Source: an uncultured SAR86 cluster bacterium (GTDB lineage Bacteria; Pseudomonadota; Gammaproteobacteria; Magnimaribacterales; AG-339-G14). From it: a DNA stretch of 64,000 nt. Where the stretch lies: contig CACPDB010000001.1 in assembly GCA_902632605.1 (NCBI GenBank), positions 137,090-201,089 of the forward strand, read 5' to 3'. The notes below the pieces were generated by a model. That model made no database searches, had not been told where the DNA came from, and saw only the letters and a list, made by a program, of their open reading frames with translations. The position numbers and the translations under genes were made by a program. Below, one piece after another: positions 1 to 64,000 of this stretch (its first letter is position 1; each line of letters begins with the position of its first letter).

Positions 1-1269
1 GCTGGACGCATCATGCTGAGAAGAATGATGGGCAAGGCAAGTTTTACAACCATTCAAGATTTTTCTGGAAGAATTCAGCTTTATATTAGGGCTGATGAAA
101 TTTCAAACTACGATGAATTTAAAAATTATGACTTAGGAGATATTGTCGGCGCAGAAGGAACAGTATTTAAAACTAATACCGGTGAACTTTCGATACATGT
201 CAAAAAATTACAACTCTTAACCAAATCCTTGCGACCATTACCTGAAAAACACTTAGGTTTAAATGATACTGAGATACGTTATCGCAAACGCTATCTAGAC
301 TTATTAACCAATCCAGAAAGTTTAGAAGTCTTCAAAACCAGAGCAGAAATAATAAGCAACATTAGAGGTTTCTTGTTGGCTGATGACTTTATCGAAGTTG
401 AGACTCCTATGATGCATCCCATTCCAGGCGGAGCCACAGCAAGGCCTTTTGTTACGCATCATAACTCTTTGAATATGGATTTATTTTTAAGAGTTGCACC
501 AGAATTATATTTGAAGAGATTGGTTGTTGGTGGATTTGAAAAAGTGTTTGAGATCAATAGAAATTTTAGAAATGAAGGGCTTTCAACAAGACATAATCCA
601 GAATTCACCATGTTGGAATTTTATACCGCATACGTTGATAGTGACTTTCAAATTAAATTTGTAGAGAAGATGTTCAAAGAAATTACAAAATCTCTGACGC
701 GTAAAACAAATATATTTAAAAAAGCTTTTTACAAATTAACTATGGATGAAGCAATATTGCAATTCACTTCTCTGAAGAAAAAAGACTTAAGAGATGCTAA
801 GAAGCTCAAAGAATTTTGCAAGACAGAAAAAATAAAAACGGATACTAAAGCTTCATTAGCCATCATTAAAAATGAAATATTTGAAGCAAAGGTCGAAGAA
901 AAACTTGTAGAGCCTACCTTTATTACTGAATATCCAATTGAAGTTTCACCTTTAGCGAGAGCTTCAACTGCAAATCCTGAAGTAGCAGAAAGATTTGAAC
1001 TTTTTATAGACGGTAAAGAGATTGCTAATGGCTTTTCTGAGTTAAACGATCCTGAAGAACAAGCAGAACGTTTCAAAGATCAAGTCGCTAAAAAGGATTC
1101 AGGTGATAATGAAGCGATGCATTTTGATAAAGATTACATAGAAGCTCTAGAGCATGGGTTAGCACCATGTGCCGGAGTTGGAATTGGCATAGATCGATTA
1201 ACTATGTTAATTACTGGTACCGAATCTATCCGAGATGTTTTATTATTTCCCCAACTAAAAAACAAATAA
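1..1269 (+). CDS. lysS: Lysine--tRNA ligase (5'-truncated by window edge)
   Basis: Frame open from base 1 (AGRIMLRR...). Class II aaRS motifs FIEVETPMM, FRNEG..RHNPEF and GIGIDRL. Confidence 0.97.
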   Translation, partial: AGRIMLRRMMGKASFTTIQDFSGRIQLYIRADEISNYDEFKNYDLGDIVGAEGTVFKTNTGELSIHVKKLQLLTKSLRPLPEKHLGLNDTEIRYRKRYLDLLTNPESLEVFKTRAEIISNIRGFLLADDFIEVETPMMHPIPGGATARPFVTHHNSLNMDLFLRVAPELYLKRLVVGGFEKVFEINRNFRNEGLSTRHNPEFTMLEFYTAYVDSDFQIKFVEKMFKEITKSLTRKTNIFKKAFYKLTMDEAILQFTSLKKKDLRDAKKLKEFCKTEKIKTDTKASLAIIKNEIFEAKVEEKLVEPTFITEYPIEVSPLARASTANPEVAERFELFIDGKEIANGFSELNDPEEQAERFKDQVAKKDSGDNEAMHFDKDYIEALEHGLAPCAGVGIGIDRLTMLITGTESIRDVLLFPQLKNK

Positions 1270-1274
1270 GAATT

Positions 1275-2474
1275 ATGAGTAAAGATTGGACAAAAATAAG
1301 AGCAAAAGTAAAAGATTTCATTGAAAGTGAAATTTATCCTAAAGAAACTGAGTTAGCTAAGGGTACTCCCGAGGCACGAGAAATGCTTGGTTCGTTAATG
1401 CAGTTGGCAAAGGACGAAAAAATCTGGGCACTAGGACACCCAGAAGATATCGGTGGAGGTGGAATGCCTTTTATGGAATATGTATATGTAAACGAGGTCA
1501 TTGGCAGATCTTCTTTTGCAATGGTGGCACTGGGCACACATTCTCTACAAGATTCAATAATGCTTCGAGAATTTGCTTCTCCACATTGGCGCGATCAATA
1601 TCTCGAACCATTAGTTCAAGGAGAAATCTTTCCAAGTTTTGGTATGACTGAGCCTGATGTTGCAAGTTCTGATCCTACCCAATTACAAACCACAGCTATC
1701 CTCGATAACGGTACTTGGAAAATAAATGGCACAAAATGGTTTACCACTGGAGCTGCTAGAGCCGCCTACACTACAGTGATGTGTCGAACTGAATTGGATG
1801 CTCCCAGTCATGGCGCTTTCAGTATGATCATTGTGCCAACAGATAACCCGGGTTATAAAATTGTAAGAGAAACTCCTGTCCTTGGCATAAATGGCGGGCA
1901 CTACGAAGTTAAATACGACAACGTCGAAGTTCCTGAAGAAAATTTATTAGGTCCAAGAGGGCAAGGATTCATCATTGCACAAAAACGACTTGGGCCTGGA
2001 AGAATTTTTCATTGCATGCGTTGGTTAGGTCAAGCTCAAAGAGCTTTTGATCTGCTTTGTGAAAGAATGCATGAGAGAGAAACTTTTGGGACACCACTTA
2101 CGAAAAAACAATTGCTGCAAAAATTTGTTTTTGATAGTGCTTGTGAAATTCAAGCTTCTCGTCATTTGACCCTTGATGCTGCAAAAAGAATTGACCAGGG
2201 AGATGATGCAAGAATTGAAATTGGTTTGATTAAAGTGGTTGGGGCAGAGATGCTACACAATGTCATAGATCGAGCCATCCAAGTTCATGGCGCGAAAGGA
2301 CTCACTGACGATACGCCATTAAGTTTGATGTATCGACATGCTAGAGAAGCAAGAATCTACGATGGTCCTGATGAAGTTCACGTGCAATCCGTTGCTAGAC
2401 GTATTCTTAAGAACTACGAAAATAATGGTCCTGGATGGGACTTTGGTGAGCGAGACGCATCCTTAGTATCTTAA
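1275..2474 (+). CDS. Acyl-CoA dehydrogenase (LvaC/ACAD10-11-like)
   Basis: MTEPDVASSD, NGTKWF, RLGPGRIFHCMR, QVHGAKG, IYDGPDEVH. ATG at 1275 lies just after the lysS stop and is preferred to the track start at 1167. Confidence 0.9.
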   Translation: MSKDWTKIRAKVKDFIESEIYPKETELAKGTPEAREMLGSLMQLAKDEKIWALGHPEDIGGGGMPFMEYVYVNEVIGRSSFAMVALGTHSLQDSIMLREFASPHWRDQYLEPLVQGEIFPSFGMTEPDVASSDPTQLQTTAILDNGTWKINGTKWFTTGAARAAYTTVMCRTELDAPSHGAFSMIIVPTDNPGYKIVRETPVLGINGGHYEVKYDNVEVPEENLLGPRGQGFIIAQKRLGPGRIFHCMRWLGQAQRAFDLLCERMHERETFGTPLTKKQLLQKFVFDSACEIQASRHLTLDAAKRIDQGDDARIEIGLIKVVGAEMLHNVIDRAIQVHGAKGLTDDTPLSLMYRHAREARIYDGPDEVHVQSVARRILKNYENNGPGWDFGERDASLVS

Positions 2475-2475
2475 G

Positions 2476-3438
2476 ATGTCAGTCTTTCAGGAATTTCTAG
2501 AAAATTCTCTGCAGCAAAAAATTAAGCAACTGGTTCCTCTCACAGGCGGAGCATCTGCAGACATCAATCGTATTATTTTTGCTAATGAAGATGAACTGAT
2601 TGTTAGAAGAACTTTGTCACAAGAAAAATCCGTGATGGCAATTCCAAAAATCTTAGAAGCAAAAATACAAAAAGTTGTTAAAAAAAATGGAGCTCCTGTA
2701 CCAGCAATAATATTTGAGTTTTCTGAAGGCGAAGAAATAGGTGAAGGATATGTCATGGAAGCAATCCCAGGAGAGACTATTCCTCGTAAAATTCTTAGAG
2801 ATGAAAAATTTGCAACTGCTCGAGAAAAACTTCCTTTTGAAATCGGTAAGTCCTTAGCCAAAATACACCGAACACAATTAGACGATTTAAAAGCTCTTGA
2901 CCAAGTGACCTTTTCAGATTCTCTAGAAAAACTTTTTCAGGTATATCTTAGTTTCAATCAACCACAACCGGTCTTTGATTTGGCTTTCAAATGGCTGGAA
3001 GCCCAAAAGCTTACAGAATATGGCGATGTTTTGGTGCATGGCGATTTTCGCTTTGGTAACTTTATTATTTCTGAAGAAAATTTAGAATCAATTATTGACT
3101 GGGAGTTAGCGCACATTGGCAACCCTATGGAAGATCTGGGATGGCTTTGCGTACGTTCCTGGCGATTTGGTAATGTTGAAAAAAGAGTAGGCGGCCTGGG
3201 AGATATCAAAGATCTTATCGCTGGTTATGAATCTAATTCTGATATAAAAATTGACGAATCACAGCTTGATGTATGGCAGCTTTATGGTTCATTACGATGG
3301 GGAGTTATTTGTATGATGCAAACTTTTGCTCATCTGAGTGGAATGGTAAATTCAGTAGAAAAAGCAGCAATAGGCAGAAGAGTATCCGAAACGGAATTTG
3401 ATTTAATGAATATGATCAAACATAAAAATTTCTTATGA
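2476..3438 (+). CDS. APH-family phosphotransferase (LvaA-like acyl-CoA kinase)
   Basis: LVHGDFRFGN and IDWELAHIGNPMEDLGW motifs. Lies 1 bp after the ACAD stop. Confidence 0.88.
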   Translation: MSVFQEFLENSLQQKIKQLVPLTGGASADINRIIFANEDELIVRRTLSQEKSVMAIPKILEAKIQKVVKKNGAPVPAIIFEFSEGEEIGEGYVMEAIPGETIPRKILRDEKFATAREKLPFEIGKSLAKIHRTQLDDLKALDQVTFSDSLEKLFQVYLSFNQPQPVFDLAFKWLEAQKLTEYGDVLVHGDFRFGNFIISEENLESIIDWELAHIGNPMEDLGWLCVRSWRFGNVEKRVGGLGDIKDLIAGYESNSDIKIDESQLDVWQLYGSLRWGVICMMQTFAHLSGMVNSVEKAAIGRRVSETEFDLMNMIKHKNFL

Positions 3439-3782
3439 GTATTTTTGATAGACCAACATCAGCAGAACTTCTGGAGGCGGTCATTGATTTTATCAACACC
3501 GAAATAAAATCGGATTCTTATCCTGCAAATAAAAAGTTTAAATTTCAGATCGTTTTAAATGTTCTGAATATTGTTAAAAGGGAAGTTGAAACTGGAAAAG
3601 AAGTAAATGATAAATTAACTAAATTAGGGTCAAAGTTATTAAGTGAGGAAAATTTTTCTATAGAAAAACTTTCTGAAAAAATAAGAAATAAAGAATTAGA
3701 TTATGAAAATCAATCTTTAATTGACTTTCTTTACGGACTCACTGAAGAGAAAATAAAAATAGACAACCCTAAATATAAATAG
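3435..3782 (+). CDS. Small kinase partner protein (DUF6285/LvaB-like)
   Basis: DRPT..ELLEAV..F, NVL.IV.RE and C-terminal KIDNPKY. ATGA overlap with the kinase. Confidence 0.7.
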   Translation: MSIFDRPTSAELLEAVIDFINTEIKSDSYPANKKFKFQIVLNVLNIVKREVETGKEVNDKLTKLGSKLLSEENFSIEKLSEKIRNKELDYENQSLIDFLYGLTEEKIKIDNPKYK

Positions 3783-3796
3783 AAGATTTCTAGGTT

Positions 3797-4027
3797 ATGA
3801 ATAAAGAAGATTTTCAACCAATAAGATTTCTTAATTATTTAAAACACAGAGCTGATTATCAAGGGGTTCCTTTGGCTTTAGATGAAGGTTTTATTATGGA
3901 ATCCTTTCATGTTGGGGTAAGGTATTTTTTTGGAGTTACTATTGATGATAAGGGAATGCCAATTCATGATAGAGAACAGCCTTACGAAGGTTTTTTAGAG
4001 GAGTGGATTGAAAGAATTGTTAACTGA
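3797..4027 (+). CDS. Hypothetical protein (76 aa)
   Basis: Clean ORF in operon orientation filling the gap. No recognised motif. Confidence 0.65.
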   Translation: MNKEDFQPIRFLNYLKHRADYQGVPLALDEGFIMESFHVGVRYFFGVTIDDKGMPIHDREQPYEGFLEEWIERIVN

Positions 4028-4152
4028 TGAATAAAACTTTGATATTTATAATTTTGGTTTTAGTTTTTGGAGGAGCTTTTCTCTATAATTTTTATCATGC
4101 TCAGTTAGAAAAAATGCAGCATTCAGTTGAGCATATGATCCATCGACATTAA
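4027..4152 (+). CDS. 41-aa single-TM microprotein with His-rich tail (not in ORF track)
   Basis: TGATG coupling to the upstream ORF. MNKTLIFIILVLVFGGAFLYNFYHAQLEKMQHSVEHMIHRH*, which fills the gap exactly to the mdh stop. Confidence 0.6.
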   Translation: MNKTLIFIILVLVFGGAFLYNFYHAQLEKMQHSVEHMIHRH

Positions 4153-5148
4153 TTAAAGTAAATCTTTTATATCGTTTTTCTCATCCAGAAGCTCTTGAGT
4201 AGTTAGATCAATTTTCTCTTGGGCATAATCACTTATTGGTAAATCTTGGACAATTGAAACCTTACCATTGGCATTTGTCTTCAAAGGAAAGCCAAAGACT
4301 AAACCTTCCGGAACATTGTAGCTACCATCGCTTAAGACTGCCGCACTAAACCAGTCATCTGCAGGAGTTTCTGAAAGAGTTGCCTTTACCGTATCGATAG
4401 CAGCATTAGCCGCTGAAGTTGCAGATGAAGCTCCTCTGGCATCGATAATAGCTTTTCCACGTTGTTGTACGATTCTTAGAAAATCACTCTCAATCCAATT
4501 TTGATCATTGATCCAACCGCTAGCCGATTCACCTTTGATTTCTGCATTGTCTAGATCAGGATACATGGTAGGACTATGGTTTCCCCATATAGTCATTTTC
4601 TTGATATCGGAGATATCTAAATCGCATTTGTTTGCTACCTGAGCTTTAGCTCTATTAGCATCTAAGGCAGTCATTGCCATCCATGTTTGAGACTCGTTGT
4701 TGCCATGCGTGCAACCAATCAAAGCATTAGTATTTGCCGGATTCCCAACAACAAGTATTTTTGCATCTGCCTTGGCATTTTCTCCCAAGGCTCTTCCTTG
4801 TTCAGTAAAAATACCACCATTTATTTTTAATAAGTCTGCGCGTTCTTCAATTTTTTTTCCATTGATAGTTATGCCTCTTGGGATGCTACCTACCAGTAGA
4901 GCCCAATCTATATCTCCTGAAGCTTCATTCATATCGGAAAAGTTTTTTACAGTCCCTAGGGTATTAAAACCACAATCTTCTAATTCCATGCGAGAACCTT
5001 CAAGCCTGGAAACAACTTGAGGTACTTCAACGAGGTTCAAATTAACTCTCACATCTGATCCAAAAGTTTCACCACTTGCCAATCTAGTCAGTAAGGCATA
5101 ACCGATTTGACCGGCAGCTCCAGTTACTAAAACGTTTAGTTCTTTCAT
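4153..5148 (-). CDS. mdh: Malate dehydrogenase (MDH type 2)
   Basis: VTGAAGQIGY, VVGNPANTN, WGNHSPT, RGASSA. Confidence 0.95.
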   Translation of the reverse strand: MKELNVLVTGAAGQIGYALLTRLASGETFGSDVRVNLNLVEVPQVVSRLEGSRMELEDCGFNTLGTVKNFSDMNEASGDIDWALLVGSIPRGITINGKKIEERADLLKINGGIFTEQGRALGENAKADAKILVVGNPANTNALIGCTHGNNESQTWMAMTALDANRAKAQVANKCDLDISDIKKMTIWGNHSPTMYPDLDNAEIKGESASGWINDQNWIESDFLRIVQQRGKAIIDARGASSATSAANAAIDTVKATLSETPADDWFSAAVLSDGSYNVPEGLVFGFPLKTNANGKVSIVQDLPISDYAQEKIDLTTQELLDEKNDIKDLL

Positions 5149-5158
5149 ATATCTTTCC

Positions 5159-6700
5159 TTAAATTAAATTAAAAATATTCTTTCCTTCTTTTTGAAAAAC
5201 GGATACTTTGGCATCCAACATCTCATTTTTAATCATGCTATTCAGAAGAATCTCATCTTTTTCGCTATTGGCAATAAATCTTTTTCCGTCTTCTAAAGTT
5301 CCGACTATTAATGCAAATTCTAAACCTTTTCTTCCATTGATGACGGTATAAGTATCTATCTTTCCATTACCTGAAGGCGTTTCCGTGAAATTTTGAATGG
5401 CTTTTGAGTTGATATCCTTTTGAATGGAACTGTTATTTATTTTTTCAAAAGGTTTAGCTGGGATTGTCGACATGACAAGAGCTGCATGTTTGGTGATAAA
5501 CCATGAATTTGCAGTAAGCAATCCATAAGTTTGAGGTTTTTTTCTGAGCTGTCTTACCATTTCTGTAGTTGAAAACATCGTGTATGAATTTCCAGGGCCT
5601 CCAAAGTAGGGTAAACCTCCCGTAACCGTTAAATCTTTCTTTTTTTCCGGAATACCCAATTCTTTTTTTGCAATTTGTACTGCTGAAGGGAAACAAGAAT
5701 ACAAATCAAAGTGTTTTATGTCGGAGAAAGAAATTTCAGCTTGATCCAAAGATTGATTTACACAAGTTTTGATTGCAGGGGAAGAATGAAAATCAGGTCT
5801 TTCAGTAACGTTCCAAATATCATTGAGAATAGAGCAACCATGAACATATACTCTTTTATTTTCTACTACGTTTAGTTCATCAGCTTTACTTTGTGACATT
5901 AAGATAAAAGCAGATGCCATATTTACTCGAATGACCGAATTTAAATATTTTGTATAGGGAAAACCAACCATTCGATTGTTTGACGTTTCTTCTGCGATCT
6001 CTGATGCGCTCCGATAAGAAGGAAACCAAGAATAAGGGTTTTTAGATGCAATCTTGCTGAATTCGCTAAATAAGGCGCTACATTCACTAAGATGAATAGC
6101 CGCTGTTTTTTTCTCTTCTTTTCTCAATGCTTGAGCAAAAAGAGGGTATACATTTGTTGGCAAATCCATTCCATGTAACTTTTCGTGATCTGAAAAACCA
6201 ATATCATTATTGCCTATCATCTCCGGTGAGCCTCCTGGCTCATCAAGCCAATCCAATGACATGCCGGCTTTTAACTTCGCAATCATTGTTTGAAGAGCTT
6301 CACCACCACTAAGCAAAGCGCAATCTGTTTCCCCAGTGGAAATTTTAATTAGAGCATCCTCCAACAAGACTTGAGGGCTATTACCGCCCATCGGCGCATA
6401 AACTTCATTTTTTGCTGAGATATTTAGTTTATTAGCGAGGGTTCTTGGAAAATTTGAATATTGAAAATTTGATTGGTTGGTAGCGGTAAGAAAATCTACA
6501 GTAAATCTAACTACACCCATATAATCAATGTGGTTATTCAATTCTTTGATACCAGAGTCTTGAATCGCATGCTCACAGGCTTTTGCAAGTAGCTCTTGAG
6601 GGTTTAGCCCATCTTCTTTGGATCTATCAACCAAGTCACCGACACCAACGATGACAGGAGCTCTTTTATCAATTTTTTTATTTTGCTTACGTTCTGACAA
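5159..6700 (-). CDS. Thiolase-like acetyl-CoA acetyltransferase
   Basis: GGNSPQ, DLYSCFPSAV and LTVTGGLPYFGGPGN, typical of this long thiolase-like family. Confidence 0.8.
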   Translation of the reverse strand: MSERKQNKKIDKRAPVIVGVGDLVDRSKEDGLNPQELLAKACEHAIQDSGIKELNNHIDYMGVVRFTVDFLTATNQSNFQYSNFPRTLANKLNISAKNEVYAPMGGNSPQVLLEDALIKISTGETDCALLSGGEALQTMIAKLKAGMSLDWLDEPGGSPEMIGNNDIGFSDHEKLHGMDLPTNVYPLFAQALRKEEKKTAAIHLSECSALFSEFSKIASKNPYSWFPSYRSASEIAEETSNNRMVGFPYTKYLNSVIRVNMASAFILMSQSKADELNVVENKRVYVHGCSILNDIWNVTERPDFHSSPAIKTCVNQSLDQAEISFSDIKHFDLYSCFPSAVQIAKKELGIPEKKKDLTVTGGLPYFGGPGNSYTMFSTTEMVRQLRKKPQTYGLLTANSWFITKHAALVMSTIPAKPFEKINNSSIQKDINSKAIQNFTETPSGNGKIDTYTVINGRKGLEFALIVGTLEDGKRFIANSEKDEILLNSMIKNEMLDAKVSVFQKEGKNIFNLI

Positions 6701-6758
6701 GATGTAATATTACCGACTTGAATTAATCAAATGCATATTAAATAACAAGGAGAACTAA

Positions 6759-7667
6759 ATGACTATTAATTTTGATGGAAAAGTTGCCATTGTAACTGGA
6801 GCTGGTGGCGGATTAGGAAGATGTCATGCTTTAGATTTAGCAAAGAGAGGGGCTAAGGTTGTTGTGAACGATCTTGGTGGAAACGTAGATGGTTCTGATG
6901 ATGGTTCTTTATCGGCAGCAGAAAAAGTTGTAGAGGAAATTAAAGCAGCAGGTGGAGAAGCAATGGCGAATGGAGCAAGTGTTACTGATGTTGCTCAAGT
7001 CGAGGAAATGGTTAAACAAACTATGGATGCTTACGGCAGAATAGATATCTTAATTAATAATGCCGGAATCCTTAGAGATAAATCTTTTTCAAAAGTTACT
7101 GATGAGGATTTTCGTATGGTCTTAGAAGTTCATTTAATGGGAACAGTAAACTGTACAAAAGCAGTTTGGGAAATTATGAAAGAACAGAATTATGGCAGAA
7201 TTGTTGTGACTTCATCATCCAGTGGTTTGTATGGAAATTTTGGACAAACGAATTACGGTGCAGCAAAAATGGGCGTTGTTGGTTTAATCAATACCCTTAA
7301 ACTAGAAGGTGCTAAATACAACATCAAATGTAATGCTCTTGCACCTGTTGCAGGAACTCGAATGACAGAAGATTTGATGCCTGGAGAAGTTTTAGATCAG
7401 ATACAACCTGATCATGTAACCCCAGCAGTAACCTACATGGTCTCTGAAGATGCGCCGACAGGAGTTATTATGTCAGCTGGCGCTGGAGTTTTTGCAAGAG
7501 TTTTTCTGCATGAAACTATGGGCGTTAACTTAGGTACTGGTGAAGACATGACCGCAGAAAATGTTGCAGAGAAATGGGACGAAATCTCTGATATGAAAGA
7601 TGCAAGACCTTGTTACCAGGGCGGCGAACAATCGCAAAAAATCTTTGAATTGATAATGAAAGGCTAA
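6759..7667 (+). CDS. SDR, MFE-2-like (R)-hydroxyacyl-CoA dehydrogenase
   Basis: TGAGGGLG, VVVNDLGG, NNAGILRD, YGAAK. Confidence 0.88.
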   Translation: MTINFDGKVAIVTGAGGGLGRCHALDLAKRGAKVVVNDLGGNVDGSDDGSLSAAEKVVEEIKAAGGEAMANGASVTDVAQVEEMVKQTMDAYGRIDILINNAGILRDKSFSKVTDEDFRMVLEVHLMGTVNCTKAVWEIMKEQNYGRIVVTSSSSGLYGNFGQTNYGAAKMGVVGLINTLKLEGAKYNIKCNALAPVAGTRMTEDLMPGEVLDQIQPDHVTPAVTYMVSEDAPTGVIMSAGAGVFARVFLHETMGVNLGTGEDMTAENVAEKWDEISDMKDARPCYQGGEQSQKIFELIMKG

Positions 7668-8578
7668 GGCTCACCAGCCCTTTCATAATCAACTTCAACT
7701 TTATAAATCTCTCCAGTTTTGTTTTCTTTGCAAAACTGGGGATTCGAAGATTCGGCAGTCAAAATATAAAGTTCTTTTTCGTCTTTGCCCCCTAACATGC
7801 ATGCATAAGCAGGCTGAGGAGTTGCAATTCGATCAGTAATTTTTCCTCCTTTCTTGTATCTAATCACTTCTGCAGTTGTCGGAGAAGCAACCCAAATTCC
7901 ATTATCTGAATCCAAACATATGCCATCTGGTATAGGAAAAGGGGTACGGTTTGATTCCTTTAGAGGAATATTCAGAAACCTAATAATGCTCGTTATTATT
8001 TTAAAGTGAAGGGGCATGACTCTAGCCCAAATGGTTCTATGAGACAATCCACCAGATTCATTAATTTGAAAGGAAGTTAAATTTCCTCCAAACGTCTCTC
8101 CAACAATTAATTCTTTACCATCTGATGAAATGACCGTTCCATTTGGAAAGAGTAGGCCATCAGCACATATTTTTGTCTCTCCTTCTTGTGTTACAGAGAT
8201 CAAGCAAGTTTTATGAATTTTGCCTTCAACACTATCTGTCCCAAAGTTTCCTACATAAGCAGTTCCATTTTTGGCAACGACCATATCATTACATTGGTAA
8301 GGAGTAAGATGTGACATATCGGCATGAACGGAAAGCTCTCCGTCTTTAAGTTTCATGAGCTTTCGATCAAGCATAGAAACAATAATCAAACTCCCATCCG
8401 GCAACCAACCAAGCCCAGAGGGTTGTTCTGGTATTTCTGCGAGAGTAGATAGATTTCCAGAAGCATCAAGATTATGGACTTTATAACCATGCATATCTGA
8501 AAACCATAACTTATTTTCATGCCATCTTGGACCTTCTAAAAAATGAAAACCGTCTGCAACTTTTACCAAATTATCCAT
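7664..8578 (-). CDS. SMP-30/gluconolactonase family protein
   Basis: FLEGPRW, CNDM, PNG and PDGICLD beta-propeller metal ligands. Confidence 0.88.
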   Translation of the reverse strand: MDNLVKVADGFHFLEGPRWHENKLWFSDMHGYKVHNLDASGNLSTLAEIPEQPSGLGWLPDGSLIIVSMLDRKLMKLKDGELSVHADMSHLTPYQCNDMVVAKNGTAYVGNFGTDSVEGKIHKTCLISVTQEGETKICADGLLFPNGTVISSDGKELIVGETFGGNLTSFQINESGGLSHRTIWARVMPLHFKIITSIIRFLNIPLKESNRTPFPIPDGICLDSDNGIWVASPTTAEVIRYKKGGKITDRIATPQPAYACMLGGKDEKELYILTAESSNPQFCKENKTGEIYKVEVDYERAGEP

Positions 8579-9329
8579 TTCTTTTTTCTTTTATTACTTT
8601 CATCAATTTTTTAGGATTATCAGTGATAATTGCATCTACACCAAGCTCTATTAAATCTCGCATGTATTTCTTGTTATTCACAGTCCATGCGATGCAGTAC
8701 TTACCTTCCTCCTTAAATTTTTTGATTAAATTCATACTTTTTTTTGAATCGATATGCTGACTGATACCAAACGATTTACTTTTTTCTAAAAAAGAGCTTA
8801 TCTTTTTATAATCGTAATCAAAAAAAGCAGGGATGATGCTCAGTGTTGCAGGGATATCAAATCTCTTGATTAAACTCTTCACAATGTTTGGGTAAAAACC
8901 CAAAAAATGAGTATTTAGTTTTGAAATAGCACCGGCTTCAAACATCTCATTCAATTCATTAAAACTAATTTTACTTGGCTTTATTTCAACAAAAATTTTC
9001 GAATTTTCCGGTTTACAATCAAACGCTTCTTTAAGTTGAGGTATATATGTATTTGCAAACTTTTTTGAACGAGAGCTGCCTACGTCTACGCTTTTTAAAG
9101 AAGCAAGAGTTTCTTGCGAGATTGTATATTCGCTTTCACTGACCCTTGCAAGACTATCATCATGAATACAGATCAACCGTTTGTCTTTTGTCTCTCTGAC
9201 ATCAAGCTCGACAGCGTCAACTCCTTGTTCCCAAGCTTTGATATATGCTGGAAGTGTATTTTCGGGAGCTTCCATCGAAGCTCCACGATGCGCAACTATT
9301 AAAGGATAGTTCTTTTTTTTTAGTCCCAA
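8571..9329 (-). CDS. Glycerophosphodiester phosphodiesterase
   Basis: [31 protein letters not shown]. Confidence 0.92.
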
Positions 9330-10543
9330 CTCAAAGCGCCACCAGTCTGGTATTCAATGACGCGAGTTTCAAAGAAATTCTTTTCTTTACGCAAGTCCAT
9401 GATTTCAGACATCCAGGGAAAAGGATTAGTTGCATTAGGAAATTCTTCTTCAAGTCCAATTTGGGTAAGTCTTCGGTTTGCAATGAATTTTAGATAGTCA
9501 GCCATGCTTTCAGCATTCATTCCTAAAATACCACTTGGCATCGTATCTTCGGCATATTCAATTTCCAATTGTGTGCCTTGTAAAATCATATTTTTTGCCT
9601 CTGTTTGCATTTCTTCATCCCATAGTTGAGGATTTTCTAATTTGATCTGATTAATCATATCGATACCGAAATTAACATGCATAGACTCATCTCTTAAAAT
9701 ATACTGAAATTGTTCTGCAGTACCAGTCATTTTATTCCTATTGCCCATTGAGAGTATCTGCGTAAAACCACAGTAAAAGAAAATTCCTTCTAGTACACAA
9801 TAAAAAGCAATAAGATTTCTTAACAAGGTCTTGTCATCTTCTATCGTTCCAGTTTTAAAGTTTTGGTCGGACAAGAATTGTGTGAAAGGAAGAGCCCAAG
9901 CAGCCTTTCGTGCAACTGAAGGAACTTCTTTATACATGTTGAATATTTCACCCTCATCCATTCCTAACGATTCAATAACATATTGATATGCATGAGTATG
10001 AATAGCCTCTTCAAGTGCTTGCCTAAGAAGATATTGTCTACACTCAGGATTAGTAATGTGCCTGTAGATGGATAAAACAATATTATTTGCCACTAGAGAG
10101 TCTGCAGTTGAGAAGAAGCCAAGATTCCTCATAACTATTCTTCTTTCGTCTTCAGTTAGACCATTTGGATCTTTCCAAAGGGCAACATCTGCAGTCATAT
10201 TAATTTCTTGAGGCATCCAATGATTGGCACTTCCATCAAGATATTTTTGCCATGCCCAATCATATTTAAAAGGCACTAATTGGTTTACGTCGGCTCTGCA
10301 ATTTATCATTTGCTTTTGATCGACGTCTACTCTTCCAGCTGCTCCTTCTAGATCCTTCATACCAGCATCAATGTCTAGATTATCCAATGCTTGCGATACG
10401 TCAGAAATAAAATTTGTGCTTGGAGCAGTATTTTTCTCCTCTACCTGATTAGTTCTTACTTCAGGTTTTACCTCATGTTTCGTTACAGGTGGCGATACCG
10501 TCTTTTGTTTTTCTTCTGAGTTAAAATCATCCCAAGTTAACAT
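9320..10543 (-). CDS. nrdB: Ribonucleotide reductase class Ia beta subunit
   Basis: EAIHTHAY (radical Tyr), RDESMH, NFFETRV. ATG at 10543 has an AAGGAGG RBS; the track start at 10618 overlaps nrdA. Confidence 0.95.
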
Positions 10544-10562
10544 AATATTCCTCCTTATGAAT

Positions 10563-13379
10563 TTACTGACATGCCTCGCAGTCAGGATCGTCAATGGAAC
10601 ATGCTTCTGGCTGATCATAGGTTTTAGGTTCAGTCTTTACAGCATTGAGCTCCATATTGGTTATTGTTGATTTTTCGGTTGTTGTGGCACTTCTTGATCT
10701 TAGATAGTAAGTCGTTTTCAAACCTCTTAACCATGCCATTCGGTACATAACATCGAGTTTCTTACCGTTAGGCTCTGAAACATAGAGATTCAATGACTGA
10801 CTCTGATCTATCCATTTTTGTCTTCTGCTTGCTGCTTCAATTAACCACTTGGGCTCTACCTCAAAAGAGGTAGCGAACAGCTTCTTAATGTCTTCTGGTA
10901 CTCTGGCTATAGTTTCTAAGCTTCCGTTGAGGTTCTTAAGATCGTAAACCATAACCTCATCCCACATATCTATTTCTTTAAGCGCATCAACTAGATGCAT
11001 GTTTATGACAGTAAACTCTCCAGAGAGATTTGATTTCACAAACAGGTTTGAATAGGTAGGTTCGATTGATTGAGTTAAACCTGTGATATTGGCAATCGTT
11101 GCTGTTGGTGCTATTGCCATAGTATTTGAGTTTCTCATCCCTTGAGTTTTTACTTTTTCTCTGAGAGCGTCCCAGTCAAGACGAGTTGTCTTATCAACCT
11201 CGATGTAATCTTTACCTCTTTGTTTTTCAAGAATTTCAATTGAGTCGAGCGGCAATATTCCTTGACTCCAAAGAGAACCCTCATAAGAAGAGTAAGAACC
11301 CCTTTCTTTGGCTAAATCAGAAGATGCGTTAATTGCCATATAGCTCACTAACTCCATTGACTCATCTGCAAAATCAACTGCCGCTTCTGACGCGTAAGGT
11401 ATTTTCTTAATGTAAAGCGCATCTTGAAAACCCATAATTCCCATGCCTATAGGTCTGTGCTTAAAGTTAGAGTTTTCTGCCTGAGGCACCGCGTAGTAAT
11501 TTATGTCTATCACGTTATCAAGCATTCTTATTGCTGTGGTTACATTTTTTTCGAGCTTCTCTTTGTCTAGGTTTCCTTCTGCATCAAGATGATTAGGAAT
11601 GTTTATTGAACCTAAGTTACAGACTGCAATTTCATCATTTGAAGTATTAAGAGTAATTTCTGTACATAGGTTTGATGAATGTATTACCCCAGTATGTTGT
11701 TGCGGAGATCTGAGATTACAAGCGTCTTTAAAGGTTATCCAAGGATGACCGGTTTCAAAAAGCATGGACAATATTTTTCGCCATAATTCTTCCGCTTCCA
11801 CTTCTTTGTAAGCTTTAAGCTTTCCTTCCTGAGCAAGCTTTTCATATTCTTCATACTTTTCTTTGAATGCTTCTCCAGAAAGATCGTGTAATTCAGGTGT
11901 TTCGTTTGGAGTGAAGAGGGTCCACTTTTTCCCTTCAAACACTCTTTCCATGAAAAGATCTGGAACCCAATTGGCAGTATTCATATCGTGAGTTCTTCTT
12001 CTATCGTCCCCAGTATTTTTTCTCAGCTCAACAAATTCTTCGATATCCAGATGCCAAGTTTCTAGGTACGCACAAACAGCTCCCTTTCTTTTTCCGCCTT
12101 GATTTACAGCAACCGCTGTATCGTTGACTACTTTTAAAAACGGAACAACCCCTTGGGATTTCCCGTTTGTGCCTTTGATATGGGCTCCCATTCCTCTTAC
12201 GGGTGTCCAGTCATTACCTAGACCGCCCGCCCATTTTGAAAGCATGGCATTATCTTGAAGTGCGCCATAAATTCCATGCAAGTCATCAGGGACAGTAGTC
12301 AAATAGCATGAAGACAATTGAGAATGCATGGTTCCTGCATTGAATAGGGTAGGCGTTGAACTCATATAATCGAATGAAGACAGCAACTCGTAGAATTCTA
12401 GGGCTCGTTGTTCTCTGTTTTCCTCGTTTAGTGCTAAGCCCATTGCGACTCTCATAAAGAATACTTGTGGAAGTTCAAATCTTATTTCATTTGAGTGAAT
12501 GAAATACCTATCGTATAGAGTTTGAATCCCCAGGTAGGAGAAAAGTAAGTCATTTTCTGGACTCATCGCTTTACCGAGTATGTCTAAATCGTAGTTCGCT
12601 AACTCTGGGTTAAGAAGTTCTAAATCAATTCCTTTTTTTATAAATGCTTTTAAAGCTTCAGGGTAGAGATTTGACATTTCCTCATGAGTTGCGTTCTCTG
12701 TTATCTCTAGGAAAGAAAGAGCTTCTGACCTTAGACTATCTAATAGAATTCGCGCTGTTGCAAAAGTATAGTTTGGCTCCACTTCAACGAGTGAACGCGC
12801 GGAGAGCACCAATGCCTCTTTTACTTCATGTTCTGGCGCTCCTTCATAAAGGTTTTTGTTTGCTTCTGAAATAATTTTTTCACTGTCTGTTCCTTCTAGA
12901 CCGTTGCATGCTTCTTTCGCAATGACCTCAATTCTTTCAGAAGTTTCAAGCTTCTCCTTTTCTGGACGATCGTGAATATGAGTTTCTATTGCTCTTTGGT
13001 TTGCTCTCTCAGCACGATATAAAACATATTCTCTTGCAACCTTGTGTTCTTCAGAGCGCATCAAAGCCAGTTCTACCTGATCTTGAATTTCTTCTATATG
13101 TATAGTTCCGCCAGATGGCATTCTCTTTCTAAAGATATCTTCAACTTGACTACTTAAAGCCGATACTCTGCTATGAACGCTTGAAGAAGCTGCTGCAGCA
13201 CTAGTATGTACAGCAAGAAAGGCTTTTGTAATAGCAATTTCTATTTTAGAACCATCAAAATCAACTACAGAACCATTTCTCTTAATAATCCTTAGTTGAC
13301 CTGGTGAAACCATAGTTTTTTTTGGTTCCGATTGAACTGATTCTTGATTCTTCTCTTCTATTGTTCCTGTTGTTTCCAA
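10563..13379 (-). CDS. nrdA: Ribonucleotide reductase class Ia alpha subunit with ATP cone
   Basis: IIKRNG ATP-cone, SSCYL, SNLCTEI, APTAT, KTTYYLR and C-terminal C.....CEAC. Confidence 0.97.
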
Positions 13380-13421
13380 AACAATTCCTTCTTAAAAAAT
13401 TAACTAAAATGGGTATAAAAA

Positions 13422-13468
13422 ACACAACATGTTGTGGTTTCTTAATAATAGGGTACAAGATAAAGGGT
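13422..13468. promoter_or_regulatory. Tandem NrdR boxes upstream of nrdA
   Basis: ACACAACATGTTGTGG (13422-13437) and GTACAAGATAAAGGGT (13453-13468), 31 bp apart. They match the acaCwAtATaTwGtg consensus and typical spacing. Confidence 0.85.
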
Positions 13469-13506
13469 TTTTAACAAAAAAGCAATACAACAATTTATGA
13501 AAATTT

Positions 13507-13536
13507 AGTGGATAGGCTGTGTATAAGTGTATATAA
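13507..13536. promoter_or_regulatory. DnaA boxes upstream of nrdA
   Basis: Perfect TGTGTATAA (13518-13526) flanked by degenerate AGTGGATAG (13507) and TGTATATAA (13528). Confidence 0.6.
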
Positions 13537-13544
13537 ATGTGTTC

Positions 13545-14987
13545 ATGTCTAAGTATTACATATCAATAGATCAAGGCACCACTAGTTCAAGGGCAGTTCT
13601 ATACGACAGCTCCTTTAACCAAATAACTCAAGAACAACAAGAATTTAAACAACACTATCCCGCAGAAGGATTGGTTGAGCATGACCCTGAAGAAATTTGG
13701 ACTTCAGTACTTAATACAGTGAATTCCTTGATGAGAAAGAAAGGCATCAATAGCTCCGATGTTATCTCTATTGGCATTACTAATCAAAGGGAAACGGTAA
13801 TGCTTTGGGACAAAGATGGCGAAGTTTTAGATAAAGCCGTTGTATGGCAAGATCGCAGAACAGCTGAATTTTGTGAGAAGCTCAAAGGTAAAGGTATTGA
13901 GTCAAAAGTTACAGAAAAAACCGGTCTTTTACTCGATCCTTACTTTTCAGCAACTAAAGCACGTTGGCTGCTGAAAGAACATAAAATTGATCCAAACAAA
14001 TATTTTTTTGGCACTGTTGATACATTTCTTGTTTGGAAGTTAACGGAAGGAAAAAGCTTCAAAACAGATGTAACCAATGCATCAAGGACATTATTATTAA
14101 ATATTGATTCTGTCGAATGGGACACAGACTTGATAGACATATTTGAGTTAGGCGGCTTAAATTTACCTGAAGTAACAAAGAACACCGCAGATTTTGGCTC
14201 AACCAAGCTTTTTGGTGGGGAAATAAAAATATCTGGCATTGCAGGAGACCAACAAGCGTCTCTAATAGGACAAGGTTGTTTTGCTAAAGGACAGTTGAAA
14301 AGTACCTACGGCACAGGATGTTTTTTAATGGCAAACACTGGCAAAAAAAGACAAAACTCCTCAAATAAGCTTCTATCAACGATAGCCTACCAAGTGGACG
14401 ATTTATGCTATGCCCTAGAAGGAAGTATCTTTATGGCTGGAGCTAATTTTCAATGGCTTAGAGACAAAATGAACTTTTTCGAAGACGTCCGCGAATCTGA
14501 AGAACTGGCTAAAAGAGCAGATCCCAATACCAACGTTTTTCTCATTCCTGCTTTTGTGGGTTTAGGAGCTCCGCATTGGGTTCCTGATGCCAGAGGAGCT
14601 ATTTTTGGACTTACAAGAGACTCCGGCAGAGAAGAATTGAGTTTAGCTACACATGAAGCAGTCGCTTTTCAGACTAAAGAGATCATATCTTCTTTAGAAA
14701 ATGACGGAATTAAAGTAGATAGTGTAAGAATTGATGGAGGTTTAACGAGAAATGCTTTTTTCAATCAGATTTTATCCAGCGTCATTGAATTGGAAGTTTT
14801 ATGCTCCAAAACGGTTGAATCTACTGCTTTGGGTGCTGCTTATCTTGCTGGTATTGGAGCTGGGGAAGTTTCTCTGGAAGATGTTTCAAAGAATTGGTCT
14901 CCGAAAGAAGAGTATAATCCAGATTCTAGTTATGATTTAGAACGGTACGATACTTGGAAAGAATTTTTAAACAGATTAATCAGCTAA
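13545..14987 (+). CDS. glpK: Glycerol kinase
   Basis: IDQGTTSSR, GITNQRET, WQDRRT, GDQQA, KSTYGTGCF. Confidence 0.95.
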   Translation: MSKYYISIDQGTTSSRAVLYDSSFNQITQEQQEFKQHYPAEGLVEHDPEEIWTSVLNTVNSLMRKKGINSSDVISIGITNQRETVMLWDKDGEVLDKAVVWQDRRTAEFCEKLKGKGIESKVTEKTGLLLDPYFSATKARWLLKEHKIDPNKYFFGTVDTFLVWKLTEGKSFKTDVTNASRTLLLNIDSVEWDTDLIDIFELGGLNLPEVTKNTADFGSTKLFGGEIKISGIAGDQQASLIGQGCFAKGQLKSTYGTGCFLMANTGKKRQNSSNKLLSTIAYQVDDLCYALEGSIFMAGANFQWLRDKMNFFEDVRESEELAKRADPNTNVFLIPAFVGLGAPHWVPDARGAIFGLTRDSGREELSLATHEAVAFQTKEIISSLENDGIKVDSVRIDGGLTRNAFFNQILSSVIELEVLCSKTVESTALGAAYLAGIGAGEVSLEDVSKNWSPKEEYNPDSSYDLERYDTWKEFLNRLIS

Positions 14988-15872
14988 CAAAAATTCAAGA
15001 AGACTTTGCTGAGCATGCAATCTATTCTCTGCTTGGTCCCAGACCATACTTTTTGTATGTTCTAGCATTGTGAAGCTTATTTCTTCACCTCTGTGAGCAG
15101 GCAAGCAATGCAAAAAGATTGCATTGTCATCAGCAAGAACCATGTCTTCTTCTTCAATAAAGAAATTTTTAAAGGTTTTTCTTCTCTCTTTTGAAGAGGA
15201 TTCGTTATTCATGGAAGTCCACACATCCGTCGTGACGATTTGGGCTTTTTCAAGAGCTTCATTTTTTGATGATGCTAATGTAATGAAATCTCTAGCAGTA
15301 TTTAGCAATGGTTGATATGGCTCACAACCTTTGGGGCAAAAAATACTGATTTCAAAATCAAAAATGGAGGCTGCCTCAATATAAGAATTGCAAACATTAT
15401 TTCCATCTCCAATCCAACATACTTTTTTAAGAATTTCTCCCTGGTTTTTTTCTTTGAAAGTCATCAAGTCGGCAAGAATTTGACAAGGATGGAATAAATC
15501 AGTTAAACCGTTAATCACAGGGACAGAGGAATTCTCTGAAAAAAGCATCAATTCTTCATGATTGTCGTTTCTAATCACAACGGCATCAACCATGGAAGAC
15601 AATACTTTTGCAGTATCTGGAATTGGTTCTCCTCTAGACATTTGCAACTCAGATGAACTTAGGAAAATTGAGTTGCCCCCCAATTTATTCATAGCTAATT
15701 CAAAGGAAACTCTAGTTCTGGTGGATGGCTTTTGAAAAATTAGACCAAGAGTTTTTTTGTCAAAAATATTTGATGTTTCTGATTTTGATTTAATCTCAAT
15801 CGCCCTTTCTATGATATGAGTAAGTTCTTCTTTAGAAAAATTATCAAAATTTAAGAAATGCTTTGGTCTCAT
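14976..15872 (-). CDS. argF: Ornithine carbamoyltransferase
   Basis: STRTR, HPCQ, DVWTSM, HCLP, QAENR. Confidence 0.95.
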   Translation of the reverse strand: MRPKHFLNFDNFSKEELTHIIERAIEIKSKSETSNIFDKKTLGLIFQKPSTRTRVSFELAMNKLGGNSIFLSSSELQMSRGEPIPDTAKVLSSMVDAVVIRNDNHEELMLFSENSSVPVINGLTDLFHPCQILADLMTFKEKNQGEILKKVCWIGDGNNVCNSYIEAASIFDFEISIFCPKGCEPYQPLLNTARDFITLASSKNEALEKAQIVTTDVWTSMNNESSSKERRKTFKNFFIEEEDMVLADDNAIFLHCLPAHRGEEISFTMLEHTKSMVWDQAENRLHAQQSLLEFLLAD

Positions 15873-15943
15873 TTAATTTAAGTTATAGAATTGCAGATTC
15901 AAAAACTAATACTAATAGACTTCATTAAATAAATAAAATTCAT

Positions 15944-17125
15944 ATGACGCAAAAAATTAAAACCTTCAATGCAATTGCTCAGATGGGTCTAAAAATCCTT
16001 CAAGAAAAAAAATTTGAGGTATCCGATGACCTTTCTAATCCGGATGCAATTATATTAAGAAGCCATAAACTCAAAAAGGAAGATTTTGGTAATAATCTTA
16101 AAGCTATAGCTAGAGCCGGAGCTGGGGTGAATAACATTCCTGTCGAAGAATGTTCTGAGCTTGGAATTCCTGTATTTAATACTCCAGGAGCGAATGCTAA
16201 TGCAGTTAAAGAAATAGTTTTAGCAGCACTTTTAATGTCTTCCAGAGGTCTTTTTCAAGGAGCAAATTTTGTTAATTCTATAGAAGAGTCAAATCAAGAA
16301 GAATTAAAACCTTTAATTGAGTCTGGAAAAAAAAGTTTCAAGGGTAGAGAACTTAATGGCGGGACTTTAGGCGTTGTAGGTATGGGAGCTATAGGCTCTA
16401 AAGTTGCTGATATGGGAGTAATGTTAGGCATGAATGTTATTGGCTACGATCCAGCTATAACGGTTGAAGCTGCTTGGAAATTGCCTAATAAAGTTGAACG
16501 AAAAGAAAGTATTGAAGATGTTTTCAAAGAATCTGACTACGTCTCTCTGCATGTACCTGCAAATGATAAAACTAAGGGCCTTATAAATTCTGATTTGCTT
16601 AAAAACGCTAAAAATGGCTTAAGACTTATAAATTTTGCAAGAGATGAAATAGTTGTTTCAAAAGACATTATAGAAAGCCTAGATAAAAATATTCTTAGCA
16701 AATACATCACAGACTTTGCTGATTTAGACTTAATCTCTAGAGCTAAAACAGCTAACGATGTCATAATTTTGCCTCACATTGGAGCAAGTACAAGCCAAGC
16801 AGAAGAAAATTGCTCTGTCATGGCTGCCGAACAGCTCGACGATTTTTTGAATAATGGAAATATTAAAAATTCAGTAAATTTTCCTGAGTTAATAGAACCT
16901 AGGCCTTCAGAATTTAGGATTACGCTTTCAAATAAGAACCATCCTGGAATGATAGGTAAAATTACCACCGTACTGGCTGACAATAGTTTGAACATCATAG
17001 ATATGGTGAATAAAAGTCGAGGCGACATTGCATACAATGTAATTGATCTGGAAACCAAACCACCTGAAAAAGTTTTGGTTGAGTTATCTGCTCTCGATGA
17101 TGTTATTTCCGTAAGAGAGGTATAA
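15944..17125 (+). CDS. serA: D-3-phosphoglycerate dehydrogenase with C-terminal ACT domain
   Basis: RAGAGVNNIP, NTPGANA, GMGAIG, PHIGAST, ACT tail. Confidence 0.88.
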   Translation: MTQKIKTFNAIAQMGLKILQEKKFEVSDDLSNPDAIILRSHKLKKEDFGNNLKAIARAGAGVNNIPVEECSELGIPVFNTPGANANAVKEIVLAALLMSSRGLFQGANFVNSIEESNQEELKPLIESGKKSFKGRELNGGTLGVVGMGAIGSKVADMGVMLGMNVIGYDPAITVEAAWKLPNKVERKESIEDVFKESDYVSLHVPANDKTKGLINSDLLKNAKNGLRLINFARDEIVVSKDIIESLDKNILSKYITDFADLDLISRAKTANDVIILPHIGASTSQAEENCSVMAAEQLDDFLNNGNIKNSVNFPELIEPRPSEFRITLSNKNHPGMIGKITTVLADNSLNIIDMVNKSRGDIAYNVIDLETKPPEKVLVELSALDDVISVREV

Positions 17126-17127
17126 AA

Positions 17128-17889
17128 ATGACTAAACCAGTTGCAATTGTTACAGGTGGTAGTAGAGGAGTTGGCGCCGAGGTTTCAAAACTTCTTGCAA
17201 GCAAAGGTTGGAACATAGCAATCACTTGTTCTAGCTCAATAGAAGCAGCAAATGATGTAAGTAAAGAGTGTGAAACGTTAGGAGCAGAGACAATAGTTCT
17301 AAAAGCAGATGTTTCACAGCCAGATTCTTGTGCTCAAACAGTGAAAGAAACCATAAAAAAATGGGGAAAACTGGATGCTTTGATAAATAATGCTGGCACC
17401 ACAAAATTCAATGCGCATGATAATTTAGACGGCCTTTCCAAAGATGATTTTCTTGGATTGTATGCAACAAATACTGTGGGCCCCTATATGATGATCAAAG
17501 AAGCAAGAGAAAGCCTCCTTGAGTCAGATAATCCTTCGGTTGTAAATGTTGCTTCGATAGCGGGAGTTTTAGGAATAGGTAGTTCAGTAGCATATGCTGC
17601 ATCAAAAGGTGCTTTGATAAATATGACCAAGTCTCTTGCTAGAGCTTTAGGACCAATCAGAATTAATGCAATATGCCCAGGATTTATTCAAGGAGATTGG
17701 TTGAAAAATGGTTTGGGTGAGGAAACTTATGAGTTTGTGAAAAAATCTACTGAAGAGAATGTTCCTTTAAACTTAACTTGTACGGCAGAGCAGGTTGCAG
17801 AAACCATCTGTTATTTCATAGAATCAGGATCAACGATAACAGGAGAAACTTTATTGCTTGATGGTGGAATGCATTTGGGCAATTATTAA
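17128..17889 (+). CDS. SDR family oxidoreductase
   Basis: TGGSRGVG, NNAG, YAASK. Confidence 0.88.
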   Translation: MTKPVAIVTGGSRGVGAEVSKLLASKGWNIAITCSSSIEAANDVSKECETLGAETIVLKADVSQPDSCAQTVKETIKKWGKLDALINNAGTTKFNAHDNLDGLSKDDFLGLYATNTVGPYMMIKEARESLLESDNPSVVNVASIAGVLGIGSSVAYAASKGALINMTKSLARALGPIRINAICPGFIQGDWLKNGLGEETYEFVKKSTEENVPLNLTCTAEQVAETICYFIESGSTITGETLLLDGGMHLGNY

Positions 17890-17892
17890 GCC

Positions 17893-18984
17893 CTAAAAAT
17901 ATTTTTCCACATATTCTTTTGTAAAACCTACAATCTCGTCTTCTCGTCCTTCTTTAACCTTCAAAACCCATTCTGGATCAGATAAGAGAGCTCTACCTAC
18001 GGCAACCATATCGAATTCTTCTCTATCGAACATCTCTAGAAGAGTTTTAATGGATGAAGCATTCGCTTTATCATTACCAACATACAAGCCTATAAAATCT
18101 GAATCAAGTCCCACACTTCCCACCGTAATAGTAGGCTTGTTGGTAATTTTTTTGGTCCAGCCTGCAAGATTTAAATCAGACCCCTCAAATTCTGGTTCCC
18201 AGTATCTTCTTGTACTAGCATGAAAAACATCAACCCCAGAATCAGATATAGGCCCTAAAAAACTCTCCAAATCTTTAGGAGTAGGAGCAAGTATCGCGTC
18301 ATAATCTTGTTGTTTCCACTGAGAAAATCTCAGCATTATTGGAAAATCATTTCCAACAAGTTTTCTAGCGCGTGAAACTATTTCGCAGACAAACTTTGTT
18401 CTTAAATCTTCTTCTTTGCCGTATTTATCTTTTCTTACGTTAGTATCTCGCCAGAAAAATTGATCGATCATATATCCATGAGCTCCATGAAGCTCTACGC
18501 CATCAAAACCTAACATTTTAATAATCTCTATATCTTTCACATAGTTCTGAATGAGATCTTCAACGTCGTTATCGGTCATTTCATAAGCTACTTTTTTATC
18601 TTTTCTGACTAATCCTGAAGGTGTGTAACCAGGTACTTCAGGATTTGGGGGTTGACCGGGTTTTCTTATTCCTCCCACATGCCATAGTTGGCAAAATATT
18701 GTAGAACCTTCTTCCTGAACAGCAGAAATTAAATTTTTCCAACCCTCATGAGAATCTTTTCTTAAATTAGGAACATTAGGATAGCCGCTCGATGCAGGGT
18801 GACTTACTTCAACACCCTCTGTAATGATCATCCCAACTTCTGCAGCTGCTCTGCGTTTGTAATATTCTAAATTTTGATTTGTAGGAATACCATTTGGAGA
18901 CATGCTTCTAGTCATAGGCGCCATTGCTATTCTGTTTGGTATAACTAAGTTATTGATTTTTATTGGTTTAAATAATGCTTCCAT
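17893..18984 (-). CDS. NADH:flavin oxidoreductase (old yellow enzyme family)
   Basis: NRIAMAPMTR, QLWHVG, ELHGAHGY, VGRALL. Confidence 0.9.
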   Translation of the reverse strand: MEALFKPIKINNLVIPNRIAMAPMTRSMSPNGIPTNQNLEYYKRRAAAEVGMIITEGVEVSHPASSGYPNVPNLRKDSHEGWKNLISAVQEEGSTIFCQLWHVGGIRKPGQPPNPEVPGYTPSGLVRKDKKVAYEMTDNDVEDLIQNYVKDIEIIKMLGFDGVELHGAHGYMIDQFFWRDTNVRKDKYGKEEDLRTKFVCEIVSRARKLVGNDFPIMLRFSQWKQQDYDAILAPTPKDLESFLGPISDSGVDVFHASTRRYWEPEFEGSDLNLAGWTKKITNKPTITVGSVGLDSDFIGLYVGNDKANASSIKTLLEMFDREEFDMVAVGRALLSDPEWVLKVKEGREDEIVGFTKEYVEKYF

Positions 18985-19246
18985 TTTTACCTCTATTTGT
19001 ATTCAAAATTGATAAGATCCTGTCAGAATAGGAATATTTTTTATAGTAACTTTTATATGAGTTACACACAAAAGTTTATTTAATTTTTTTAAATTCAAGT
19101 CATGTCTATCTTTGCTTGCATTATCATGGTGCAAACCTAATAACTTTATAAGTTATTGTTTTTATTGATTTTTTTTAAAGTGGTTAAAAATTAACCAATT
19201 TAGAAAAAATACTTATGTTTAAAGGCTTCAATCAATCTTCCTTATT

Positions 19247-19281
19247 TTATCCAAAGAGTTATCCACAATTTCTGTGGATAA
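19247..19281. promoter_or_regulatory. Cluster of three DnaA boxes (DARS-core-like)
   Basis: TTATCCAAA-gag-TTATCCACA-atttc-TGTGGATAA. Confidence 0.75.
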
Positions 19282-19312
19282 AAAAAATAAAATATTTGTT
19301 AATATTTCTTCT

Positions 19313-19981
19313 ATGGTTGAACCCTTAGAATCTTGGAAAAAAGTCGCTGCCGAATATGGTTTAAGAGAAATATTAAAGACTATTAAAAAAAAATTATCTG
19401 AAGTCTCTTTAAAGAAAAAGCAAATATATCCCAGTAGCAAAGACATTTTTAAGGCTTTTGAATTAACGTCTTTTGAAGACGTAAAAATTATAATACTTGG
19501 ACAAGATCCCTATCATGGCCCAAATCAGGCAAATGGCTTGGCTTTTTCAGTGAATTCAAAGGTAAGATTTCCCCCATCTCTATTGAACATATTTAAAGAA
19601 TATTCAACAGATTTAAATTTACCTATACCCACAGATGGAAATTTGTCAGCTTGGGGAGAGCAAGGAGTGCTGCTTTTAAATTCTATCTTAACTGTAGAAT
19701 CAGGATTGCCAGGATCGCATAAGGATTTTGGGTGGGAAGAATTTACCAATCAGATTATCAAAGCTTTAAGTGATAAAAAATCAAATTTAGTTTTTATCTT
19801 ATGGGGGGCTTATGCTCAATCAAAAGAAATTCTTATAGATTCTTCAAAGCATTTAATCATTGCATCTTCTCATCCATCGCCATTATCGGCTCATAGAGGT
19901 TTTTTTGGATCAAAACCTTTTTCTAAGACTAACGATTATCTTAAAAAAAACAAAAACGAAGAAATAGATTGGGAAATATAA
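19313..19981 (+). CDS. ung: Uracil-DNA glycosylase
   Basis: GQDPYH, GLAFS, GVLLLN, HPSPLS. ATG at 19313 is preferred because the track start lies inside a DnaA box. Confidence 0.95.
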   Translation: MVEPLESWKKVAAEYGLREILKTIKKKLSEVSLKKKQIYPSSKDIFKAFELTSFEDVKIIILGQDPYHGPNQANGLAFSVNSKVRFPPSLLNIFKEYSTDLNLPIPTDGNLSAWGEQGVLLLNSILTVESGLPGSHKDFGWEEFTNQIIKALSDKKSNLVFILWGAYAQSKEILIDSSKHLIIASSHPSPLSAHRGFFGSKPFSKTNDYLKKNKNEEIDWEI

Positions 19982-19984
19982 ATA

Positions 19985-20656
19985 CTATAGAACGTTTAAA
20001 ATTTGTCCATCTAGAAAAATAGATTTAGCTTGATCATCTTTGTTTTTGAAAAAAATAAAGCCATATTTGCCTTCTTTAGATAAAACCTCACCAACTTTTT
20101 TCCCTTCTTCATTATAAATTGAATACTCCTTAATCTCATTTTGAAAATTATCTACAATTTTAAGAGCAAATTTCAATTTCCCTCTATATTCCATTCTTGC
20201 AATTACTTCTTGGCCGTTAAAGCAGCCTTTTGAAAAATCAATTAGCTCATTATTTTGATAATTAAGTTCATGAGGAGTAAATTTTGAGGAAGTATGTTTA
20301 TTTACTTCCACTATTCCTTTGTTTATTAGAAATTTCATCCATTCAGTTGAGTCTAGTTCTTTTTTAAAGTAGTCATTTTCTTTTTTTTCCAATTGAGCAT
20401 CAAAGAAAGGGATATATTTGTTCATATGCTCTTCAAAAAAAATGCACAATTCCTCTAAAATTGCGATTTTGAATCCATCTTCTACTTTTTTAATCCAAAA
20501 AGTTGCGATAACTCTTCCTTTGTTGTTACAAATACAGGCAGGTTTAAAATCTTTATATGAAATCTTTTCGATATCTATCGTAATTTGCCCTTGTAAGAAT
20601 TCTGAAGCCTGAGGTCCTTGAATAAAGATAGAAGTATGCTTTTCTGAAAAATTCAT
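19985..20656 (-). CDS. ygfZ: YgfZ folate-binding Fe-S/tRNA-modification factor (short form)
   Basis: FLQGQIT and KGCFNGQEVIAR (KGCY.GQE signature). Confidence 0.85.
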   Translation of the reverse strand: MNFSEKHTSIFIQGPQASEFLQGQITIDIEKISYKDFKPACICNNKGRVIATFWIKKVEDGFKIAILEELCIFFEEHMNKYIPFFDAQLEKKENDYFKKELDSTEWMKFLINKGIVEVNKHTSSKFTPHELNYQNNELIDFSKGCFNGQEVIARMEYRGKLKFALKIVDNFQNEIKEYSIYNEEGKKVGEVLSKEGKYGFIFFKNKDDQAKSIFLDGQILNVL

Positions 20657-20691
20657 GCTTTTTATATTTTACTGATTATATAATTCTTTCT

Positions 20692-20940
20692 GTGAGCGAC
20701 CTATTAAATAAAGCTAAATTTAAGGCAAGAAGAGGTTTGAATGAATTAGATAAAATCTTAGTACCTTTTGTAGAAAAAAGGTTCTTATCTTTAGATAATT
20801 CTCAAATAGATCAACTTTTCGAACTCTTTGAAATTGATGACGTTTCTTTAGCAGACATCATCATTTACAAAAAAATGGATTATCCAATCAAACTCAAAAG
20901 AATATTTGAAGAAATATTTGAATTTTATAGTGAAATTTAG
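20692..20940 (+). CDS. sdhE: Succinate dehydrogenase assembly factor SdhE
   Basis: RRGLNELD (RGxxE motif). Divergent from ygfZ as in other gammaproteobacteria. Confidence 0.85.
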   Translation: MSDLLNKAKFKARRGLNELDKILVPFVEKRFLSLDNSQIDQLFELFEIDDVSLADIIIYKKMDYPIKLKRIFEEIFEFYSEI

Positions 20941-20942
20941 CT

Positions 20943-20968
20943 GAACTTGTGGACAATACGCTTGTCTA
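20943..20968 (+). promoter_or_regulatory. SigmaE-dependent autoregulatory promoter
   Basis: GAACTT-N16-TCTA directly upstream of rpoE. Confidence 0.75.
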
Positions 20969-20981
20969 TAAGAAATAGGAC

Positions 20982-21557
20982 ATGGAAAACGATATAAACA
21001 TTATTAATCTTGTTAAAAAAGGGGATGTGAGAGCCTTCGATATCCTTGTGGTCAAATACCAAGATAGACTAGTTTATTCTGTTTATAAGTTCTGTAAAGA
21101 CTTTGAATTATCTCAAGACATTTCTCAAGAAGCTTTTGTAAAAGCTTTTAAAAATATTGATAAATTTAGGGGAGAAAGCTCTTTTTATACTTGGATTTAC
21201 AGAATTGCTATCAATACAGCAAAAAACTATTTTTCAAATAAATCTAGAGGAGCTGAAACCTATAATGAAGACGCACTGGATAGTGCTTTGTCCGATTTAT
21301 CAATGAATTCAGATAACCCTGAAACTCTTTTAGCAGCAGAAGAAATGAAAGATGCAGTAAGCCAAGCTTTTCAAAATTTGCCTGATGAAATAAGATCGAC
21401 TTTATCTTTGAGAGAATATGATGGATTGAGCTATGAAGAAATAGCTAAAGTTCAAAACTGCCCAATTGGTACGGTGAGATCTAGAATCTTTAAAGGGAGA
21501 GAGCTTATTAATGAAACTTTTTCTAAATTAGGACTGTCTAAAACTTGGAGTAATTAG
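20982..21557 (+). CDS. rpoE: RNA polymerase sigma factor RpoE/AlgU
   Basis: FRGESSFYTWIYRIAINTAKN, GLSYEEIA, PIGTVRSRIF. Confidence 0.95.
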   Translation: MENDINIINLVKKGDVRAFDILVVKYQDRLVYSVYKFCKDFELSQDISQEAFVKAFKNIDKFRGESSFYTWIYRIAINTAKNYFSNKSRGAETYNEDALDSALSDLSMNSDNPETLLAAEEMKDAVSQAFQNLPDEIRSTLSLREYDGLSYEEIAKVQNCPIGTVRSRIFKGRELINETFSKLGLSKTWSN

Positions 21558-21558
21558 T

Positions 21559-22248
21559 ATGGAATCAAGTGTAGATCAAAGATTATCTTTACTTTTGGAT
21601 GGCGAAGCCTCCGAATTTGAAACGCGAAGACTTGTTGAAGATATTTCTAAAAACCCCCATATTAAGAAGCGCTGGCTTGAGATGAATAAACAAAAATCAG
21701 CGCTTCGAAGAGAACTTTTAATACCAAATCTTGACCTTTCTTCCAAAATCCAAAACGAACTCCAAAAATCTAAAAAAACAAACAACCAAAAACATTACGA
21801 CAACCATTTTAGTTGGGGAAAAATTCCCTATATGAGGACCTGTTCTTATCTTTTTGGCCTCTGTTTTACTCTCTCCTTTGTATTTTTCGAATTTTCCTCT
21901 CAGCCCAATCAATCTTTCCTACAAGTCTCAGCTCCAAAAACTCTAGTTTCTACAATAAATCCTGTAATTCTTGATGATTACGGCAAAAACTTTGGTGGAA
22001 ACCTTCGTAGCTATAAATTTATCTCCAATAATCAATTAGAGGCTAATTATGGAATTAAAGGTTCAAATGCAAATCTTAAGTTAAAATTTTTCCTCAAGGA
22101 TGGCTCTAACACCGTGAAACTATCTTCCATTTCTAATGGCGTCACCATCAATACAAGAAAAGGTGACAAACCAATGATTATAAATCTCTCTAGTGATAAA
22201 TTATCAAATCAAAAATTGATAAGTATTTCTAATTCGATTTTAGAATAA
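21559..22248 (+). CDS. rseA: Anti-sigmaE factor RseA/MucA-like
   Basis: N-terminal LSLLLDGE..FE.RR, central TM segment, position after rpoE. Confidence 0.75.
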   Translation: MESSVDQRLSLLLDGEASEFETRRLVEDISKNPHIKKRWLEMNKQKSALRRELLIPNLDLSSKIQNELQKSKKTNNQKHYDNHFSWGKIPYMRTCSYLFGLCFTLSFVFFEFSSQPNQSFLQVSAPKTLVSTINPVILDDYGKNFGGNLRSYKFISNNQLEANYGIKGSNANLKLKFFLKDGSNTVKLSSISNGVTINTRKGDKPMIINLSSDKLSNQKLISISNSILE

Positions 22249-22262
22249 TAAAAAATTCAACT

Positions 22263-23678
22263 ATGCAAAAAAAATTATTTGTATTTTTTTCTCTTTTCTT
22301 CATTTCAAGCTCAGGTTTGAGCCAATTGAACCAATATGCATCAGACCTTCCCAATTTTGCTTCTCTAGCTGAGCAAGTAACACCTGCTGTTGTAAATGTA
22401 AGCGTGACAAAAGTTATTAAATCTCCAGTCCAAAATGAAATGAGAAGAGGGCCTTTCAACGACCCTTTCTTTGATGACTTTTTTGGTTCTCCTTATAATC
22501 CTCCTAACCGTGATAGAAAAGTTGCATCAGGAGGATCTGGATTCATTATTTCTGAGGACGGTTATATATTAACTAATCACCACGTAATTGAAGATGCTTC
22601 CGAAGTCGTGATAAGTCTTCAAGATAGAAGAGAATTTTCTGCGGAGATCATTGGTAGCGATAAAAAGTCAGATGTTGCTCTTTTGAAGGTTGAAACTAAT
22701 GAAAACCTTCCTTTTTTAAATTTAGGAGATTCCGAAAAGGTGAGAGTTGGCGATTGGGTTATGGCAATCGGATCGCCCTATAGACTAAATGCTACAGTTA
22801 CAGCAGGAATAGTAAGTGCAAAAGCCAGAAGCGTTCCAGGACAAAGTACTTCATATATACCTTTTATTCAATCAGATGTAGCTATCAATCCAGGAAATTC
22901 AGGAGGTCCTTTATTCAATCTTAATGGGGAAGTCATAGGTATTAACGCAATGATTTATTCCAATCGTGGTGGATATATGGGTATTTCCTTCACTATTCCT
23001 ATTAACTATGCCGATGAAATAGTTAAACAAATAAAAGAAAATGGATTTGTCTCTAGAGGCTGGTTGGGTGTAGCAGTTCAGGAAGTTACTAAGGATTTAG
23101 CAGATTCGTTTGGTTTAGATGTACCGCGTGGGGCCTTAATTGGAAGTGTTTTAAAAGATTCTCCAGCAGAAAAGGCCGGGCTAAAAAATGGTGATGTAAT
23201 TATGGATTTTGATGGTCAACAAATAATTTATTCAGGTGATTTACCCCTTATTGTAGGAAGAATCCCTCCTGAAAAAAAAGTGAACGCAACAATATTCAGA
23301 GATGGAAAAAAAGTAACAGTTTCTGTGACTACTGGTAAATTAGATGAAAAAGTTGCTCAAGATACAACCGTTGATAAAAAACAAGAAACCGGAAATATTT
23401 TAGGCATTGCAGTTAAAGATATCGCTTCCTTGACAGATCCAGAACAAAAACAATTGGGCCAAGTTAAAGGAGTCGTGGTATCGAGTGTTTTTCCAGGACC
23501 GGCATCTGAAGCTGGAATCAGAAGAGGAGATATAATCGATAAAATACAGTTTAAGGATATAAGTAACATCAAAGATTATGAAAAAATTTCTAAAACCTTA
23601 AAAAAAGGATCTACTATTGCTCTAAGAATTATCAGAGATAAAAACGGTTCTTTTCTCACCCTTAAAATTCCAAAATAG
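22263..23678 (+). CDS. degP: HtrA/DegP (MucD) serine protease with two PDZ domains
   Basis: Signal peptide, TNHHVI, SDVALL, NPGNSGG, RGWLGV. Confidence 0.92.
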
Positions 23679-23692
23679 GACATAATGCCTGC

Positions 23693-25492
23693 ATGTCGAG
23701 CCATGCTTCTATAGATAAGATCAGAAACTTTTGCATCATTGCGCATATTGATCACGGAAAATCCACACTAGCAGATCGTCTCATTGAAATTTGCGAAGGC
23801 TTGAGCGAACGTGAAATGCAAAATCAAGTGTTGGACTCTCTTGATTTAGAAAGAGAAAGAGGCATTACTATCAAAGCTCAGTCGGTATATCTCGAATATG
23901 AGTTGAAAGATGAAAAGTATCAGATCAATTTAATTGATACTCCAGGACATGTAGACTTTGCTTACGAAGTTTCAAGGTCTCTTGCTGCTTGTGAAGGAGC
24001 AATTTTACTTGTCGATGCTTCTCAAGGAGTTGAAGCACAAACTCTTTCTACTTGTTATAACGCCATCGATCAAGGACTGACGATATTTCCCGTATTAAAT
24101 AAAATAGATCTTAAACAATCGGATCCAGAAAGAGTTAAACAAGAGATTGAGGAAATAATTGGCATAGAAGCAAGCGAAGCTCCAGCCATAAGCGCTAAGG
24201 ATGGATTGGGCGTTAAAGATTTGTTGAAAAAAATTATTGAAGGAATTCCTGCTCCAGAAGGTTCTATTGAAGAGCCATTACAGGCTTTAATAATTGACTC
24301 TTGGTTTGATCAATATCTTGGGATTGTCTCTTTGGTAAGAGTTGTAAATGGCAAAATTAATCTTGGCGATAAAATTAAATTTTCATCAAATAACAATGTT
24401 CATTTAGTAGATAAACTAGGAGTCTTTACTCCTAAAAGATTAGAAAAAACTAATCTAGTTGCCGGAGAAGTAGGTTTTATTTGTGCTGGAGTAAGAAGCA
24501 TAAAAGGAGCTCCTGTTGGAGATACTATAGTTTTACCTGAAAAAAATAATTCTCTTCCTGGATTCAAGCCAATAAAACCGCAAGTTTTTGCCGCTCTTTA
24601 TCCCTTAGATTCTGGAGAATTTGAATCATTTCGGGAATCTTTAGAAAAACTCGCTTTAAACGATGCTGCTTTGCAATTTGAGCCAGAGCAGTCACAAGCT
24701 TTAGGATCTGGTTTTAGATGCGGCTTTTTGGGAACGTTGCATATGGAAATCATTATAGAAAGACTACAAAGAGAGCATGGAATAGAGCTTTTAGCTACAG
24801 CGCCGACCGTCGTATATGAGATTCTACTGAAAAATAGTGATGTTATAGAAATTGAAAATCCAAGCAAATATCCCGATCCTAGTTCAATAGAAGAAGTCAG
24901 AGAACCAATAGCTCATGCAACTATTCTTGTCCCCGAAGATTATGTTGGGAATGTTATCTCCCTTTGCGTGGAAAGGAGAGGCATTCAAAAGTCTCTCAGG
25001 TATGTGGGTGGACAAATAGAACTAATTTATGAAATGCCTATGAATGAAATCGTTCTTGATTTTTTTGATAAATTGAAATCAACCAGCAAAGGATATGCTT
25101 CCCTAGACTATGATTTTGTGAGATTTGATCAAAGCGACATCACTAGAATTGATATCTTACTAAATGGTGAAAAGGTTGATGCTCTCAACTTCATGGTACA
25201 TCGCTCAAAAGCTGATTATAAAGGAAGAGAGTTGACTAAAGCTCTCAGAGAAGTCATTCCCAGACAGATGTACGATGTAGCAATTCAAGCAGCAATTGGA
25301 AATAAAATCATATCTCGAGAAACAGTTAAAGCTTATCGTAAAGATGTAACAGCTAAACTTTATGGCGGTGACGTAACGAGAAAGAAGAAACTTTTAGAAA
25401 AACAAAAAGCTGGTAAGAAAAAGATGCGTCAGATTGGAAAAATAGATGTTCCCCAAGAAGCATTTTTATCAGTTTTAAAAGTAAGCAAATAA
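23693..25492 (+). CDS. lepA: Elongation factor 4
   Basis: [35 protein letters not shown]. Confidence 0.97.
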
Positions 25493-25494
25493 TT

Positions 25495-26475
25495 ATGTAT
25501 GAATCAATTTTAATTATTTCAGTAATCATAATTTCTTCCTTGTTTGCAGTCTGGGTTTACTCAGAGAAAAAATTAGACGGTAAATTTTCAAAGACAATTA
25601 GTACTGTTTCTTTCCCTTTTCCTCTTTTAGCTTTATATGCAGTTTTTAAACTTAATATCAGCTTTGGATATATTTTAGTTGCCTTAACTTTGGTCTCACT
25701 TTTAATTTGGTTAATTTCTAGACGAACTGATTTAGTAAATTTACAAAAAGAAGCGCGATCTTTTTTCTTAATCCTTCTTGGCATAACTATTTTTAGATCA
25801 TTTATTTATGAACCTTTTCAAATTCCAACAGAATCAATGATTCCTCAAATTCAAGTTGGAGATTTTTTAGTGGTGGATAAATTTTCTTATGGTCTAAAAA
25901 ATCCCGTAGGAAAATCAACTTGGTTCGAAACCAGGGAGCCAAAAAAAGGAGAGATGGTTGCATTCATTCCAGAACATACTATTTGCAGTTCGCCAATTGA
26001 AAATGCCTACCCAGAAAAAAACTTTGACAGTTCTCAAGAGTATCTTTGGCAGCGTTACAGCGAAGCTTGTACTCCCTTGGGCCTTACTTTTGTAAAAAGA
26101 TTGATAGCTAAAGAAGGAGATGAAGTTATTTATCGTAATAAAGAATTAATAGTTAACGGAAAAAAATTAAAAAGGGAGTTTTTATCTTCAAACGACGATG
26201 AAATTTATTTAAAAGAGTTTTATAAAGACAATGCTTACACGATAAGACTATTAGAAAACTATAGGAATCAACTTACATATGGTGCTGAACGTAAATGGCT
26301 GATACCTAAGGGCTATTATTTCGTAATGGGCGATAATAGAGATAACAGTGCCGACAGTAGAAGCTGGGGATTTGTTCCAAAGCAAAATGTGGTCGGCAAA
26401 CCAGCTTTCATATGGATGCACTGGGAATGCCTGACTTGTCTTCCATCTTTTTCTAGGAATAAATTTTTGAAATAA
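25495..26475 (+). CDS. lepB: Signal peptidase I
   Basis: FQIPTESM (catalytic Ser), FVKRL (catalytic Lys), MGDNRDNSADSR. Confidence 0.93.
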   Translation: MYESILIISVIIISSLFAVWVYSEKKLDGKFSKTISTVSFPFPLLALYAVFKLNISFGYILVALTLVSLLIWLISRRTDLVNLQKEARSFFLILLGITIFRSFIYEPFQIPTESMIPQIQVGDFLVVDKFSYGLKNPVGKSTWFETREPKKGEMVAFIPEHTICSSPIENAYPEKNFDSSQEYLWQRYSEACTPLGLTFVKRLIAKEGDEVIYRNKELIVNGKKLKREFLSSNDDEIYLKEFYKDNAYTIRLLENYRNQLTYGAERKWLIPKGYYFVMGDNRDNSADSRSWGFVPKQNVVGKPAFIWMHWECLTCLPSFSRNKFLK

Positions 26476-26477
26476 GA

Positions 26478-27149
26478 ATGAGTCTAGGCGAGTTAGAAAA
26501 TTCTATTGGTTATAAATTTAAAAATAAGAAACTTTTAGGCGAAGCTATCACGCACAAAAGCATAAACTCTAATTTTAATAATGAAAGATTGGAATTTCTT
26601 GGAGATTCAGTAATTTCACTTGTCGTTTCAGAGGCATTACATTCAGTAGAAGATTCTCTTGATGAAGGAAAATTGAGTATTTACCGCTCTAGAATAGTAA
26701 GCCGATCTTCGCTGAGTAAAGCAGGTCTAAAAATAAAACTAGATAAGTACCTAAAAGCAGGTTCGGCGCTTAAGAATAATCAAAATCTAACAGAAACTAT
26801 TATCGGAAATGCTCTAGAAGCCCTCATCGGAGCTATTTTTCTTGATTCAAATTTTTTAAGAGCAAAAGATATTACCTTGTCTATTTTAGACATAGATTTT
26901 TCTAAACTTTTATTAGATGAACAGAAAGATTCAAAAACTCTTCTTCAGGAATTTTTACAGTCTTTAGATGAAAATTTGCCTGAATACGAAACTATTGAAA
27001 AAAAGAAAAACGGAGAAATTTATTTTGTCTCGAAGGTAACTCTGCCAATACATAATGTTTTTGGCGAAGGACAAGGTAAAAGTAAAAAATTAGCTGAACA
27101 AGAAGCCGCTTCTAATGTTTTAGCCATGCTGAATAAAGATGGAAAATAA
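26478..27149 (+). CDS. rnc: Ribonuclease III
   Basis: NERLEFLGD, EALIGAIFLD, dsRBD KTLLQE...SKKLAEQ. Confidence 0.95.
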   Translation: MSLGELENSIGYKFKNKKLLGEAITHKSINSNFNNERLEFLGDSVISLVVSEALHSVEDSLDEGKLSIYRSRIVSRSSLSKAGLKIKLDKYLKAGSALKNNQNLTETIIGNALEALIGAIFLDSNFLRAKDITLSILDIDFSKLLLDEQKDSKTLLQEFLQSLDENLPEYETIEKKKNGEIYFVSKVTLPIHNVFGEGQGKSKKLAEQEAASNVLAMLNKDGK

Positions 27150-28032
27150 ATTTGGTTTTGTTTCGCTATCAGGCCGAACGAATGTAGGGAAATCAACTTT
27201 GCTAAATTCCTTCTTTCAAAAAAAGATTGCTATTACATCAAGAAAACCTCAGACCACACGTAATCGTATTTTAGGAATTCTCACAGAAAAAAAATCTCAA
27301 ATTGTTTTTCTTGATACACCTGGCATACATCTTGGCTATAAAAGGCAGTTAAACAAAGTCATGAATAAAATTGCCTATCACTGTTATGAAGAGGTAGATC
27401 TTATTCTCTTTTTAATTGATCGTTTTAAGTGGCAAAAGGAAGAAGAAAATATTCTTCAAAGTTTAAAAAAACTTAATAAGCCTGTCGTTTTAGTCATTAA
27501 CAAAATAGACAGATTAAGTGATAAAAATAAGCTATTAGCTTTTATAAAAGATATCAGTGAGAAATTTAATTTTTTATCTATTGTTCCAATATCTGCGCTG
27601 AAAAAGGATAACTTAGAGGAATTAAAAAAAGTAATTTTGAAAAATCTAGAAATTGGTCCGCATCATTTTCCAGAAGATTCTTTAACAGAGTTTTCAGATA
27701 ATTTTTATATTTCAGAAATTATCAGGGAAAAAGCAATCAACAGATTAGGTGATGAGTTACCTTACCGTCTAAACGTTGTTATTGAAAAAATTAATGATTC
27801 AAAAAAGCTTAAGACCATTTATGCAGCCATAATCACTGAGTCACAGAGTCAAAAAGGAATTATCCTTGGCAAGCAGGGTAGTATGATTAAAGCCATTGGG
27901 ACAGCTGCGAGAAAAGAATTAGAAAAAGAGTTTTCAAAAAAAGTGAATCTTCAACTTTGGGTTAAAGCTAACAAAAATTGGACAAATGATATTAACAAAT
28001 TAAAAAAATTTGGGCTTGGAGTTGATTTTTGA
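27139..28032 (+). CDS. era: GTPase Era
   Basis: GRTNVGKST, QTTR, DTPG, NKID, KH domain. Confidence 0.95.
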   Translation: MENKFGFVSLSGRTNVGKSTLLNSFFQKKIAITSRKPQTTRNRILGILTEKKSQIVFLDTPGIHLGYKRQLNKVMNKIAYHCYEEVDLILFLIDRFKWQKEEENILQSLKKLNKPVVLVINKIDRLSDKNKLLAFIKDISEKFNFLSIVPISALKKDNLEELKKVILKNLEIGPHHFPEDSLTEFSDNFYISEIIREKAINRLGDELPYRLNVVIEKINDSKKLKTIYAAIITESQSQKGIILGKQGSMIKAIGTAARKELEKEFSKKVNLQLWVKANKNWTNDINKLKKFGLGVDF

Positions 28033-28719
28033 AATCCTTAGGCGCCAACGAAACAGAAGCAATTCTTTTATTTAGTAGAAAGTTCTCAGAAACTAGTCTA
28101 ATTTGCGAACTCTTTACTAGAAAAAAAGGCAGAGTTTCTGTCATTGCAAAAGGAGCTCGAACAAAAAAAAATAAATTTCAAAATGTTACTGCCCCGAACA
28201 TTTTGGCTAACGTAAATTATTCTGGTAAAAGCGAATTAAAGACTTTGATTTCCTGGGAGGAAATTAAATACTTTCCAATACTTGGGAAAAATTTAAAAAT
28301 CTTACTCTATCTGAATGAATTAATTTTCAGATTAATAGAAAAAGAAAACCAACAAGAAAAAGTTTTTGATGCCTTGATCAATTTTTATAAAACCCTTGAA
28401 TTGGGAGAAACTAAAAGTATTGAAATATCTTTGAGAGAGTTTGAATATTTTTTAATTTGTGAACTTGGCTATGGTTTTAATTTTCAAATTGATGATAGAG
28501 GAAACCACATAAAAAAAGATGGAGTCTACTATTTTCATCCAGCTAAGGGATTTTCAGAAAAACCTTTAAATAATTTTTTAAAAGTCTCTGGAATTGATAT
28601 TATAAATTTTACTAATGGAAAAATTACTTCTTCTTCAGCAAGAAGTAAAATAAAAAAAATTATGCAACTTGCCATTACCTACATTGCTGAAAAACCTATG
28701 AATGCAGGAGTAATATTCA

Positions 28720-28727
<8 letters not shown>
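28029..28727 (+). CDS. recO: DNA repair protein RecO
   Basis: ETSLI..LFT...GRV..IAKGAR, LYLNEL, ELGYG. Follows era. Confidence 0.88.
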
Positions 28728-29750
<1,023 letters not shown>

Positions 29751-30422
29751 ATGACCAATATTTTAGCTATTGAAACCTCTTCGGTTTACTGTTCAATTGG
29801 CTTAGCAAAAAATAAAGAAATATATATTGAGCATTCGCAGGAAGAAAATACTCATGGTAAAAATATTTTTGATTTTATCGATAATCTTCTCAAGAAATCT
29901 CAACTTGAAAAAGAAGAGATAGACTTAATTGCCTTGAGCGTCGGCCCAGGATCCTTTACGGGGTTAAGGGTAGGGTGTTCGGTAGCACAAGGCCTTGCAT
30001 TTGGATTACAAAAGAAAATTTTACCTCTTTCTAGCCTTATGGTTTTAGCTCAAACTGTTTTTTTAGAACATAAAGTCAAAGAACTTTTTATCGTAAGAGA
30101 AGCACATATGAATGACTTATATGTGGGTAAATTTATAAGAAAAAATAATGATTTGGCTATCCCTTTGATCTGGGATGCTGCTATCAAGAAAACAGAACTT
30201 TCTGATTTTATTTCCTCAGATAATAAGGAAGTCATTTGTAGCGATTGTCGTGAGTTTTTAGATTACTTAATTAAGCCTAATCTTATAGAAACAAATAATC
30301 ATGCAAAAGGGTTATTACACTTAGCTAGTCACCTAGATGATTTAGATACAAGATTGAAAAATCCTGAGGAGGTATATCCCACTTACCTTTCAGGTACTGA
30401 TCAATGGAAGAAGGATAAATAA
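29751..30422 (+). CDS. tsaB: tRNA t6A biosynthesis protein TsaB
   Basis: ILAIETS, GPGSFTGLRVG. Confidence 0.92.
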   Translation: MTNILAIETSSVYCSIGLAKNKEIYIEHSQEENTHGKNIFDFIDNLLKKSQLEKEEIDLIALSVGPGSFTGLRVGCSVAQGLAFGLQKKILPLSSLMVLAQTVFLEHKVKELFIVREAHMNDLYVGKFIRKNNDLAIPLIWDAAIKKTELSDFISSDNKEVICSDCREFLDYLIKPNLIETNNHAKGLLHLASHLDDLDTRLKNPEEVYPTYLSGTDQWKKDK

Positions 30423-31199
30423 ATGGAAGTTTTGCAGATTTTAATTTTGTCAATCATACAAGGCTTGACTGAATTTTTGCCCATTTCGAGCTCTGCGCAC
30501 TTAATAATTACATCTTCAATCTTAGGTAAAGAAACCCAATCAATCACTGTAGATATTTTTGCTCATGGCGGAAGTTTATTTGCTGTAATTATCTATTTTA
30601 GAGCAGAACTAGCTGATGCTTTAAAAGATTACAAATTATCTTCAAGCGATTCTTTTTTTAACAAATTATTGTTAGGTTCTTTTCCAATATTGATTACAGG
30701 ATTTTTACTAAGAGATTTCATTTCAGAAAATTTAAGGACTCTAGACATTATCGCTCTATCAACTATTTTTTTTGGCATTCTTCTTTGGGTAGCTGATAGA
30801 GGTTCAAAAGAACAAACACCATATGAATCAGTAACCCTTAAACATGCTTTTTTCATTGGTTTAGCTCAATGTTTGGCTTTGATTCCAGGAACGAGCCGTT
30901 CAGCGATAACAATAATTTGTGCTTTATTTTTAAGTTATTCCAGAACGATTGCATCAAAGTTTGCTTTCATGCTTGCAATTCCTACTTTGAGCATTATTTA
31001 CTTATCTGAAGTTATTGCCTTAGGGATTACCACACCAGAAATAAATTTGCTTGATGTTTTTTTAGTTTCAATCTTTTCGTTTTTGAGTTCTTACTTATGT
31101 ATTGGGATTTTTCTAAACCTCATCGAAAGAATAGGTTTCACACCTTTTGTCATCTATAGACTTTTGCTGGGGATTTTTTTGCTTTTTTTAGCCTACTAA
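30423..31199 (+). CDS. uppP: Undecaprenyl-diphosphatase
   Basis: QGLTEFLPISSSAH, ALIPGTSRS, FVIYR. Confidence 0.95.
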   Translation: MEVLQILILSIIQGLTEFLPISSSAHLIITSSILGKETQSITVDIFAHGGSLFAVIIYFRAELADALKDYKLSSSDSFFNKLLLGSFPILITGFLLRDFISENLRTLDIIALSTIFFGILLWVADRGSKEQTPYESVTLKHAFFIGLAQCLALIPGTSRSAITIICALFLSYSRTIASKFAFMLAIPTLSIIYLSEVIALGITTPEINLLDVFLVSIFSFLSSYLCIGIFLNLIERIGFTPFVIYRLLLGIFLLFLAY

Positions 31200-32039
31200 T
31201 TGTCTTTTAATGCTCCACCCACTATATTTTTGAACTACATAAAAGATATAAGAAATCAATTTAATGATTCTGGGAATCTTTGTTTCTCTTGCAAATACTT
31301 CTTTTTTTAATAAGCTTTCAAACCAATCATTAACATTAGGATGAAGAATGTGTATTGGATATTTTGCAGCTTTAAGTCTTGAAACATAAATAAACCAAGC
31401 AATATCGGGCAAGGTCAGTTCGTTAGACAAAATGTAAGTATTGTGTGAGAGTTTTTCATCTATTTCATCAAGATGAAGTTTGAGATTGAGTAAGGATTTA
31501 GTTGCAACTTCATCAGTGATGCCCTCCTTTTTATAATTCTCCCAAAACTCTCTATTTACATCATCTTCTGAGTCTGAATTTCCGTGTAAGGTAGCTTTTG
31601 ATTCTGATTTCTCTTGAATTTTTACTTTATTCAAGAATTTTGGAACTAAGAATTTAAACGTAACATTTCGGATATCTAAATGAAGGTTATTTTCTTCAAT
31701 CATCATCTTGTTTATTTCTTCTTCTTTATCTGCAGGTATCAAACTCTTGGCTGGAAATTTATTGTCCAAATACTTAAGGATGTCATTACTTTCGATATGA
31801 ACTTCTCCGTCATCAATCAATACAGGGACCAATGATCTTGGAGTAATTCCTTGAAAGTAAGGAGAAAAGTTTTCTTTTTTTTGCAGATTTATGTGATGAC
31901 CTATGTAATCAATATTTTTTAAACCCATAAAAATTCTTGTTTTCATTGAACATGCAGAAAAAGAGAAATGAAAAAGATGGATCCCTTTCCAAGAAAGGAC
32001 TTCTTTTGTTTTAATATCTTCTTGTCTGAGTTTAACCAT
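31188..32039 (-). CDS. Glutathione S-transferase family protein
   Basis: SACSMK, VPVL, IESNDILKYLD, LTLPDI. Confidence 0.85.
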   Translation of the reverse strand: MVKLRQEDIKTKEVLSWKGIHLFHFSFSACSMKTRIFMGLKNIDYIGHHINLQKKENFSPYFQGITPRSLVPVLIDDGEVHIESNDILKYLDNKFPAKSLIPADKEEEINKMMIEENNLHLDIRNVTFKFLVPKFLNKVKIQEKSESKATLHGNSDSEDDVNREFWENYKKEGITDEVATKSLLNLKLHLDEIDEKLSHNTYILSNELTLPDIAWFIYVSRLKAAKYPIHILHPNVNDWFESLLKKEVFARETKIPRIIKLISYIFYVVQKYSGWSIKRQLVG

Positions 32040-32052
32040 CGTTTTTACTGTT

Positions 32053-32826
32053 ATGAATAATTTTACAGAAAGAAAGCCATTTGTATCTTATCTTTCGAAA
32101 AATGAAATTGGCTTTGCAGAACAATTTGCTTCCAAACACGGCTTAGAATTAATTACGCCAAGAAACTTAAGGATTTCCGAAACACATAAGCAAGTCATTT
32201 GGGCATCAGGCAAAAATCTTGCATTACAAGATTTAGCAATAAAGAACTCAAAACCATTTGTAATCGATTACAAGAATTTTAAAAAAATTATGGCTAAATC
32301 ATCTCTACTAAAGAAATGTTTTTCCAAAAAAGATATTGGCAGAAAAGTGATTGATTTGACCGCGGGATTTTGCATAGATGCTTTAGAAATAAGTTTCCTT
32401 GGGTATTCAGTAACTGCAATAGAGAAAAAATCTTGGTTATATGAATTTACAAATCAATGTCTTCAAAACTCAAAGCATAAAGATTTGCAACATTCCATCA
32501 ATCGAATTGATTTTCTAAATGGCGATTCTTTAGATCTCATGAAAAAATATTCGGACCATGAGATTGTTTATCTGGATCAGATGTTTGAACAAAAAAATGA
32601 TGCAAGAGCTAAGAAAGAAATACAATTTTTAAGAAATTTAGATTTTGAAGAATTTGATTTAAAAAGATTTAGAAAGTCCTTAAAACAAAACAATTTCAAA
32701 AAAATCATTTACAAATCAGCTTTGCATAGCAACATGAGCTCACTTATCAATTTGAAGCCATCTCGTGTTATAAAAGGCAAAGCATTTAAATACAATATAT
32801 TTACTGTTGACCAGGAGAACGAATGA
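32053..32826 (+). CDS. rsmJ: 16S rRNA m2G1516 methyltransferase RsmJ-like
   Basis: VIDLTAGF..DA and VYLDQMF (YLDPMF-like). Divergent. Confidence 0.65.
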   Translation: MNNFTERKPFVSYLSKNEIGFAEQFASKHGLELITPRNLRISETHKQVIWASGKNLALQDLAIKNSKPFVIDYKNFKKIMAKSSLLKKCFSKKDIGRKVIDLTAGFCIDALEISFLGYSVTAIEKKSWLYEFTNQCLQNSKHKDLQHSINRIDFLNGDSLDLMKKYSDHEIVYLDQMFEQKNDARAKKEIQFLRNLDFEEFDLKRFRKSLKQNNFKKIIYKSALHSNMSSLINLKPSRVIKGKAFKYNIFTVDQENE

Positions 32827-33191
32827 ATTATCAAAAAGATGTATCTAACTTTATGACCTTAGGAGAACAAAAAATAGCTTCAGATCTAAACCTTAAAAAT
32901 GAGCAAACTCAGCTTTATATGAATTTGATCAGAGAGGAGTTCGAAGAGACCGCTAAGGCATTTAATGAAGAAGACTTGGTTGAGGTTGCGGATGGTCTTG
33001 CAGATATGGTTTGGGTCATTATGGGTATGTGCAATAGTATCGGCATAGATTTTGATAAGATTTGGGAAGAGGTAAAAAGCTCAAATATGAGTAAATTTGT
33101 TGATGGAAAATTCATCAAAAATGATGCAGGAAAAATAATGAAGCCTGAGACTTATTTCAAACCAAATATCAAAAAAGCTTTGGGTTTATAG
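32823..33191 (+). CDS. MazG-like NTP pyrophosphohydrolase
   Basis: LIREEFEE, EVADGLAD, SNMSK, GKIMKP. Confidence 0.8.
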   Translation: MNYQKDVSNFMTLGEQKIASDLNLKNEQTQLYMNLIREEFEETAKAFNEEDLVEVADGLADMVWVIMGMCNSIGIDFDKIWEEVKSSNMSKFVDGKFIKNDAGKIMKPETYFKPNIKKALGL

Positions 33192-33193
33192 TC

Positions 33194-33216
33194 CATGCCG
33201 CCTTATCGGCGGCATG
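33194..33216. terminator. Hairpin between convergent genes
   Basis: CATGCCGCC-ttatc-GGCGGCATG. Confidence 0.65.
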
Positions 33217-33228
33217 TCTTTGGAGAGA

Positions 33229-33675
33229 TTATTCTGAAATTAATTCGCCTGAATTAATATGAATAATTTTTGCTTTTTCAGAATCTGGAATAATCCTTTC
33301 TAGATTTATTTTTAATAAACCGTTTTTTAGGTCTGCGGTTTTTACAACAACCTCAGGCGCAAGAGAGAACTGTAATTTAAACGCTCTCGCAGCAATACCT
33401 TGGTGTAGGACTTCTCCTGAAGAATTTTTAGAACCTTCATGAGAGATGCTTAAGTTATTTTCCTTAGTTTCGACGGTTAAATCCTCTTCACTAAGACCTG
33501 CAACAGCAACCTCGATGGTAATTTCATTCCCTTCGCGTTTGATATTGTAAGGTGGATAAGACCTTGAATCTTCTCCTATCTCACTGAATGTTCTCAATGA
33601 ATCGAACAAACTGTCAAATCCTAAAAATCTCGTCGAGAAGAAAGGATCTGATAAATTTAACAAACTATTTTTCAT
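33229..33675 (-). CDS. Small heat shock protein (Hsp20/IbpA family)
   Basis: GFD.LF, SYPPYNI, AVAG, LHQGIAAR.F, NGLL.I.L. Confidence 0.93.
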   Translation of the reverse strand: MKNSLLNLSDPFFSTRFLGFDSLFDSLRTFSEIGEDSRSYPPYNIKREGNEITIEVAVAGLSEEDLTVETKENNLSISHEGSKNSSGEVLHQGIAARAFKLQFSLAPEVVVKTADLKNGLLKINLERIIPDSEKAKIIHINSGELISE

Positions 33676-33767
33676 AATAAACTCCTTAATTTAAGCAAGT
33701 TAATAAAAAGACACCCCATTCGAGCATGTCAACCAGTGAAAAGATTCCATCACGGCAATCTTTCTCA
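33676..33767 (-). promoter_or_regulatory. ROSE-like RNA thermometer (hsp20 5'UTR)
   Basis: Three hairpins. The last, AACUUGCUUAAAUUAAGGAGUU, pairs UUGCU with the AGGA SD. Confidence 0.75.
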
Positions 33768-33774
33768 ATATTTT

Positions 33775-33802
33775 ATATGGAGATATTTTTTATTTTTTCA
33801 AG
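33775..33802 (-). promoter_or_regulatory. Sigma32 promoter
   Basis: CTTGAAA-N13-CTCCATAT upstream of hsp20. Confidence 0.8.
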
Positions 33803-33805
33803 ACT

Positions 33806-36175
33806 TTAAGGAGTGCTTTTGGAAAGTTCTTTCAACCAATTTGGCTCTAAAAACTTATTGGCATCTTTCTCTAATCGTTGAGTGATTCTTGTGGGATAAA
33901 GCATTCCCTTGTCATCCTCACGGACATATTTATTTTCTATTAAGCGACTTAAGAAAACATCAAACATCCACTTTTCAGAAAATTCCGGAGTCAGTCTTGC
34001 TTGAGTTTTTTCTAAATTTTTAAGTATTTCTAGTGAATTTCTTTCCAGTTCATTTTTTGAAATATGCTCGACTGAATTTTTCCATAATTGAGAAATCAGA
34101 ACGTAAAACCTATCAATGGATGGTTGAACAAGTCTTCCCAGAGATTGGGTTTCATAAAACTCTTTTGATTTGAAATCAGGTCTTTTAAAAACATTGGAAT
34201 CTTCAAGAATGAGGTTTTTATTTATAAGTTTGTTTAGCTTTAATTTAATTAATTCATCCAAATCAGCCTCATTCCATTTAAGAAAGAATTCTTCTTTTAA
34301 AAACGGATAAATCATTTTTATAGACTGCAATAAATCCTCTTTTACGATTTCTTTTTGGTACTGAAAAAATCCGCATATAAGTGATTCAAAAATAAGCAAG
34401 TGAGAAATATTATTTCTATAAAAGCTAAGCTTAGCCGCCTCTAAATTTGTCAAAGAAATTCTATCGTTTATATTTTCCTTAGAAAGGAAACCCAAATTTC
34501 TCATTTGATTAATTATTTCTTCTCCAGTTTTTTCACAAATCAAAGTTTTAGAAGAATATTTATCCTCTTCAAGCAAAGACTTCAATAATTCAATTCTTGA
34601 AATAAGTTCTTGTTTTGAGATAGAGAAACCATCACTATTTAAAATTGCCAAGGAAAACAATGCGGTAGAGGTTACAACAGTTGAGTCGTTGATATTTGTC
34701 ATGATTTTTTTACCCAGAACTGGAGTAACTTTGAAAAGCCAATCCTTCTCAGATGAATAGTCACTCAGCGGATATTCATCTAGAAGGGTATTCAAATTTA
34801 TAGGATCTCCAAATTGTAAATATGCTTCTCCAAGATAATTTCTAAAATCTCTAAATACCGAAAAAATATCTTTTAAATTTTCTTTTTTCTTCTCTGCTCC
34901 CATTACTTCATTGATATAAGAATTTCCTTCAAGTACTTTTTCATAGTTAATAGAAATTGGTACGAAACTAACCTGTTTTTCATCCATACCCAAGAAAGAT
35001 CTAAGAATCATCGAAATAATTCCAGGTCTTGGGGGCATTAATTTTCCTGACCTAGATCGACCTCCTTCAGGAAAAAATTCTATCGAATGTCCCCTTTGCA
35101 TTAACTTTCTTAGATGCTCATAAAACACTACAGAGTAAAGACGATTGTTGCTAAAAGAACGCCTCATAAAAAAAGCACCTCCTTTTCTCAAAAGTGGACC
35201 TACCAGCGGTAGGTTTAAATTTTTACCAGCAACGATCTGAGGTAGCATCAAGTCTTTGTAGTAAAGCAAATAAGATAAAGCCAGGTAGTCTATATGAGAG
35301 CGATGACAAGGGGAAAAAATTAGAGAGGTGCTGGGTGCAATTTTTCTAATTTCTTCAAAATTCAATACTTCCAAATTTTCATATCTAGAATTCCAAAACC
35401 AAGTTAGGGCTCTATCGTAAAGATAGATAAATGGATAAGACATATCTGAGCAAATTTCCCATACATATTTGATAGCTTTTTTTCTTAGTTTAGCTACTTT
35501 TTTCTGATTGCCTTCAGATTCAGATTCAATATAACTTTTAAGAGAATTAGAATTGAGAATGCTGGTCACCAACGTTCTTCTATTGGAAATATCTGGTCCC
35601 AAATGAGCTTTTCGATTTTGTCTGAATCTAGCTCTTAGAAGTCTTTCAGTTTTTAAGACAAGATTTTTATCCGACTCAGGACTATTAAAAATACCATCTA
35701 CTTCAAGCGGTTTGTGAAAAAATATTTTCACATTTCTGCCATTAAAAAATAGTTTGAATAAGTTTCTGATAAAACTGGTTCCCTCCCAAGATTCTCTAAA
35801 TAAAAGCTTTAGCCAGTTGTCTTGTCGCTCGGGAGATTTTCCCCAAAAAACGTCTACCGGAATGATGATAGCTTTTTTTGAAAAATTTCTGTTTTCAGCA
35901 AGGATGCTCAATTCTTTTGGATGCATTCTTTTTGGAGTCTGCCAGGGAAATTTTCTTTTTGGATTTCTTATTTGAAAATAATTTTTCTTAATTGGAGATT
36001 TTTCATTTTTTAATTCAAGTTCAGTGAAATTATTTTGCTTAATAAGGATTTTTAAAGCTTGAAAATCTATTCTTGAGGTTGAGGAAAGCGCATAGATAAT
36101 GTCTTTATTTCTCAAGAGTAATTCAGTTTTTTTCGATTCACACTCGTGATTAGCTTTGATTAGATAATTAAACAT
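33806..36175 (-). CDS. plsB: Glycerol-3-phosphate acyltransferase
   Basis: HRSHIDY, AGKNL, GAFFMRR, FFPEGGRSRSG. Confidence 0.92.
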   Translation of the reverse strand: MFNYLIKANHECESKKTELLLRNKDIIYALSSTSRIDFQALKILIKQNNFTELELKNEKSPIKKNYFQIRNPKRKFPWQTPKRMHPKELSILAENRNFSKKAIIIPVDVFWGKSPERQDNWLKLLFRESWEGTSFIRNLFKLFFNGRNVKIFFHKPLEVDGIFNSPESDKNLVLKTERLLRARFRQNRKAHLGPDISNRRTLVTSILNSNSLKSYIESESEGNQKKVAKLRKKAIKYVWEICSDMSYPFIYLYDRALTWFWNSRYENLEVLNFEEIRKIAPSTSLIFSPCHRSHIDYLALSYLLYYKDLMLPQIVAGKNLNLPLVGPLLRKGGAFFMRRSFSNNRLYSVVFYEHLRKLMQRGHSIEFFPEGGRSRSGKLMPPRPGIISMILRSFLGMDEKQVSFVPISINYEKVLEGNSYINEVMGAEKKKENLKDIFSVFRDFRNYLGEAYLQFGDPINLNTLLDEYPLSDYSSEKDWLFKVTPVLGKKIMTNINDSTVVTSTALFSLAILNSDGFSISKQELISRIELLKSLLEEDKYSSKTLICEKTGEEIINQMRNLGFLSKENINDRISLTNLEAAKLSFYRNNISHLLIFESLICGFFQYQKEIVKEDLLQSIKMIYPFLKEEFFLKWNEADLDELIKLKLNKLINKNLILEDSNVFKRPDFKSKEFYETQSLGRLVQPSIDRFYVLISQLWKNSVEHISKNELERNSLEILKNLEKTQARLTPEFSEKWMFDVFLSRLIENKYVREDDKGMLYPTRITQRLEKDANKFLEPNWLKELSKSTP

Positions 36176-36260
36176 TAGAAGTCATTCCTTCTTTATAGTG
36201 ATAAGATGCGAATTTTAACAAAACAAATCTTATTTTTTTTGAATTTTACCTTGTAATATA

Positions 36261-36346
36261 GCCGGAGTGGCGGAATTGGTAGACGCGTTCGATTCAAAAT
36301 CGAGTGCCCACAAGGCGTGAGAGTTCGAGTCTCTCCTCCGGCACCA
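36261..36346 (+). tRNA. tRNA-Leu(CAA)
   Basis: GCCGGAG acceptor stem, anticodon arm TTCGA-TT-CAA-AA-TCGAG, long variable arm, GTTCGAG, CCA end. Confidence 0.95.
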
Positions 36347-36360
36347 TAGGAGAAATAAAT

Positions 36361-36675
36361 ATGAAAGAAACTGAAATAATTATGGCACAGCAAGCTCCAA
36401 GCTTTTTTGGTCCACAATTAATTTTATTAATTGGTTTTGTCGCCATTATGTATTTTTTAATCATCAGACCACAAAACAAGAGGCTTAAAGCTCAGAAAGA
36501 AATGATTGAATCTCTTGCTGTGGGAGACGAAGTAATTGCTTCGGGCGGCATGGTCTGCGTTATTACAAAAATGAATGATGACTTCTTAACTGTACGAGCA
36601 AATGACACAGTTCTTACAATCCAGCGAGAATCTGTAAGTAACGTTTTACCCAAAGGAACAATTAAATCTCTCTAA
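36361..36675 (+). CDS. yajC: Preprotein translocase subunit YajC
   Basis: YFLIIRPQ.KR, GDEV...GG, LPKGTIKSL. AGGAG RBS lies before ATG 36361; a second ATG at 36382 is possible. Confidence 0.93.
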   Translation: MKETEIIMAQQAPSFFGPQLILLIGFVAIMYFLIIRPQNKRLKAQKEMIESLAVGDEVIASGGMVCVITKMNDDFLTVRANDTVLTIQRESVSNVLPKGTIKSL

Positions 36676-36678
36676 AAA

Positions 36679-38502
36679 GTGCTCAGATTTCAACCTTGGA
36701 AAATAATAACTATCTTGGTTGTCATTACAATTGGCATAACATATGCGCTTCCTAATCTTTATCCGCCAAGTCCCGCAGTACAAATTTCAATAGATAGCAT
36801 TGAGGGAAAAATTCCAAACAAAGTAGTTGAAAAAATATCTCAACAAGTAGCCGATACCGGATTATCTTCATATGCATTTAAGTTCTCTGATAATAATGAA
36901 GGTTTTGATTCCATTGTTTTCCCAACTGATAATTATCAAGATCAACTTCGCCTAAAAGAATTTTTGGATGGAACGTTAGATCCAGAATTTGTAGTTGCCT
37001 TGAACCTCGCATCAAACACTCCTCAGTGGCTGTGGAATATAGGCGCCTCTCCAATGAAATTAGGACTAGATTTAAGAGGAGGAGTTCATTTTTTAATGGA
37101 AGTAGACTCGGACCTACTAATTTCTACTCGTTTAGAGTCTTATCTAGCAGATATTAAAAGAAAACTTAGAGAAGAACGTATCAGCATCAGTCGTTCAGAG
37201 ATTTCTGATAAGAAGATATTTTTTACTACAAGAACCGAAGCTTCAGAAGAACTAGATGATTATTTTAAAAGTAATATTGATCTTGAATATAGCAAGCAGG
37301 GTAGTAATCAATATCTAGTTAAATATAACGAGCAAGGCCTTAGTGATTTGATTGATTATGCTGTTTCGCAAAATTTAGAAACTCTTAGAAATAGAGTTAA
37401 CGAATTAGGAATTTCTGAGCCTGTGGTTGTTCGTCAGGGTAAAAATAGAATTTCAGTTCAACTTCCAGGAGTCCAAGATACTGCGGAAGCTAAAAAAATG
37501 ATAGGCAAGACAGCGAATTTAGAATTTAGACTCGAAGCAGAATCAAACAGCTTGTCTTCTAGAACAGACCTTTTTGATTTTTCCGGTCAACGTATTAGAT
37601 TATTAAAGCAAGTTATCACCACTGGCGACAAAGTGGCTGATGCAAGTGTTGGTTATGATGAAAATGGCTTCCCACAAGTAAATATATCTTTAGACGGCGA
37701 GGGCGGTACAAAAATGCACCGCTCTACAAGAAATAATGTTGGTAGAAAGATGGCAGTCATTTTTGTTGAGCGAAAAATTAAGACTTCCAATAATGGCGAT
37801 GAGATTGAAAGCTATTTCGATAAAAGGGTCATAAGCTTCGCTACTATACAATCTGCTTTAGCAAATCAATTTAGAATTACAGGTTTAGATAGCCCTAATG
37901 CAGCATCAGAGTTAGCGTTTTTACTAAGAGCTGGCGCTTTAGCCGCCCCAATGAATTTTGTTGAAGAGGGTACCGTTGGGCCTTCCTTGGGTGCAGATAA
38001 TATAAGAGTCGGTGTGCAGTCATTAATGCTTGGTCTTTTCTTGGTTTTGGTATTCATGATTTTCTATTACAAGGTTTTTGGATTAATTGCCAACATAGCA
38101 GTAGCCTTAAATATCGTTCTTATCAGTGCAGTCATGTCCATTTTATCAGCTACTTTAACGTTACCCGGTATTGCCGGCATTGTTCTGACTATTGGAATGG
38201 CAGTAGACGCGAATGTCTTAATTTTTTCTAGAATCAAGGAAGAATTGAAAAATAGACTAAAGCCACTAGATGCCATCAACGCAGGATATGATAGGGCTTA
38301 TATCACCATTGTTGATGCAAATTTAACTACTTTGCTTGTTGCTTTGATTCTTTACATTATTGGCACAGGACCAGTAAAAGGATTTGCAATCACTTTATCT
38401 GTTGGAATTTTAACTTCAATGTTTACAGCAATTTTAGTAACAAGATCTTTAGTCTGGTTGATTTACAGAAATCGAAAAAATATAGACTCACTATGGATTT
38501 AA
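36679..38502 (+). CDS. secD: Protein translocase subunit SecD
   Basis: LGLDLRGGVHF, RVNELG, LRAGAL, GMAVDANV. Confidence 0.96.
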   Translation: MLRFQPWKIITILVVITIGITYALPNLYPPSPAVQISIDSIEGKIPNKVVEKISQQVADTGLSSYAFKFSDNNEGFDSIVFPTDNYQDQLRLKEFLDGTLDPEFVVALNLASNTPQWLWNIGASPMKLGLDLRGGVHFLMEVDSDLLISTRLESYLADIKRKLREERISISRSEISDKKIFFTTRTEASEELDDYFKSNIDLEYSKQGSNQYLVKYNEQGLSDLIDYAVSQNLETLRNRVNELGISEPVVVRQGKNRISVQLPGVQDTAEAKKMIGKTANLEFRLEAESNSLSSRTDLFDFSGQRIRLLKQVITTGDKVADASVGYDENGFPQVNISLDGEGGTKMHRSTRNNVGRKMAVIFVERKIKTSNNGDEIESYFDKRVISFATIQSALANQFRITGLDSPNAASELAFLLRAGALAAPMNFVEEGTVGPSLGADNIRVGVQSLMLGLFLVLVFMIFYYKVFGLIANIAVALNIVLISAVMSILSATLTLPGIAGIVLTIGMAVDANVLIFSRIKEELKNRLKPLDAINAGYDRAYITIVDANLTTLLVALILYIIGTGPVKGFAITLSVGILTSMFTAILVTRSLVWLIYRNRKNIDSLWI

Positions 38503-38503
38503 G

Positions 38504-39403
38504 ATGCAAATAAATTTTATGAAGCCAAGAAAGATAGCATCAGTACTATCCATTATTCTTATCTTGATTTCTATTTTTTCACTTGCGTTTAGAGGTTTGA
38601 ATGCGGGTTTAGATTTTACCGGTGGGACACTGATTGAAATAAGATTATCTGAGCCGACAAATTTAGAAGATATGAGAGAAGTTTTAGGTTCTAAAATGGA
38701 TGAAGATTTTCAAGTTTCATATTTTGGTTCTGAACAAGATGTGATCATAAAAATTCCTGGAGGATCAGAAAATAATCTTTCAAATGAAATTATCTCTTCA
38801 CTTAATGAAGTATTCACATTTGATCTTAGACGAAAGGATTTTATTGGTCCGCAAATTGGAGAAGAGCTTAGAGATCAAGGTGGCTTGGGTATTTTAGCTG
38901 CTATGTTGGTAATGATGGTCTACATCATGTTTAGATTTCAATTCAAGTTTGCCATCGGCGCTCTCTTGGCTCTCGTTCATGATGTTTTAATAGTATTGGG
39001 CTTTTTCTCAATTTTTTATATCGGTTTTAACTTGACGGTACTAGCAGCCGTATTGGCAGTTATCGGTTATTCCCTTAATGACACAATAGTAGTTTCAGAC
39101 CGAATTAGAGAGAATTATCGTAAGAAGAGAAAATCAGACAATGTAGATGTCATCAACAGATCTCTAAATCAGATGTTAGGAAGAACTTTAATTACATCTT
39201 TAACTACTTTGTTGGTTTTATTTGCACTGCTAGTTTTAGGCGGTGATTTCATTCAGAATTTTGCAATTGCTTTGATATGCGGTGTCATTGTAGGTACTTA
39301 TTCATCAATTTACGTTCTTTGTAATAATTTAATTTTTATGAATTTAAATTTTGAAGATCTAGCTATCAAAAAGAGCGAAACTTACGATGACGGCATGCCT
39401 TAA
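38504..39403 (+). CDS. secF: Protein translocase subunit SecF
   Basis: GLDFTGG, HDV, GYSLNDTIVV.DRIRE, GTYSS. Confidence 0.96.
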   Translation: MQINFMKPRKIASVLSIILILISIFSLAFRGLNAGLDFTGGTLIEIRLSEPTNLEDMREVLGSKMDEDFQVSYFGSEQDVIIKIPGGSENNLSNEIISSLNEVFTFDLRRKDFIGPQIGEELRDQGGLGILAAMLVMMVYIMFRFQFKFAIGALLALVHDVLIVLGFFSIFYIGFNLTVLAAVLAVIGYSLNDTIVVSDRIRENYRKKRKSDNVDVINRSLNQMLGRTLITSLTTLLVLFALLVLGGDFIQNFAIALICGVIVGTYSSIYVLCNNLIFMNLNFEDLAIKKSETYDDGMP

Positions 39404-39435
39404 AAAAAAGGGAGGTTCGAAGACCTCCCTTTTTT
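39403..39435. terminator. Bidirectional intrinsic terminator
   Basis: A-tract, GGGAGGT-tcgaag-ACCTCCC, T-tract. Shared by secF and the minus-strand peptide cassette. Confidence 0.9.
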
Positions 39436-39438
39436 GTT

Positions 39439-39531
39439 CTAAAACAAAAATAAAATCAATACAGTAGAGATTAAGAATAATCCAATTACTGCGTCGATTT
39501 TACCAAGCTTTTGATGTCTTACTTTATACAT
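39439..39531 (-). CDS. 30-aa single-TM microprotein (not in ORF track)
   Basis: MYKVRHQKLGKIDAVIGLFLISTVLILFLF*. ATG overlaps the end of the YRG peptide and the stop abuts the terminator. Confidence 0.55.
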   Translation of the reverse strand: MYKVRHQKLGKIDAVIGLFLISTVLILFLF

Positions 39532-39691
39532 CTCTAACACCGCGATACCATTTAGGATAAACAGTAGTAGATTTCTTTTTGTTTTCAGACACTATAGCAT
39601 CATGTCTTATTCCACGGTAAATGCCAGAAGAAATAACTTTTTGTTCCTTCGCAACATTTTGTGGAGTTTGTTTGATACCTCTGTAGTACAT
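39524..39691 (-). CDS. 55-aa basic YRG-repeat peptide (DUF4278-like; not in ORF track)
   Basis: GGAGG RBS. MYYRGIKQTPQNVAKEQKVISSGIYRGIRHDAIVSENKKKSTTVYPKWYRGVRDV*, with three YRG[IV] motifs, downstream of a glutamine riboswitch. Confidence 0.85.
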   Translation of the reverse strand: MYYRGIKQTPQNVAKEQKVISSGIYRGIRHDAIVSENKKKSTTVYPKWYRGVRDV

Positions 39692-39755
39692 CGGTTTGAC
39701 CTCCAGTTTTCGTTTCGATTTCGTACATACGCTTCCCAGCGTACACCCTTCTCAA

Positions 39756-39884
39756 CGCGTTCCTTCAGTAAAACTTTCGGTCTCGTTCCCCTTACGGGTA
39801 CTTGCTTACCTATCTTTTAGATAGAGGTTTTCAGGTTTTCCTACTTCCGTTCAATGCACTAAAAAAGTGCATTGAATGAACGAT
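39756..39884 (-). promoter_or_regulatory. Glutamine-I riboswitch (glnA RNA motif) with expanded P3
   Basis: AUCGUUCA-[P2 UUCAAUGCAC/GUGCAUUGAA]-CGGAAGUAG-[P3]-CUGAAGGAACGCG. All conserved glnA-motif blocks are present in order. Confidence 0.85.
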
Positions 39885-39892
39885 TTAAGTGC

Positions 39893-39922
39893 ATTTTATC
39901 AAAAATAATAAAGGACTGTAAA
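39893..39922 (-). promoter_or_regulatory. Sigma70 promoter for the riboswitch cassette
   Basis: TTTACA, about 18 bp spacer, extended -10 TGaTAAAAT. Predicted start falls at the riboswitch 5' end. Confidence 0.6.
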
Positions 39923-39927
39923 CTTTT

Positions 39928-40719
39928 TTAAATAAAAGATTTTTTTATCTCTTTGTTTATGGCTTTAACACATGACATGTTGCCAGCAACAATATTATGG
40001 GACAGTAATACGTTTTCTTCACCATTAAAATCATTGACGAAGCCTCCAGCTTCCATTACCAACAATGCACCTGCAGCAAAGTCCCACACTTTCATACCAT
40101 ATCCTAAAAATGCATCTAACTTTCCCGAAGCCACAAAAGCCAAATCTAATGCTGTTGATCCAGTTCTTCTTAAAGTCAAAGAGTTTGAATAAAGATTTCT
40201 TATTAAAGTAAGTTGATCAAATTTTGGTTCAAGATTGGGACCGCCATGAAAAGAATTACATATCAATGAGTTTTTTAAACCTTTTATTTCTGAAACTCTT
40301 ATGCGAGTTTTATTCAGAAAAGCTCCTTTTCCTTTTGAAGCATAATATTCATCATCTCTTGAAAGATCGTATATTAATCCATGTTCTATTGAGCCTTTAT
40401 GGAAACAAGCAATTGAAATTGAGTAAAAGGGAAAATCATGAATGAAGTTTGTGGTTCCATCCAAAGGATCGATAACCCAATGATAATCAGCATTCTGATT
40501 ACCCTGGCGACCAGACTCCTCTCCCTCAAAAGAATGATCAGGAAAAGATGTCTTTAAGGTATCGATGATTATGTTCTCTGCAATACTATCAACTTGGGTA
40601 ACAAAATCAGTTGGTCCTTTTTCAAAAACATTAATTTTGTCTCTACGGCGAGAAAATTTATGAATTTCCTTTGCTGCAAGTCTTGCGGCGTTAATAGCAA
40701 TAGTAACTTTTGGTTCCAT
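39928..40719 (-). CDS. suhB: Inositol monophosphatase / Nus factor SuhB
   Basis: DFVTQVD, GEE, WVIDPLDGTTNF, RRTGS.ALD, WDFAAG. Confidence 0.93.
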   Translation of the reverse strand: MEPKVTIAINAARLAAKEIHKFSRRRDKINVFEKGPTDFVTQVDSIAENIIIDTLKTSFPDHSFEGEESGRQGNQNADYHWVIDPLDGTTNFIHDFPFYSISIACFHKGSIEHGLIYDLSRDDEYYASKGKGAFLNKTRIRVSEIKGLKNSLICNSFHGGPNLEPKFDQLTLIRNLYSNSLTLRRTGSTALDLAFVASGKLDAFLGYGMKVWDFAAGALLVMEAGGFVNDFNGEENVLLSHNIVAGNMSCVKAINKEIKKSFI

Positions 40720-40754
40720 GGTTTTTTTTAAGGAAAGAATTGTAAACTATATAG

Positions 40755-41498
40755 GTGCTTGATTCTTCACTTAAAAATAAATTTGAATTCATCTTGGTTG
40801 AACCTTCTCATCCCGGAAATATTGGAGCTACTGCTAGAGCGATTAAAAATATGGGGTTTCATAATCTTTCTTTGGTCAATCCAAAAGATTTTCCTAATGA
40901 TGATGCCCTCTATAGAGCTAAAGGTGCAAAAGATATTTTAGATAACGTAAAAGTTTATGATGATTTATCAAGTCCTTTAGAAGACGCCACCTTGATCTTT
41001 GGTACCAGCGCAAGAACTAGAACTATTCCATGGCCAACAAAGACTTCATCAGAACTTGGCACTGTCTTAAAAAAAACCTTAGAAAGTTCGAATGCAAAAA
41101 TTTGCTTTGTCTTTGGAAGGGAAATCAGCGGTTTAAGTAACGAAGAACTTCAAATGTGTGATTATCATATAAAGATTCCTACTGATGAGGATTTTTCATC
41201 TATAAATTTATCTCATGCAGTTCAAATTATTTCTTACGTACTCAAAATGGAATTAGATAGCATTGACTCAACTCAAGAAATTAAAGACGAAACTCCAACG
41301 TTTCAAGATAATGAATATTTAATTGATCATTTCGATAAAGTCATGAGGCAAATAGATTTTTATGATCAAGAAAATCCAAAGCAAGTAAAAACAAGAATGC
41401 GAAGACTCATTAAACGTCTTCAACCTGATAAATTAGAAACGGGTATCCTTAGAGGATTTTTAGCTAAAATTGAACAAATACTTAACAAAAAAAATTAG
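40755..41498 (+). CDS. trmJ: tRNA (C32/U32) 2'-O-methyltransferase
   Basis: HPGNIGATARA, FGRE..GL.NEE, SINL.HAV. Divergent from suhB. Confidence 0.9.
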   Translation: MLDSSLKNKFEFILVEPSHPGNIGATARAIKNMGFHNLSLVNPKDFPNDDALYRAKGAKDILDNVKVYDDLSSPLEDATLIFGTSARTRTIPWPTKTSSELGTVLKKTLESSNAKICFVFGREISGLSNEELQMCDYHIKIPTDEDFSSINLSHAVQIISYVLKMELDSIDSTQEIKDETPTFQDNEYLIDHFDKVMRQIDFYDQENPKQVKTRMRRLIKRLQPDKLETGILRGFLAKIEQILNKKN

Positions 41499-41523
41499 TC
41501 TGATAAAATCACCTTCCTTCAGT

Positions 41524-41598
41524 GTCCCCTTCGTCTAGCGGTTAGGACACCGGGTTTTCATCTCGGCAACAGGGGTTCGATCCCCCTAGGGGACGCCA
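41524..41598 (+). tRNA. tRNA-Glu(TTC)
   Basis: GTCCCCT...anticodon arm CCGGG-TT-TTC-AT-CTCGG...GGTTCGA...GGGGACGCCA. Confidence 0.95.
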
Positions 41599-41626
41599 AG
41601 AATTCTCTTGGCAAATACATCTGTTT

Positions 41627-41685
41627 TGCTATTTCTTAGTGCAAATAAATTTTTTAAATATCCATTTTTGAATAGTTTTAGTGCA
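41627..41685. promoter_or_regulatory. Two NtrC-like boxes upstream of glnK
   Basis: TGCTATTTCTTAGTGCA (41627-41643) and TGAATAGTTTTAGTGCA (41669-41685), 17-bp variants of TGCAC-N7-GTGCA, 42 bp apart. Confidence 0.6.
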
Positions 41686-41775
41686 AAAATCCATATTTTT
41701 GACTATTTGGCTTCAAAATTTGCTGATTTACAACGCTCTATAATTGCTCAAATTAATCTTTAATTAGGTGAAGAT

Positions 41776-42132
41776 ATGAAACTTTTAACAATAATAATAA
41801 AGCCTTCCAGATCTGATGGAGTTAGGCGGGCTTTATCAACCATTGGTACTGGTGGAGCTACTATAATTTCTGCTCAAGGTTTTGGGACTCAAAAAGGGCA
41901 TTCCGAAACTTACCGTGGAGCTAGTTATGAAGTAGATACAAAACCTAAAACGATGTTCCAAGTAGCTTGCAAAGACGATGACGTCGAAAACATCATTCAA
42001 GCCGTGCGAGAAGTCGCTAATACCGGCGAGATTGGTGATGGCAAGATTTTTGTAACAGAACTTAACGATGTTGTTCGCATCAGGACAGGTGAAACTGGTG
42101 AGGACGCTATAAAGGAGAATAGCAATGAGTGA
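41776..42132 (+). CDS. glnK: PII nitrogen regulatory protein GlnK
   Basis: GFG.QKGH.E.YRGA.Y T-loop, TGEIGDGKIFV, RIRTGE. Overlaps the amtB start. Confidence 0.93.
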   Translation: MKLLTIIIKPSRSDGVRRALSTIGTGGATIISAQGFGTQKGHSETYRGASYEVDTKPKTMFQVACKDDDVENIIQAVREVANTGEIGDGKIFVTELNDVVRIRTGETGEDAIKENSNE

Positions 42133-43351
42133 ATTAGAGTATGCATTAAATACTTTTTATTTATTAATCTCTGGAGCTTTCGTAATGTGGATGGCTGCAG
42201 GATTTACCATGTTAGAAGCCGGTTTAGTTAGAGCTAAAAACGTATCAGAAATTGTTACTAAAAACTTAGGTCTATACTCTATCGCATGTGTCATGTACTT
42301 AGTATGTGGTTTCTTTTTAATGTACCCAGGTGACAGCGTATACAACGGATACTTCCCAATGATAGGCAGTACTTGGGGTATTTCTTTAGATGGGCTAACT
42401 TTCAATACCGATTTAGGTTATTCAGATGCTGCTGACTTTTTCTTCCAGGTAGTTTTCGTTGCAACAGCAATGTCAATTATTTCTGGAGCTGTTGCAGAAA
42501 GAATGAAATTAATTCCATTTTTCTTATTTGCCATCGTCTTAACAGGTTTTATTTACCCAGTTCAAGGCTACTGGAAATGGGGCGGCGGTTGGTTAGACGC
42601 TATTGGTTATACTGATTTTGCGGGTTCGGGTGTTGTTCATTTATGTGGCGCAGCTGCTGCCCTTGCTGCGGTAATTATTCTTGGTCCTAGAACTGGAAAG
42701 TATGGTTCCGATGGATCTGTTAAAGTTATGAGAGGTTCAAATATTCCAATTGCAGCCTTAGGTGCACTAATCCTCTGGTTGGGCTGGTTTGGCTTCAACG
42801 GCGGTTCTCAATTAGCTGTCAACGATGCTGCTAATGCAAATGCTGTTGCTCAAGTCTTTTTGAACACAAATGCTGCTGCTGCAGGTGGTGTAATAGGAGC
42901 ATTACTTACAGCCAAATTCCTAACTGGTAAGGCAGATGTAACAATGGCCATTAACGGCGCCATTGCAGGTTTGGTTGCTATAACAGCAGCTCCAGATTCT
43001 CCCTCAGGTGGATTAGCTACAATCATAGGTTTTATCGGTGGAATAATTGTCTACTTCTCAGTCGTCTTCTTGGACACAGTCCTTAAAATAGATGATCCTG
43101 TTGGGGCGATTTCTGCTCATGGTACTGTTGGTATTTGGGGAATCATGGCGACACCACTTTCTGGTGCAGGAGCTTTTGGAACTCAAGCAATAGGTGCTAT
43201 TTCGATTTTCCTTTGGGCTTTCATTTGCACTGCAGGTACTTTGCTAGTGCTTAACACAACTATAGGTTTAAGGCCTTCAGAGGAAGAAGAAACTTCAGGA
43301 CTAGACGCTTCAGAAATTGGAGTGGAAGCTTATCCTGAGTTCAAAGATTAA
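42125..43351 (+). CDS. amtB: Ammonium transporter
   Basis: SGAVAER, DFAGSGVVH, GWFGFNGGS, IDDPV.AISAHG (twin His). Confidence 0.96.
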   Translation: MSELEYALNTFYLLISGAFVMWMAAGFTMLEAGLVRAKNVSEIVTKNLGLYSIACVMYLVCGFFLMYPGDSVYNGYFPMIGSTWGISLDGLTFNTDLGYSDAADFFFQVVFVATAMSIISGAVAERMKLIPFFLFAIVLTGFIYPVQGYWKWGGGWLDAIGYTDFAGSGVVHLCGAAAALAAVIILGPRTGKYGSDGSVKVMRGSNIPIAALGALILWLGWFGFNGGSQLAVNDAANANAVAQVFLNTNAAAAGGVIGALLTAKFLTGKADVTMAINGAIAGLVAITAAPDSPSGGLATIIGFIGGIIVYFSVVFLDTVLKIDDPVGAISAHGTVGIWGIMATPLSGAGAFGTQAIGAISIFLWAFICTAGTLLVLNTTIGLRPSEEEETSGLDASEIGVEAYPEFKD

Positions 43352-43369
43352 TTAATTATCCTCCCCCCT

Positions 43370-43402
43370 AAAAGCAGGTAAGGAAACTTACCTGCTTTTT
43401 TT
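43370..43402 (+). terminator. Intrinsic terminator after amtB
   Basis: AAAGCAGGTAAG-gaaa-CTTACCTGCTTT followed by a T-tract. Confidence 0.9.
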
Positions 43403-43414
43403 ATATAATTTCTC

Positions 43415-45427
43415 ATGTCTTTTGTTTTCTTTTTATTGCTATTCTTTTCTAGTTTTTCTTTTCTTGCAGAAACGAACGAAGAACTTACTGTCTCAACCAA
43501 TCAAAATTGGAATTTTAAGCCTTCTTCAGAAACAATCTCATCTGAGGAAATAAAATTTTTAAACGCAACTCATAACAAAGAGCTTTTCAATACATCAGCA
43601 GGCAGTTGGATTAGTAGAGGGTCCGGTCAAGAAAGCTTAATCTCTTTAAGATCTCCAGTATTAACTGGTTCAGGAGCTTGCGGGTCTTTCTTGATTTTGG
43701 AGGATGGTTTGCCAATCAGACCGGCTGGATTTTGTAACGTAAACAATCTATTTGAAGTCTCTACAAACTTAGCTTCTAAGGTTGAAATTTTAAAAGGTCC
43801 ATCCAGTGCTAGATTTGGCGGCAATGCTTTGCATGGGGCAATAAATTTTCAATCTCTTAAAATTGATGCAGTAAATTATCTAAAAACAGAAATTAACGAT
43901 GACGAGTCTTTCAAAGCATCTTTTCAATATCAGGAAGCAACCAATTGGTCCTTGGGAGTTACTTTAGATAGAAATAAAGGTTTTAGAGATTCAAGTGGGT
44001 TTGACCAGCAAAAGTTGGCCTTCAAGTCAAAAAACAACACTAAGAATTGGCAAGCTACAACGCTTTTTAACTTAACCAACATCAATCAAGAAACAGCTGG
44101 CTATATTAGCTCTTATAAATCGAGTTTAAGATTAACAAATGCTAATCCAGAAGCTTATCGAGATGCTAAGTCATTGCGTTTAAATACCCTTTTGACGCAA
44201 ATTAAAGATAATTTTGAATTCCAGATAAGACCTTATCTAAGATATAGCAAGATGGATTTTGTGCAACATTATCTGCCTGGAAAACCAATAGAAAAAAATC
44301 AACAAACCAGTTCTGGTTTGAATTTCTTAATGAATATAAAAAGCTTTCCTGACCATAAACTGTCTTTTGGAGTCAATTTGGAGATTGCTAATATTCAATT
44401 AGAAGAATTTCAGCCTAATGTTCTAACAACTGGCTCTACTTTCAATCAAGCTGTCAGACCTCAAGGTTTGCATTATGATTTTGAAGTTAATACCAACTTA
44501 TTGGCTATGTTCTTGTCTCACGAATTTATAACTGAAGATGATTTCAAATTATTTTCTAATTTTAGAGCTGAAAGACTTAATTATAGTTATGACAACCACA
44601 TGCTTGATGGTAGGACTAGAGCAGATGGATCAGAATGTGGTTTCGGTGGTTGCTATTACTCAAGACCCGAGGATACTGATATTTCTTTTTCTGATAATTC
44701 TCTTAGATTTGGTTTTTCCAAAAAAGTTAAATCTAACGAATTCTTTTTACAGTTCAGCAAAGGCTTTAGACCTCCACAGATAAATGAGCTTTTCAGACTG
44801 CAAAAAGCACAAACTTTAGCTGACTTAAATTCTGAAAAAATAGGTTCTGTAGAATTTGGACTTCTTTCAACTGGGGATAACTTCCTTAATAAATTTGTTT
44901 TATTTTCTTCCAAGAAAAATAATTACATTTATAAAGATAATGAAAGTTCTACAATTGCTGATGGAAAATCAAGTCATCAAGGTATTGAAATTTCAGGATC
45001 TGTTGATGTTTCTCCCATGCTGATGATCAAGTACGCTTGGAGTTTTGCTGAACATCTTTATGATTATTCACTTTCATCTATAGGAGTTTCAAAAGGAAAT
45101 TATATTGATACTGCGCCAAGAATATATGGAAGTATATTTATTAATATCTTTCCGATCGATAAGTTAACTATTCAAATTGAAGAAGAGTACATGGGTAAAT
45201 ATTTTACGGATACATCTAATCAATATAGCTATCCAGGCCACTATTTAACTAACATTAGAGGTCTCTACAGTATTACTTCAAATCTAGACTTCAACTTCAG
45301 CTTAATTAATGTTTTTAATAAACGCTACGCTGAAAGAGCAGATTACTCACAATTCTCTAATCCTAACGAAAGATATTTTCCAGGTCTTCCGATACAATGG
45401 CGATTCGGATTTAGTTATTCTTTTTAA
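43415..45427 (+). CDS. TonB-dependent outer-membrane receptor
   Basis: Signal peptide, plug VEILKGPSSARFG, FRPP.INEL, N.FNKRY, C-terminal Phe (FSYSF). Confidence 0.9.
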   Translation: MSFVFFLLLFFSSFSFLAETNEELTVSTNQNWNFKPSSETISSEEIKFLNATHNKELFNTSAGSWISRGSGQESLISLRSPVLTGSGACGSFLILEDGLPIRPAGFCNVNNLFEVSTNLASKVEILKGPSSARFGGNALHGAINFQSLKIDAVNYLKTEINDDESFKASFQYQEATNWSLGVTLDRNKGFRDSSGFDQQKLAFKSKNNTKNWQATTLFNLTNINQETAGYISSYKSSLRLTNANPEAYRDAKSLRLNTLLTQIKDNFEFQIRPYLRYSKMDFVQHYLPGKPIEKNQQTSSGLNFLMNIKSFPDHKLSFGVNLEIANIQLEEFQPNVLTTGSTFNQAVRPQGLHYDFEVNTNLLAMFLSHEFITEDDFKLFSNFRAERLNYSYDNHMLDGRTRADGSECGFGGCYYSRPEDTDISFSDNSLRFGFSKKVKSNEFFLQFSKGFRPPQINELFRLQKAQTLADLNSEKIGSVEFGLLSTGDNFLNKFVLFSSKKNNYIYKDNESSTIADGKSSHQGIEISGSVDVSPMLMIKYAWSFAEHLYDYSLSSIGVSKGNYIDTAPRIYGSIFINIFPIDKLTIQIEEEYMGKYFTDTSNQYSYPGHYLTNIRGLYSITSNLDFNFSLINVFNKRYAERADYSQFSNPNERYFPGLPIQWRFGFSYSF

Positions 45428-45454
45428 ATAACGCATATCCCATACTTTTTTAGC

Positions 45455-46828
45455 ATGCAAGAATCTACTGCTCCTACAGATATTGATGAAGAATCAACCG
45501 AAAAGGTTGCTAGTCCTGAGACACTTTCAGTTTGGGGGCTTGCCTGGCCTTCGATATTAGCAAATATTTTGTTTGCCTCTGTAGGAGTAGTGGCTTTGAA
45601 AGCTGTCGGTAACTTAGGAACAGATGCGGTAGCAGCAGTTGGTACAGGAGGTCGAATCTTTTTTGTCATTCAATCCATTATGATGGCAATTTCAACAGGA
45701 ACGACTGCATTGGTTGCAAGAGCATACGGCGCGAGACGATATCAAGAAGCTAGTCAAGTCTTATACGACTCAATTTTAATAAGTATCTTTTTAAGTTTTA
45801 TCTCTATCTTTGTTATTTGGGTTGCCGGTGAGGATTTGATGAATCTTTTTGGCTTGGAACTAGAAGCAAAAGATTTAGCTGTTAATTATTTAAAAGTTTT
45901 AATCTTATTTGCTCCAGCTTTTGGAGTTTCAATTGTTCAGGGTGCTGCAATTAGAGCTGCAGGAGATGTGAAGACACCACTTTATTTGGGTTTAATTCAA
46001 AACATAATAAACATTTTTCTTTTAATAGGATTAGTTAATGGCCGATTTGGATTTCCAGAACTTGGTGTCGTTGGTGCCGCATACGCGGGAGGTATCTCTT
46101 TCGCTATCGGTGCAATATTAGGAATTTTAGTATGGATTTCTAAAATCATTACTATTCCTTTGCCAAAACTTGCCAACTTTTCCTTCTCCAGATTTAGAGA
46201 ATTGATTCATGTATCAACTCCAGCTGGACTAGAACAGGGCGTATTTCAGTTGGGACTTCTTCTCTATTTTTGGATTATTTCCTTATATGGAAATGCACCA
46301 ATTGCTGCTTACAATGTAGGTATAAATATTTTGATGCTTTCTTTCATGGTCGGTCAAGGCTTTACTGTCGCTGGTGCTACATTAACCGGACAATTTATAG
46401 GTGCAAAAAACCCTAAAGAAGCAAAAAGAAGCGGGTGGCGTTCTGCAGGACTAACTATGGTTTCCATGGGAATCTTAGGGATCATTTTAGCTTTAGCATC
46501 TCGTCCTATCGCTAGTTTTTTTGTAGATGATCCTGAAGTCATTCGTTTGACGGTTTTATTCGTTTGGCTCTTAGGAATCATGCAACCGCTTATGGCTTTG
46601 GAATTTGCTTTAGGTGGAGCTTTACGAGGTGCGGGTGATACTAAATCTCCGCTATACATTATTACGATTAGTCTTATTTTCTTCAGACTGACTTTCGCTG
46701 GCTTATTTGTTTGGCTTAATTTCCCAATTGAATACATTTTTGGTAGTCTGATTATCGACTATATCGTTAAAGGAATTCTCTTTACATATCGCTTTGAATC
46801 TGGTCGGTGGATAAAGCTTAAAACCTAG
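45455..46828 (+). CDS. MATE family transporter
   Basis: LAWP, RAAGD.KTP, LGVVGAA, GALRGAGDT; about 12 TM segments. Confidence 0.92.
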   Translation: MQESTAPTDIDEESTEKVASPETLSVWGLAWPSILANILFASVGVVALKAVGNLGTDAVAAVGTGGRIFFVIQSIMMAISTGTTALVARAYGARRYQEASQVLYDSILISIFLSFISIFVIWVAGEDLMNLFGLELEAKDLAVNYLKVLILFAPAFGVSIVQGAAIRAAGDVKTPLYLGLIQNIINIFLLIGLVNGRFGFPELGVVGAAYAGGISFAIGAILGILVWISKIITIPLPKLANFSFSRFRELIHVSTPAGLEQGVFQLGLLLYFWIISLYGNAPIAAYNVGINILMLSFMVGQGFTVAGATLTGQFIGAKNPKEAKRSGWRSAGLTMVSMGILGIILALASRPIASFFVDDPEVIRLTVLFVWLLGIMQPLMALEFALGGALRGAGDTKSPLYIITISLIFFRLTFAGLFVWLNFPIEYIFGSLIIDYIVKGILFTYRFESGRWIKLKT

Positions 46829-46914
46829 AGTTTTTTAAAAAATCCGTATATCATCTAAGACATAACTCATTTAGGAGAGTTAATTTATAAATTAAATCAC
46901 TTTTGGGAGGATTT

Positions 46915-47601
46915 ATGAGCTATTTAGCTACAAACGATTACGTAGGTATCTCGTTCTGGATTGCGACTGCTATTATGTTAGCGTCGACAGTATTCTTCTT
47001 TGTAGAGAGACAAGACGTATCTGGTAAGTGGAGAACTTCTCTTACCGTTGCAGGTCTTGTTACTGGTATTGCTTTCTGGCATTACCTTTACATGAGAGGA
47101 ATGTGGTCAGATATGGGAGCTTCCCCTACGGTATTTAGATACATTGACTGGTTAATCACAGTTCCACTTCAAATCATTGAGTTTTACTTGATTGTTGCAG
47201 CTGTTACAGCGGTAAGCGCAGGAATATTCTGGCGTTTACTAATTGCATCAATAGTAATGCTTGTTGGTGGCTATCTTGGTGAAACAGGACTATGGGCACC
47301 TTCAGTAGGTTTTGCTGTAGGAATGATTGCTTGGGTATACATCATCTATGAAATATTTCTTGGTGAAACTGCCGCAGCCAATGCCTCTAGCGGGAACTCT
47401 GCGAGTCAAAGCGCATTTAACACAATTAAATGGATTGTAACTGTAGGTTGGGCAATTTACCCAGTTGGTTACGCGCTTGGCTACTTCGCTGGCGGAGTTA
47501 ACAACGAAGCATTAAACATTGTTTATAACCTTGCTGACTTGATCAACAAAACAGCATTCGGTTTAGCAATTTGGGCAGCTGCTAAAGCAGACTCAGCTTA
47601 G
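46915..47601 (+). CDS. Proteorhodopsin (DTE proton pump, Q105 blue-tuned)
   Basis: WHY (His75), RYIDWLITVPLQIIEF (D97/T101/Q105/E108), YNLADLINK (retinal Lys). GGGAGG RBS before ATG 46915. Confidence 0.96.
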   Translation: MSYLATNDYVGISFWIATAIMLASTVFFFVERQDVSGKWRTSLTVAGLVTGIAFWHYLYMRGMWSDMGASPTVFRYIDWLITVPLQIIEFYLIVAAVTAVSAGIFWRLLIASIVMLVGGYLGETGLWAPSVGFAVGMIAWVYIIYEIFLGETAAANASSGNSASQSAFNTIKWIVTVGWAIYPVGYALGYFAGGVNNEALNIVYNLADLINKTAFGLAIWAAAKADSA

Positions 47602-47613
47602 TATCAGCCGGAT

Positions 47614-47652
47614 AAAGAAAAACCCTAGCTTTTTCAAGCTAGGGTTTTTTTT
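47614..47652. terminator. Bidirectional intrinsic terminator
   Basis: AAAAACCCTAGCT-ttttca-AGCTAGGGTTTTTTTT. Confidence 0.9.
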
Positions 47653-47695
47653 ATGAGCCCCTTGCACATGTCTCCCCCAAGAGCACAAGGGACAA
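47614..47695 (-). ncRNA. Candidate sRNA of about 80 nt
   Basis: TTGACC-N17-TATGAT promoter (47730-47702) with AT-rich upstream DNA, a GC-rich hairpin, then the terminator. Confidence 0.5.
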
Positions 47696-47763
47696 GACAA
47701 AATCATATAAAATTCTTTCTCAACGGTCAAAAGAAAATAAAAAAAATTATAAGGAGAAAATCA

Positions 47764-48501
47764 TTAGAGAATGGCATCAAAAGTTTCACTGATACTGGCA
47801 TTGATGACTAAATCTGCAAATTGATCCATTTCGGTAGGCTCATTATTTAAGATGACAAACTTAGCACCGCTTTGCTTTCCAAGCAAAGGAATTGTTGCGG
47901 CAGGATAAACTACAAGAGATGAACCTACTGCAATCATAAGATCGCAATTGGCTGCCTCATTTTGAGCGCGCATCATTTCTTTTTCTGGCATAGGTTGCCC
48001 AAAGGATATCGTTGCTGTTTTTATAAACCCTTTGCAATCCTCGCAAGAAGGCGGCTCCTGATTTTCCTTAAAAGCTTGATGTATAGGTTCAAGGTTAAAT
48101 TTTTTTTCACAGTTCAGGCATACTGCATATGTTGCATTGCCGTGAATTTCGGTAACTTGATTATTTGATAGACCAGCAGCTTGATGTAAGTTATCAACAT
48201 TTTGGGTAACGCAATGACCGTTTTCTTTTTCCCGAATAATTTTTGCAATTGCTTTGTGTCCCTTATTGGGCTCAAATTGAGAGAAATTACTTTTGAAATT
48301 TATACTTTGTTCCCAATATTTTCTTCTCATGTCATCGGATGACATGAAATCTTGAAAATAAATTGGTGTATTTTTTTTCCAAAAACCATTTGGTCCTCTA
48401 AAATCGGGAATACCAGAATCGGTACTTATTCCAGCGCCTGTAAAAAATACTGGATATGATGAGTTCTCTATGAGCTTTTTAAATTCTGTAAGATTCGTCA
48501 T
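47764..48501 (-). CDS. Sir2-family NAD-dependent deacylase
   Basis: TGAGIS.DSGIPDFRG, TQNVDNLH, HG, CxxC...CxxC, GSSL.VYPAA. Confidence 0.93.
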   Translation of the reverse strand: MTNLTEFKKLIENSSYPVFFTGAGISTDSGIPDFRGPNGFWKKNTPIYFQDFMSSDDMRRKYWEQSINFKSNFSQFEPNKGHKAIAKIIREKENGHCVTQNVDNLHQAAGLSNNQVTEIHGNATYAVCLNCEKKFNLEPIHQAFKENQEPPSCEDCKGFIKTATISFGQPMPEKEMMRAQNEAANCDLMIAVGSSLVVYPAATIPLLGKQSGAKFVILNNEPTEMDQFADLVINASISETFDAIL

Positions 48502-48593
48502 AAAATAAAACTTTCATCTAGATTTTAAATTTTTCTTAAAAAAAATTCTATCAAACTTGAAATAACTTATTTCTCAGAGTAAATTGAATTTTT

Positions 48594-48669
48594 GCGAGTA
48601 TAGCTCAGCTGGTAGAGCGCGACCTTGCCAAGGTCGAGGCCACGGGTTCGAACCCCGTTACTCGCTCCA
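48594..48669 (+). tRNA. tRNA-Gly(GCC)
   Basis: GCGAGTA stem, anticodon arm CGACC-TT-GCC-AA-GGTCG, GGTTCGAA, TCCA end. Confidence 0.95.
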
Positions 48670-48761
48670 TTTCAAAGCTTACGAATTTTTATTTGTCTTA
48701 GGACAAGCTAAAGTCAGGGGTACTGTTCAGATGTATATTAATCCGATAGCAATTAAATAGA

Positions 48762-49403
48762 TTAGATTTGGTCAGCAAATTCGTGATTCTTATCACGATG
48801 TCCGGCTTCATCAGCTCTGACAGCAATAATTACATCTCGGAGAGTTGCTTCAGATCCTAGACTCCAATATTCAATGGCAATTTGAGGAGCTGGGCGATTT
48901 AAAATCTTACCATTATCTATTTCAGCTAAGTATTCTGAATAAGACATAACTGCTTCTTCTTCAAAGTAACCAATCATTCTGTGAGCAGTTTTTTTGAAAA
49001 AGATGTAGAGAAGTGTATAAAAAATTCCAAAAGAAATTTGCGCCAGAAGAATCAAGAACCTTTCCAGCTTTGAGGGTTTGGCAATCTCAATAAAAGTCAT
49101 TAAATGCATCCTTTCATTTTCTGCCTCGTCTAGAAGTTCCTTAATCATGCCATTGTCATCTTTCATGTTTCTAAGTGACCTTAGGTGATGCACAACACCT
49201 GCTACCATACCAGGCACACCCGCAACGGTTTCCAATACAACGGCACGATGACCATATCTTTTACGAAATAGGGTGTCAGCAAAGAATCTTAAAGATTTAG
49301 TTATAAAAAGCGCGAACGAATCGCTGAAACTCTGAGGGGGAGTATGAAGCTGAGCTCCAACTGATTCGTTCGATACAAATTTATTATTATCTGTATTTAG
49401 CAT
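48762..49403 (-). CDS. aox: Alternative oxidase (ubiquinol oxidase)
   Basis: All four diiron motifs: LETVA.VPG, EAENERMHL, FEEEA, RADEAGH. Confidence 0.96.
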   Translation of the reverse strand: MLNTDNNKFVSNESVGAQLHTPPQSFSDSFALFITKSLRFFADTLFRKRYGHRAVVLETVAGVPGMVAGVVHHLRSLRNMKDDNGMIKELLDEAENERMHLMTFIEIAKPSKLERFLILLAQISFGIFYTLLYIFFKKTAHRMIGYFEEEAVMSYSEYLAEIDNGKILNRPAPQIAIEYWSLGSEATLRDVIIAVRADEAGHRDKNHEFADQI

Positions 49404-49513
49404 GTAAGTAATATATATTCTCCTGAGTTATATTAAATATTTCAAACCTAATTATTAGATATATATAGCTTTTTTGCATAAGTGCTAAAGTTTGAAGAAA
49501 AGCAGAGGTAAAG

Positions 49514-50323
49514 ATGAATTCATTGAAAACTGAAATAAAAGAAAAGGGAGTCTTTGTGATTACCTTGAATAGACCTAAAGTCTTAAATAGTCTTAATAAG
49601 GAAATCATAGATGAACTACTTGAAGCATTTGATAAAGCATATGATGACCAATCAATCAGAACTGTTGTGCTTACTGGAGAAGGTAGGGGATTTTGCAGCG
49701 GAGCTGATCTTGCGGGTGGTGGATGGCCCAGTAATCCAAAATGGTCTCCCGGGGAATCAACGGCGAATGCCATGGAAATCGGCTTTAACCCCTTGGTTAG
49801 AAAAATTGTAAATTGTCCAAAACCTGTAGTGAATGCGATTAACGGTATTGCTGCTGGAGGTGGCGTAGGCTTGGCTCTCTGTGGAGATTTAATTCTAGCT
49901 GCTGATTCGGCGAAGTTTAAGTTGGTATTTGGTCCTCAACTAGGCATCATTTCTGATGTAGGAGCCTCGTGGTTAGTGCCTAATCTTTTGGGTCGAGCCA
50001 AAGCCAATGGTATGGCTTTATTAGGCGAGGATATCAGTGCTTCTCAAGCAGAAGCTTGGGGATTGATTTGGAAAGTTATTCCTGAAAAAGATCTGTTGGA
50101 TGAAGCTTGTAAATTTGCGGGTCAAATGGCAGACGGGGCTATTACCGGCTTGAAAGCCATTGTAAAGGCTCATGATAACGCTCTTCAAGTATCGTTATCC
50201 GATCAATTGGATTACGAGAGAGATACACAACGCATTTTATGCGACGGAGAGGTTTTTAAAGAAGGTGTTCAAGCTTTTTTAGAAAAAAGAAAACCAAATT
50301 TCAGAGATATTGAAGAAGTTTAG
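49514..50323 (+). CDS. Enoyl-CoA hydratase/isomerase (PaaG-like)
   Basis: FCSGADL, NGIAAGGG, DVGASW, EGV.AF.EKR.P.F. Confidence 0.88.
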   Translation: MNSLKTEIKEKGVFVITLNRPKVLNSLNKEIIDELLEAFDKAYDDQSIRTVVLTGEGRGFCSGADLAGGGWPSNPKWSPGESTANAMEIGFNPLVRKIVNCPKPVVNAINGIAAGGGVGLALCGDLILAADSAKFKLVFGPQLGIISDVGASWLVPNLLGRAKANGMALLGEDISASQAEAWGLIWKVIPEKDLLDEACKFAGQMADGAITGLKAIVKAHDNALQVSLSDQLDYERDTQRILCDGEVFKEGVQAFLEKRKPNFRDIEEV

Positions 50324-50329
50324 CTGTGG

Positions 50330-51460
50330 CTAATTAGAATTGAGTCTTTCTAAAAGATTTGTATAAATTCCTTTAAGTGTTTCTAAGTCTTGAAGACTTA
50401 CATTCTCATCGGTTTTGTGAATGGTTTCGTTTAATGGACCAAGTTCTACAATCTCTGAACCCATAACCTGTAAGAAGCGTCCATCAGAAGTGCCGCCACC
50501 ATTGTTAATTATTGGCTCATAGCCAGTAATGGATTTAACTGAGTCAACAATCTGTTCGATAAAATATTTTTTTTCAGTTAGATAAGGTAGACCGCTTAAC
50601 ACCCATTCAATCTCATATTTAAGATTAAGTTTTTTAAGAACAGCCTCAAAGGTTTCTTTTAGATAAGCTTCATTAGATTCTGAACAAAATCTAAAATTAA
50701 ACATCATCTCTAGAGCCCCGGGCACGACATTGGTTGCTCCAGTTCCAGATTTGATATTGGAAATTTGAAAAGATGTAGGCTGAAAATGTGTATTACCTTC
50801 ATCCCAAGTAATGCTTTCTAGTTCAGAGATTAATTTGGCAGAAGTAAAAATAGGATTTTCGACCTTTTCGGGATAGGCAACATGACCTTGCTTCCCTATA
50901 ACTTTTAATGTTCCGCTTAACGAACCACGTCTACCTATTCTGATGGTATCACCAACTTTTTTGTTTGAAGACGGTTCACCAACCAAACAGAAGTCAATGT
51001 GCTCTCCATTGTCCATAAATTTTTTAATGATTACATCAATTTTGCCATCTTCAGGCTCACCTTCTTCGTTGGATGTTAAGAGCACTGCCAATCTATAGTT
51101 CAAAGTGGGATTGGTGCTTAAGAACTCCTTTAAAGCCAGAAGGTAAGCAGCAATGTTTCCTTTCATGTCCGCAGTACCCCGTCCATACATATGTCCATCT
51201 ATGGTAACTGCTGAAAAGGGCGGTTGACTCCAATTTTCAACTGGCCCAGTTGGAACTACATCGGTATGCCCTAAGAAACACATTAAAGGACCTTCATTTC
51301 CAAGAACTGCGTAGAGATTTTCCACATTGTCGTAATTAATGCGTTCGCATCTGAAGCCCAAATCTTCTAAAAATGGCTCGATTAGATCAAAGCAGCCTTC
51401 ATCTTTAGGCGTGATCGATTCAATTTTAATTAGGTCTTTGAGTAAACTTTCTATTTCCAT
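50330..51460 (-). CDS. dapE: Succinyl-diaminopimelate desuccinylase
   Basis: GHTDVVP, GRG.ADMKG, NEEG, VGEPS, GRRGS, GGTSDGRF, TIHK.DE. Confidence 0.95.
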   Translation of the reverse strand: MEIESLLKDLIKIESITPKDEGCFDLIEPFLEDLGFRCERINYDNVENLYAVLGNEGPLMCFLGHTDVVPTGPVENWSQPPFSAVTIDGHMYGRGTADMKGNIAAYLLALKEFLSTNPTLNYRLAVLLTSNEEGEPEDGKIDVIIKKFMDNGEHIDFCLVGEPSSNKKVGDTIRIGRRGSLSGTLKVIGKQGHVAYPEKVENPIFTSAKLISELESITWDEGNTHFQPTSFQISNIKSGTGATNVVPGALEMMFNFRFCSESNEAYLKETFEAVLKKLNLKYEIEWVLSGLPYLTEKKYFIEQIVDSVKSITGYEPIINNGGGTSDGRFLQVMGSEIVELGPLNETIHKTDENVSLQDLETLKGIYTNLLERLNSN

Positions 51461-51555
51461 CTGACGCTATTATAAGTTGATTAACAAACTTGTTTTAAAT
51501 TTTATTACTGCTGCTAAAATCATTCTTTTAATAGAACAAAATCATAGGAATCAAT

Positions 51556-53712
51556 ATGACAATTCGTATCCAAAGAGGCGATCTTCAAGTTAGTGAAGAA
51601 TTAGACAAATTAATAAGTGAAAAAGTTTGTGTAAACATTGATGTTGAGCCTGAGCAATTCTGGAATTCTTTCAATGAAGTTGTTAAAGAATTTACCCCCA
51701 GAAATAAAGCTTTGCTTGCAGAAAGAGAGGAACTACAAACCAAAATAGACAATTGGCATAAAGAAAATAAAGAGTTTGATAAAGAAACATATAAGTCCTT
51801 TTTAAAAGAAATTGGATATTGGGTTGATACCAATGAAGACTTTAAAATAGAAACAACCAATGTAGATGCCGAAATATCTACTATCGCAGGGGCACAACTT
51901 GTAGTGCCAGTCATGAATGCAAGATTTGCTTTAAATGCTGCTAATGCCAGATGGGGCAGTCTTTATGATGCTTTGTACGGTACGGATATGATCTCAGAAG
52001 ATGAGGGCGCTGAACGCGGGGGTGCTTATAATCCTGTTAGAGGAGATAAAGTCATTGAGTTCTCTAAAAACTTTATGAATGAGAACTTTCCCTTAAGCAA
52101 TGGTACTTATCAAGAAATTGCTGCATTTCAAATTAATGATGGTAATTTGGAAATAACGCTTAAAGATCAAACCAAAGTGACTTTGGCAGATAACGAAAAA
52201 TTTGTTGGCTACTCTGGAGATGTTGAAAATCCTACAGGCATTTTGATGAAAAACAACAATCTTCACGTTGAAGTCCAAATTGATCGTGATGACTCGGTCG
52301 GCAAAGATGACTTAGCTGGTATTAAAGACATCTTGGTTGAGTCAGCAGTAACCACCATTCAAGATTGCGAAGATTCAGTTGCTGCCGTTGATGGTGAAGA
52401 CAAAGCAACTGTTTACAGAAATTGGCTTGGTTTGATGCAAGGTAACCTGGAGGAAACTTTTGATAAAGGTGGAAAAGCCATGACCCGAAAGCTTAATCCT
52501 GATCGAGACTATTCAAATCCTGAAGGTGCAGAATTCACTTTGCCAGGCAGAAGTACAATGTTGGTTAGAAATGTTGGGCACTTAATGACTACTCCTGCCA
52601 TTTTGGATGCTGAAGGTAATGAGATTTTTGAAGGAATCATGGATGCTATGTTTACCATCACCATTGCCAAACATGATTTACTAAGCAATGGTGCTTTTAA
52701 AAATAGTCGTACTGGAAGCATTTATATTGTTAAACCCAAAATGCATGGTCCAAAAGAAGTGCAGTTAACATGCGATTTATTTGCGGCTGTGGAGAAAGCA
52801 GTAGGACTCGCACCATTAACAGCAAAGATTGGCATCATGGACGAGGAGCGTCGTACGACAGTCAATTTAAAAGAATGCATAAAGGTTGCTAAAGATCGAG
52901 TTATCTTTATTAACACCGGCTTTTTAGATCGAACTGGCGATGAGATTCATACTTCCATGGAAGCAGGCCCAATGATAAGAAAAGCGCAAATGAAACAAGA
53001 GCCTTGGATACTGGCTTACGAAGATTGGAATGTAGACAAGGGATTGCAAACTGGTTTTAAAGGTAAAGCGCAAATTGGAAAAGGGATGTGGGCTATGCCG
53101 GATGAAATGCTCAGTATGTATGAAAATAAAACCGTGCATCCAAAAGCAGGCGCCAATTGCGCTTGGGTGCCTTCGCCTACGGCTGCAACATTACATGCGC
53201 TGCATTATCATCAAATCAGCGTACCGAGTGTTCAGGAAGAGTTGCAAAAAAGAAAAGAAGCAAACATGGATGAAATTTTGGAAATTCCTCTTTTAAAAGA
53301 GGAGTTATCAGCTGAGGAAATCCAAGCTGAGCTAGATAACAATGCTCAAGGAATTTTGGGTTATGTAGTTCGTTGGATTGATCAAGGTGTGGGATGTTCC
53401 AAAGTTCCAGATATCAATAATGTTGGTTTAATGGAAGATCGTGCAACTTGTCGAATTTCTAGTCAACATATTGCAAATTGGTTGCATCATGGTTTGTGTG
53501 ATGAAACACAAGTTTTAGAGACCATGAAAAAAATGGCTGTCATAGTTGATGGACAAAATTCTGGTGATCCAGAATATGAAAACATGGCGCCTAATTATGA
53601 TGGGGATGCTTTTCAAGCTGCTTGCGACTTGGTTCTTAAAGGCCGCATACAACCTAGTGGTTATACTGAGCCAATTCTGCACGCACAACGATTGGTTAAA
53701 AAAGCCCACTAA
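51556..53712 (+). CDS. glcB: Malate synthase G
   Basis: [39 protein letters not shown]. Confidence 0.97.
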
Positions 53713-53718
53713 AGCAAG

Positions 53719-54732
53719 ATGAGCAATCTTTCTCAAGCAGATTGGTTGGCTCAAATATCTGAAGAGATCATTGATCCAAAGCAAAGGATAATTGATCCAC
53801 ATCATCATCTTTGGCCTGGTGCCTCAAAAGAAACTCAATATCTGTTAAATGATCTTTGGGCTGATACCGGCTCGGGACATAACGTGACGAATACGGTTTT
53901 TATCGACTGCAGTCAGTGTTATTGGAATTTAGAAGATGCAGCGTTGAATCCAGTAGGGGAGACGGAATTTGTCAAAGAATTGGCAGATGCATCTAAAGCA
54001 GATCCAAATCAAGCAACCATTTCAGGAATCGTAGGACATGTTGACATGTTATTGGGCTTTGAAGCAGAACGAATTCTGGAAAAGCATTTGGAAGTTGGAC
54101 AGGAATTATTCAAAGGTATTCGGCATGCTGGTGGTTGGGATCCACATTCTAATGTTCGTAACTCACATCATGATGCTTGCGAAGGTTTGTATCTCTTGCC
54201 AAATTTTTTAGATGGATTGCAGACTCTATCCAAATTGGGCTATGTTTTCGAAGCTTGGCAGTATCACCATCAAATTCCGCAAATCACTGAGCTAGCTAAA
54301 AAATTTCCAGATCTCATTATCATCTTGAATCACTTTAGCGGTCCCTTAGGTATCGGTCCCTATGAAAACAAACACTCTGAAATTTTTCCCACATGGCAAA
54401 AAGATTTGAAAGAGCTAAGTCAACACGAAAATGTTTATGCCAAACTTGGCGGGTTAGCTATGCCAGTAAACGGTTTTGGCTTTCACACGCAGATAATACC
54501 ACCAACATCTGATGAGTTTGTAAGTAAACAAAAAGCTTATTATGAAACAGCGCTTGACTTTTTCACGCCCACAAGATGTATGTTTGAAAGCAATTTTCCA
54601 GTCGACAAAGCTTCCATTTCTTATTCAGTTCTATGGAATGCCTTTAAAAAAATAGCGAGAGACTATAGTTCTGCTGAAAAAGATCAGCTCTTTTATCAAA
54701 CGGCTGCAAAGGTTTATCGAATTACTGATTGA
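53719..54732 (+). CDS. Amidohydrolase family protein (lactonase-like)
   Basis: IIDPHHHLW, KGIRH, ILNH, MFESNFPVD. Confidence 0.85.
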   Translation: MSNLSQADWLAQISEEIIDPKQRIIDPHHHLWPGASKETQYLLNDLWADTGSGHNVTNTVFIDCSQCYWNLEDAALNPVGETEFVKELADASKADPNQATISGIVGHVDMLLGFEAERILEKHLEVGQELFKGIRHAGGWDPHSNVRNSHHDACEGLYLLPNFLDGLQTLSKLGYVFEAWQYHHQIPQITELAKKFPDLIIILNHFSGPLGIGPYENKHSEIFPTWQKDLKELSQHENVYAKLGGLAMPVNGFGFHTQIIPPTSDEFVSKQKAYYETALDFFTPTRCMFESNFPVDKASISYSVLWNAFKKIARDYSSAEKDQLFYQTAAKVYRITD

Positions 54733-55816
54733 AGCCTTGAATTTCGGCTGCTTCTTCGCGAATCAATTCCGGACCGCCTAAAAGCTGACGGTTTAGACCA
54801 ATTCTCTTGAACCAGTAATGCAGTCCTAAAAGATCGGTAAAGCCCATACCACCATGCACTTCGGTGGCTTTTTTGGAAACCATTTTTGCGACTTCAGAAA
54901 TATGCGATTTTGCTTGACAAGCTTGCAGACGAGCTTCATCTGGCTCGTGATCGAAAGAATGCGCTGCCTGCCACAGCATGGCATAACAAGGCTCCAAGTC
55001 TGAAGCCATTTCAGCACACATATGTTTCACTGCCTGAAATGAGCCAATTACTCGATTGAATTGTTTTCGTTCTTTAGCATAAGAAACTGCTTTTTCGATC
55101 ATAGTCTCAGAAGCACCTAAGCTATCTGCAGCAAAAATTATTCGTCCAGCATCTAAGACTTTTTTTGCAATCTCAGGATTGTTTTCTGAACCAGGTAAGA
55201 CTTCAGCAGCTACGTTTTTTAAATTTAATTCCAAATAGGATCTGGTTTTATCAACGGAGGTAAGCTTGGTGATTTCAAGACCTTTATCTTTTGGATCTAC
55301 CAAAAACAAAACACCTCCTTTATTGGATAGCAGAAAATAATCTGCTTCATCACCATCGATGACAAACAAAGCTTTTCCGTTTGCCTTACCACTTGCCAAA
55401 TCAATTCCTGCATCCTCTCTAGCTGCTACATACTCACTCAAACCTACTCCAAATTTAGTTTCATTGGACACGATTTGTGGCAAGTATTTAGCTTTTTGCT
55501 CATCAGAACCTGCTAGGTTAATTGCAATTGGTGCCATCACATAAGCACCCGCAAACGGAATAGGTCCTACTCCAGAACCCAAACCTTGTGCTACTGCAAC
55601 AGCGGATAATAGGCCTGCTCCCAAACCACCATGTTCTTCAGGAACTAAAAGAGCATTAATACCTAAATTAATAAGTCCACTATAGATTTCTTTTGCTAAT
55701 GCCTCATCTTCGCCGTTGGCAATTTTTCTGATTTCATCAACAGTTACATTGTCAGCTAAAAACTTTTTAACGTAATCTTGAAATTGTTCTTGTTCTTCTG
55801 ATAATCCAAAAAACAT
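54722..55816 (-). CDS. Acyl-CoA dehydrogenase, short subunit of a probable heteromeric pair
   Basis: RKQFNRVIGSFQAVKH, VHGGMGFT. Coupled to the upstream ACAD. Confidence 0.85.
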   Translation of the reverse strand: MFFGLSEEQEQFQDYVKKFLADNVTVDEIRKIANGEDEALAKEIYSGLINLGINALLVPEEHGGLGAGLLSAVAVAQGLGSGVGPIPFAGAYVMAPIAINLAGSDEQKAKYLPQIVSNETKFGVGLSEYVAAREDAGIDLASGKANGKALFVIDGDEADYFLLSNKGGVLFLVDPKDKGLEITKLTSVDKTRSYLELNLKNVAAEVLPGSENNPEIAKKVLDAGRIIFAADSLGASETMIEKAVSYAKERKQFNRVIGSFQAVKHMCAEMASDLEPCYAMLWQAAHSFDHEPDEARLQACQAKSHISEVAKMVSKKATEVHGGMGFTDLLGLHYWFKRIGLNRQLLGGPELIREEAAEIQGFNQ

Positions 55817-57063
55817 TACGAAGCCTCCGTGATCTTGGGTTCTTTAGGCATTCCCAAACCGCGTTCGGAAATGATATTTTTTTGAATTTGATTTGTTCCA
55901 CCACCAATAATCAGACCAAGGAAATACATATAAGTGAATTGGAAAGAACCGTCTTCTTTTAAATAAGGACTATCTTCGTATAAAGTACCAATTTCTCCGA
56001 GCACATCAATTGCGAGGCCTTCAAGTTCATGACGCAACTCAGTTCCGACTAATTTTTGAATCATGCCACCCAGTTTTACATTTTGTCCTGGATTAATTTT
56101 TGAGGAGAGCAACCTCAAGGAATGAGCTTGACTTGCCATGACTTTTCCTTGAACTTGCATCAAGCGATCACGATAAGAAGGAATGTCTATCAAGCGCCTA
56201 CCATCAATGGTTTGTTCTTTCATCATGTTGATTAAAGTATTTAGTCTATTCATGGTGGCATTAGGATCGGCCAAGGAACCACGTTCGTGACCTAAAACTG
56301 AATTGGCAACTGACCAACCTTCACCGCGTTTGGCTACGATATTTTCTTCCGGGACGGTGACGTCATCAAAGAAAACTTCATTGAAGCCAGCCTTCAGTGT
56401 CATATCCACTAAAGGTCTAATTTCAATACCAGGAGTATCCATCGGAATTAAAATGAAACTGATACCGGAATGCTTAGGCGCTTGCGGCTCGGTTCTTACT
56501 AGACAAAACATCATTTGCGAGTATTGTGCGGTACTGGTCCAAATTTTTTGACCGTTGATTACCCAATTCCCATCAATCAGTTCACCTTTGGTTTGTAGAC
56601 TTGCTAAGTCACTTCCGGCATTGGGTTCTGAATAACCCTGACACCAAATCATCTCACCATGCAAAGTAGGGCGGATGTATTTTTGTTTTTGTTCTTCGCT
56701 ACCCCATTCAAGTAAGGTTGGTACCAACATATCAATACCTTGACCACCCATTCCTCCCGGCACTTTAGCTTTGGAAAATTCAGTCGCAATGATTCTACTT
56801 TTGATAATGTCGGTTTCGCCACCATATCCACCATATTCTTTAGGAATTGCTCTAGCGATGTAGCCTTTTTCAATTAAAATTTGTTGCCACTCAGAACGAG
56901 TAACCTCTTTTTTTGATTTTTTAGTCGCTGAAGAACCGCTCAAAGCATCTGACATATTGTTGTCGTTGCTCTCGCTCTTGAAAGAGACACCTTGATATTC
57001 CTTACAAAAGGCTTGTACCTCCTTGTGAAAATCTTCGTATTCTGCACCATAGTTTAAATCCAT
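55816..57063 (-). CDS. Acyl-CoA dehydrogenase, catalytic subunit
   Basis: WCQGYSEPNAGSDLASL, NGQKIWTS, LGHERG, GGTNQIQKNII.ERGLG.P. Confidence 0.9.
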   Translation of the reverse strand: MDLNYGAEYEDFHKEVQAFCKEYQGVSFKSESNDNNMSDALSGSSATKKSKKEVTRSEWQQILIEKGYIARAIPKEYGGYGGETDIIKSRIIATEFSKAKVPGGMGGQGIDMLVPTLLEWGSEEQKQKYIRPTLHGEMIWCQGYSEPNAGSDLASLQTKGELIDGNWVINGQKIWTSTAQYSQMMFCLVRTEPQAPKHSGISFILIPMDTPGIEIRPLVDMTLKAGFNEVFFDDVTVPEENIVAKRGEGWSVANSVLGHERGSLADPNATMNRLNTLINMMKEQTIDGRRLIDIPSYRDRLMQVQGKVMASQAHSLRLLSSKINPGQNVKLGGMIQKLVGTELRHELEGLAIDVLGEIGTLYEDSPYLKEDGSFQFTYMYFLGLIIGGGTNQIQKNIISERGLGMPKEPKITEAS

Positions 57064-57189
57064 TTGTTTCTCCTTATTTTTGATGAATGGCGTTTAAATA
57101 TTCTAAGGCTAAAAAACACAAACGCCAACCAGAGAGTAGGGGAAAAGTATTGTTGGCGCTTGGAATGCAAACTGGCTAAAATCAAAAAA

Positions 57190-57870
57190 ATGACTCGTTT
57201 GTTTCTTATATTCATTACTTCTTTGTTGGTTGTTTTGATAGCGCGCTATGGAACTTACTCACCGCTGCCAGGTGAGGTTTTTGATGATTGCGAGTCTCCA
57301 GTTATTGAAAATAAACTCCTAGGTCTTTGGGAATTGAATCGTATTGATAATTATGAGGCTTTTCATGAGGGACTAGCTGAAAACTTAGGATTTTTAAGTT
57401 ATTTGGAAGTGTTTGCCTATCCATTCGTTTTGGAGCGCAGTCAACTTTACCGTATTGAGCAGTGTGGTTCCAAACTAGCGCTTTCAGTAAATTATTTGAG
57501 AACTTGGCTCGTCGCAACAGCAGAAATTGAAGAACCAAATATTCAAGTTGAAATGAAAGATTTTGCAACGGAACTGAAAGAAACTCTTGAAGAAACTTTT
57601 GAAGAAGTCCTAACGGATGTCAAGGATGCGCTTGCCATTGAAGCAAAACCAAAGATAAATAAAAATTTAGAATTTTTACGAAAGTCTAATAATTTAGATC
57701 TTGTTGCAGAATTGAATTTCTCAGAGGATGCAATCACTCTCTATGGCACCCTCAATGGCAAGAACTACAAAGAAAAAATTTATTATGATGCCGGTGAGCT
57801 GGTAAGGGAAATTGCTTTTGTTGATTCTACTTTGGGTTCGACTGACTTTATTTATCGACGTTATCCGTAA
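57190..57870 (+). CDS. Exported protein with FABP/calycin-like motifs
   Basis: Hydrophobic N-terminus from ATG 57190. GLWELNRIDNYEAF, IEQCGSKL, GELVREI, FIYRR. Confidence 0.6.
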   Translation: MTRLFLIFITSLLVVLIARYGTYSPLPGEVFDDCESPVIENKLLGLWELNRIDNYEAFHEGLAENLGFLSYLEVFAYPFVLERSQLYRIEQCGSKLALSVNYLRTWLVATAEIEEPNIQVEMKDFATELKETLEETFEEVLTDVKDALAIEAKPKINKNLEFLRKSNNLDLVAELNFSEDAITLYGTLNGKNYKEKIYYDAGELVREIAFVDSTLGSTDFIYRRYP

Positions 57871-58492
57871 TCTCCCAAGGGTGAGTTTCTTGTAGGATAC
57901 GTTCTATTACTTTATCCCTTTGCTCATTGGGTATATCGACTACAACAATATTTTTAGCTAATTTTTCAAAAGCTTCTTTTTCCGATAAATCGCCGTCGAC
58001 TATTTGTTGAATTGCACCCATTGCTGCCCATTGCACATAATGGCGCGAAAGACGAAAGTCCATTAGATCCTCAATATCGGTATTTTTAATTTGTTTGGCT
58101 TTTACAGCATTCAGAAAGGTATTTTCCATGTTTGGCTGAGTTATTTCTTTAAAGACTTGAACAACCATTTGGATATCGTCTAGTAACCAGTTAATTGAAG
58201 GGGAATTAGACAACAAATTCAAAGCTCTTAGTAAGGCCAAATAAATGATATACACATAATCTTTTTCGTTTATCACATTGAGTTTGAAGTCTATCAACAT
58301 GTCTTTTACGGTTTTGCTCAAAGCTTCAAATTGAATGTCTTCAATGCTATCAAAGTGGTTGTAAAAAGTTCCATAACCTACATCGGCTATTTTAATGAGT
58401 TTTTTGACACTCATTTTCGCTTTACCTTCAGAATTTAAGTAGGTAATTGCGGCATCAACTAACTTTGCTTTGGTTTTACTCATTTCTGACAC
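57848..58492 (-). CDS. TetR/AcrR family regulator
   Basis: N-terminal HTH ...IKIADVGYGTFYNHFDS. Confidence 0.88.
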   Translation of the reverse strand: MSEMSKTKAKLVDAAITYLNSEGKAKMSVKKLIKIADVGYGTFYNHFDSIEDIQFEALSKTVKDMLIDFKLNVINEKDYVYIIYLALLRALNLLSNSPSINWLLDDIQMVVQVFKEITQPNMENTFLNAVKAKQIKNTDIEDLMDFRLSRHYVQWAAMGAIQQIVDGDLSEKEAFEKLAKNIVVVDIPNEQRDKVIERILQETHPWEITDNVDK

Positions 58493-58543
58493 AGTGTACA
58501 GAAAATATGACAGACATCACAGATTTTGCTTAAATAGCTACAT

Positions 58544-61500
58544 ATGAAGATAAAAATTAAATTTTTATCTCATCAAAGTACCAAAAACATCTTTATAAAA
58601 CTTTTTGTCACCTTGGTGGGATTGTCTGCGGGACTCTTAGCCTATACCCAAGAGGAGATAGGTGTAGCTGCTGCAGTAAACACTACGACAACTGATAACT
58701 TTTACGATCCTTCGGGGATGTTCGCTGAACGTCGTCTGGTTGATGAGGGTTATAAGATCATCCAAAACCGAACCATTGAAACCGATGAGAAAGGTAAGGC
58801 GCAAATGATTCTTATCGATGGAACTGCATTTACCATAGGTCCAAATTCCAAAGTTATTTTGGATAAATTTGTTTACAACCCTGAAACCAACGATGGTTTT
58901 CTAGAAATGCAAGCAACTGGCCTTTTAAGATTAGTCGGAGGAAAGGTCACCAAGAAAAATGCTGCAACCATTAATACCAGCGTTGCCACAGTTGGTATTC
59001 GAGGCGGTATTGTTATTGTTGATTCCGATGCTGAAACAACCTCAGCTGCTTTTGTCTATGGCCAGGAAATGGAAGTCATTCCATTAAACAACCAAGACGG
59101 GAGAACTCTTTTAACCGAAGATGGTTTTGTTGTTGAAGTAAATGACCCCTATGACGATATTGATACTCCTGAACTTTTAACTGCTGAAGCTTTAGCTAGT
59201 TATTCGGCAAGTCTTGAAGGAAGTGAGGAAGAAGAAGAGGAATCAGAAAGCGAATCGGAAGACGAATCTGAAGAAGAGGAAGAAGAATCAGAAGAAGAGT
59301 CAGAAGAATCAGAAGAAGAGCCAGAAGAATCAGAAGAAGAATCAGAAGAAGAGTCAGAAGAGTCAGAAGAATCAGAAGAAGAGTCAGAAGAGTCAGAAGA
59401 AGAATCTACAGAAGAAGAATCTACAGAAGAAGAATCTACAGAAGAAGAATCTACAGAAGAAGAATCTGCAGAAGAACAAAGTGAAGATTCTGGAGATGGC
59501 GAGTCAAGCGATGGTGATTCTGAAAGCGAATCATCAGATGAACAAGCACCCGCTGAAGATTCAGGATCTGATGATAGCGCTCAAGAGGATACTCCAGATT
59601 CTGAAAAATCAGAAGATGGTCCTGCTTTAGAAAAGGAAGAAGGTGAAACCGAACAACCTAGAAGTTCAGACACAACTTCAAGCGATGAAAGCACTACGCC
59701 GATCGAAACTGAGGATGATAAACCTGCAGCTGATTCAGAAACACCTGATGTTGATAGACAAGAAGGTAGTGGTGAAGTTGATTTAAATAATGAGTTTAGT
59801 GAAGTATCGGAAAAAGAAGAGCCGGAAATTGTAATCGATGAAGACTCTCTTTTAACAGATTCAGGTATTTCAGATAATAGTTCCAATGTAGCTCCTGACC
59901 AACTGACTACTTCTGATGATATTGGAGGTGAATTGGGAGCTAGCGATTTATTTGAAGTTGAACAAGAAGAAGAGGAGCCGGCAGAAGAGACTGCCGATGA
60001 GGTTCAAGACACCACTTCAGAAACTGTGCAACAAGAAGCTATTGAAGAAAAAATGTCAGCTAACGTATCTGTCCGAGCGGATTCATTTATTGAAAGTTCT
60101 CCAAAAAATACTTTAGTAGCTACTACTGCAGTTGAAGGACAAGGCATGACTTATGCTTTGGAAGATGACTTTGGAGTGTTTAAGGTAAATCGCCGAGGAA
60201 AAATCAAAACCAAAGATTTCTTAGACTTTGAAACCAATGAAAAATATGATTTGGTGCTCTTGGTCACTAATAAGAGGGGTGAAACCATAAGAGTTCCTTT
60301 CACGATCAATATAGCCGATGTTTCTGAATTGTCTGCTACATCGTCGGTTAGAGCAACAAATTATCATGAAGGAACAACTTCTGTTAATACGATTGTTGCA
60401 GACATTAATCCTGTCTCAGATGAGACGCCAAGTTATGAAATCACTGGTGAAGGTAAAGAGTATTTCCGAATCAACAAAAATGGAAAAATTAAACTGGACA
60501 AAGCTTTTGATTCCACTGACCGTAAAGTATTCAATTTAGTGGTAAAAGTTACTGCTGGAACAGAAACCGTTGATGTACCTTTAAAAATTGACGTTCTAGA
60601 AAATATTGCACCTGATTTTACTACCGCCTGTCAAAGTTCTTGTTCTTTAGCTGAATCAGCAGCTACCGGAACAGTTGTGATAAATTCCTCCAGAACCGAT
60701 ACCGATATAGATGATCTGACTTATTCCTTGGAAAACAATTTCGGTAACAAATTTGCCATCAACCAAGACACCGGACAGGTAACTTTAAATAGCGCTTTGG
60801 ATTATGAGTCTACCAATTCATATACTCTAAATGTCATCGCTACCGATTCAAAAGGAATCACCAAGAACCGAAGTTCAACCTTTAATGTCACAGATGTAGC
60901 AGTGGGCTATAGCGGTACTTTGGCATCAGCCAGTAAGGCAGAAAACATCGCCACTGGCACAGTGATTTTGAATTCTTCTCTAAGCGGAAGTTTTAGCAAT
61001 CCAACTTATTCGCTATCAGGCGGTAATAATAAATTCGCTATAAATTCATCTACAGGACAGGTGACATTAGCTAATGCTTTAGATTATGAAACGGCAACTT
61101 CTCATAGCTTTACGGTTACCGCTCAAGCAGGAGGCGAAACACAAAGTCAGAACTTTACTTTAAACGTATCTGATATCAACTTGGGTTTCAGCGGGAGCCT
61201 TGCTTCTGCTAGTAAAGCCGAAAACGTTGCTACCGGAACAGTAATTTTAAATTCTACGGTATCAAATTTTTCCAATCCAACTTATTCGCTATCAGGCGGT
61301 AATAATAAATTCGCTATAAATTCATCTACAGGACAGGTGACATTAGCTAATGCTTTAGATTATGAAACGGCAACTTCTCATACTTTTACCGTGACTGCTG
61401 CAGCTGGAGGCGAAACACAAAGTCAGAACTTTACTTTAAACGTCGATAACATTACTTATACTGTTTCAGCTCCAGCTTCAACTACCAGCAGTTTTGTGAA

Positions 61501-64000
61501 AAAAGGGGAATTTTATAGAACCGGCTCCGCCAATTTCACTTATTTGATAGATGAAGATATTACGAGCAAAGGAGCTTCAGATAGGGTTATTGGTGATTTT
61601 TCAACTGGCGTTGCGGGTACAACCTATAGTTTAGGCGGAACAAATCAAACTTATTTCAGTATAGATTCTTCAGGTATTTTGAGGATTGACGATTGTATGA
61701 TGTGTGAAGCCACCATCAGAGTTAATGAAGAAGCAACCGGATCTAATCCGACCGTACCTGCACAAAATTTCATTTTAGATTTGGAAGTCATAGCCTCTAT
61801 TCCAGGTGAAGGCAACGTAAGTAGCGGGAACTTTACATTAAAAGGTAAGAATGTTGAGGCCAACGAAAATCTGGTGATGAAATTTGCCAGTGGTTACAGC
61901 AGTAAGACTCACAATTTTCAGGGAGCTAATCCGTTTACTGCAATAGCTACTCGTAATTCCAGTGGAACTGGTGGCTTAAACAACGCAGTAGTCACTGAAT
62001 CGGTTTTAACGGTAGCCGATCGAGTTAGCAGTCCGCATATAGCCTCAGCCAACGATGAGTTTTATACGCGCTATGGTCAAAATGGTGGTAAATCTTATTA
62101 TCGAACTAGCACAAGATCTAACGGCGATAACGAACACGGTACCGAAATTTTGGATTTTGAATATTGGTTCCCAATTGATTCCAATGCCCACTCTGGAAAC
62201 GTCACTGCTCGACAGTATGCTCCTATGTCCGATTTAGCTGCTGCTTGGGATGACCGAAGACCCACTAGAGAAGAGGCTAAATATGCTTGCTTGGACTCCG
62301 GACAAGGTTGTGGTGGTGGGACCACCGAAGTCGACATAAATGGAAATTGGACTTCTACCACAGAAGGTTCCAATTTTTCTGGTTATACAGTCACACAAAG
62401 AAATTTTAGCCGATCTGTGGATAATCTTTTGAATGCCAACGCGAATGGTTCGTCCACAGGAAACGGAACAGGAACCAATACTCTTTTGGGTGAGTACAAT
62501 CAAGGCTTTGGTGGGACTAACAATAATTACGTTTCAGAATTTGAAATCGTGGCTCTACCTGAAACTTTTAAGTATTTTGGCCAATCTTTTTCTCACATTT
62601 ATGTAAATGAAAATGGATTTTTAACTTTCGGTAATGGTGGCGCTAATTCTAATAAACCATGGCACCAAGTAAATCTTTCGCAAGCGCCAGCTGCGCATAA
62701 CGGTGGTGGTAGGCCTTTGATGTATTTGCATGAGTCGGGTTCCTATACCGCTATTAACGGCAACGGCAATACTTTTCCCGATGGCTATCAACTACCTGAC
62801 GTTTATGGAAAACCTGGAACAACCCATGCAGATAATCTGGATAACACGATCTTTGCTCTCTGGAATGACTACTATACAGATAGTGTCAACAATAATTGGT
62901 CAATACGTCAATTATGGAATAGTACGACAAAAATCCTTACCATTGGTTGGTACAACATCAGAAGTTATAGCCAGTCGAATAATAATGCGGAAGCCAACTT
63001 CGAAGTCCAGTTAGATTTCAATGACGACTCTTTCCGAATCGTTCATGGAGATTTTGGAAATAGTTTCCCGCATCAATCAGCAAATAATGCATTTGTTGGT
63101 ATTTCTAAAGACGTCTCTTGTGCAACAAATGGTGAAGACATTTCCATGTGTGAGGGAAAAGATTACATCCAGCTTTATTTTCACGATAACCATTTTGGCA
63201 AATATGAAAGCCCATCGCCTCAATATGATACTTTTCAAAATCCGGATGGAAATAATACGCCCAGTAGCATCGACCATATGTGGAACTCCTATTTTACCAA
63301 TTCTCAAACTGTTAATGGGACAAAATATTGTTATTCCACTGACTTAAACTTAAGTTCAACCTCTTGTGCCAGCTCTTATAATCAAAATCAAGCCAAGGCT
63401 GGTACTCATTTTAGTTTTGTTCCTCAAGGTACGGGCGGAGTAAAAAATGTTCTTCTGCCTTCGGACATTAAACAATCTTATCGTTCCGGTCGGATGGCAG
63501 AATTCATGTGGATGCATTTGGATAAAGATCCAACCACTTTGGTTTACACGCCGCCAGCAAACAATGCAACCGGTTTTGATGCTGCAGGACCCAATTCTCG
63601 AGACGGCGTAACCGGTGGCTCGCTGAGTGCAGGAAGTGCAATCACGCATACCACGGCACTTGATGAGATTGTCATTGCAGGGGAGGTTTACGCCAACAGA
63701 AAGCTAGAAAGTTTCTTAGGCAATGCCAAGAAGGTAGTTGCCTACGCACCCATTCCTTTGTTGCACACCAACAAATACGAATTGCCACAACTTACAACAA
63801 ATCACAGCTATGGTCCTTGGTACGATGATCGATACAAACGTGTCCACACCATTATGCCGCCCTTTATTTCCACCGATTATATGGAAAGCAAAGACAACGG
63901 TACGGATGCCAATTTTGATTTCCACCAATTGAACGATAACAGTTATTTCAAAGGCAACATCCACGGTATTGTCTACAATACCATTGGTTCCACTTTTAAT
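58544..64000 (+). CDS. Giant surface protein (at least 1819 aa, 3'-truncated): FecR-like domain, acidic linker, cadherin repeats, NIDO-like domain
   Basis: Same frame at the start, at 59222 and at the window end, with no stop seen. Motifs DGT.FTIGPNS.V.LDKFVYNP and ATVGIRGG (FecR-like), LDFE/LDYE (cadherin) and F.YFG......YVNENGFLTFG (NIDO-like). Confidence 0.85.
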   Translation, partial: MKIKIKFLSHQSTKNIFIKLFVTLVGLSAGLLAYTQEEIGVAAAVNTTTTDNFYDPSGMFAERRLVDEGYKIIQNRTIETDEKGKAQMILIDGTAFTIGPNSKVILDKFVYNPETNDGFLEMQATGLLRLVGGKVTKKNAATINTSVATVGIRGGIVIVDSDAETTSAAFVYGQEMEVIPLNNQDGRTLLTEDGFVVEVNDPYDDIDTPELLTAEALASYSASLEGSEEEEEESESESEDESEEEEEESEEESEESEEEPEESEEESEEESEESEESEEESEESEEESTEEESTEEESTEEESTEEESAEEQSEDSGDGESSDGDSESESSDEQAPAEDSGSDDSAQEDTPDSEKSEDGPALEKEEGETEQPRSSDTTSSDESTTPIETEDDKPAADSETPDVDRQEGSGEVDLNNEFSEVSEKEEPEIVIDEDSLLTDSGISDNSSNVAPDQLTTSDDIGGELGASDLFEVEQEEEEPAEETADEVQDTTSETVQQEAIEEKMSANVSVRADSFIESSPKNTLVATTAVEGQGMTYALEDDFGVFKVNRRGKIKTKDFLDFETNEKYDLVLLVTNKRGETIRVPFTINIADVSELSATSSVRATNYHEGTTSVNTIVADINPVSDETPSYEITGEGKEYFRINKNGKIKLDKAFDSTDRKVFNLVVKVTAGTETVDVPLKIDVLENIAPDFTTACQSSCSLAESAATGTVVINSSRTDTDIDDLTYSLENNFGNKFAINQDTGQVTLNSALDYESTNSYTLNVIATDSKGITKNRSSTFNVTDVAVGYSGTLASASKAENIATGTVILNSSLSGSFSNPTYSLSGGNNKFAINSSTGQVTLANALDYETATSHSFTVTAQAGGETQSQNFTLNVSDINLGFSGSLASASKAENVATGTVILNSTVSNFSNPTYSLSGGNNKFAINSSTGQVTLANALDYETATSHTFTVTAAAGGETQSQNFTLNVDNITYTVSAPASTTSSFVKKGEFYRTGSANFTYLIDEDITSKGASDRVIGDFSTGVAGTTYSLGGTNQTYFSIDSSGILRIDDCMMCEATIRVNEEATGSNPTVPAQNFILDLEVIASIPGEGNVSSGNFTLKGKNVEANENLVMKFASGYSSKTHNFQGANPFTAIATRNSSGTGGLNNAVVTESVLTVADRVSSPHIASANDEFYTRYGQNGGKSYYRTSTRSNGDNEHGTEILDFEYWFPIDSNAHSGNVTARQYAPMSDLAAAWDDRRPTREEAKYACLDSGQGCGGGTTEVDINGNWTSTTEGSNFSGYTVTQRNFSRSVDNLLNANANGSSTGNGTGTNTLLGEYNQGFGGTNNNYVSEFEIVALPETFKYFGQSFSHIYVNENGFLTFGNGGANSNKPWHQVNLSQAPAAHNGGGRPLMYLHESGSYTAINGNGNTFPDGYQLPDVYGKPGTTHADNLDNTIFALWNDYYTDSVNNNWSIRQLWNSTTKILTIGWYNIRSYSQSNNNAEANFEVQLDFNDDSFRIVHGDFGNSFPHQSANNAFVGISKDVSCATNGEDISMCEGKDYIQLYFHDNHFGKYESPSPQYDTFQNPDGNNTPSSIDHMWNSYFTNSQTVNGTKYCYSTDLNLSSTSCASSYNQNQAKAGTHFSFVPQGTGGVKNVLLPSDIKQSYRSGRMAEFMWMHLDKDPTTLVYTPPANNATGFDAAGPNSRDGVTGGSLSAGSAITHTTALDEIVIAGEVYANRKLESFLGNAKKVVAYAPIPLLHTNKYELPQLTTNHSYGPWYDDRYKRVHTIMPPFISTDYMESKDNGTDANFDFHQLNDNSYFKGNIHGIVYNTIGSTFN
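59222..59475 (+). repeat. Glu/Ser coding tandem repeats
   Basis: Includes (GAAGAAGAATCTACA)x4 plus one variant at 59396-59470 and GAAGAR/TCA units. Confidence 0.9.
60997..61443 (+). repeat. 276-bp-period intragenic duplication (cadherin repeats)
   Basis: 60997-61106 is identical to 61273-61382; a second identical block spans about 61130-61167 and 61406-61443. Confidence 0.9.

What the first reader, a model, noticed from the sequence alone, without database searches (positions are those of the whole stretch)
39439..39922. Hidden nitrogen-control cassette: glutamine riboswitch driving a triple-YRG peptide and a membrane microprotein in a heterotrophic gammaproteobacterium
Seen: the secF-suhB gap holds a complete minus-strand unit missed by the ORF track. 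It has a promoter, a glnA-motif riboswitch, a GGAGG RBS, a 55-aa basic peptide with three YRG[IV] repeats, an overlapping 30-aa TM ORF and a terminator. Known: glutamine-I riboswitches are best characterised in cyanobacteria, where they switch on gifB (IF17, a glutamine synthetase inactivator), and they associate with DUF4278 YRG peptides. Proteobacteria normally control GS through GlnE/GlnD. Inference: this is a small-protein brake on nitrogen assimilation induced by glutamine excess, placed about 2 kb from glnK-amtB.
Basis: partly seen in the sequence, partly recalled or inferred. Interest (0 to 1): 0.92.

Follow-up and report, generated by a model that had tools for sequence, protein, structure and literature searches.

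The report
Glutamine riboswitch driving two microproteins
A glutamine-sensing RNA switch in a small-genome marine bacterium sits in front of two very small protein genes, and closely related copies of the same cassette are carried by marine T4-like phages, which points to an overlooked way of steering nitrogen metabolism.

Summary
On the minus strand between secF and the suhB-like gene lie a promoter-like site, an Rfam glutamine-riboswitch hit above threshold (42.2 vs 35 bits), a GGAGG site, a 55-aa triple-YRG ORF, an overlapping 30-aa hydrophobic ORF and a strong terminator. The aptamer carries a conserved ~60-nt two-hairpin domain inserted in P3, with covariation support. In a 151-genome sample of the order, 47 genomes have the peptide, each directly 3' of the riboswitch. 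None of 396 other sampled gammaproteobacteria has it.

The peptide is DUF4278-like but below Pfam's cut-off. It cannot be IF17: it has no room for the IF7-like GS-binding half, and the only GS found is type II. GlnE was found in 0 of 61 related genomes and GlnD in 0 of 37 of this family, so "GS brake" is an untested analogy.

New here:
- Sister lineages place canonical, often tandem, aptamers directly before GS, gltB and other micro-ORFs.
- The same long-P3 cassette occurs on 48 IMG/VR contigs. All 8 that I examined carry phage-type genes, and 6 carry T4-like structural or late-sigma genes.
- The window's two-ORF allele groups with the phage copies.

Verdict: a new variant of a known kind. The peptide's target is unknown.

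The parts
39893..39922 (-). sigma-70-like promoter: -35 TTTACA (39922-39917), TG (39901-39900), -10 TAAAAT (39898-39893); inferred start near 39886
   Evidence: 10/12 matches, TG present. The -10 box is in register in relatives. RNA-library contigs reach up to 39866 and none goes beyond (weak).
39754..39884 (-). glutamine-I (glnA-motif) aptamer: P1 39882-39878 with 39762-39758; P2 hairpin; CGGAAGUAG junction; extended P3
   Evidence: RF01739 42.2 bits vs 35. Core motifs invariant in 30/30 loci. P2 and P3 covary.
39775..39834 (-). P3 insertion domain: hairpins P3a (39825-39809) and P3b (39798-39788) joined by invariant linkers
   Evidence: Conserved in hosts and phages. Pairs with a change on both sides: P3 5/7, P3a 9/11, P3b 3/3. 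Absent in one relative, G019/L070.
39692..39753 (-). expression platform: conserved tail, covarying hairpin P4 (39745-39726), invariant A-rich tract, GGAGG (39704-39700)
   Evidence: P4: 6/8 pairs change on both sides. No hairpin plus U-run lies between aptamer and ORF.
39524..39691 (-). ORF1: 55-aa basic triple-YRG peptide, DUF4278-like
39439..39531 (-). ORF2: 30-aa microprotein with basic N-terminus and hydrophobic C-terminal stretch; its ATG overlaps the ORF1 stop (coupled)
   Evidence: Open in 11/11 host and phage copies. Variable sites by codon position 9/6/19; 12 silent sites against 2 and 2 in the other frames.
39402..39429 (-). intrinsic terminator (7-bp GC-rich stem, 6-nt loop, U8), bidirectional with secF
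   Evidence: A comparable terminator hairpin follows ORF1 in the relatives.

Best explanation
This is a glutamine-responsive micro-operon. A constitutive-looking promoter makes a ~480-nt mRNA. Its 5' UTR is a type-I glutamine aptamer whose P3 helix is lengthened and carries a conserved two-hairpin domain. No terminator lies between aptamer and ORF, and the Shine-Dalgarno/start region can pair with the 3' half of the aptamer. Control is therefore most likely translational and, as in cyanobacterial gifB, switched ON by glutamine (inferred). The products are a 55-aa basic DUF4278-like peptide with three YRG repeats and, by translational coupling, a 30-aa membrane microprotein. The lineage lacks GlnE and GlnD and has a type-II GS, so the riboswitch is probably its direct glutamine sensor. 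The peptide is probably an effector that tunes nitrogen assimilation or uptake when glutamine is high, by binding GSII, GlnK or AmtB (inferred; target unknown). The window's two-ORF allele belongs to a group otherwise seen on T4-like phage contigs, so the cassette moves between phage and host.

Shown: the aptamer, its extra domain, both ORFs under coding constraint, the strict riboswitch-peptide linkage, the missing GlnE/GlnD, and the phage copies.

Inferred: ligand binding, ON logic and protein target.
For: Rfam hit above threshold. The six other long-insert loci tested all passed, as did 10 of 12 viral loci. Structure: 94.6% of cells paired against 38-50% when slid, and 31 of 43 pairs change on both sides (on the MAFFT alignment 92.5% and 20 of 43). 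Peptide: 30 of 30 loci; 47 of 151 order genomes, the same 47 that hold a strong R1 match directly upstream; 315 database homologs, many flagged PF14105; 18 of 19 family members hit DUF4278 at E<=0.01. ORF2 shows a coding signature. GlnE 0/61; GlnD 0/37 in this family; GS is GlnII-like. In sister lineages the same aptamer class sits directly before GS genes in 9 of 61 genomes, and none of those 9 has the peptide. Forcing P1 raises the predicted AUG accessibility by 0.3 or more in 5 of the 12 representatives run. Short contigs in three RNA libraries from three studies cover 39362-39866. Phage copies are shown, and the tree.
Against: No ligand-binding or expression experiment exists. The window peptide scores below Pfam's DUF4278 cut-off (17.8 vs 25.3). 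The folding test gave no rise or a fall in accessibility in 6 of 12 representatives, including the window's own clade (0.34 to 0.38), and one row was mis-parsed. RNA-library contigs cannot prove transcription or show ends. The complementarity between riboswitch-GS and riboswitch-peptide lineages follows family lines, so it reflects few independent events. The phage-host grouping rests on an unrooted tree, and the AU test is borderline (p 0.046) and was set up after the tree was seen.
Confidence: 0.6

Rival explanations
1. The triple-YRG peptide mimics the PII T-loop. Each YRG repeat copies the apex motif of the GlnK T-loop, so one peptide could occupy the three pore exits of trimeric AmtB or compete for other PII partners. 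This would shut ammonium uptake or PII signalling when glutamine is high, in a lineage that cannot uridylylate GlnK.
For: The window's own GlnK T-loop reads TYRGASY (translation; P-II family). The peptide has three invariant YRG motifs 21-24 residues apart. Some phage copies read YRGVSY. glnK-amtB lie 1.9 kb away. GlnD was not found in 0/37 genomes of the family. That the T-loop arginine plugs AmtB is recalled knowledge, not from a call.
Against: The likeness is three residues. Two-repeat forms of about 40 aa exist on phage contigs. No binding test was run for AmtB or GlnK. Families f2 and f3 keep GlnD, yet some of their genomes have the peptide.
Confidence: 0.15
2. The cassette is primarily a phage gene set used during infection, for example to time or reshape host metabolism or membrane state by glutamine level. 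The chromosomal copy is a captured or exchanged phage allele whose role is not regulation of host GS.
For: 48 viral contigs carry the long-P3 unit, and 0 of 48 has secF or suhB flanks. All 8 loci examined carry phage-type genes: gp23, scaffold, portal, late sigma factor, helicase, PolB/RNR. Viral lineages are the deeper and more diverse ones in the tree, and the window's clade nests among them. ORF2 is shared only with phage copies. Glutamine riboswitches in Melnitz-like phages and pelagimyophages are in print (PMC9004378, passages).
Against: 18 host units from 5 genera sampled in the tree form one clade at a syntenic chromosomal site. The unit is kept in 33 of 40 genomes of the family, which argues for a host function. 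In the same order the aptamer class also controls GS and gltB.
Confidence: 0.15
3. The RNA acts mainly as a non-coding or OFF-switch element, and the small ORFs are not functional proteins.
For: Both ORFs are very short. The complex and fold runs reported a low-confidence fold for the peptide (note).
Against: The ORF1 frame, length and three YRG motifs are kept at 33-54% identity to the window peptide in the other clades across 30 loci. An SD at proper spacing is invariant. ORF2 shows third-position bias and stays open in 11/11 copies. 315 homologs are in the protein collection.
Confidence: 0.05

Closest known systems
Synechocystis gifB (IF17) type-1 glutamine riboswitch (Klaehn et al. 2018, PMC6212724)
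   Same: Same Rfam aptamer class in a 5' UTR, in front of a DUF4278-type ORF. No terminator is involved, so control is presumably translational and ON. The organism lacks GlnD.
   Different: The product here is 55 aa with no IF7-like C-terminal GS-binding half. The host is a heterotrophic gammaproteobacterium with a type-II GS. The aptamer has a ~60-nt P3 domain. A second coupled membrane micro-ORF follows.
Prochlorococcus PMM1846/Yfr6-type small DUF4278 proteins behind glutamine-II (Downstream-peptide) riboswitches
   Same: Short DUF4278-only peptides under a glutamine riboswitch in a streamlined marine organism. Their function is likewise unproven (PMC6316151).
   Different: Different aptamer class (RF01704 vs RF01739), different phylum, and no second ORF reported.
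Marine-metagenome glnA RNAs, some in tandem, before GS, GOGAT, PII and Amt genes (Weinberg et al. 2010, PMC2864571)
   Same: The same motif and the same gene associations are seen here in sister lineages of the window's order.
   Different: [quoted passage not shown] The long-P3 form and the YRG/TM cassette were not described in the passages I read.
Glutamine riboswitches of Melnitz-like phages and pelagimyophages (Buchholz et al. 2022, PMC9004378)
   Same: RF01739-type aptamers on T4-like marine phages of streamlined heterotrophs.
   Different: There the riboswitch was tied to ssrA/tmRNA. ARAGORN found no tmRNA in the 10 viral loci scanned, and here the aptamer precedes YRG micro-ORFs. No BLAST match to GenBank phage isolates.

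Membership tests
Rfam RF01739 glutamine riboswitch (glnA motif) | Covariance-model score at or above the curated gathering score | tested here: met
   42.2 bits vs 35, full model 1-53. The six other long-insert loci tested scored 38.9-43.4.
Rfam RF01739 glutamine riboswitch (glnA motif) | Conserved core sequences (P1 CGUUC/GAACG, ACGGAAGUAG junction, GAAGGAACGC) | tested here: met
   Identical to the consensus in the window and invariant in 30/30 loci. P1 is 100% paired in 43 distinct sequences.
Rfam RF01739 glutamine riboswitch (glnA motif) | Three-helix architecture supported by covariation | tested here: met
   P2 has 8/9 and P3 5/7 pairs with changes on both sides. P1 never varies, so it is uninformative.
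Rfam RF01739 glutamine riboswitch (glnA motif) | Selective binding of L-glutamine with a structural change | not testable with these tools
   Needs in-line probing or ITC.
Pfam PF14105 DUF4278 | Score at or above Pfam's gathering score | tested here: not met
   Window peptide 17.8 bits vs 25.3, E 0.0043, covering 4-55 of 57. However, 18/19 relatives hit at E<=0.01, best 9e-6, and many database homologs carry a precomputed PF14105 hit. It is a distant or borderline member.
IF17 (GifB) glutamine synthetase inactivating factor | C-terminal IF7-like moiety bearing the GS-binding arginines | tested here: not met
   The peptide is 55 aa and wholly covered by the DUF4278 profile. The requirement is taken from PMC6316151.
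IF17 (GifB) glutamine synthetase inactivating factor | Acts on a type-I GS of the same organism | tested here: not met
   The only GS found in the 92.6%-complete genome is GlnII-like (NF041605, 353 bits).
Phage-carried auxiliary cassette (T4-like myophages) | Located on contigs with phage hallmark genes and without the host flanks | tested here: met
   Relatives: 0/48 viral loci have secF or suhB. gp23, scaffold, portal, gp55-like sigma factor, helicase and PolB/RNR are seen in the 8 loci examined. The window copy itself is chromosomal, between secF and suhB.

The most novel reading that the evidence does not exclude
A streamlined marine gammaproteobacterial lineage lost GlnE and GlnD, and a glutamine riboswitch now serves as its glutamine sensor. 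The output is a triple-YRG peptide that mimics the PII T-loop, with one repeat per subunit of a trimeric target such as AmtB or a PII partner, plus a coupled membrane microprotein. T4-like phages carry and exchange the same cassette to seize control of host nitrogen uptake during infection.
Probability: 0.15. Interest if true: 0.9.

Novelty: new variant of a known kind. Interest (0 to 1): 0.7.

Why it matters
In the passages I read, glutamine riboswitches and DUF4278 peptides are treated as a cyanobacterial matter, with 'marine metagenome' copies of unknown owner.

What this work adds:
- It assigns many of those copies to an order of very small-genome marine gammaproteobacteria and to T4-like phages.
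- The two families of that order that lack both GlnE and GlnD in the genomes sampled have glutamine riboswitches in front of GS or of the peptide.
- It describes an aptamer with an added, covarying P3 domain.

It also makes testable whether small DUF4278 peptides act on GSII, PII or AmtB. That question is still open even for Prochlorococcus. The shared cassette may also help link uncultured phages to hosts.

Tried and rejected
- Complex prediction with two copies of GSII plus the peptide returned 'no answer' (score 0.00). It counts neither for nor against binding.
- The genome search with RF01739 missed the window's own aptamer, so I built model R1.
- RNAalifold on the raw alignment gave a poor aptamer fold. 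I replaced it with a hand-set structure and tested that.
- The genome contigs pattern scan returned only 4 records, with uninformative names. The listing of cluster members gave only 'Gammaproteobacteria/Pseudomonadota bacterium'. The SAR86 label is therefore my inference and is not shown.
- PDB sequence search found nothing credible. The 'longer' protein search found no named IF17. The ESM Atlas gave only DUF4278 leads at 0.84-0.87.
- BLAST against GenBank phage isolates found no match for the unit, the peptide or a viral copy. A tandem aptamer query gave only chance-level hits.
- No tmRNA was found in the 10 viral loci scanned.
- Read laying: run X1 laid nothing, and no contig covers 39867-40000. 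No conclusion is drawn from the uncovered part.
- The alternative helix between the P1 5' strand and GAACGA inside the insert is not required, since G019 lacks the insert. I keep it only as a possibility.
- Supplements were closed. Klaehn 2018 Tables S1/S2 and Fig. S3, Weinberg 2010 Additional file 1 and PMC12379486 Table S5 could bear on what is already listed. Ames & Breaker 2011 was not held.
- 'Not in print' claims rest on searches only.

Full report
**What is there.** The unit lies on the minus strand, between secF (38504-39403, +) and an inositol-monophosphatase/suhB-like gene (39928-40719, -). In order, the sequence shows:
- a promoter-like site, TTTACA-18-TAAAAT preceded by TG (39922-39893);
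- a full-length match to Rfam RF01739, the glutamine riboswitch aptamer, at 39884-39754 (42.2 bits against a gathering score of 35);
- GGAGG at 39704-39700, 8 nt before an ATG;
- a 55-aa ORF (39691-39524) with YRG at residues 3-5, 25-27 and 49-51;
- a second ORF whose ATG (39531) overlaps the first stop and which encodes 30 residues ending in a hydrophobic stretch;
- a GC-rich hairpin with a U8 tail (39429-39402; -23 kcal/mol, z -4.8).

The Rfam alignment places 69 extra nucleotides in the loop of P3.

**Conservation.**
- A DNA search of 60 relatives found the unit in 34 of 36 genomes of the same family and in a few genomes of three sister families.
- All 30 fetched loci carry the three core motifs, with 75-95 nt between the last two. 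All 30 also carry a 52-55-aa triple-YRG ORF followed by a terminator.
- Nine residues are invariant: the three YRG motifs. The rest of the peptide drops to 33-54% identity.
- The RNA keeps invariant blocks of 10-15 nt, so it is under stronger constraint than the protein.

**RNA structure.** I set a six-helix structure by eye: P1, P2, a lengthened P3, two hairpins P3a and P3b inside P3, and a hairpin P4 after the aptamer.
- On the MAFFT alignment of 30 loci, 92.5% of cells pair, against 38-54% when the partners are slid. Twenty of 43 pairs change on both sides.
- I built a covariance model from this structure (R1) and aligned 48 host, metagenome and viral copies to it. That gives 94.6% paired and 31 of 43 pairs with changes on both sides: P2 8/9, P3 5/7, P3a 9/11, P3b 3/3, P4 6/8. 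P1 never varies. This second alignment is fitted to the model and leans towards it.
- One relative (G019) has the same unit with the long P3 stem capped by 5 nt instead of the two-hairpin domain. The domain is therefore an add-on, not part of the ligand core.
- No other Rfam family matches it credibly.

**Likely switch logic.** No hairpin with a U-run lies between aptamer and ORF, so translational control is the simplest reading.
- In most clades the 3' strand of P3 (UAUCU) can pair either with its 5' partner or with GAUAU at the start codon.
- In the window's clade P3 is AAAAC/GUUUU and the start region has changed accordingly.
- Forcing P1 raised the predicted AUG accessibility by 0.3 or more in 5 of the 12 representatives run. 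It did not in the window's clade (0.34 to 0.38). One row was mis-parsed.
- For Synechocystis gifB, the authors postulate that glutamine binding melts an inhibitory pairing with the ribosome-binding site (PMC6212724, passages).
- I therefore favour an ON switch. This is inference only.

**The peptides.**
- ORF1 hits Pfam DUF4278 over nearly its whole length but below the cut-off (17.8 vs 25.3 bits, E 0.0043).
- 18 of 19 family members hit DUF4278 at E<=0.01.
- A profile search found 315 proteins of 28-97 aa, mostly from marine metagenomes. Many of them carry a precomputed PF14105 hit.
- ORF2 is absent from most host clades. It is present in the five genomes closest to the window and in 7 of 37 complete viral units.
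- Across 11 copies, ORF2 is always open, while the other two frames hold 2-4 stops.
- Its variable sites fall 9/6/19 by codon position. Twelve are silent, against 2 and 2 in the other frames.
- I take ORF2 as a real, coupled gene.

**Nitrogen-control background.**
- The 1.22-Mb genome (92.6% complete, 34% G+C) has no GlnE or GlnD match.
- GlnE was found in 0 of 61 genomes of the order sample.
- GlnD was found in 0 of 37 genomes of the window's family and 0 of 8 of family f4. It was found in 8 of 8 and 7 of 8 genomes of families f2 and f3.
- The only GS is GlnII-like (NF041605, 353 bits) and sits next to an NtrB-like kinase. GlnII-like GS occurs in 58 of 61 relatives.
- IF17's GS-binding residues lie in its IF7-like C-terminal half, and its DUF4278 N-terminus is reported as dispensable for inactivation (PMC6316151, passages). 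The peptide is therefore not an IF17, and 'GS brake' is an analogy.
- A complex prediction with GSII gave no answer (see Tried and rejected).

**The order-wide picture.**
- In a 151-genome sample of the order, 47 genomes have the peptide: f1 33/40, f2 10/40, f3 3/40, f4 0/30.
- These are exactly the 47 genomes with a strong R1 match directly upstream.
- Canonical short-P3 aptamers reach E<=0.001 in 81 of 151 genomes (64 over the cut-off). They are often in tandem.
- These canonical aptamers sit before several kinds of gene:
  - the same YRG peptide in family f3 (L066, L067);
  - a different 46-aa basic peptide in genus g10 (L068, L071-L073);
  - a 45-aa basic peptide (L104);
  - a gltB-like gene (L069);
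  - a porin-like ORF (L101).
- Canonical aptamers also lie directly before the GS gene in 9 of 61 genomes: 8 of 8 of family f4 and 1 of 8 of f3. This comes from comparing the coordinates. None of those nine has the peptide.
- Outside the order, the peptide profile matched 0 of 396 sampled gammaproteobacterial genomes. RF01739 matched 0 of 149 other families.
- Kin are not independent, so these patterns are suggestive only.

**Phage copies.**
- A pattern specific to the long-P3 form found 108 metagenome stretches and 48 IMG/VR contigs.
- secF or suhB flanks occur in 27 of 108 metagenome loci and in 0 of 48 viral loci.
- Eight viral loci were examined, and all carry phage-type genes:
  - gp23 major head protein (L230, L249, L254);
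  - scaffold protein (L230, L260);
  - portal protein (L215);
  - gp55-like late sigma factor (L254, L221);
  - helicase (L253, L254);
  - PolB and ribonucleotide reductase (L219).
- Ten of 12 viral loci pass Rfam's threshold.
- In a maximum-likelihood tree of 55 units, 18 host rows form one clade (98/88). The window with its four closest relatives nests among six viral rows (89/98).
- Holding all hosts together costs 38.3 log-likelihood units (AU p 0.046). That is borderline, and the test was set up after the tree was seen.
- The window's allele also shares the MYYRG start, the KWYRGVR third repeat and ORF2 with those viral copies.
- Exchange between T4-like phages and this host lineage is likely. 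Its direction is open.

**Expression.** Short contigs from three marine RNA libraries of three studies cover 39362-39866, and none extends further upstream. This fits a small transcript but does not prove it.

**Literature.**
- I read passages, not whole papers.
- Klaehn 2018 (PMC6212724) states that the aptamers occur only in cyanobacteria and marine metagenome sequences of unknown affiliation.
- Weinberg 2010 (PMC2864571) lists the nitrogen-gene associations and the tandem copies.
- PMC12379486 notes RF01739 hits in SAR86 and Pelagibacter MAGs without analysis.
- PMC9004378 reports glutamine riboswitches in Melnitz-like phages.
- Searches found no description of the long-P3 form. Nor did they find one of DUF4278-like peptides in gammaproteobacteria or their phages.
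- Supplements were closed and may list such hits.

**Verdict.** The riboswitch and peptide reading is supported. The GS-brake mechanism is unproven and, in its IF17 form, excluded. The element is a new structural and taxonomic variant of a known kind, with an unexpected phage dimension.

Noticed in passing
relatives G039, G042, G045, G048, G050, G051, G054, G057, G060 (coordinates; L102): Canonical glutamine aptamers, often in tandem, lie directly upstream of the GS gene (GlnII-like, or a 468-474-aa type-I-like GS). This gives an owner to the metagenomic 'aptamer before glnA' cases, whose taxonomic affiliation was stated as unknown in PMC6212724.
   Followed up: partly
L069 (G024:C4), aptamer 2559-2618 (-): A single canonical aptamer (65.7 bits) lies about 30 nt before a long ORF. 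Its N-terminus looks like glutamate synthase large subunit; this was judged by eye from the sequence, with no family scan.
   Followed up: partly
L068, L071, L072, L073 (genus g10) and L104 (G039): Tandem aptamers precede other conserved basic micro-ORFs of 45-46 aa with no YRG repeats. Their function is unknown.
   Followed up: no
L101 (G039:C4), aptamer at locus 1501-1553 (-): An aptamer is followed by a hairpin with a U-run and then a 198-aa signal-peptide-bearing, porin-like ORF. This may be a transcription-termination version of the switch.
   Followed up: no
L070 (G019:C1), 2501-2657 (-): The same peptide unit, but the P3 stem is capped by 5 nt instead of the two-hairpin domain. It is a natural deletion control for the insert.
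   Followed up: partly
order sample: GlnD is found in families f2 (8/8) and f3 (7/8) but not in f1 (0/37) or f4 (0/8). GlnE is found in none of 61 genomes.
   Followed up: yes
window 41776-42132 (+): The GlnK T-loop of this genome reads TYRGASY, the same YRG core as the three repeats of the peptide. This is the basis of the T-loop-mimic idea.
   Followed up: no
L035:1144-2190 (G000:C6): The longest GS ORF (349 aa) has a 22-residue N-terminal extension that most relatives lack. The likely true start is the internal Met, giving 327 aa.
   Followed up: partly
method note: the genome search with RF01739 does not report the long-P3 aptamers of genus g1 (0/12), although cmscan on the window does. 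Genome-wide tallies of this family are therefore too low for insert-bearing forms.
   Followed up: yes
L218, L219, L223, L226, L243, L255, L258, L259 (viral contigs): A phage sub-lineage next to PolB and RNR carries a 113-nt-spaced aptamer and a shorter peptide of about 40 aa with two YRG repeats. The two such loci scanned (L219, L243) did not reach Rfam's threshold.
   Followed up: partly

What the first reader, a model, noticed from the sequence alone, without database searches (positions are those of the whole stretch)
39524..42132. The three YRG motifs may mimic the three PII T-loops that plug the AmtB trimer
Seen: the nearby GlnK T-loop reads ETYRGASY, while the peptide carries YYRGI, IYRGI and WYRGV, spaced 22 and 24 residues apart by polar linkers. 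Known: in GlnK-AmtB complexes the T-loop Arg47 (within Y46-R47-G48) inserts into each cytoplasmic pore of trimeric AmtB. Inference: one peptide chain could act as a trivalent T-loop mimic that closes AmtB, or competes for other PII targets, when glutamine is high. This would give YRG peptides a mechanism. The alternative is IF7/IF17-style Arg-dependent binding to glutamine synthetase.
Basis: inference. Interest (0 to 1): 0.85.

Follow-up and report, generated by a model that had tools for sequence, protein, structure and literature searches.

The report
Glutamine-gated peptide of three PII-like loops
A marine bacterium makes, behind a glutamine-sensing RNA switch, a 55-residue peptide whose three Tyr-Arg-Gly hairpins appear related to the target-binding loop of the nitrogen regulator PII, so it may act on PII targets such as the ammonium channel, although no binding has been shown.

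Summary
Window 39524-39691 (-) encodes a 55-aa peptide with YRG at residues 3, 25 and 49. GlnK (41776-42132) has Y46-R47-G48 in its T-loop.

The peptide sits behind a glutamine riboswitch (RF01739, 42.2 bits, cut-off 35). It is a sub-threshold DUF4278 relative. This riboswitch-peptide module is published for cyanobacteria, and this scan has noted it before on other DNA, mostly phages.

New here:
- **Invariant motifs.** In 55 family members the only invariant residues are the three YRG triplets, each modelled as a hairpin tip.
- **A bridge to PII.** A family from Desulfobaccales carries three such repeats inside a PII-like frame. It matches the peptide family (hhalign 96.7%) and solved PII proteins (E 8e-8). 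The repeats therefore look like T-loop copies.
- **Position.** The gene stays within 2.2 kb of glnK-amtB in four of five genera.
- **No GlnD.** It was found in 0 of 36 genomes of this family.
- **A second gene.** A 30-aa membrane micropeptide is translationally coupled to the peptide.

An AmtB-peptide fold gave only weak support (0.52 against controls of 0.00). The target is unproven: AmtB is the best guess, and glutamine synthetase or PII signalling remain open.

The parts
39893..39922 (-). promoter-like site TTTACA-18-TAAAAT just upstream of the riboswitch
   Evidence: Consensus scan, 10 of 12 matches with a TG before the second hexamer. This is a pattern match only; the region held fewer such sites (6) than its shuffles (mean 9.0).
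39754..39884 (-). glutamine riboswitch aptamer (glnA RNA, RF01739) with a 69-nt inserted domain
   Evidence: cmscan 42.2 bits, gathering score 35, E 7.6e-07, model positions 1-53 of 53. The same family lies directly upstream of the peptide gene in 15 of 15 and 10 of 12 further loci scanned. The inserted domain is conserved in host and phage copies.
39692..39753 (-). leader between aptamer and start codon, with Shine-Dalgarno GGAGG at 39700-39704
   Evidence: Sequence read. CTGGAGG and its flank are invariant in 10 of 10 aligned leaders. The mechanism of the expression platform was not resolved.
39524..39691 (-). 55-aa YRG peptide (three YRG hairpin units; DUF4278-like)
   Evidence: ORF. Pfam DUF4278 17.8 bits, E 0.0043, below the 25.3 cut-off. 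52 of 55 aligned relatives hit DUF4278 at E<=0.01. Found in 32 of 36 genomes of the same family. AF2 model pLDDT 75.3 with R-G at three hairpin turns.
39439..39531 (-). 30-aa micropeptide gene with one hydrophobic helix; its ATG overlaps the last two codons and the stop of the YRG gene by 8 nt
   Evidence: ORF. Conserved in more than 20 cell and phage loci by tblastn. Substitutions by codon position are 767/510/1543 across 18 sequences. Related overlapping micropeptides follow other YRG clades.
39410..39429 (.). G+C-rich hairpin flanked by an A-run and a T-run, between the convergent secF and the peptide operon; a likely two-way terminator
   Evidence: Read directly. The terminator scan did not list it.
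41776..42132 (+). glnK (PII); T-loop Y46-R47-G48 encoded at 41911-41919
   Evidence: Pfam P-II 97.2 bits. NCBIfam P-II models 131.5 and 110.6 bits, both below their equivalog cut-offs.
42125..43351 (+). amtB (ammonium transporter, marine subtype), overlapping the end of glnK
   Evidence: Pfam Ammonium_transp 339.6 bits. TIGR03644 589 bits, cut-off 514.

Best explanation
The locus is a small operon: promoter, glutamine riboswitch, 55-aa YRG peptide, overlapping 30-aa membrane micropeptide, terminator. When glutamine is high the riboswitch lets the peptide be translated; that direction is inferred by analogy with gifB. The peptide is a chain of three short beta-hairpins, each with Arg-Gly at its tip, joined by flexible basic linkers. 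These hairpins are probably evolutionary copies of the PII T-loop, the element through which trimeric PII touches its targets. The peptide would then be a scaffold-free triple T-loop that occupies T-loop docking sites. In this organism no GlnD was found to tell PII about glutamine, and only a type-II-like GS was found. The most likely site is therefore the cytoplasmic face of trimeric AmtB, closing ammonium uptake when glutamine is plentiful. Shown: the riboswitch, the gene, the repeat anatomy, the sequence bridge to PII, the synteny and the lack of GlnD hits. Inferred: the ON direction, T-loop-like action, and AmtB as the target.
For: - Riboswitch: RF01739 at 42.2 bits against a cut-off of 35. 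It stands before the peptide gene in 25 of 27 further loci.
- Family anatomy: 71 of 84 short hits carry three [YFW]RG motifs 19-26 residues apart. In a 55-sequence alignment the only invariant columns are the nine Y, R and G residues. The AF2 model (pLDDT 75.3, pTM 0.28) puts R4-G5, R26-G27 and R50-G51 at hairpin turns.
- Bridge to PII: the peptide profile finds 3xYRG proteins of 92-160 aa at E 1.5e-9 in 5.8 billion sequences. These come from Desulfobaccales MAGs, and several are named 'nitrogen regulatory protein PII' by JGI. This family matches the peptide family over all three repeats (hhalign 96.7%, E 4.5e-10). It also matches PII (hhalign 77.9%, E 1.8e-5, 56 ungapped columns from the T-loop to the B-loop and strand 4).
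- Solved structures: against all PDB chains, 26 of the bridge family's 27 hits, including the best 22, are PII or GlnK proteins. The best is E 8.4e-8, and E. coli GlnK of the AmtB complex (2nuu) scores 4.7e-6. Repeats 1 and 3 both align to PII residues 37-57.
- Synteny: 2.1 kb from glnK in the window's own genus; 104 nt after amtB, convergent, in genus g4; directly after amtB on the same strand in g3. It lies about 2.0 kb from an amt-amtB-glnK cluster in G041 and 1.1 kb from glnK in a K189A-clade genome.
- GlnD domain PF08335: 0 of 36 genomes of this family, against 8 of 8 and 7 of 8 in two sister families.
- Complex fold of AmtB x2 plus peptide: weak support, score 0.52, best of 3 controls 0.00. 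That mark was reached by 58 of 80 solved complexes and 2 of 110 mismatched pairs. At 0.60 or under it was reached by only 7 of those 80 and by both passing mismatches. The runs agree in at least 89% of contacts, and the partner's pLDDT is at least 56.
- The co-translated membrane micropeptide points to action at the membrane.
- Precedent: M. mazei sP36, a 61-aa protein, binds AmtB1 and GlnK1 in an organism without glnD (PMC10714827, abstract and Discussion).
Against: - The peptide family itself does not match PII: hhalign gives 4.2%, and there is no PII among 4 PDB hits at E<=10. The link rests on one bridge family with low alignment diversity (Neff 1.7). That family could be a chimera.
- The flanks differ from the T-loop. 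Position +4 is basic in 122 of 165 repeats but S or E in the T-loops.
- GlnK R47A still binds AmtB, and GlnK responds to nitrogen status without uridylylation (PMC4274968 passages). A missing GlnD therefore creates no strict need for a substitute.
- A weak complex pass is, by the tool's own calibration, more often wrong than right unless the guess was likely beforehand, and it may be memory of GlnK-AmtB. No interface was given, only two of three AmtB copies fitted, and GS, GlnK and NtrB could not be tried.
- In genus g2 the gene lies 13 kb from amtB. In G315 no amtB or glnK lies in the 15 kb fetched. Family f4 shows neither GlnD nor the peptide, and G041 has both. The genera are kin, and short-range moves could keep the proximity without selection.
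- Many copies sit in phage contigs.
Confidence: 0.4

Rival explanations
1. The peptide is an IF17-like inhibitor of glutamine synthetase. At high glutamine its arginines dock on acidic patches or subunit crevices of GS (here the type-II-like enzyme) and switch assimilation off.
For: - The riboswitch-DUF4278 pairing is the gifB (IF17) arrangement, and IF17-like proteins were proposed as GS factors (PMC6212724 passages).
- The IF17 N-terminal region 'seems to improve GS inactivation' (PMC6316151 passages).
- GlnK1 T-loops insert between GS subunits in M. mazei (PMC10651883 passages).
- The peptide is strongly basic, 12 K+R against 4 D+E, as the inactivating factors are said to be.
Against: - The 55-aa peptide is DUF4278 only: profile positions 4-55 cover residues 2-52. 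The GS-contacting residues of IF17 lie in the C-terminal, IF7-like part, which short DUF4278 proteins lack (PMC6212724 and PMC6316151 passages).
- The own genome (92.6% complete) shows only a 349-aa type-II-like GS and no GS of type-I size. Among the 36 genomes of the family only G019 has one.
- The gene keeps company with glnK-amtB, not with the GS gene, which is on another contig.
Confidence: 0.2
2. The peptide acts on PII signalling rather than on the channel. It either binds the GlnK/GlnB trimer, one repeat per subunit cleft, or competes with GlnB T-loops on NtrB. In that way it feeds the glutamine signal into a PII system that has no GlnD.
For: - Three repeats match a trimer such as PII as well as they match AmtB.
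- Two PII genes are present, together with a sigma-54 activator about 1.6 kb after the GS gene, read here as ntrC-like.
- GlnD was not found in 0 of 36 family genomes.
- sP36 of M. mazei binds both GlnK1 and AmtB1 (PMC10714827).
- T-loop homology implies competition at any T-loop docking site.
Against: The membrane micropeptide partner and the positions next to amtB fit a membrane target better. Nothing in the peptide resembles known PII ligands.
Confidence: 0.15
3. The T-loop likeness has no functional meaning. The YRG hairpins bind something else, for example RNA, the ribosome, acidic lipids or a phage-relevant target. The proximity to amtB would then be inherited gene order.
For: - There is no direct profile match between the peptides and PII.
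- The best weak PDB hits of the peptide profile are ribosomal protein S15 tails, E 0.22-1.1.
- 57 of 80 metagenome loci showed none of the ten host marker proteins, and all 4 of those examined were phage-like.
- The peptide is rare in the class: 3 of 400 genomes sampled.
Against: The bridge family is significant both ways. Gating by a glutamine riboswitch in 26 of 28 loci, the window included, ties the peptide to nitrogen status. Three different placements beside amtB occur.
Confidence: 0.2

Closest known systems
Synechocystis gifB (IF17) leader and gene: type-1 glutamine riboswitch in front of a DUF4278 protein (Klaehn et al. 2018, PMC6212724)
   Same: The same Rfam family, RF01739, stands directly before a DUF4278-type YRG coding region. 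Expression is expected to rise with glutamine.
   Different: IF17 carries an extra C-terminal, IF7-like part that inhibits GS type I. The window's peptide is the DUF4278 part only. The host is a heterotrophic gammaproteobacterium with a type-II-like GS. The aptamer has a 69-nt inserted domain, and a membrane micropeptide gene follows.
Short DUF4278 'IF17-like' proteins of marine picocyanobacteria (e.g. PMM1846 behind a Glutamine-II / Downstream-peptide riboswitch)
   Same: A small basic protein of about 7 kDa (PMM1846, PMC6316151) that bears DUF4278, lacks the GS-binding C-terminal sequences, is gated by a glutamine riboswitch, and has an unknown target.
   Different: The riboswitch class differs (RF01704 there, RF01739 here), as does the phylum. 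The window's peptide scores below the Pfam cut-off.
PII (GlnK) T-loop plugging trimeric AmtB (Conroy 2007, as cited in PMC4274968)
   Same: A Y-R-G tip with Arg at the end of an extended loop or hairpin; three such tips per regulator; glnK-amtB lies nearby. The bridge family aligns YRG repeats to PII residues 37-57.
   Different: The peptide has no PII core, no nucleotide or 2-oxoglutarate site and no trimer. Its residues flanking YRG are basic rather than acidic. Binding is not shown.
Methanosarcina mazei sP36 (61 aa; Habenicht et al. 2023, PMC10714827)
   Same: A small protein that acts on AmtB together with GlnK after a nitrogen upshift. Its distribution is reported to go with the absence of glnD, as was found here for this family.
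   Different: sP36 is described as a negatively charged hexamer, whereas this peptide is basic and repeat-built. Sequence relatedness was not tested, because no sP36 sequence was in hand.
Desulfobaccales 3xYRG PII-like proteins
   Same: Three YRG repeats at the same spacing; hhalign 96.7% to the peptide family.
   Different: These proteins are 92-160 aa long and keep PII-like strand 2, helix 2, B-loop and strand 4 around the repeats. Their gene context and regulation are unknown.

Membership tests
Glutamine riboswitch, glnA RNA (Rfam RF01739) | Covariance-model score at or above the gathering score over the full model | tested here: met
   42.2 bits against 35, model positions 1-53 of 53. Note that the whole-genome search tool missed it.
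Glutamine riboswitch, glnA RNA (Rfam RF01739) | Glutamine binding and ligand-dependent control of translation | not testable with these tools
   Taken by analogy with gifB (PMC6212724 passages). The minimum-free-energy fold pairs part of the Shine-Dalgarno region. By my reading of alignment A5 that helix is not kept in other leaders.
DUF4278 (Pfam PF14105) | Score at or above the Pfam gathering cut-off (25.3 bits) | tested here: not met
   The window peptide scores 17.8 bits, E 0.0043.
DUF4278 (Pfam PF14105) | Homology to family members shown through relatives | tested here: met
   52 of 55 aligned relatives hit DUF4278 at E<=0.01, best 1.1e-12. The protein-atlas neighbours are DUF4278 clusters, at scores of 0.84-0.87, which makes them leads only.
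GS inactivating factors IF7/IF17 | An IF7-like region carrying the arginines essential for GS binding (C-terminal in IF17) | not tested
   No IF7 or IF17 sequence was in hand. By length the peptide is fully covered by the DUF4278 match (residues 2-52 of 55), which leaves no room for that region.
GS inactivating factors IF7/IF17 | A type-I GS present as the target | tested here: not met
   Only a 349-aa type-II-like GS was found in a genome that is 92.6% complete. Within the family, a type-I-size GS occurs in 1 of 36 genomes.
PII signal proteins (Pfam PF00543) | The PII fold and profile match | tested here: not met
   The Pfam scan of the peptide lists only DUF4278. hhalign of the peptide family against PII gives 4.2%. 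No PII appears in the PDB search.
PII T-loop-like element (a working likeness, not family membership) | YRG repeats that can stand in for the T-loop within a PII frame | tested here: met
   Bridge family A7 matches the peptide family at 96.7%. It matches PII at 77.9% and at E 8.4e-8 in the PDB search, where repeats 1 and 3 align to PII residues 37-57.
AmtB-binding regulators (GlnK-like or sP36-like action) | Physical binding to AmtB | tested here: inconclusive
   The complex fold gave weak support: score 0.52, best control 0.00. The calibration counts are given in the For line.

The most novel reading that the evidence does not exclude
DUF4278/YRG peptides are free-standing triple T-loops descended from PII. 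In bacteria without GlnD, and in phages that carry the module, a glutamine riboswitch makes this single chain when glutamine is high. Its three arginine-tipped hairpins then plug the three pores of AmtB, helped in some clades by a co-translated membrane micropeptide. In IF17 the same module would be joined to a GS-blocking domain, so that uptake and assimilation are shut together. Glutamine sensing would thus reach a PII target with no PII modification at all.
Probability: 0.3. Interest if true: 0.9.

Novelty: new variant of a known kind. Interest (0 to 1): 0.7.

Why it matters
The small proteins behind glutamine riboswitches ('Downstream-peptide' or DUF4278 proteins) are widespread in marine cyanobacteria, in other abundant marine bacteria and in their phages. 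The literature I could search still gives them no target (PMC6316151 passages; searches). A sequence bridge to the PII T-loop supplies a concrete, cheap hypothesis: test AmtB and the other PII partners with a synthetic 55-mer and Arg-to-Ala variants. If it holds, it would reveal an RNA-to-peptide route for glutamine control of ammonium uptake that bypasses GlnD. It would also explain why phages carry the module.

Tried and rejected
- **Genome-collection scan with the close-homologue alignment A1:** 60 pattern matches, none confirmed. A3 was too variable for the scan (error). A2 gave 5 loci.
- **Whole-genome Rfam search of the window's own genome:** it missed the riboswitch that cmscan finds.
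- **tblastn of two family peptides against 50,697 phage records:** no match, even at E<=1. This is probably a limit of sensitivity for queries of about 55 aa.
- **Phage Melnitz (MZ577097).** I checked it because its host is reported to lack GS (PMC9004378 passages). Its riboswitch (52.8 bits) is followed by a 32-aa ORF that has no YRG and is not annotated in the record. It therefore gives no test.
- **Direct homology of the peptide family to PII:** hhalign 4.2%, and the PDB profile search found no PII.
- **AF2 model of the bridge family:** pLDDT 33.6, unusable, so no fold search was run.
- **Fold search of the 55-aa model:** not run, because at pTM 0.28 the matches would be meaningless.
- **Shine-Dalgarno-sequestering helix of the minimum-free-energy fold:** by eye it is not conserved in alignment A5. 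No formal covariation test was made.
- **Presence or absence of amt:** not informative. It is found in 57 of 61 relatives, and genomes lacking the peptide often lack the whole region.
- **A 5,308-aa hit (P0069):** it has no YRG and was dropped as spurious.
- **Supplementary files of Klaehn 2018** (the alignment of IF17-like proteins) could not be read. They might show whether the YRG/T-loop likeness was noticed. The word 'T-loop' occurs 0 times in the main texts of PMC6212724 and PMC6316151.
Full report
**What is there.** The minus strand of window 39439-39922 holds a compact unit.
- A promoter-like TTTACA-18-TAAAAT site lies at 39893-39922.
- A glutamine riboswitch aptamer lies at 39754-39884. 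It scores 42.2 bits for RF01739 against a gathering score of 35, over the full model, and has a 69-nt insertion.
- A leader follows, with GGAGG 8 nt before the ATG.
- The 55-codon ORF lies at 39524-39691.
- A second ORF of 30 codons lies at 39439-39531. Its ATG overlaps the last two codons and the stop of the first gene.
- A G+C-rich hairpin at 39410-39429, between an A-run and a T-run, faces the convergent secF. I read it; the scan did not list it.
- On the plus strand, 2.1 kb away, lie glnK (41776-42132) and the overlapping amtB (42125-43351). A suhB-like gene, a trmJ-like gene and tRNA-Glu lie in between.

**The observation.** The peptide reads YYRGI, IYRGI and WYRGV at residues 2-6, 24-28 and 48-52, with spacings of 22 and 24. 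GlnK reads ETYRGASY with Y46-R47-G48-Y51. The genome has 43 YRG in 386,195 residues of long ORFs. It has only this one small ORF with two or more YRG, and only this one riboswitch core. The triple motif is therefore not chance. The shared tripeptide with the T-loop, taken alone, could be.

**The organism.** The window lies in a 1.22-Mb genome of 34% G+C, 92.6% complete. Its relatives are titled 'MAG: Gammaproteobacteria bacterium'. I saw no finer name.

**The family.**
- A word-index search found 15 close relatives. In the 12 that are intact there, all three YRG are kept.
- The peptide occurs once per genome in 32 of 36 genomes of the same family. It occurs in 0 of 8, 1 of 8 and 0 of 8 genomes of three sister families, and in 3 of 400 genomes sampled across the class.
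- A profile search of 1.84 billion representatives gave 86 hits at E<=0.001. Of the other 84, 71 have three [YFW]RG motifs, 12 have two and 1 has one. By my reading, several of the 13 short of three are cut or end in what look like adapter-derived tails.
- In an alignment of 55 members the only invariant columns are the nine Y, R and G residues. The repeat consensus from 165 repeats is G-[IV]-Y-R-G-[VI]-[KR]-[WHY].
- 52 of the 55 hit Pfam DUF4278 at E<=0.01. The window peptide itself scores 17.8 bits, below the cut-off of 25.3.
- An AF2 model (pLDDT 75.3, pTM 0.28) puts each R-G at the two-residue turn of a beta-hairpin.

**What is already known.**
- Passages of Klaehn et al. 2018 (PMC6212724) and Bolay et al. 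2018 (PMC6316151) state the following. Glutamine aptamers mostly precede DUF4278 genes. [quoted passage not shown] That moiety is dispensable for inhibition but stabilises the protein. Short DUF4278 proteins lack the GS-binding C-terminal part, and their function is open.
- This scan had already noted the riboswitch-YRG module in at least seven other genomes, mostly phages and cyanobacteria, with the target unknown.
- I found no paper linking DUF4278 to the T-loop. 'T-loop' occurs 0 times in the two main texts. Supplements were closed.

**The riboswitch link is general.** RF01739 scores above its cut-off directly upstream of the peptide gene in 15 of 15 loci and in 10 of 12 more. The two misses are a truncated locus, and G315, which has no recognised switch. 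The 69-nt insert is conserved between host and phage copies. How the platform frees the ribosome site is unresolved. The ON direction is taken from gifB.

**The bridge to PII is the main new result.**
- Searching longer proteins with the peptide profile found 3xYRG proteins at E 1.5e-9. JGI names two of them 'nitrogen regulatory protein PII'.
- They belong to a family of 15 clusters of 92-160 aa. Two members are named as coming from Desulfobaccales MAGs.
- The order of parts, by my reading, is: a strand-2-like piece, three YRG repeats, then pieces like strand 3, helix 2 and the GDGKIF B-loop of PII.
- hhalign gives 96.7% (E 4.5e-10, 50 columns, all three repeats) against the peptide family. 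It gives 77.9% (E 1.8e-5, 56 ungapped columns) against a seven-sequence PII alignment.
- Against all PDB chains, 26 of its 27 hits, including the best 22, are PII or GlnK proteins. The best is E 8.4e-8. E. coli GlnK (1gnk, 2nuu) scores 4.7e-6. Repeat 1 and repeat 3 each align to PII residues 37-57.
- The YRG repeats therefore stand where T-loops stand.
- Limits: the peptide family alone does not reach PII. The bridge alignment is shallow. Its AF2 model failed at pLDDT 33.6. I could not fetch its gene context.

**Gene neighbourhood** (tblastn with window proteins on 20 loci; further loci).
- In the window's genus the order is secDF, then the peptide on the opposite strand, suhB, trmJ, glnK, amtB.
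- In genus g4 the peptide lies 104 nt after amtB, convergent.
- In g3 the riboswitch starts 85 nt after amtB on the same strand.
- In G041 (another family) the peptide is about 2.0 kb from an amt paralogue, amtB and glnK.
- In a K189A-clade contig the riboswitch is 1.1 kb from glnK, across one Gcw_chp gene.
- Against this, in g2 the gene lies between era-like and recO genes, 13 kb from amtB. In G315 no amtB or glnK is in the 15 kb fetched.
- These lineages are kin, so the arrangements are not independent events.

**Nitrogen genes in the genome.**
- No GlnD domain was found in the own genome or in 0 of 36 genomes of the family. It was found in 8 of 8 and 7 of 8 genomes of two sister families, and in 0 of 8 of a third, which also lacks the peptide.
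- GlnE was not found.
- The only GS is a 349-aa type-II-like enzyme. A sigma-54 activator lies about 1.6 kb after it.
- There are two PII genes and two amt genes.
- The riboswitch is thus the only glutamine sensor I could recognise. The idea that it stands in for GlnD is my inference. It echoes sP36 of M. mazei (PMC10714827, abstract and Discussion). But GlnK can respond without modification (PMC4274968 passages).

**Complex fold.** AmtB (13-row alignment, two copies) plus the peptide (16 rows) gave the verdict 'weak support'.
- The scores were 0.54, 0.49 and 0.52. The best of 3 controls was 0.00.
- That mark was reached by 58 of 80 solved complexes and 2 of 110 mismatched pairs. At 0.60 or under it was reached by only 7 of those 80 and by both passing mismatches.
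- The runs agree in at least 89% of contacts, and the partner's pLDDT is at least 56. No interface was reported.
- The pass may reflect likeness to solved GlnK-AmtB complexes. The full trimer (1,224 residues) exceeded the limit, and no second job was available for GS or GlnK.

**The membrane micropeptide.**
- The 30-aa ORF has a basic head and then about 19 hydrophobic residues.
- It is conserved in more than 20 loci, both cellular and phage-like.
- Differences fall mainly on third codon positions: 1543 against 767 and 510.
- In one locus a stop just upstream leaves the overlapping ATG as the first start in that frame.
- Related overlapping micropeptides follow other YRG clades (L074, L093, L103, L112, L114).
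- Most clades, including the g4, g3 and second g1 types, have none.

**Phages.**
- Of the 80 metagenome loci kept (124 relatives found), 23 showed host markers and 11 of those showed amtB or glnK.
- 57 showed none of the ten query proteins. All 4 of those that I examined carry phage hallmark genes: major head protein, late sigma factor, terminase and portal, or ribonucleotide reductase.
- Some phage-context peptides are 80-87% identical to the window's.

**Verdict.** The module is a known kind in a new setting. The target is not settled. T-loops also dock on GS (PMC10651883 passages) and on other partners. My odds are about 0.4 for a T-loop-like plug acting chiefly on AmtB, 0.2 for GS, 0.15 for PII or NtrB signalling, and 0.2 for something unrelated.

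Noticed in passing
window 39439-39531 (-): A 30-aa single-helix micropeptide gene whose ATG overlaps the end of the YRG gene. It is conserved in cell and phage copies with a coding pattern of substitutions, and related micropeptides follow other YRG clades.
   Followed up: partly
window 39754-39884 (-), inside the aptamer: A 69-nt inserted domain in the glutamine aptamer (AAAACCTCT, a hairpin, then ...GGGAACGAGACCGAA). It is conserved in host and phage leaders but absent from two shorter versions (L019, L040). It contains a second GAACGA that the minimum-free-energy fold pairs with the 5' strand of P1.
   Followed up: partly
proteins P0104-P0141 (alignments A7, A8): Desulfobaccales proteins of 92-160 aa that look like a PII lacking strand 1 and helix 1 and carrying its T-loop in three copies. 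Pfam calls several of them DUF4278, and JGI calls several PII.
   Followed up: partly
L068, L075, L088, L103, L108 and other metagenome loci: Marine phage contigs (T4-like and others) carry the same riboswitch-YRG module. Some of their peptides are 80-87% identical to the window's, and some carry the micropeptide too.
   Followed up: partly
G000 C6:27436-28485 and C6:30117-30617; whole genome: The genome shows only a type-II-like glutamine synthetase, followed about 1.6 kb later by a sigma-54 activator. No GlnD or GlnE domain was found. GlnD was also found in none of the 36 genomes of the family.
   Followed up: partly
G000 whole genome against window 39754-39884: The whole-genome Rfam search tool reported no RF01739 match in the window's own genome, although cmscan on the window finds it above the cut-off. 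The 69-nt insert may defeat the first-look filter.
   Followed up: no
L139 (phage Melnitz MZ577097) 1501-1672: The phage's glutamine riboswitch, described in print as controlling the upstream tmRNA, is followed by a 32-codon ORF with its own ribosome site that is not annotated in the record. That ORF is basic and has no YRG.
   Followed up: no
proteins P0013-P0015: Three metagenome versions lose the third YRG through an apparent frameshift. One of them reads through into the micropeptide frame. This could be an assembly error or a real fusion.
   Followed up: no
window 42125-43351, C-terminus of AmtB: The cytoplasmic tail of this marine-subtype AmtB is strongly acidic (...RPSEEEETSGLDASEIGVEAYPEF) and conserved among relatives. 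It is a possible docking site for a basic peptide.
   Followed up: no

Follow-up and report, generated by a model that had tools for sequence, protein, structure and literature searches.

The window, a 64,000-nt stretch of DNA from the 1.22-Mb genome (1,217,626 bases) of an uncultured SAR86 cluster bacterium, a small marine gammaproteobacterium, carries on its minus strand a riboswitch and a very short gene, both downstream of a predicted promoter. Two 17-bp boxes lie where the promoter meets the riboswitch. In the order in which the minus strand would be transcribed, the features are as follows.

39917 to 39922, minus strand: −35 hexamer TTTACA, found in a promoter scan, within the 3′ end of a suhB-like gene.
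39893 to 39901, minus strand: extended −10 element TGaTAAAAT; box 2 begins at its final T.
39877 to 39893, minus strand: box 2, TGAACGATTTAAGTGCA, reading TGCAC-TTAAATC-GTTCA in the RNA sense and covering approximately −7 to +10 of the predicted start.
39855 to 39871, no strand: box 1, TGCACTAAAAAAGTGCA, a perfect dyad and an exact TGCAC-N7-GTGCA, at approximately +16 to +32.
39850 to 39876, minus strand: the whole P2 hairpin, with an 11-bp perfect stem and a 5-nt U loop in the MFE fold.
39754 to 39884, minus strand: glutamine riboswitch aptamer of the RF01739 type (42.2 bits, E = 8e-6, against a gathering score of 35).
39700 to 39704, minus strand: Shine-Dalgarno sequence GGAGG, 8 nt 5′ of the ATG (CTGGAGG in 37 of 37 loci).
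39524 to 39691, minus strand: 55-amino-acid open reading frame (ORF) with three YRG repeats, resembling DUF4278/IF17, downstream of the riboswitch.
39402 to 39435, no strand: hairpin terminator that works in both directions, GGGAGGT...ACCTCCC flanked by a T run on each strand, common to this ORF and secF and read from the sequence.

The best promoter candidate in this region is on the minus strand. It consists of TTTACA, an 18-bp spacer and a TG-extended TAAAAT (10 matches out of 12), and the transcription start referred to here is the one that this promoter predicts. The −35 hexamer is kept across the g1 genomes listed, and the −10 element directly adjoins TGCAC in groups g1, g2 and g4. A preliminary description of this DNA, made from its letters alone, had placed two 17-mers 22 bp apart with the second lying over the predicted start and the edge of the −10 element. 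Both are indeed at these positions, 22 bp apart from start to start, and the −10 element ends at 39893, inside box 2. Box 2 departs from TGCAC-N7-GTGCA by one half-site mismatch (GTTCA), and this right half is also the 5′ strand of riboswitch helix P1. The claimed resemblance of box 2 to a box upstream of glnK, TGAATAGTTTTAGTGCA, extends to 13 of 17 positions.

The terminator at 39402 to 39435 is absent from the listing of the promoter and terminator scan and was identified by direct reading; in the stretch that runs from the suhB stop (39928) to the riboswitch, the sequence scan found no terminator. Contigs from RNA libraries (three runs in three studies) span 39404 to 39866, leaving 39867 to 40027 uncovered, and give a weak indication of expression. 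All four RNA runs are contigs, and their end at 39866 can neither mark a 5′ end nor exclude read-through from suhB.

An insert of about 69 nt, itself conserved, extends the second hairpin of the aptamer, whose core strands CGUUCA, ACGGAAGUA and GAAGGAACG were present in all 37 loci examined. A genome-wide RF01739 screen (E ≤ 0.001) gave no match in the window's own genome whereas cmscan of the window did, probably on account of the 69-nt insert, and we judged the distribution of the riboswitch by DNA and pattern searches instead of that screen. The riboswitch is probably of the ON type.

The ORF downstream, 52 to 55 amino acids long in 37 of 37 loci, scored 17.8 bits against DUF4278 (PF14105; E = 0.0043), under the curated cut-off of 25.3. 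Of 15 members of the ORF family, 14 matched DUF4278 at E ≤ 0.01, the best at 9e-6, and the resemblance is real even though the ORF itself falls under the threshold. IF17 is known to act on a type I glutamine synthetase (GS), whereas the genome studied here has a single GS, of the GlnII type only. GlnD and GlnE were not found in the window's genome, nor was GlnD found in any of 37 genomes searched in the family or GlnE in any of 61 searched in the order. Together with the DUF4278-like ORF, these results support the earlier proposal that the locus converges on the NtcA/gifB logic of cyanobacteria. A complex prediction with two GlnII copies and the peptide, both given as alignments, had a score of 0.00 and returned no answer, which carries no weight for or against. 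DUF4278 is the domain of the GS-inactivating factor IF17 (PMC6212724), and the peptide of this locus probably damps the single GlnII-type GS.

P2 is the first internal hairpin of the RF01739 riboswitch, and box 1 forms its distal part, so that P2 does hold an exact TGCAC-N7-GTGCA as had been described. We counted covariation in P2 over the 24 distinct sequences found among 27 genomes of g1, g2 and g4. The four basal pairs, 22-46, 23-45, 24-44 and 25-43, had changed on both sides in 7, 7, 13 and 10 of the 24 sequences, respectively. The next three, 26-42, 27-41 and 28-40, which make up TGC/GCA, were constant in 22 to 24 of them. Pairs 29-39 and 30-38 were broken in 10 and 9 of the 24, so pairing is not what keeps the 3′ arm constant. 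The length of P2 (26 nt) and that of the spacer (7 nt) were invariant across all 27 genomes. At least one perfect half-site was present in P2 in 24 of the 27, and 20 had at most one mismatch overall. The perfect dyad occurred in only 4 of the 27 relatives, with one arm degenerate in the others: in 10 of 14 g1 genomes the 5′ arm, in the RNA sense, was TGCCC, TGCTC or TGCCT, and two g4 genomes had three mismatches. The preliminary description had proposed that an invariant P2 with a fixed 7-bp spacer among homologs would mark an operator and free covariation would not. Within the box-bearing clade P2 is not free to vary in this sense: the basal stem covaries, but the TGC/GCA cores and the 7-nt spacer are fixed, although the perfect palindrome is rare.

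The left half of box 2, the upstream TGCAC, was exact in 24 of the 27 genomes, while its 6-nt spacer and the spacer between the −35 and −10 elements varied. The right half is fixed by the riboswitch itself, and its conservation is therefore uninformative. We also considered pairing of a leader UGCAC with the 3′ arm of P2 and rejected it as the main explanation: the predicted −10 element abuts TGCAC in g1, g2 and g4, so most of TGCAC should not be transcribed.

In genus g3 and in families f2 and f3, the riboswitch and the peptide occur without either of the two boxes. In a tree of NtrB, g1, g2 and g4 group in a single clade (support 95/94), with g3 as its sister. The boxes thus have one origin, and part of their invariance may reflect inheritance rather than selection. 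A scan of genome contigs for TGCAC-N6-CGTTCA...ACGGAAGTA gave 13 stretches, four of them with the 3′ aptamer core; it returned few genomes of the family and is uninformative on distribution. Two of the four match family members. In the other two, MAG records of Cellvibrionales type that are nearly identical (L095 and L100), TGCAC is located between aptamers arranged in tandem, and their P2 does not form an NtrC box. The remaining nine stretches are chance matches.

We looked across the genome for other copies of the motif. The exact TGCAC-N7-GTGCA occurs twice in 1,217,626 bases, in P2 and 145 nt upstream of gltB. With at most one mismatch in the ten half-site positions there were 14 matches, 8 of them intergenic in a genome that is about 6% intergenic. 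One-mismatch copies lie upstream of the GS-ntrB-ntrC operon and of a second amt gene, and two-mismatch copies lie upstream of glnK-amtB. The genome-wide motif scan suggested earlier thus returned boxes upstream of gltB, GS-ntrBC, amt and glnK. Among 473 k-mers tested, AGTGCA was the most enriched 6-mer in the 200-nt upstream regions of four nitrogen loci (4 of 4, against 55 of 1,142 for all genes; P = 4.8e-6). A position weight matrix (PWM) built from six nitrogen-locus sites, with no riboswitch site in the training set, gave the P2 box 20.9 bits, rank 4 of 2,435,252 and the best score outside the training set; box 2 had a modest 13.7 bits (rank 26 of 2,435,252). Both the enrichment and the PWM are partly circular, since three of the four nitrogen loci had been found with the same pattern. 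Taken on these sequence statistics, the positions of the boxes are not a matter of chance. The E. coli NtrC consensus is TGCACCAnnnTGGTGCA, in which GCA and TGC are best conserved (PMC8743547); box 1 fits this consensus, a dyad of the type TGCACC-N5-GGTGCA. Two boxes precede glnK in the same window.

41627 to 41643, plus strand: glnK upstream box 1, TGCTATTTCTTAGTGCA, 149 nt 5′ of the glnK ATG (the same distance in 13 of 14 g1 genomes).
41669 to 41685, plus strand: glnK upstream box 2, TGAATAGTTTTAGTGCA, followed after about 55 nt by a conserved TATAAT and 107 nt 5′ of the ATG.

The glnK boxes are spaced 42 to 43 bp apart, and the second occurs in all 14 g1 genomes, in which [AG]GTGCAAA does not vary. 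In genus g3 the combination TGCAC-N7-GTTCA, as in box 2, also occurs upstream of glnK. The boxes that precede GS have a phasing of 22/44 bp in g1, g2 and g4, and an f3 genome has GS boxes 22 bp apart followed by TGGCAC-N5-TTGC. A sigma-54 promoter at glnK was considered and rejected; TGGC-N11-GC is present there, with a spacing one base too long, and RpoN was not found. Sigma-54-promoter-like strings showed no intergenic enrichment in the window's genome (2 of 38).

An NtrC-family regulator, which the preliminary description had called for, is encoded in this genome: a single NtrC of 465 amino acids (TIGR01818, 599.9 bits), beside ntrB in the GS-ntrB-ntrC operon. It is the only protein found in the window's genome with both a Sigma54_activat domain and an NtrC-type helix-turn-helix, and that helix-turn-helix, LLGWGRNTLARK, is identical in all 21 relatives read. 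Where GAFTGA is expected, the NtrC loop reads GAFKGA in 9 of 9 g1 genomes; GAFTGA is present in g2, g4, f2 and f3, and the NtrC of g3 lacks the AAA+ domain (258 amino acids). Searches for the sigma-54 domains PF04552 and PF04963 found neither in the window's genome (92.6% complete), and none of 17 genomes of the genus gave a match to PF04552. In g2 and g4, rpoN is represented only by frames of 78 to 95 amino acids, and f2 and f3 have the full protein in 15 of 16 genomes. Given that sigma-54 was not found and that the loop is GAFKGA, any activation of glnK must go via sigma-70. The earlier proposal of an NtrC-like factor that represses the peptide and activates glnK is corrected accordingly.

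On balance, we favor the interpretation that the two boxes are a tandem NtrC operator over a sigma-70 promoter, at which phosphorylated NtrC (NtrC~P) represses the peptide gene while glutamine opens translation through the riboswitch. Under nitrogen limitation, NtrB would phosphorylate NtrC, and NtrC~P dimers would occupy both boxes, which at 22 bp apart would present the same face of the helix. Bound NtrC~P would span approximately −7 to +32 and block initiation as well as any suhB read-through. When nitrogen is sufficient, the promoter would be free, the leader would be transcribed, and the same bases would fold into P1 and P2; glutamine binding to the aptamer would then permit translation of the peptide. 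The peptide gene would thus need two signals, low NtrC~P and high glutamine. One short stretch probably serves as both DNA operator and RNA helix for a tiny IF17-like protein, and this dual-use reading, put forward in the preliminary description, is supported by the present analysis, the computational checks set beforehand having failed to overturn it. Binding of NtrC at the boxes, and the repressive direction of its action, are what their sequence and position would predict.

These boxes might instead be a matter of RNA only, the apex of P2 resembling an NtrC box by chance and the TGCAC after the −10 element being a promoter feature of the discriminator or start region. Every hairpin is a palindrome in DNA, P2 has 8 to 12 bp in all relatives whether or not they have the boxes, and the drift of the 5′ arm of the box in 10 of 14 g1 genomes fits this reading as well; invariant pairs, moreover, do not reveal the cause of their invariance, and TGCAC-N6-CGTTCA between the tandem aptamers of L095 and L100 turned up at about the chance rate. 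We nevertheless consider it unlikely. Only one further copy of the apex motif exists in 1.2 Mb, the one at gltB; the apex is also the top non-training score of the PWM, and the second box is exactly 22 bp away, as are boxes at GS. While the four neighboring pairs turned over, TGC/GCA and the 7-nt spacer were kept, and the frequent breaks at 29-39 and 30-38 indicate that pairing does not fix the 3′ arm. Nor is any RNA role for the apex visible in g3, f2 and f3, where its sequence is unrelated.

If NtrC does bind, it could do so for another purpose: to end transcription from suhB as a roadblock, to serve the glnK boxes, 1.8 kb distant, as a reservoir or looping partner, or to activate. The stretch from the suhB stop to the riboswitch, with no terminator found in it, and the presence of the glnK boxes in the same window leave room for such roles, and Caulobacter NtrC is described as both activating and repressing sigma-70 promoters (10.1101/2023.06.06.543975). 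Set against them are the span from −7 to +32, a classical repressor position, the co-occurrence of boxes and riboswitch promoter in g2 and g4, with the −10 element there again adjoining TGCAC, and the dependence of enhancer action over 1.8 kb on sigma-54, which was not found in the genus; a different purpose therefore seems quite improbable. It appears very improbable that a regulator other than NtrC reads the TGCAC-N7-GTGCA boxes of the nitrogen regulon. The assignment to NtrC rests on a consensus match and on gene context, but the motif is the E. coli NtrC box, a single protein combining Sigma54_activat with an NtrC-type helix-turn-helix was found, boxes precede ntrC's own operon as they would for autoregulation, and those of f3 lie upstream of TGGCAC-N5-TTGC in the classical NtrC arrangement.

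A tandem NtrC operator of this kind has partial counterparts elsewhere. The gifB promoter of cyanobacteria is repressed by NtcA. In Synechocystis sp. PCC 6803, gifB has a type 1 glutamine riboswitch in its 5′ untranslated region and encodes IF17 (Klahn et al. 2018, PMC6212724). Both loci have an RF01739 aptamer and a DUF4278-type ORF, both would place a global nitrogen factor and a glutamine-sensing RNA on one small gene, and both organisms are without GlnD-type glutamine sensing and GS adenylylation. They differ in that NtcA is a CRP-family protein, whereas NtrC is a two-component regulator with a Fis-type helix-turn-helix; in that the host of gifB is cyanobacterial, whereas the present one is a heterotrophic gammaproteobacterium with a GlnII-type GS; and in that the operator lies upstream of the aptamer helices in gifB but would lie within helices P1 and P2 here. 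Enterobacterial NtrC represses the glnAp1 promoter and the glnL promoter. Its boxes share with ours the 17-bp dyad, TGCA-type cores, tandem sites and overlap with a sigma-70 promoter. The present boxes are, by comparison, AT-rich in the center (TGCAC-T-A5-A-GTGCA), no sigma-54 partner was found in the genus, and the target is a riboswitch-led, inhibitor-like peptide instead of glnA or glnL. In Rhodobacter capsulatus and Caulobacter crescentus, NtrC is reported to act independently of sigma-54 at sigma-70 promoters, as both activator and repressor (10.1101/2023.06.06.543975). There, an NtrC with a damaged or absent GAFTGA loop works on nitrogen assimilation genes, as we propose for the present case. 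Those alphaproteobacterial proteins have deletions of the loop, whereas the changes here are Thr to Lys (GAFKGA) in g1 and loss of AAA+ in g3, and, unlike in the two alphaproteobacteria, rpoN is absent or reduced to a remnant of 78 to 95 amino acids.

A broader account, which we hold tentatively, is that this streamlined marine lineage lost sigma-54, GlnD and, in common with the order as a whole, GlnE, and rebuilt a cyanobacterial style of GS control out of other components, with an operator in P1/P2, NtrC as a sigma-70 repressor and activator, and an IF17-like inhibitor of type II GS. NtrC would relay the 2-oxoglutarate status through PII and NtrB, and selection would act on the same 40 bp in two ways, as DNA that binds a protein and as RNA that senses a ligand.

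Joint control of one gene by a transcription factor and a riboswitch is known. A literature search, chiefly at the level of titles and abstracts, found no published case of an operator embedded in an aptamer's own helices. If the interpretation is correct, this locus would be a natural example of one sequence carrying two codes. Control of GS by inhibitor peptides has been called unique to cyanobacteria (Klahn et al. 2018, PMC6212724); it would then reach abundant heterotrophic bacteria of the ocean. Step by step within one family, NtrC would have ceased to be an enhancer protein for sigma-54 and become an ordinary regulator working with sigma-70. Measured against the mRNA of glnK/amtB, that of the peptide would also be a simple indicator, at the transcript level, of the nitrogen status of these uncultured cells.

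The glutamine riboswitch (RF01739) lies at 39884-39754 on the minus strand of the window and scores 42.2 bits in cmscan against a gathering score of 35. The genome, 92.6% complete, comprises 1.22 Mb (1,217,626 bases) over 19 contigs and has 34% G+C, a low content that, with the small genome and its TonB receptors, would be consistent with SAR86. Read 5′ to 3′ along the minus strand, the locus comprises the following features.

Riboswitch locus, minus strand
−35 element: TTTACA, followed by an 18-bp spacer
−10 element: extended, TGaTAAAAT; 10 of 12 promoter matches, the top promoter-like site of the region
GCACTTAAAT: string between the −10 element and P1
P1 strand: CGUUCA, 3′ of GCACTTAAAT
P2 hairpin: 11-bp perfect stem, UUCAAUGCACU-UUUUU-AGUGCAUUGAA, after P1
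ACGGAAGUAGG: aptamer core, after P2 and followed by an insert
GAAGGAACG: aptamer strand, 3′ of the insert
Linker: 60 nt, including GGAGG, between GAAGGAACG and the ORF
39691-39524: 55-aa ORF
Two-way terminator: 3′ of the 55-aa ORF, common to secF

The preliminary description had placed two NtrC-like 17-mers here, and direct reading of the sequence locates them at exactly the positions it gave, 39855-39871 (box 1) and 39877-39893 (box 2). Box 1 is the distal portion of P2, and box 2 extends from the final T of the −10 element to the A closing the P1 strand. Read in the RNA sense, box 2 is TGCAC-N7-GTTCA, P1 itself forming its right half. Given a predicted start at about 39886, box 2 spans about −7 to +10 and box 1 about +16 to +32. 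Both boxes agree with the E. coli NtrC consensus TGCACCAnnnTGGTGCA, whose best-kept parts, as quoted in PMC8743547, are GCA and TGC. Contigs of RNA libraries from three studies span the ORF and the greater part of the aptamer.

In the cmscan alignment of the window, the second hairpin of the riboswitch carries a 69-nt insert. This structured element of ~70 nt (39760-39835, minus strand) includes GAAAACCUC, AAGCAAGUACC, and GGGAACGAGACCGAA, along with a CCUC that could base-pair with the Shine-Dalgarno sequence. It is kept across the window's own family (f1, with genera g1 to g4, of which g1 contains the window's genome and g3 is a sister genus) and two other families of the order (f2 and f3), and is missing in one g4 genome (G019, locus L042), whose hairpin is short and canonical.

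We looked across the window's genome for further copies of the motif. The exact form TGCAC-N7-GTGCA occurs twice in the 1,217,626 bases, in P2 and at position 19695 of contig C3, 145 nt upstream of gltB, which encodes the large subunit of glutamate synthase. Allowing at most one mismatch over the ten half-site positions gave 14 matches, 8 of them intergenic, intergenic sequence being the ~6% of the genome that crude ORF calls leave over.

Intergenic matches with at most one mismatch
Both riboswitch boxes and the gltB site
Upstream of the GS-ntrB-ntrC operon (GS, glutamine synthetase), at 27 nt
81 nt before a second ammonium transporter gene (amt)
In the gap separating the genes of a TonB-dependent receptor and an alcohol dehydrogenase
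Window 19117-19133, TGCATTATCATGGTGCA: between ung and a divergent gene for an OYE-like flavin oxidoreductase
After fabG

Two copies with two mismatches lie at the glnK-amtB operon (window 41627 and 41669). In contrast, strings resembling sigma-54 promoters (consensus as quoted in PMC4253122) were intergenic in only 2 of 38 cases. When the 200-nt upstream regions of glnK, GS, gltB, and amt were compared with those of all 1142 called genes over 473 k-mers, AGTGCA came top (4 of 4 nitrogen loci against 55 of 1142 genes, p 4.8e-6). A matrix trained on six sites at these four loci, with the riboswitch left out, ranked the P2 box 4th of 2,435,252 positions (20.9 bits, above two of the training sites) and box 2 26th (13.7 bits), although the k-mer and matrix tests are in part dependent, three of the loci having first come to light through the pattern itself. 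High-scoring boxes were also seen at C4:12677, upstream of a 205-aa porin-like gene whose relatives sit just before glnK in f3 genomes, and at C6:45487, in the TonB-dependent receptor/alcohol dehydrogenase gap listed above; both are possible further regulon members.

Boxes also accompany nitrogen genes in the relatives. Upstream of glnK in 14 g1 genomes there is a box at −149 in 13 and at −107 in all 14, with [AG]GTGCAAA invariant, the left half loose, and a conserved TATAAT ~55 nt downstream. The f2 genomes have TGGCAC-N5-TTGCA there instead, and g3 has TGCAC-N7-GTTCA, the half-site pair of riboswitch box 2. GS is preceded in g1, g2, and g4 by two boxes 44 bp apart, the first of them strong, with a weaker box in the interval, and in one f3 genome by two boxes 22 bp apart and then TGGCAC-N5-TTGC. 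In L003, the stretch holding the GS operon of the window's genome, the 349-aa GS ORF includes 22 extra codons (3437-3502) that overlap the conserved NtrC box; the ORF was probably called 22 codons too early, the conserved start MTDFK lying at 3503.

In g3 (L103 665-735, G018:C1, and others), gltB is directly preceded by an additional glutamine riboswitch whose P2 is short and canonical, where the g1 leader has an NtrC box; GOGAT regulation appears to have been exchanged between RNA in g3 and protein in g1. The gltB leader of the window's genome (L005 ~2575-2655, minus strand, on C3) has three tandem hairpins between its NtrC box and the start of gltB, GGCATATCACATGCC twice and CGCATTGTCCATGCG once, each followed by TTAAAAG. 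In two Cellvibrionales-type MAG records (L095 and L100), glutamine aptamers stand in tandem, and the linker joining them carries TGCAC with an unchanged spacing to the second P1.

Searching 61 genomes at the DNA level recovered the riboswitch locus from 36 relatives, and the aptamer core strings are present in all 37 loci, the window's own included; by pattern search, 44 of 50 f1 genomes have the riboswitch. We compared the boxes in 27 loci (14 from g1, 7 from g2, and 6 from g4), counting base pairs on the 24 distinct sequences. P2 had been expected to be invariant in relatives if it is an operator and to covary freely if it is not. The three TGC/GCA pairs (T-A, G-C, and C-G) bear out the former, being unchanged in 22, 24, and 23 of 24, as does the length, the interval from CGTTCA to ACGGAAGTA being 26 nt in 27 of 27 loci. 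The four basal pairs, however, covary (altered on both sides in 7, 7, 13, and 10 of 24), and the full dyad is exact in only 4 of 27, box 1 having 0 mismatches in 4 genomes, 1 in 16, 2 in 5, and 3 in 2. Clean compensation is absent at the two innermost box pairs, which are unpaired in 10 and 9 of 24. At least one perfect half-site remains in the P2 box in 24 of 27 loci, the 3′ arm reading GTGCA in 16, ATGCA in 10, and AAGCA in 1, and the 5′ arm TGCAC in 12 and drifted in the remainder.

In 24 of 27 loci the upstream TGCAC is an exact match, at a constant distance from P1; the six intervening bases and the promoter spacer are variable. A good −10 element (TGATAAAAT, TATAAT, or TAATAT/TAGAAT) adjoins this TGCAC in g1, g2, and g4. 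Neither box is found in g3 or in the four f2/f3 genomes that have the riboswitch locus. In an NtrB tree rooted with f2 and f3, a single-gene tree with a long g3 branch, g3 branches first and g1, g2, and g4 form a clade (support 95/94). The distribution of the boxes therefore suggests a single gain, or a single loss in g3, with retention while NtrB diverged to ~55% identity.

The NtrC-family regulator that the preliminary description called for is encoded: the window's genome has a single NtrC with a Sigma54_activat domain (TIGR01818, 599.9 bits, 465 aa), directly 3′ of ntrB and the GS gene (C6:29709-31079; L003 5692-7089). Its C-terminal helix-turn-helix, LLGWGRNTLARK, is identical in 21 of 21 genomes from the four genera and two other families. 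No match to the sigma-54 domains PF04552 and PF04963 was found in the window's genome (92.6% complete). A PF04552 survey of 61 genomes, the window's included in g1, found none in g1 (0/17), g3 (0/7), or a further family, f4 (0/8), and only frames of 78 to 95 aa in g2 (6/7) and g4 (5/6); a full-length protein (rpoN) is present in f2 (8/8) and f3 (7/8). In 9 of 9 g1 genomes the NtrC loop is GAFKGA; g2, g4, f2, and f3 have GAFTGA, and g3 NtrC is without the entire AAA+ domain, consisting of receiver and HTH (258 to 261 aa). Across the f1 genera, rpoN and NtrC states show a stepwise decay of sigma-54 dependence. With sigma-54 not found or only a short frame in f1, the loop changed in g1, and the AAA+ domain lost in g3, f1 NtrC, judged by its sequence, cannot function as an enhancer protein of the classical type. 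Its closest parallel among described systems is the NtrC of Rhodobacter capsulatus and Caulobacter, described as sigma-54 independent and as activating and repressing sigma-70 promoters (10.1101/2023.06.06.543975).

All 37 loci encode, behind CTGGAGG, a protein of 52 to 55 aa with three YRG repeats. The window's ORF matches DUF4278 at E 0.0043, below the Pfam cut-off, and 14 of 15 aligned members match at E ≤ 0.01. According to Klahn et al. 2018 (PMC6212724), glutamine turns on translation via these riboswitches. RF01739 is mentioned inside deletions of SAR86 MAGs in PMC12379486. The sole GS of the window's genome is GlnII-like, and PII is represented by two genes. A search for GlnE was negative in all 61 genomes of the order, and GlnD was found in 0 of 37 in f1 (window's genome included), 0 of 8 in f4, and 15 of 16 in f2 and f3, a distribution that matches that of rpoN.

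Repression by NtrC~P combined with glutamine-permitted translation of the peptide is the most likely arrangement. When nitrogen is short, NtrC~P would form, bind the two phased boxes, and block the sigma-70 promoter; enterobacterial NtrC shuts sigma-70 promoters in the same way. When nitrogen is sufficient, the leader would be transcribed, P1 and P2 would fold from the operator's own bases, and glutamine would then permit peptide translation. The same NtrC, bound upstream of sigma-70 promoters with a weak −35 element, may activate glnK-amtB and GS. In the literature searched, mostly at listing or abstract level, we found no description of such an arrangement. The proposed logic equals that of gifB, which combines NtcA with a riboswitch. 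Compared with gifB, what would be new here is the regulator, a sigma-54-free NtrC, together with the host lineage, the type II GS, and the placement of the predicted operator within the aptamer helices.
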